From: Escherichia coli
Lineage (GTDB): Bacteria; Pseudomonadota; Gammaproteobacteria; Enterobacterales; Enterobacteriaceae
Length of the DNA stretch: 755 bases
Assembly: GCF_003334385.1 (NCBI RefSeq)
Contig: NZ_QOWN01000146.1
Reading direction: 5' to 3' (one strand)
The notes below the pieces were generated by a model, which ran no database searches, was not told where the DNA came from, and saw only the letters and a list, made by a program, of their open reading frames with translations. The translations under genes were made by a program, and so were the position numbers. Shown here one piece after another: positions 1 to 755 of this stretch. Position 1 is the first letter of the stretch; the number at the start of each line of letters is the position of its first letter.

Positions 1-167
1 CACCGGGGTTTACCGCGTTAACGGAGCGCGGCGTTGTCCCCTCATGGTCGCTGGTCCGGTGCGATGGTGGAAGAAACCGGACGATGTGTTACCTCGCAAG
101 CTCTGTTATGTCATGTGTCTGATTTGTGATTTAAGTCGGATAATTGTCGTTGCCATTAAACAGAGGA

Positions 168-198
168 TTGATGACCGACAGGGTGGCATTGTTAGAAT
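168..198 (+). promoter_or_regulatory. Candidate sigma70 promoter for the lipoprotein gene: extended -10 TGtTAGAAT (190-198) with a weak -35 TTGATG (168-173)
   Basis: TG at 190-191, one nt, then TAGAAT at 193-198 (5/6 to TATAAT) fits the extended -10 pattern TGnTATAAT. TTGATG at 168-173 matches TTGACA at 4/6 but the spacer is 19 bp, which is suboptimal. The predicted transcription start near 205 would leave a roughly 20-26 nt leader before ATG 225/231. Pattern-based only; other weak -10-like hexamers exist (GATAAT 138-143). Confidence 0.3.
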
Positions 199-210
199 AA
201 GACTTATTCT
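194..210. promoter_or_regulatory. Perfect 17-bp palindrome AGAATAAG-A-CTTATTCT overlapping the candidate -10 and transcription start; possible operator for a dimeric regulator
   Basis: Arms 194-201 (AGAATAAG) and 203-210 (CTTATTCT) are exact reverse complements around a single central A at 202. The element overlaps TAGAAT (193-198) and the predicted start site, the usual position for a repressor operator. The matching regulator is unknown. Confidence 0.3.
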
Positions 211-230
211 TATCTGTGCCGGGAATGAAA

Positions 231-284
231 ATGAAAAGAAATCTTCCGTTAATTATTTTGTTGTCTTCTCTGGTTATGGGCTGT
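231..284 (+). other. Predicted lipoprotein signal peptide and lipobox (signal peptidase II type), ending at the lipidated Cys codon
   Basis: Translated N-terminus M-K-R-N then LPLIILLSSLV then M-G-C. Position -3 is V and -1 is G, matching the lipobox consensus; -2 is M, which is atypical but tolerated. Cys codon TGT is at 282-284. If the start is 225 the peptide gains two residues (MKMKRN...). Confidence 0.6.
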
Positions 285-557
285 ACGCAACATAAAACAG
301 ATATGCCCCGACAGTTGGTTAAGGCATTACCACAATATCCGGCCTATGCAGCGGCAAATTATATAAAGGGACGGGTTGATGTGAAGTTTGATATTGGTGC
401 TGATGGTACTGTCACCCGAATTGAGTTTATCCGTTCAGAGCCGCACCATTTGTTTGATGAGCAGGTTGTAAAGGCGATGGCAAAATGGCGATTTGAGAAG
501 GACAGGCCGTGTAAAGGCGTGAAGAAAACGTTTATCTTTAGTCCTTCTGCACCCTGA
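231..557 (+). CDS. Small lipoprotein with a TonB C-terminal-like domain (stand-alone TonB_C paralogue)
   Basis: Frame is open 216..557 with TGA stop at 555-557. Candidate starts are GTG 216, ATG 225 and ATG 231; ATG 231 is preferred because the GGGA/GGA at 221-224 sits about 6 nt upstream, while 225 and 216 lack a usable Shine-Dalgarno. The N-terminus MKRNLPLIILLSSLVMGC has a basic n-region, a hydrophobic core and a lipobox-like VMGC with Cys at 282-284; Thr at +2 means no Asp inner-membrane retention signal. Residues from PQYPAYAAANYIKGRVDVKFDIGADGTVTRIEFIRSEPHHLFDEQVVKAMAKWRFEKDRPCKGVKKTFIF (about 330..554) align gaplessly by eye to the E. coli TonB C-terminal domain as I recall it, sharing PQYPA, G-V-VKFD, DG-V, AM--WR-E and P--G. 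GC is about 43%. Confidence 0.8.
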   Translation: MKRNLPLIILLSSLVMGCTQHKTDMPRQLVKALPQYPAYAAANYIKGRVDVKFDIGADGTVTRIEFIRSEPHHLFDEQVVKAMAKWRFEKDRPCKGVKKTFIFSPSAP

Positions 558-710
558 TTATTTCATCAGAAATTAATTATCACTCTGTTGTTATTCTGTA
601 CATCCCGGCAGGGTAAGTCTTGTTCCGTCGGATATGAAGATGAAATATTGTTGGAGGACAGTGGGTACCTGCTCCTGTAACCGAACGTTCATTTCTCGTT
701 ATTTTTCATG

Positions 711-745
711 CTGGCCGGGCGCAGATGCGTTGCATCTGTTGCCAG
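711..745. repeat. Compound inverted repeat forming a stem-loop: outer stem CTGGC/GCCAG, inner stem CAGATGC/GCATCTG, 3-nt loop
   Basis: The inner perfect 7-bp stem pairs 722-728 with 732-738 around loop GTT (729-731); a G-U pair at 721/739 could extend it. The outer 5-bp stem pairs 711-715 with 741-745, separated by an asymmetric internal loop (716-721 against 739-740). No U-tract follows on either strand, so it is not a canonical intrinsic terminator. Confidence 0.4.
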
Positions 746-755
746 CCTTCTCCTG

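Follow-up and report, generated by a model that had tools for sequence, protein, structure and literature searches.

A base-composition step in an Escherichia coli lambdoid prophage as the junction between a candidate structured RNA element and an optional moron cassette

Phage morons, of which bor of phage lambda is an example, have been described before (Juhala et al. 2000, as cited in PMC4104026; Cumby et al. 2012, PMC3594210). The locus that we describe here lies in a 755-nt stretch of E. coli DNA (the window, analysed at its full length; position 1 is its first nucleotide and negative positions lie upstream of it) and resembles these systems in several respects: an AT-rich cassette forms extra DNA that separates genes which a close relative has side by side, differs in base composition from its flanks, and has a promoter-like signal of its own. 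As with morons of the lambda bor type in particular, a single accessory gene for an envelope lipoprotein is found in the late region beside the lysis genes. The likeness has its limits, in that we found no terminator for the cassette, that its empty form here is probably a deletion derivative, and that its product consists of a TonB C-terminal domain, whereas Bor belongs to the Bor/Iss type. With its TonB domain, the lipoprotein counts among the uncharacterised morons.

When compared with E. coli TonB (chains 1U07, 2GSK and 2GRX), residues 26-104 of the cassette product align at E~1e-15, the PQYPA motif is kept and the C-terminal strands are shared. However, a lipoprotein signal peptide takes the place of the transmembrane helix that couples TonB to ExbB/ExbD, the proline-rich spacer is missing, and L and Y stand in the places of Q160 and R166. 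With a signal peptide instead of the coupling helix the lipoprotein cannot transduce energy and, lacking both an N-terminal transmembrane anchor and a proline-rich rod, it is not a TonB. Howard et al. (J Bacteriol 2001) reportedly found FhuA- and FecA-dependent transport to be inhibited in a dominant-negative manner by a TonB C-terminal domain that is exported to the periplasm without its anchor. The same anchorless exported architecture is seen in the phage protein, which is natural, whereas those fragments were engineered and soluble; it is also, by prediction, lipid-anchored. A further parallel is provided by Llp of phage T5, a small outer-membrane lipoprotein that inactivates FhuA. Cor, encoded by phi80 and N15, is likewise a small outer-membrane lipoprotein and inactivates the same TonB-dependent receptor (PMC11436027). 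Like Cor and Llp, the cassette protein is a small lipoprotein encoded by a phage or prophage, with an outer-membrane location that is predicted in its case; unlike them, its proposed target is the TonB box of many receptors and not FhuA itself, and there is no sequence relationship.

On the other side of the junction, the closest described counterparts are prophage sRNAs (AsxR, AgvB, Pas sRNAs and STnc100) encoded at the pR' moron site (PMC4104026; bioRxiv 10.64898/2026.05.13.724894). The G+C-rich element that ends at our junction has in common with them that it occupies a conserved position in lambdoid prophages and that it would be a non-coding RNA, as judged here from predicted structure. 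The sRNAs, however, are encoded upstream of the lysis genes and consist of 50-100 nt closed by a terminator, whereas the element lies downstream of the lysis genes, spans ~181 nt, has no terminator and matches no Rfam family.

A composition step at a mosaic junction

E. coli chromosomes match the window at 100% identity, and there it falls inside a lambdoid prophage, between lysis and terminase genes. The annotated order is lysozyme, Rz-type lysis protein, a 74-aa ORF (orf74), the window, HNH endonuclease, terS, terL and capsid. Within the window, a 230-bp gap is followed by a gene for a 'TonB family protein' on the plus strand (231-557) and by the 3' end of a YlcI/YnfO (DUF3950) gene on the minus strand (689-755, with the gene continuing to 889; NF041551 35.3 bits against a cutoff of 30; phrog_949). 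These two convergent genes are separated by an AT-rich spacer (558-688) in which we found no canonical intrinsic terminator.

GC content is 62.0% at positions 1-100, 37.4% at 101-215, 43.9% or 43.4% across the lipoprotein coding sequence (counted from 216 or from 231, both to 557) and 25.0% at 561-600, with 45.6% for the window as a whole. Upon re-measurement, then, the figures that the first-pass annotation had given for all four segments are reproduced, and the step is both real and unusual. Its position is another matter. Where the annotation had drawn the boundary at 100/101, a single maximum-likelihood change point is best placed at 63-83, not at 100, and homology ends at 82/83, ~18 bp to the left of the annotated boundary.

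Partial matches to the window are present in 1615 of 5426 complete E. coli genomes, yet at least 80% of it is matched in just 414, so that the window must be regarded as a mosaic. Most of the 164 matching records in the phage collection are limited to positions 1-81/87. A block from -99/-97 to 81/87 is common to Stx2 phage 1717, phage 434 and phage JLK-2012 at 83-96% identity (local BLAST); in all three, homology is lost after the block and comes back only at 735-755, within the YlcI/YnfO gene. Using an exact 25-nt core of the block, we gathered 120 loci from IMG/VR, of which 72 unique copies were used to measure conservation: between -97 and 82 the major allele has a frequency of ~0.9, which drops to ~0.5 on either flank. 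The DNA 3' of this conserved element falls into at least 15 unrelated classes, some of them with lambda-type cosQ/cosN within ~35 bp. Because conservation falls at 82/83 and so many unrelated classes come next, 82/83 is a universal mosaic junction.

The cassette has 42% GC and the element 59%, compared with 50% for YlcI and 55-60% for structural genes. We consider it practically certain that the step is the junction between a backbone element and an optional cassette; as such it is explained by well-known phage mosaicism, and the step itself is therefore an ordinary finding. The fuller account, in which a mosaic junction inside a lambdoid prophage, an RNA element and an optional cassette together provide the best explanation of the composition step, is in our view highly probable. 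On this account, the DNA left of 83 is the 3' end of a ~181-nt backbone element located in lambda-like phages between the lysis cassette and the packaging genes, which would be G+C-rich through constraint to form G-C-rich helices in the late (plus-strand) transcript, with a hairpin or pseudoknot as the last of these structures, right at the junction. To the right of 83 there is an optional ~600-bp AT-rich moron with an extended -10 promoter-like site and one gene, sitting in a slot between the element and the convergent YlcI/YnfO stop codon, a hot spot that in other phages holds different AT-rich cassettes, or none.

Predicted structure of the G+C-rich element

The conserved, G+C-rich and structured-RNA-like element spans ~181 nt on the plus strand, from -97 to 83 of the window (19903-20083 of locus L001). 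Helices were predicted by RNAalifold on 50 unique copies and are kept in essentially all sequences; the structure was then written out as a covariance model, to which 65 copies (57 distinct) were aligned, those of lambda, DLP12, 933W-type phages and P13374 among them. The 5' part of the model, a long hairpin (7 bp, internal loop, 11 bp, tip), lies beyond the window. The 3' domain occupies positions 1-83 (model positions 98-181, 92 bits, plus strand) and contains a hairpin at 13-31, in which CCGCG (13-17) pairs with CGCGG (27-31). All five of its pairs show changes on both sides, as in the variants CTGTG/CGCAG of the 434 type and CACGTT/AACGTG of locus L081, and entire hairpins have been swapped for other, still-pairing sequences in L017, L081 and 434.

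Further downstream, positions 47-82 of the plus strand could form an H-type pseudoknot, composed of stem S1 (47-51 with 61-65), stem S2 (54-60 with 76-82) and a purine-rich connecting loop of 10 nt, GGUGGAAGAA. In S1, a G-U pair has become C-G in 13 of 57 sequences and a U-A pair C-G in 4; in S2, a G-C pair has become U-A in 12 sequences and G-U in 9, counts that were not fitted to the covariance model since S2 was outside it. As modelled, S1 and S2 can only coexist as an H-type pseudoknot, and the geometry that we infer for it (2-nt loop 1, 7-bp S2, 10-nt loop 3) would be feasible. The end of the element is the last pair of S2.

How strongly does sequence variation argue for these helices? 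Standard pairs occupy 97.9% of cells in the alignment, compared with 37-59% when partners are slid by 1-3 columns. Changes on both sides are seen at 12 pairs (3-6 with slid partners), the covariation score of 0.134 compares with at most 0.046 in the control, and for none of five covariation measures was the observed value reached in any of 500 shuffles. The signal also has a strand: there are 15 pairs with G-U on the plus strand, which is the strand of the late transcript, and 1 on the minus strand, while consensus folding energy is -40.1 on the plus strand but -23.0 on the minus strand, with column shuffles giving -22.5 +/- 4.0. These numbers have to be read keeping in mind that the copies are close relatives of one another, selected through an exact 25-nt core, and therefore represent few independent substitution events. 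Moreover, helices 1-4/66-69 and 5-7/39-41 are invariant across copies and, as they never vary, are left unsupported by covariation. Within positions 1-83, 81% of paired but 43% of unpaired bases are G or C, and it is the paired bases that account for the high GC content of the left side.

The most serious competitor to a constrained RNA is a neutral 'linker' that is copied between lambdoid phages by homologous recombination and whose helices are a mere by-product of its GC content. Mosaic breakpoints do flank the element on both sides, as this model would have it, and single-sequence folds of the element, on either strand, are no better than shuffles (z about 0), although such folds are uninformative for an RNA that is this rich in G+C. 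What a neutral linker would not be expected to display are compensatory double changes at 12 pairs, five covariation measures that all exceed both controls, folding energies and G-U pairs that are strongly asymmetric between strands, and the replacement of whole hairpins by other pairing sequences, as in L017, L081 and 434. We therefore think the neutral linker unlikely, if the strongest of the alternatives.

Judging from the pattern of substitutions and the consensus folding energy, the element is probably a plus-strand structured RNA, a conclusion in which we have good though not overwhelming confidence. A search of Rfam 15 returned no match at E<=1 in the window and none at E<=5 in L001 19000-21700, and a literature search for an sRNA between the bor/Rz and terminase genes returned nothing relevant; the ~181-nt element thus appears undescribed. 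Not all copies fit the model equally well. Those of lambda and DLP12 score 94-99 bits, compared with ~220 elsewhere, and are poorly conserved in the 3' domain; by the covariance model, the lambda copy is full-length but 3'-divergent.

The AT-rich cassette and its lipoprotein gene

The unique part of the cassette runs from 84 to 678 on the plus strand and is absent from three loci (L058, L082, L086), in which identity to the window, at 97-98%, extends through 83 and resumes from 679, with an overlap of 9 bp. In these empty-site loci the element directly abuts the same full-length YlcI/YnfO gene and there are 604 bp fewer than in the window, a figure that counts one repeat copy. The repeat in question is an imperfect 9-bp direct repeat, whose left copy (75-83, AACCGGACG) overlaps the last helix arm of the RNA element and whose right copy (679-687, AACCGAACG) is 1 bp from the YlcI/YnfO stop codon. 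From the cassette to just beyond the right repeat (84-683), GC content is 42.2%, made up of 40% in the 5' part, 43% in the coding sequence and 41% in the 3' part. Among complete E. coli genomes, 417 of 5426 carry the cassette, in 484 places, all of them chromosomal.

A second allele of the cassette, 70-75% identical, occupies this left junction in PhiR63_2 and PhiR57_1, phages whose terminases are of the lambda Nu1/A type; the association between cassette and junction must therefore be old. The same slot elsewhere holds other cassettes, with 31-37% GC: a DUF1398 gene (YbcV/lambdap78 type), either alone or with YbcW/lambdap79, as in lambda and DLP12, or a hydrophobic ORF of 45-49 aa; in phage 1717 it holds a 206-bp remnant. 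Lying between the element and the YlcI/YnfO stop codon, the slot matches the classic description of a moron insertion site.

Which came first, the empty or the filled form? The direction of the indel is ambiguous, and the original acquisition event was not observed. The empty form ends in ...AAACCGAACG (junction ACCGAACG), where an A breaks a helix pair in which every other class has a G. Since the empty form thus disrupts a pair that is kept in all other classes, we consider it more likely to have arisen secondarily, through loss of the cassette by recombination between the 9-bp repeats, than to represent a pre-insertion site. The repeats are also the part of a proposed search for boundaries in the surrounding DNA that had a positive outcome. 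As for the remainder of that search, neither an integrase nor a tRNA gene borders the cassette in the prophage annotation (L001 has its tRNA genes ~7 kb upstream, near the Q region), nor were terminal inverted repeats of the IS or MITE kind evident when the two ends were compared by eye.

The first-pass annotation had interpreted the step as an AT-rich insert next to GC-richer DNA, consistent with horizontal acquisition. This stands in so far as the locus is indeed optional and AT-rich. The AT-rich segment has 37-42% GC versus ~51% for the E. coli host, and codon usage conforms: GC3 of the cassette gene is 0.41, below the 0.53-0.66 of Rz, lysozyme, YlcI, HNH, terminase and capsid genes, although orf74 immediately upstream is similarly low (0.43). 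Nor is this a host with an average of 43-45% GC and conserved synteny, in which, according to the annotation, the insert reading would fail: the E. coli genome averages ~50.8% GC, the local 40 kb 53%, and synteny is not conserved. What does not hold is that the GC-richer neighbour is host or core DNA.

These observations bear on a second alternative, that the step marks the edge of a chromosomal genomic island, with GC-rich host core on one side and an acquired AT-rich locus, putatively silenced by H-NS, on the other. An island of this sort would be optional among strains and below the E. coli average in GC, as the segment is. However, the two sides of the step are both inside a prophage, as is the entire window, and the cassette ends are without integrase or tRNA. 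The GC-rich side is a conserved backbone element of lambdoid phages: 398 of 50,697 phage records contain it, and these belong to Escherichia, Stx-converting, Shigella and Salmonella phages, lambda and the 933W type among them. The host-DNA part of the island model is already contradicted, and the model as a whole is improbable.

Turning to expression, a consensus scan places a sigma-70 promoter-like site at 171-198 on the plus strand (9/12 plus TG), comprising ATGACC, a 16-nt spacer and TG-n-TAGAAT, i.e. an extended -10. ATTGT(T/C)AGAATAAGAC is kept in the diverged (72%) allele together with the ribosome-binding and start region, whereas the remaining 5' region is not, and it is this conservation amid diverged surroundings that argues for a functional -10 element. 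Reading the sequence further, we note a palindrome, AGAATAAG-A-CTTATTCT (194-210), that is specific to the allele of the window and overlaps the -10 and the likely start site; the 72% allele lacks the 13 bases that follow it on the 3' side. A candidate antisense promoter is located inside the lipoprotein coding sequence (358-385, minus strand; TTCACA, 16-nt spacer, TATAAT), identified by its consensus match alone (11/12). Control of the TonB-like gene through a Fur box was considered and rejected, the best match having 6 mismatches, which was equalled in 79 of 500 shuffles. We slightly favour the view that the cassette is independently transcribed. Equally, it may simply be read through, because no convincing canonical intrinsic terminator was found after either the lipoprotein gene or YlcI/YnfO.

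The gene itself encodes 108 aa (WP_000828068.1 in the RefSeq annotation). Its N-terminus, MKRNLPLIILLSSLVMG-C18, has the features of a signal peptide with the lipobox LVMG-C18 (Cys codon 282-284), read by eye against a PROSITE-type rule and kept as LAVG-C in the 72% allele. The TonB C-terminal domain is recognised by Pfam TonB_C (PF03544, E=1.6e-14) and TIGR01352 (54.5 bits against a cutoff of 27.1), whereas equivalog models of full-length TonB are failed by a wide margin (49-74 bits against cutoffs of 265-448). In a collection of 5.8 billion proteins, homologues are confined to E. coli and to two alleles, and our literature search for a prophage TonB-like lipoprotein found nothing relevant. 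Under the Lol rule, Thr at +2 points to sorting to the outer membrane, and the Thr at this position suggests that the lipoprotein is sorted there. If so, it would sit beside TonB-dependent receptors, where it might act as a non-energised decoy of TonB that occupies the TonB boxes of the receptors and thereby blocks the entry of competing TonB-dependent phages and colicins. This exclusion function, proposed from domain homology and from engineered periplasmic TonB fragments that are reported to act in this way, is put forward tentatively; the differences at TonB positions 160 and 166 (Q to L, R to Y) speak against it, and so do the odds.

Distribution, coding potential and possible role of the element

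The element is present in 1911 of 5426 E. coli genomes, in 4552 places and with up to 9 copies per genome, and is without annotation in every RefSeq E. coli copy. Its position is constant: it follows the lysis cassette and whatever accessory genes (bor, KilA-N or others) are present, and precedes terS or cos by 0.1-1.5 kb. In lambda it is found at 46868-47034, before lambdap78, lambdap79, a YlcI-like gene and cos; in the DLP12 prophage of K-12 it lies at 579009-579176, between borD and ybcV; and in 933W-type phages and P13374 it precedes terS by 110 bp. BLAST reveals no copy in Qin, another prophage of K-12.

Could the block be protein-coding? Under this alternative, it would be a remnant or the 3' end of an 81-aa gene (phrog_6954, labelled 'Rz-like spanin') and conserved through coding constraint. 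ORF fragments in two frames do match phrog_6954 (E=4e-14 and 0.003), and an 81-aa ORF over the element is intact in the 933W type, where it is annotated in VT2phi_272. It is intact in that type only. Frameshifts or stops break the ORF in lambda (leaving 31 aa), P13374 (a 13-nt deletion), 434, 1717 and the present locus, and yet the helices are kept; the substitutions that do occur preserve pairing and tolerate G-U on one strand. With the ORF disrupted in most lineages, we rejected the idea that the block is a phrog_6954 protein gene, and coding constraint is, if anything, even less probable as an explanation than a genomic island. Least credible of all, to the point of being negligible, is that the step reflects chance or a fluctuation in codon usage: short windows do fluctuate (in L001, GC per 100 bp varies with a standard deviation of 7.4 points), but a step of at least 0.246 (100-bp versus 115-bp) occurs at 0.15% of positions in the 40.7 kb surrounding the window in L001 (mean 53% GC), a change point this strong arises in only 14 of 2000 base shuffles, the step coincides to the base with the homology breakpoint, and it is gone in the empty-site form (0.05, compared with 0.14-0.34 where AT-rich cassettes are present).

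Returning to a structured RNA, our best guess, because of the position of the element, its strand and the absence of promoter and terminator signatures, is that it acts in cis within the late polycistronic mRNA, as a structure for the processing or stability of this long transcript ahead of the morphogenesis genes. The complete proposition is that most lambdoid phages carry on their late transcript an undescribed, cis-acting structured RNA motif, composed of a 5' hairpin, long and bipartite, and a 3' H-type pseudoknot, and that the last base pair of the motif is a universal recombination boundary and a hot spot of moron insertion; for this combination of claims we regard the balance of probability as even.

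The cassette matters in its own right, in that ~8% of complete E. coli genomes, including many relatives of Shiga-toxin phages, encode a TonB C-terminal domain that naturally lacks its anchor and is tethered, by prediction, as a lipoprotein. If receptor blocking were true, it would be a novel form of superinfection and colicin exclusion, one that carries an inherent cost to iron uptake. The unannotated and putatively structured RNA element is the most novel thing found here: an RNA structure with support from covariation that is conserved in lambda and thousands of prophage copies and lies exactly at a hot spot of recombination and moron insertion. For annotation it provides a precise landmark of the accessory-gene slot between lysis and packaging modules, and it is a concrete candidate, open to deletion, for a part that organises the long late transcript. 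If the cis-acting reading is true, the element would be a signal that separates the lysis mRNA from the packaging and morphogenesis mRNA, through RNase processing, stability or insulation, and would thus be a new functional part in the best-studied phage, with copies in over a third of complete E. coli genomes.

The conserved element

The G+C-rich island of about 181 nt whose 3' part opens the window (-97 to 83, negative positions lying upstream of it; 19903-20083 in L001, the surrounding 40.7-kb prophage locus) carries predicted plus-strand RNA helices that are supported by covariation, and its 3' end possibly folds into an H-type pseudoknot. Copies are present in lambda (NC_001416, 46868-47034) and in K-12 (NC_000913.3, 579009-579176), and overall we find the island in 398 phage records and in 1911 of 5426 E. 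coli genomes. It has no match in Rfam and no annotation. Both of its ends are universal mosaic breakpoints.

PHROGs and some GenBank records give the name 'Rz-like spanin' to an ORF that has been drawn across the island (phrog_6954), and likewise to the family of the TonB-domain lipoprotein encoded next to it (phrog_1267). Neither the ORF nor the lipoprotein family shows any resemblance to spanins, and the label was in both cases probably transferred from a position beside Rz.

Features of the lipoprotein cassette

A perfect palindrome with 8-bp arms, AGAATAAG-A-CTTATTCT, lies at window 194-210, where it overlaps the predicted -10 and the predicted start site of the lipoprotein cassette. An operator and a 5' RNA hairpin are both conceivable roles for it; a Fur box is ruled out. 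The diverged, 72%-identical allele of the cassette found in other phages does not have this palindrome. Within the lipoprotein coding sequence there is also an antisense, near-consensus promoter-like site on the minus strand (window 358-385; TTCACA, a 16-nt spacer and TATAAT, an 11/12 match). Acquired genes that are AT-rich often contain spurious promoters of this intragenic kind.

In the protein itself, residue 33 is Leu where TonB has Q160, and residue 39 is Tyr where TonB has R166. Mutations in the TonB box are classically suppressed by the tonB change Q160L, which may have a bearing on binding specificity.

Other genes of the prophage

Just upstream of the window, after Rz, lies a 74-aa ORF (L001 19662-19886) with a low GC3 of 0.43, which matches phrog_2571 only at positions 100-172 of 291. 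This gene is possibly truncated, or else accessory, and so perhaps a further moron-like piece. At L001 12804-12965 and 13244-13672, the prophage carries genes for tRNA-Ile and tRNA-Arg, which lie downstream of a DNA methyltransferase, and, in a stretch of 39% GC, a gene annotated 'cell envelope integrity protein TolA', another envelope-related accessory gene of the same phage besides the lipoprotein.

The cassette slot and the end of YlcI/YnfO

The slot that runs from window 83 to the stop codon of YlcI/YnfO at window 689 is occupied in other phages by AT-rich cassettes of 31-37% GC, of which there are at least five alternatives. Drawn from further phage loci that share the element (L005, L009, L022, L030, L071, L002 and L125), the alternative contents are DUF1398 (YbcV/lambdap78), by itself or accompanied by YbcW/lambdap79, a hydrophobic ORF of 45-49 aa and a 206-bp remnant; in some loci the slot is empty. 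In YlcI/YnfO (window 689-755; L001 20689-20889), the N-terminal ~50 residues are kept across phage classes and the last ~15-22 codons vary by class, giving forms of 66, 64 and 52 aa. Because this variable tail adjoins the slot, recombination there rewrites the end of the gene.

Follow-up and report, generated by a model that had tools for sequence, protein, structure and literature searches.

The perfect inverted repeat at positions 194-210 of the window, which is the whole stretch of 755 nucleotides of Escherichia coli DNA that was analysed, is probably a fortuitous and lineage-specific repeat that lies over the likely promoter of a prophage moron, and probably not a repressor site. The explanation that we favour on balance, based on the comparison of related sequences, is that the segment 187-203 would be an extended -10 promoter giving a cargo gene expression in the lysogen, and that the palindrome would be the by-product of a small lineage-specific indel.

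The window is 100% identical to DNA of E. coli DETEC-S792, where it forms part of the late region of a lambdoid prophage of 57 kb that is inserted in ompW. It is preceded by the genes of the Q antiterminator, tRNAs, holin, lysozyme, an Rz-like lysis protein and a small ORF, and is followed by an HNH endonuclease and then by the terminase genes. A related prophage with an empty site (L002) has positions 1-83 of the window joined directly to positions 679-755, with flanks that are otherwise identical, and carries one copy of AACCGGACG (its positions 4075-4083) for both window junctions, 75-83 and 679-687. Given that L002 joins the two segments with a single junction repeat, positions 84-678 represent a cargo cassette of 595 bp. 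No terminal inverted repeats were seen by eye at the ends of the cassette, and a transposon-like insertion that left the 9-nt junction repeat and a microhomology-mediated gain or loss are equally possible. The features of the window are located as follows.

1..83, plus strand: conserved late-region segment that flanks the cargo slot on its upstream side and recurs in many lambdoid prophages
75..83, no strand: left junction repeat AACCGGACG, to which the single L002 copy aligns
84..678, plus strand: cargo cassette (moron) of 595 bp with the promoter region, the gene of the lipoprotein with a TonB C-terminal domain (TonB-CTD) and a 3' tail, absent from L002
171..176, plus strand: -35-like hexamer ATGACC, weak and polymorphic (positions 174 and 175 vary)
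187..203, plus strand: invariant block CATTGTTAGAATAAGAC with the TG, the -10 and the left arm, apparently the constrained part
190..198, plus strand: candidate extended -10 TGTTAGAAT (TGn + TAGAAT), 9/12 with TG in the promoter scan, invariant in the lineage
194..201, no strand: left arm of the palindrome, AGAATAAG, which overlaps the -10, is invariant in the lineage and is found in phage 21
202..202, no strand: dyad centre of the palindrome, A
203..210, no strand: right arm of the palindrome, CTTATTCT, lineage-specific, with variation at the background rate
205..206, plus strand: predicted transcription start, 7-8 nt after the -10
221..224, plus strand: Shine-Dalgarno-like GGGA, 6 nt upstream of the ATG, found by reading the sequence
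231..557, plus strand: coding sequence of 108 aa with a lipoprotein signal (MKRNLPLIILLSSLVMG followed by C) and a TonB C-terminal domain, RefSeq WP_000828068.1 'TonB family protein'
569..587, no strand: Fur-like site GAAATTAATTATCACTCTG, 12 nt after the stop codon, 10.8 bits
679..687, no strand: right junction repeat AACCGAACG, to which the same L002 copy aligns
689..755, minus strand: 3' part of a convergent YlcI/YnfO (DUF3950) gene (L001 annotation 9689-9889), outside the cassette and also present in L002

The segment 1-83 alone matches more than 1,000 E. coli genomes and is found in L002, L003, CP-933N and Sakai Sp10, with differing DNA after approximately position 80. What occupies this position or its neighbourhood varies between prophages: another small ORF lies at the junction in CP-933N of EDL933, and unrelated AT-rich DNA in Sakai Sp10; the interval from the endopeptidase to the terminase holds pchB in Sakai Sp11, and the one from Rz to the terminase holds bor in phage 21 and L089. 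Extra DNA is therefore found between genes that are adjacent in related phages, as seen from L002 and from the other cargos in CP-933N and Sakai Sp10, as expected of a moron. The window is a classic moron slot of an E. coli lambdoid prophage, and the palindrome is part of the cassette. Of 5,426 complete E. coli genomes, about 414 contain the full-length stretch, and the cassette is 99.7% identical in the phages JLK-2012 and Lys8385Vzw and in four Stx1a phages. In EDL933 (NZ_CP008957.1) it is located at 2,148,918-2,149,244 on the minus strand, with position 205 of the window at approximately 2,149,270. Start-site tables from Cappable-seq are available for EDL933 (PMC10469882), as is a dRNA-seq dataset for Sakai (PMC7547250). 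No terminator that closes the cassette was found in the window, and the fold of positions 545-700 is no better than that of shuffled sequences (z 0.06).

The earlier note had taken the downstream gene for that of a TonB-like lipoprotein, and this identification is well supported, the predicted product being of the outer-membrane type. The lipobox-like LSSLVMGC (LVMG followed by C), read directly from the sequence, closes the signal peptide, and the C-terminal domain of the product is matched in full by TIGR01352 (tonB_Cterm), with 54.6 bits versus a cut-off of 27.1, and also by PF03544. The domain shares 40% identity with residues 153-230 of host TonB, and the structure matches are TonB C-terminal domains (2GSK, 2GRX and 1U07, E about 1e-15), among them TonB fragments from crystals with BtuB and FhuA. 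Members of the family come almost exclusively from E. coli prophages, apart from one homologue of 40% identity in a Klebsiella phage. No PADLOC entry was found for the TonB-like lipoprotein, a literature search on the prophage TonB-like lipoprotein found nothing specific, and the PHROG label 'Rz-like spanin' seems to derive from the position of the gene. The same prophage also encodes a lipoprotein-anchored TolA C-terminal domain. Within the coding sequence, an antisense promoter-like site, TTCACA-16-TATAAT, is found at 358..385 on the minus strand with an 11/12 match, and its phage 21 counterpart (L004 2664-2637) has a 10/12 match with TG.

The palindrome itself is as the earlier note described it. 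The 17 bases at 194-210 form the exact 8-1-8 inverted repeat AGAATAAG-A-CTTATTCT, with arms that are 100% complementary, as confirmed directly in the sequence, and the repeat ends 20 nt upstream of the start codon of the lipoprotein gene. The dyad does not extend beyond 194-210, where the flanking pair 193/211 is T/T, and the outer stem GGCAT/GTGCC (185-189/216-220) was rejected as an extension, having a z of -1.72 and both sides polymorphic. How unusual the repeat is depends on the scale at which it is viewed. Perfect inverted repeats with arms of 8 nt are found in 0.3-1.5% of shuffles of the 120-nt leader, in line with the proposal that the palindrome is unlikely by chance in the leader, and in 2.3% (spacer 0-1) or 9.9% (spacer 0-10) of dinucleotide shuffles of the 755-nt window. 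Nonetheless, about 164 such palindromes (spacer 0-1) are expected by chance in a random genome of 5.4 Mb and, therefore, the palindrome is unusual locally and unremarkable at the scale of a genome scan. A second, degenerate copy of the promoter and palindrome at 605-645 was considered (local alignment score 23, p ~0.01) and rejected as chance or low complexity, given that an unrelated control segment scores equally. At the RNA level, the palindrome gives a hairpin of seven A-U pairs with -2.8 kcal/mol (z -1.05) and no U-run, and it was discarded as a hairpin or terminator; there was no Rfam match at E≤1 and no terminator-like site in the window.

The position of the palindrome relative to the promoter candidate was also correctly recognised beforehand. 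The promoter scan of the window gives a single sigma-70-like site on the plus strand, ATGACC-16-TGTTAGAAT, which spans 171-198 and overlaps the palindrome. It consists of the -35 ATGACC at 171-176, a spacer of 16 nt and the -10 TAGAAT at 193-198, preceded by TG at 190-191, and is located 33 nt before the ATG. The combination of TGn with five of the six -10 positions in TGTTAGAAT is that of an extended -10 element. Promoter-like matches of equal quality are common, with 2 in the window versus 1.5 expected in shuffles. Conservation was evaluated in a set of 85 copies of the window type (53 haplotypes) obtained from IMG/VR, phage records and genomes, which includes the 88%-identical variant L087. 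In these copies, none of the 17 sites of the block 187-203 segregates, versus 36 of 147 (0.245 per site) in the noncoding segment 84-230, and the most conserved noncoding stretch consists of TGTTAGAAT plus AAGAC (187-203). By comparison, segregating sites are found at two of the six positions of the -35, 7 of 13 in the spacer and 7 of 20 in the leader at 211-230. The -35 reads ATGGCC in 19 copies, ATGATC in 4 and ATGCCC in 1. The free variation of the -35 and the spacer is what would be expected of an extended -10 promoter that does not depend on the -35. Elsewhere in the cassette, the Fur-like site at 569-587 is kept in 81 of the 85 copies, and a score of this height is reached once in every 16 kb of E. 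coli DNA.

The same block stands out in a more distant comparison, with the type represented by phages 21, ev017, Perceval and the PhiR phages, whose protein is 72% identical. Upstream of the gene, phage 21 has an island, ATTGTCAGAATAAGAC, which is identical to the window at 15 of 16 positions (window 188-203), and the remaining upstream DNA is only 42-55% identical. The phage 21 version of the -10 is CAGAAT, with a C at -12, and is not accompanied by a recognisable -35, so the conserved block might have another purpose. Taken together, the single plus-strand match, the invariance among the 85 copies and the island in phage 21 indicate that the block 187-203 is most likely a candidate extended -10 sigma-70 promoter.

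The right arm of the palindrome behaves differently from the block. Two of its eight sites (203-210) segregate among the 85 copies, which corresponds to the background rate of 0.245 per site. The arm is intact in 79 of 85 copies, changed by 209 C>T in five (CTTATTTT) and by 204 T>G in one (CGTATTCT), so that the palindrome is broken in six copies; it is intact in the diverged L087 lineage. Over 187-230, L087 has one difference from the window versus approximately 3.5 expected from a background divergence of approximately 8% (P ~0.14), and its conservation was not taken as a sign of constraint given that it is not significant. The polymorphism test has little power because the lineage is young (95-100% identity), and with two variable sites expected and two observed, the result is still compatible with moderate constraint.

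In phage 21, the right arm is missing. There, AGAATAAGAC is followed by CCGTAGG (continuation CCGTAGGAATAAAAATG), and the window has approximately 13 nt more (TTATTCTTATCTG..., straight after AGAATAAGAC), which supply the right arm; no inverted repeat was found at the phage 21 promoter region. The Klebsiella homologue, which occupies the same slot, has a promoter-like site of its own approximately 33 nt before the ATG, with no palindrome over it. This phage was tried as an outgroup to polarise the indel and rejected, given that its upstream DNA is not alignable. The conservation of both half-sites in homologous promoters that would mark an operator is thus seen neither in phage 21, nor in Klebsiella, nor within the lineage. 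These observations are consistent with a constrained promoter half whose symmetric partner is not constrained. The right arm appears to carry no sign of selection and, for this reason, the dyad would most likely be a by-product of an indel or template switch rather than an operator.

According to the explanation favoured here, transcription would begin near 205-206 from an extended -10 sigma-70 promoter formed by the block CATTGTTAGAATAAGAC. This promoter of its own would allow the lipoprotein gene to be transcribed in the lysogen, and during lytic growth the gene would also be reached by read-through from the late promoter of the phage. The 8-1-8 palindrome results from the approximately 13 nucleotides that are specific to this lineage (TTATTCTTATCTG...), since the -10 sequence recurs among them in inverted form. 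This right arm may have arisen by a small indel, possibly through template switching with inverted copying of the -10.

A regulator that binds the palindrome would be expected to leave traces elsewhere, and the earlier note had proposed that further copies in the genome could define a regulon. This was not borne out in the DNA covered. Using the pattern AGAATAAGNCTTATTCT, a mismatch scan over the 75 kb of the prophage and its flanks found no site with up to three mismatches besides the palindrome itself, and the numbers of near-matches were 5 versus 2.3 in shuffles for up to four mismatches and 16 versus 16.8 for up to five. No similar site was found in the racR/cro immunity region. The scan for the exact pattern, which covered 298 Gb (one genome per species, approximately 100,000 species), gave 85 matches, a chance level, with approximately 70 expected for a self-complementary 16-base pattern. 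One of these (L119) is the cassette itself on a MAG contig, and the others are unrelated and mostly from low-GC organisms; no exact copy was found in any other enterobacterial context in these 298 Gb. The viral collection contains six unrelated palindrome sites, with a central C or G. The cassette contains no regulator gene. The identical palindrome is found in prophages of DETEC-S792, 86-24 and EDL933, and the repressors of the DETEC-S792 and 86-24 prophages have only a 33-aa HTH stretch in common. An operator of the CI/Cro type bound by the phage repressor was rejected, given that the immunity region has no related site and heteroimmune phages carry the identical palindrome.

The proposal that a dimeric regulator binds the palindrome and keeps the gene tightly repressed has to be weighed against this background. 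In its most general form, the palindrome would be the operator of a host-encoded dimeric repressor that occludes RNA polymerase at the -10/+1 region, with the gene silent until a specific signal. The geometry is suitable: the dyad symmetry is exact and centred on 202, covering about -11 to +6, where repressors act, so the argument that a bound regulator could occlude the polymerase stands as geometry, although actual binding is unsupported. The dyad is also improbable within the leader, it is kept in 79 of 85 copies and in L087, and control would make sense given that a free TonB C-terminal domain is plausibly harmful to iron uptake. Nonetheless, the right arm that such a repressor would need is found neither in the paralogous promoter of phage 21 nor in the Klebsiella homologue, and its sites segregate in the lineage as often as the background. 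No second site exists in the 75 kb nor an exact copy in another enterobacterial context, the cassette lacks a regulator gene, heteroimmune phages share the site, and the half-site could not be assigned to any known E. coli factor. A host repressor acting here is thus unlikely, and the tight repression proposed earlier is not supported. One named candidate for such a factor is Fur, for which the palindrome region would be a weak box and the gene would be derepressed under iron limitation like host tonB. Positions 196-214 match GATAATGATAATCATTATC at 13 of 19 positions, versus 12 of 19 for the Fur box of host tonB (local-shuffle p 0.023), so the earlier statement that the site does not resemble a Fur box was overstated as far as the consensus is concerned. 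A symmetrised 19-nt matrix, for which 15 intergenic regions with Fur binding in ChIP-exo were used (located by Dataset 2 of PMC10164565), has its best register at 193-211, on the axis of the palindrome, with 7.9 bits (local-shuffle p 0.03). Each of the heptamers TTAGAAT and ATTCTTA is similar to a half-site of the ChIP-exo motif TGAnAATnATTcTCA (PMC10164565), and the same cassette has a stronger Fur-like site, with 10.8 bits, at 569-587. By the score, however, that statement is roughly right: true sites reach 12.1±2.7 bits in leave-one-out (range 6.9-17.4), and 13 of the 15 are above 7.9 bits. In 336 kb of E. coli DNA, a score of at least 7.9 turns up once every 3.1 kb, and 5.3% of AT-matched 90-nt windows contain one. 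Furthermore, the half-site-like heptamers are 7 nt apart and not 1, and nothing comparable is found in phage 21 (3.2 bits) or Klebsiella (0.9 bits). Sakai is one of the nine strains of the Fur ChIP-exo data, and its two examined prophages, Sp10 and Sp11, are without the cassette. The score is therefore marginal, corresponding to roughly a two-fold likelihood ratio favouring Fur, and regulation by Fur at the palindrome is considered improbable.

DeoR is a second named factor, proposed on the grounds that TGTTAGAATA is a DeoR half-operator, as claimed for the promoter of the prophage sRNA Esr055. Indeed, positions 190-197 are identical to the half-site TGTTAGAA, positions 190-199 to the first 10 nt of TGTTAGAA-TACTAACA, and the 8-mer TTAGAATA, which was the only such element in a promoter with DeoR-dependent expression (PMC5326754), is also present at 192-199 of the window. 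The full 16-bp operator was rejected: it matches at 11 of 16 positions (190-205), which 42% of shuffles equal (p 0.42), the inverted half at 207-214 matches at only 5 of 8 positions and is 9 nt too far, and the DeoR axis is not that of the palindrome. As a sequence, TGTTAGAAT is no more than an extended -10 close to the consensus, and overlap with their own -10 is likewise a feature of the deoP operators, so the resemblance probably reflects DeoR operators overlapping -10 elements of the TGnTAGAAT type; binding of DeoR is very improbable. The remaining alternative concerns the promoter half instead of the dyad. The gene might have no promoter of its own and be transcribed only as part of the Q-antiterminated late transcript, with 187-203 conserved for another reason (a recombination boundary, or a translation or processing signal) and the palindrome functionless. 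The gene lies on the strand of the late operon, downstream of Q, holin, lysozyme and Rz, the promoter-like matches occur at chance frequency, the weak -35 is polymorphic, the CAGAAT of phage 21 has no -35 with it, and no terminator closes the cassette, all of which would suit a passenger of the late transcript. Against it, the conserved block falls precisely on a TG-extended -10 at the canonical distance from the start codon, and the promoter-like site of the Klebsiella homologue is also located approximately 33 nt before the ATG. Furthermore, cargo genes of this slot such as lambda bor are classically expressed in the lysogen. For these reasons, the absence of a promoter is not regarded as likely, and the extended -10 promoter with an incidental inverted repeat is the explanation that we retain.

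As a regulatory element, the palindrome is of minor importance: what it lies on is most likely an additional moron promoter, in a kind of locus already known. Two methodological points can be taken from it: a short perfect dyad that overlaps a -10 in AT-rich sequence counts for little by itself, and the combination of a paralogue with population variation separates the promoter half from the incidental half. The cargo protein is more intriguing than the palindrome, as is its companion with the TolA domain. Approximately 8% of complete E. coli genomes, including EDL933 and E2348/69, as well as Stx1a phages, carry this uncharacterised TonB-CTD lipoprotein, and if it interferes with TonB-dependent uptake, the manner and timing of its expression become relevant. 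A more far-reaching possibility, which we consider improbable, is that the dyad would be a real operator (of Fur or another host factor) that gates a lipid-anchored TonB-CTD decoy acting on the TonB boxes of outer-membrane transporters. If true, the decoy would protect against TonB-dependent phages and colicins but impair iron uptake, a cost that would call for tight and condition-specific control; together with the TolA-domain lipoprotein, the phage may then disarm both import routes.

The comparison with known systems follows the same division between the two halves of the palindrome. Operators that overlap promoters, such as those of lambdoid CI/Cro, LexA, Fur and DeoR, likewise have a dyad over the -10 and +1, and the 17-bp 8-1-8 arrangement is that of lambdoid CI/Cro; the site found here differs in being single and isolated, common to heteroimmune phages and with one arm not conserved. 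The likeness to the Fur box (GATAATGATAATCATTATC; TGAnAATnATTcTCA, PMC10164565) is that of an AT-rich dyad over the -10, with 13 of 19 positions matched and the same axis, whereas the spacing of the half-sites differs and the 7.9 bits lie within the background range. With the DeoR operator (TGTTAGAA-TTCTAACA or -TACTAACA), the left half-site is identical, whereas the right one is missing at the required position, and the 11 of 16 positions matched are not above chance. The perfect dyad, with its second arm in an insertion of approximately 13 nt that is specific to the lineage and abuts the first arm, resembles the quasi-palindrome mutations produced by template switching; the origin that we infer for the right arm would be of this kind, with the indel being either a gain here or a loss in phage 21. 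The promoter half resembles extended -10 (TGn) sigma-70 promoters in having TGn plus five of the six -10 positions and a weak, variable -35, with a predicted start in this case, and the phage 21 version differs from these promoters by the C at -12.

Among lambdoid morons, lambda bor and lom are the closest parallels, as are the morons of HK97 and HK022, reportedly described by Juhala and Hendrix. The cassette differs from them in that no terminator was found, in its cargo, which is a TonB C-terminal domain and not of the Bor/Iss type, and in that its expression in the lysogen is a prediction. It shares with them the single extra gene between genes that are neighbours in related phages, in the slot from Rz to the terminase and, in addition, a promoter-like element of its own and an envelope lipoprotein as its product.

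The gene at window 231-557 encodes a protein in which a lipoprotein signal is joined to a full TonB C-terminal domain, and this domain is 40% identical to residues 153-230 of host TonB, the part that binds the TonB box. The gene is found in approximately 8% of complete E. coli genomes, with EDL933, E2348/69, and Stx1a phages among its carriers. The protein has no entry in PADLOC and is uncharacterised; speculatively, it could act as a decoy against TonB-dependent phage or colicin entry. PHROG 1267, which carries the label 'Rz-like spanin', is essentially the family of this protein (full-length match, E 7.7e-43). Given that a TonB_C domain is present and that separate Rz/Rz1 genes lie upstream, the evidence suggests that this label is a positional mis-annotation. 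The cassette, including the palindrome context, was also observed in contig L119 (JAEYNP010000146.1, 2,969 nt) of a metagenome-assembled genome whose only label is 'Proteobacteria bacterium'; this contig probably represents prophage DNA from E. coli that ended up in that bin.

Further features in the window, in the prophage that carries it (L001, in NZ_CP116067.1), and in other loci compared.
Window 64-129: small ORF MVEETG..., straddling the cassette junction; counterpart at 2355-2492 of the phage 21 locus (L004)
Window 75-83 and 679-687: 9-nt junction repeat, AACCGGACG / AACCGAACG, bounding the cassette
Window 358-385, minus strand: antisense promoter-like site TTCACA-16-TATAAT inside the coding sequence, near-consensus (11/12)
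Window 569-587: Fur-like site GAAATTAATTATCACTCTG, 12 nt 3' of the stop codon, 10.8 bits
L001 2244-2672 (NZ_CP116067.1 453000-453428): second lipoprotein of this prophage, with a TolA C-terminal domain
L001 ~5286-5304 (NZ_CP116067.1 456042): strong Fur-like site GAAAACAGTTCTCATTGTC, 14.2 bits
L190 8440-9060 and L194 26740-27120: further junction loci compared

The TolA-domain lipoprotein has the signal MYCRAVPVLVLILASLTTG|C and matches positions 297-386 of 387 of NF007065 (E 1.6e-29). The phage therefore has the C-terminal domains of both energy transducers of the envelope, TonB and TolA, each in lipid-anchored form. No palindrome-like site was found upstream of the TolA-domain gene.

The junction repeat occurs as a single copy in the empty site of a related prophage (L002 4075-4083), and may be read either as a target-site duplication or as microhomology. 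In CP-933N and Sakai Sp10, the same junction, after AAGAARCCGG, is occupied by other cargo, and the site has the appearance of a hot spot for moron recombination. The MVEETG... ORF shares its start with the annotated phage 21 gene CPT_21_72, but the two part in sequence after some 10 codons and also differ in length (21 aa in the window versus 45 aa in phage 21); the window ORF is unlikely to be a genuine gene.

The antisense promoter-like site has an equivalent in phage 21 (TTAACC-16-TATAAT with TG, L004 2637-2664). It falls in the best-conserved part of the gene, 351-410, with 87% identity between lineages, and for this reason coding constraint may explain it. The Fur-like site downstream of the gene outscores the palindrome, with a value inside the range seen for true Fur sites; E. 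coli DNA holds one match of this score per 16 kb, and the site is kept in 81 of the 85 copies compared. The stronger Fur-like site belongs to the late region of the prophage, with the SASA esterase gene on one side and the DUF1378/DUF826/holin genes on the other.

In the 88%-identical cassette variant (L087), eight of the 12 positions of a patch in the promoter spacer, equivalent to window 175-186, differ (CCGACAGGGTGG versus TCGGTAAAGCTT), while the flanking DNA is 2-10% different; the changes form one clustered replacement rather than point mutations scattered along the DNA. The 8-mer TTAGAATA, proposed as the DeoR site of the promoter of the Stx1-phage sRNA Esr055 (PMC5326754), is also present at window 192-199. 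Given that it overlaps a TAGAAT-type -10 both in the window and in the Esr055 promoter, what was assigned to DeoR at the latter may, here too, be part of a promoter.

Follow-up and report, generated by a model that had tools for sequence, protein, structure and literature searches.

Iron, vitamin B12, many phages, group B colicins and siderophore-microcins all enter the cell through TonB-dependent transporters, as do Trojan-horse antibiotics such as cefiderocol-type conjugates. The C-terminal domain (CTD) of TonB has been solved for Escherichia coli and Salmonella (residues ~153-239; 1U07, 1XX3, 2GSK_B, 2GRX_C, 8RD6), and its fold also serves to bind proteins or strands in FusB (Pectobacterium), AgmX/GltG (Myxococcus) and the LIC_10042 family, of which FusB, AgmX and GltG are inner-membrane-anchored, energised proteins. 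TonB heads that lack energisation are described as engineered constructs, in which a signal peptide delivers residues 33-239, 103-239 or 122-239 of TonB to the periplasm; these artificial, soluble and overexpressed fragments inhibit the TonB system and the transport depending on it (bioRxiv 10.1101/2020.01.05.895219). Phages themselves encode small outer-membrane lipoproteins, i.e. Llp of T5 and Cor of phi80, N15, HK022 and mEp167, which are specific for FhuA and bind or inactivate it from the periplasmic side (bioRxiv 10.64898/2026.03.26.714494).

Here we report on an E. coli prophage gene whose product, judging from its sequence and its structural model, is a stand-alone TonB CTD on a lipoprotein signal. 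It shares with E. coli and Salmonella TonB the fold, the YP motif and all five aromatic positions of the CTD, but a lipoprotein anchor takes the place of the transmembrane helix, the Pro-rich rod and the link to ExbB/ExbD. Like the engineered fragments it would deliver an un-energised TonB head to the periplasm, whereas it is natural, shorter (a head of ~80 residues only) and predicted to be tethered to the outer membrane, its inhibitory activity being what we infer from them. With Llp and Cor it has in common to be a small phage-encoded lipoprotein of (predicted) outer-membrane location; their fold is unrelated, however, and they usually exclude phages using the carrier's own receptor, whereas the J tip of the phages carrying this gene is lambda/434/21-like. 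A search of the full-text literature, with most subscription journals outside its coverage, returned no paper on this TonB-head protein or on the TolA-like counterpart described below. The features of the window, i.e. the whole stretch of 755 nucleotides that was analysed, are as follows.

171-176, plus strand: weak -35-like element ATGACC, pairing with the element at 190-198 (consensus match only)
190-198, plus strand: extended -10-like element TGtTAGAAT, putative promoter (consensus match only)
194-210, no strand assigned: perfect 8-1-8 palindrome AGAATAAG-A-CTTATTCT, overlapping a Fur-consensus match at 196-214
221-225, plus strand: Shine-Dalgarno-like GGGAA, with a 5 nt spacer to ATG 231 (read from the sequence)
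231-557, plus strand: coding sequence of the 108-aa lipoprotein carrying the TonB C-terminal domain, closed by TGA at 555-557
231-284, plus strand: lipoprotein signal peptide MKRNLPLIILLSSLVMG followed by Cys18 (codon 282-284), lipobox V-M-G-C (PS51257-type pattern; predicted lipidation)
285-305, plus strand: short tether, residues 19-25 (TQHKTDM), from the anchor to P26, equivalent to TonB P153 (alignments)
306-542, plus strand: TonB_C fold, residues 26-104, equivalent to TonB 153-231 (alignments, Pfam, AF2 and Foldseek)
689-755, minus strand: 3' part of a neighbouring gene of the YlcI/YnfO family (RefSeq annotation, L001 20689-20889; context only)

The open reading frame, running on the plus strand from 216 or 231 to 557, was confirmed in the window and corresponds to RefSeq entry WP_000828068.1, annotated as 'TonB family protein'. 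ATG 231 is the start that is also kept in the phage 21 allele, and the GGGAA of the window aligns with an AGGAA annotated in phage 21 as the ribosome binding site, both lying 6-10 nt 5' of the ATG. As an in-frame TAA occurs at 198-200 and three further stops lie more upstream, this frame leaves no room for a transmembrane or Pro-rich extension. The window had no match in Rfam. Some GenBank records label the gene 'TonB fragment' or 'Partial tonB-like membrane protein'.

The predicted signal peptide is composed of an n-region MKR, a hydrophobic core and the lipobox VMGC, with Cys18 followed by Thr at +2 and Gln at +3. The lipobox was found in all 17 family members examined (16 of them matching the strict PROSITE PS51257-type pattern), and its Cys is invariant among the 12 members of alignment A2. 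The +2 residue is Ser, Thr or Ala in all relatives and never Asp, which fits outer-membrane sorting in Enterobacteriaceae and makes this the predicted location. Linkers between anchor and domain mostly count 7-15 residues in the family, and that of the window protein counts 7. With so short a tether, the domain may be unable to dock under a transporter barrel in the orientation adopted by TonB. A sequence-only reading of this DNA had proposed a lipoprotein signal peptide with a non-Asp +2 residue and a protein devoid of both transmembrane helix and Pro-rich spacer; the lipobox with its +2 Thr bears out the former, the in-frame upstream stops and the 7-residue linker the latter.

The 108-aa protein matched TonB_C (PF03544, E 1.5e-14, residues 34-91), and TonB_C and TonB_2 were the only families retrieved by the Pfam search. 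It scored 54.6 bits against TIGR01352 (tonB_Cterm), for which the cutoff is 27.1. With phmmer, the E. coli TonB CTD 1U07 and the Salmonella TonB CTD 8RD6 were retrieved from PDB with E-values of 5.9e-16 and 3.9e-16, respectively; the alignment is gapless from residue 24/26 to residue 104 and matches residues 151-231 of E. coli TonB (chain 9ddo_F), so that residue n of the query corresponds to TonB residue n+127. In the AF2 model, pLDDT exceeds 90 across mature residues ~8-88 and the predicted topology is E-H-E-E-H-E, i.e. the beta-alpha-beta-beta-alpha-beta order of solved TonB CTDs, on which the model superposes. Top Foldseek matches were all TonB CTDs, the rmsd to 1U07, 2GSK_B and 8RD6 being 0.9-1.0 Å at 38-41 % identity and, for 1U07, 0.9 Å with a TM(target) of 0.88-0.92. 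FusB, AgmX/GltG and the LIC_10042 family gave weak sequence matches (E 2e-6 to 0.2). The gapless alignment at about 40 % identity that had been drawn by eye is thus correct and far beyond chance, and the profile search and the structural comparison suggested along with it both lead to the TonB CTD. The protein is not a bona fide TonB energy transducer: this candidate was ruled out by the missing N-terminal transmembrane helix and Pro-rich spacer and by scores of 49-74 bits against TonB equivalogs (NCBIfam PRK10819 type), whose cutoffs are 265-448.

Among individual positions, the YP motif is kept (Y36 and P37, equivalent to TonB Y163 and P164), and F53, F75, W86, F88 and F103 stand at the positions of TonB F180, F202, W213, Y215 and F230. 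The protein differs from the TonB CTD by its terminus, which reads SPSAP and lacks the C-terminal beta4 strand, the final three residues of TonB (EIQ, 237-239) having no aligned counterpart, and by the replacement of TonB Q160 by Leu33 and of R166 by Tyr39. The PQYP segment, formerly presented as the equivalent of the region around Q160, is indeed present and corresponds to TonB P161-Q162-Y163-P164; the equivalent of Q160 itself is Leu33, outside this segment. The Q160-equivalent column is variable across the family, as is the whole segment matching TonB 155-162, which hardly varies among the three enterobacterial TonB sequences included in alignment A1.

The gene is cargo of lambdoid prophages, inserted between the lysis cassette (spanin genes) and the HNH/terminase genes. 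This slot is kept down to 33 % identity in unrelated phages. With a GC content of 43.4 %, compared to 53 % for the prophage and 54-58 % for the neighbouring late genes, it combines two attributes of a moron, a position between functional modules of a prophage and a deviant base composition. It was found in 1616 of 5426 complete E. coli genomes (about 30 %), and at least 80 % of its length is covered in 1612 of these 1616 carriers. It is present in Stx1a phages and in phage 21, and its immediate neighbour in phage 21, as in an ST131 prophage, is bor/iss; carrier prophages also encode Lom, a porin and a YadA-like adhesin. A neighbouring transporter or ExbBD had been suggested as worth looking for, and neither these nor binding-protein or colicin genes were linked to the gene in the contexts examined. 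A search of PADLOC-DB 2.0 returned no defence family at E <= 0.01.

The gene is under purifying selection, with a dN/dS of 0.12 relative to the phage 21 allele (dS about 1.4). No positive or diversifying selection was found between two E. coli alleles, pN/pS being below 0.4 everywhere. Segments 26-40 and 91-108, which lie nearest to the TonB-box contact, evolve 2-2.5 times faster than the core. Given that the J tip of carrier phages is lambda/434/21-like, blocking TonB would not be an obvious hindrance to the spread of the phage itself. Self-exclusion through a TonB-dependent transporter was rejected as the main role on the same ground.

Short TonB_C lipoproteins of this family are encoded by phages, by one plasmid and by chromosomes of Enterobacterales, with identities ranging from 33 to 100 % and a conserved genomic slot. 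The plasmid-borne member adjoins a Qat defence locus. Stable chromosomal copies with strong Fur boxes occur in Serratia, Raoultella, Enterobacter, Erwinia and Pantoea, a list of genera to be taken as a lower bound since the genome scan used a single peptide pattern. In Serratia grimesii the copy is located among housekeeping genes, between ycgN and dsbB/nhaB, and the Raoultella and Enterobacter copies share a syntenic chromosomal locus. A scan of viral contigs with the family alignment retrieved only E. coli copies, 98-100 % identical.

Upstream of the gene, the block ATTGTyAGAATAAGAC is common to the window and to phage 21-type alleles despite the dS of the gene, and TGnTAG[T/A]AT also precedes the Fur box in distant relatives. 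A search for a terminator-like site at the gene found none. A strong Fur box lies ~30 nt upstream in about 12-13 of 17 lineages; at this position relatives match 12-14 of the 14 bases of TGATAATnATTATCA or 14-17 of the 19 of the consensus, against a background of four such sites elsewhere in 309 kb. These boxes are consistent with a co-regulation of the gene alongside TonB-dependent receptors. In the window, positions 196-214 match the Fur consensus at 13 of 19 bases (minus strand, GATAAGAATAAGTCTTATT, p = 0.05). Since the palindrome overlapping them is as far from the start codon as the strong boxes are in the relatives, it is probably a degenerate Fur operator; the phage 21-type allele has lost its right half by deletion. 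The prophage alleles of E. coli, the most abundant members of the family, have lost a convincing Fur box.

The same prophage encodes a second protein of this design, at L001 13244-13672, where a lipobox (LTTGC) precedes a TolA domain III (PF06519; E 1.5e-25 to 1S62). It was detected in 895 of 5426 E. coli genomes and corresponds to PHROG 5772, in the unknown-function category. Both genes associate a lipobox with the head domain of an envelope energy transducer, both are low-GC morons and both are widespread in E. coli prophages. The TolA-like gene differs by its own slot downstream of Q (the stx position), by a linker of about 35 residues and by the lack of a Fur-like box, none being found before this gene or elsewhere in the 40-kb prophage.

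We tentatively propose, in line with the sequence-only reading, with a probability of roughly 0.4 and by analogy with the systems described above, that this moron lipoprotein is a decoy or brake on TonB-dependent import. A folded TonB head would be presented on its 7-residue tether without any connection to ExbB/ExbD. As the head of TonB does, it would bind TonB boxes by beta-strand addition, the incoming strand pairing with its third strand. These boxes would be those of TonB-dependent transporters or of colicins on their way in; alternatively, the domain might pair with the head of TonB itself. Being unable to transmit force, the domain would compete without energisation and lower TonB-dependent import. 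The lysogen would thereby tolerate TonB-dependent phages (of the T1/phi80 type) as well as group B colicins and siderophore-microcins, at the price of some loss of iron uptake. Since the gene lies behind a Fur box in most relatives, iron limitation would bring out the competitor and its targets at the same time. For the lambdoid alleles of E. coli, whose operator would have decayed, the conserved extended -10 promoter and late read-through may account for expression. The lipoprotein with TolA domain III would play the corresponding part in Tol-dependent import.

Several observations bear on this proposal. In its favour are the moron slot beside bor/iss, the analogous lipoprotein with TolA domain III in the same prophage and the family member located on a plasmid beside the Qat locus. 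Against it, switching on a general brake on iron uptake upon iron starvation seems costly to the species that bear Fur-boxed chromosomal copies: with a Fur box before most members, chromosomal ones included, induction would occur exactly when iron uptake is most needed. Also on this side are the possibly too short tether, the replacements of Q160 and R166 together with the variability of the TonB 155-162 equivalent, the lack of diversifying selection and the empty PADLOC search. When the mature protein was fused through (G4S)5 to the BtuB TonB box and modelled with AF2 on a 23-row alignment, the peptide was unstructured (pLDDT 41-47), as it was, equally undocked, in the positive control built on E. 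coli TonB 148-239 (pLDDT 45-56), so that this modelling weighs on neither side.

In the opposite reading the protein would be a positive accessory factor, i.e. a Fur-induced outer-membrane scaffold improving TonB-dependent import under iron limitation. What it would hold beneath transporters may be the TonB head (as a heterodimer), a binding protein of the periplasm such as FhuD or, as in FusB, a protein substrate, and phages and plasmids would carry the gene as a host fitness gene. TonB-FhuD interaction and TonB CTD dimers have been reported. The CTD of FusB, which is among the structural matches, directly binds the ferredoxin that is its substrate (9HI3), and the reading accords with purifying selection and with the strong Fur boxes that 12-13 of 17 lineages possess, stable chromosomal copies included. 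We nevertheless consider it unlikely, as no transporter, ExbBD or binding-protein gene is linked in any context examined, the abundant E. coli prophage alleles have no convincing Fur box and an un-energised TonB head in the periplasm is experimentally inhibitory. An inhibitor acting differently, by docking on the periplasmic face of one receptor and altering its external loops allosterically, would block the adsorption of phages on that receptor rather than compete generally for TonB. Cor and Llp, which act on FhuA, share size class, lipoprotein anchoring and phage origin with the protein, and the faster evolution of segments 26-40 and 91-108 could reflect a changing specificity. Receptor-specific exclusion of this kind seems distinctly improbable to us, given a TonB_C fold unlike that of Llp/Cor, carrier J tips that make self-exclusion through a TonB-dependent transporter unlikely, and a pN/pS that stays low throughout.

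The genomic surroundings inspire two further explanations. Proximity to bor/iss in phage 21 and the ST131 prophage, and the presence of Lom, a porin and a YadA-like adhesin in carrier prophages, would suit an envelope or virulence cargo independent of TonB-dependent transport, which might contact peptidoglycan, Lpp or OmpA (contacts of the TonB CTD with all three have been reported) or confer serum or host resistance like Bor/Iss and Lom. Nothing in the sequence suggests surface exposure, however, and the Fur boxes of the relatives point to iron physiology, leaving this role a low probability. The gene immediately follows the lysis cassette, in the same orientation, and encodes a lipoprotein like that of an o-spanin; together with a match to phrog_1267 over the full length (E 7.7e-43, label 'Rz-like spanin' in the lysis category), this would make the protein a lysis accessory or spanin. 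We hold this to be very improbable and the PHROG 1267 label to be most likely a positional mis-annotation: carrier phages already possess a complete Rz/Rz1 pair (a literature-backed annotation in phage 21), the domain is globular TonB_C instead of a short Pro-rich o-spanin and has no C-terminal transmembrane segment as in a u-spanin, and chromosomal and plasmid copies reside away from lysis genes. That the gene might be the functionless remnant of a captured tonB, as the GenBank labels quoted above imply, is scarcely credible and was effectively refuted by the selection and conservation data, i.e. a dN/dS of 0.12 over a dS of about 1.4, an acquired lipoprotein signal kept in all lineages, at least 80 % of the gene covered in almost all E. 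coli carriers and a family of such wide identity range in a conserved slot.

Extending the decoy reading to both prophage proteins, temperate phages and plasmids of Enterobacterales might carry outer-membrane-tethered mimics of the TonB and TolA heads that act as un-energised decoys, a 'transducer mimicry' forming a new class of exclusion or tolerance. In this broader form the proposal is doubtful. TonB boxes or TolA-binding epitopes would be captured on the inner side of the outer membrane, and the energy-dependent entry of competing phages, colicins and microcins would be blocked; the TonB mimic would ancestrally have been wired to Fur, so as to appear with the iron-regulated receptors that it guards.

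The present assignment corrects the database labels 'TonB', 'TonB fragment' and 'Rz-like spanin' on thousands of records. If true, 'transducer mimicry' would be at work in about one E. coli genome out of three, with Stx1a phages and ST131 prophages among the carriers. If inhibitory, the protein would be a transferable modifier of susceptibility to TonB-dependent agents and would represent a new exclusion principle; if helpful, it would be an unrecognised component of the TonB system. The putative Fur control gives a clear test condition. Either way, a widespread, mobile and un-energised TonB head, predicted to reside at the outer membrane, would offer a natural reagent for studying how TonB boxes are located and engaged by the TonB head, a long-standing question.

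The only substantial ORF of the window is found on the + strand (216/231..557), and from the ATG at 231 it encodes a product of 108 residues, i.e. MKRNLPLIILLSSLVMGC-TQHKTDM-PRQLVKALPQYPAY...FIFSPSAP. It lies among the following features.

Features of the window
44-295 (+): 83-aa ORF overlapping the start of the TonB-like gene, possibly coding; it continues the frame of the 45-aa hypothetical ORF of phage 21 listed next
about 56-92: block (GTGCGATGGTGGAAGAAAC...) kept in phage 21, there inside an annotated 45-aa hypothetical ORF (L002 5846-5983)
194-210: perfect 8-1-8 palindrome overlapping a TGtTAGAAT extended -10-like element
231-557 (+): TonB-like gene
713-747: imperfect inverted repeat GGCCGGGCGCAGATGC / GCATCTGTTGCCAGCC (16-nt arms, 75 % complementary, 3-nt loop), within the 3' part of the YlcI/YnfO gene, minus strand

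The product was assigned to TonB_C by Pfam (PF03544, E = 1.5e-14) and by NCBIfam TIGR01352 (tonB_Cterm, 54.6 bits vs a cutoff of 27.1). A phmmer analysis against all PDB sequences gave the TonB C-terminal domains of Salmonella (8RD6, 3.9e-16) and E. coli (1U07, 5.9e-16) as best matches, residues 24-104 being aligned without gaps to TonB 151-231. The AF2 model of the mature protein (pLDDT >90 over the domain) superposed on 1U07, 2GSK_B and 2GRX_C at 0.9-1.0 Å with 38-39 % identity, in line with the stand-alone TonB C-terminal domain and the gapless match at roughly 40 % proposed by the sequence-only reading. Profile, fold and motifs all place the protein in the TonB_C domain family. The lipoprotein signal with a non-Asp +2 residue was likewise recovered (lipobox V-M-G-C, Cys18, Thr at +2). 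An in-frame TAA is located ten codons 5' of ATG 231, with more stops further upstream, so that neither a transmembrane helix nor a Pro-rich spacer, both already reported as missing, can be added to the protein. It is not a TonB energy transducer: helix and spacer are absent, and true-TonB equivalog models scored 49-74 bits for cutoffs of 265-448. The PQYP segment assigned by that reading to the TonB region around Q160 is present, but it corresponds to TonB 161-164; Leu33 takes the place of Q160, and members of the family differ at this column.

Many E. coli chromosomes contain the window at 100 % identity; in strain DETEC-S792, it lies inside a lambdoid prophage of Stx-phage architecture.

Gene order in the DETEC-S792 prophage
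Upstream side: Q antiterminator, methylase, tRNAs, cargo gene (stx position), nanS-p, holin, lysozyme, Rz
After Rz: TonB-like gene, YlcI/YnfO gene, HNH, terminase, head and tail genes, J, lom

The TonB-like gene was detected in 1616 of 5426 complete E. coli genomes, in up to four copies per genome and with at least 80 % of its length covered in 1612 of these carriers; the window allele is present in 414 of them and a second allele, about 74 % identical, in ~1200. Within the phage collection, Stx1a-converting phages, Lys8385Vzw and JLK-2012 carry the window allele, classical phage 21, ev017, Perceval and others the 72 % allele, and a Klebsiella phage a 40 % relative. The gene directly follows bor/iss in phage 21 as well as in an ST131 prophage. 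Its GC content (43 % vs 54-58 % for the flanking late genes) reads as a typical moron signature. The two E. coli alleles differ by a dS of ~1.4 with a dN/dS of 0.12, and the protein is maintained by selection. Several envelope cargo genes are packed around the TonB-like gene in carrier prophages, i.e. an OmpC-like porin downstream of Q plus iss/bor in the ST131 prophage (L126 627-1709, 4227-4520), and lom and a YadA-C-terminal adhesin-like gene in the window's prophage (L124 3913-4512, 7377-8690).

At its stx position, the window's prophage has a cargo gene (L001 13244-13672, + strand, annotated 'tolA', 41 % GC) for a protein of 142 residues, composed of a lipoprotein signal (LTTGC), a linker of ~35 residues and TolA domain III, which aligns without gaps to E. 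coli TolA 333-420 (1S62, E = 1.5e-25; Pfam TolA PF06519, E = 8e-23). This gene is carried by phage mEp460_ev081 and by 895 of the 5426 E. coli genomes, at times in tandem; two tandem copies, one a pseudogene, are found at L125 5101-5907. The protein falls in PHROG 5772, where its function is listed as unknown. One prophage therefore holds lipoprotein-anchored heads of both envelope energy transducers.

Relatives of the TonB-like protein were sought by an exhaustive HMMER search, which also matched thousands of ordinary TonB_C proteins. Several short relatives (107-133 aa, 33-49 % identity) were retrieved, composed of a lipobox, a short linker and the TonB_C domain, with the exceptions of P0138 and the frame-disrupted P0054. 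P0035 (45 %), P0098 (33 %) and the Klebsiella phage copy occupy the same slot as the TonB-like gene, after spanin genes and before HNH/terminase, in phages whose lysis and head genes differ. P0074 (35 %, L095 5001-5390) was located on a plasmid contig of the ParM/StbB type, 1.5 kb from a Qat defence locus with KAP NTPase QatA-like and QatB genes (L095 6866-9646); P0040 and P0046 lie on chromosomes. Further lipoprotein members came from a genome scan at species level, namely from two species of Raoultella, Enterobacter sp. JUb54, Serratia grimesii, Erwinia typographi and two species of Pantoea. The S. grimesii copy is flanked by ycgN and dsbB/nhaB. One housekeeping locus is common to the copies of Raoultella and Enterobacter, and neither a transporter nor exbBD was found near the copies of these three genera. 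Database names are generic only ('TonB family protein', 'Protein TonB'), and a PADLOC search of the protein gave no match.

We searched the 150 nt upstream of the gene for the Fur consensus lineage by lineage and used 2000 dinucleotide shuffles as a control. Strong matches occur at a fixed place, beginning 29-36 nt 5' of the start codon in most lineages.

Fur consensus matches upstream of family genes
Phage copy (L003) and Enterobacter JUb54: perfect, TGATAATTATTATCA
P0037/Raoultella, P0038 and P0147: 13/14
Serratia grimesii: 17/19, 64 nt upstream
Erwinia: 16/19
Pantoea formicae: 12/14
Two chromosomal metagenomic copies: 15/19, and 14/19 (63 nt upstream)
Plasmid copy: 13/19

Sites of such strength in 309 kb of sequence number eight before family genes and four elsewhere. 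From the motif alone, we infer that the family would ancestrally have been iron-repressed through Fur. At the same position, the palindrome of the window allele (194-210) matches the Fur consensus at just 13/19 (p = 0.05); the -10 block is kept between the two E. coli alleles, and a 13-nt deletion took the right half of the palindrome in the phage 21-type allele. With a palindrome so weak or decayed, Fur control would therefore be weakened or lost in the lambdoid alleles. No other strong Fur site was found in the 40-kb prophage. The lambdoid alleles would be expressed from the extended -10-like promoter and, as no terminator-like site was found, by late-operon read-through. The only strong matches outside family promoters (L002 7042, L126 6042, L003 1476 and L006 9606) all directly precede the terminase small-subunit gene, close to cos (in phage 21, L002 7042, 19 nt before the annotated cosQ), and have TAAGTGAnAA..ATTATC in common; the motif may represent Fur binding, an IHF or terminase site, or mere coincidence.

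Beyond the fold, lipoprotein-type signal, lack of a coupling module, selection and mobile-element context established directly, we tentatively favour (probability of about 0.4) a reasonable but unproven model in which the protein is a decoy. Presumably placed at the outer membrane, the TonB head would bind TonB-box strands and, un-energised, would compete with TonB. We counted in favour of this model that periplasmic TonB fragments inhibit the TonB system (bioRxiv 10.1101/2020.01.05.895219), the engineered fragment being the closest likely parallel to our protein in the way it works, and that phages give up the function of a TonB-dependent transporter to exclude rivals through Cor and Llp (bioRxiv 10.64898/2026.03.26.714494), which are nearest in lifestyle but differ in fold. 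We also counted the TolA twin, for which a role other than competitor is difficult to see, the presence of the family in phages, on a plasmid and next to a defence locus, and Fur co-regulation, which would supply the decoy at the time of abundant receptors. A last point in favour is the J tip of the carrier prophage, 53 % identical to that of lambda, 52 % to 434 and 67.5 % to 21; the carrier phage probably uses a porin-type receptor and would be unharmed by a TonB decoy.

Several observations speak against the decoy. The chromosomal copies with Fur boxes, known from several genera, agree better with a protein that promotes iron uptake than with a brake. TonB Q160 and R166 are not retained, the segment equivalent to 155-162 is variable, the very short tether may disallow the TonB docking pose, and no arms-race signature was found between the two E. 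coli alleles. The sole direct computational test of TonB-box binding, in which the positive control failed as well, weighs neither for nor against the model. We consider an accessory role in iron uptake rather unlikely. Receptor-specific exclusion in the manner of Cor seems improbable, to the same degree as other envelope or virulence roles. PHROGs v4 tags the family (PHROG 1267) as 'Rz-like spanin', category lysis, a label that we rejected because Rz/Rz1 are already annotated in phage 21 and because members also occur away from any lysis genes (P0040, P0046, P0074 and the Serratia, Raoultella and Enterobacter copies). This tag is probably a positional mis-annotation, and it will propagate into phage annotations. 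A spanin function is thus most improbable, and equally so a decaying tonB fragment, rejected on the dN/dS of 0.12 at such a dS.

The gene is real, selected and very common, and its architecture is a new variant within a known domain family. In the searchable literature, which omits most subscription journals, neither a natural lipoprotein-only TonB head nor its distribution among prophages nor its Fur boxes were found described. Of the new leads, we regard the pattern of Fur boxes and the TolA twin as the most useful.
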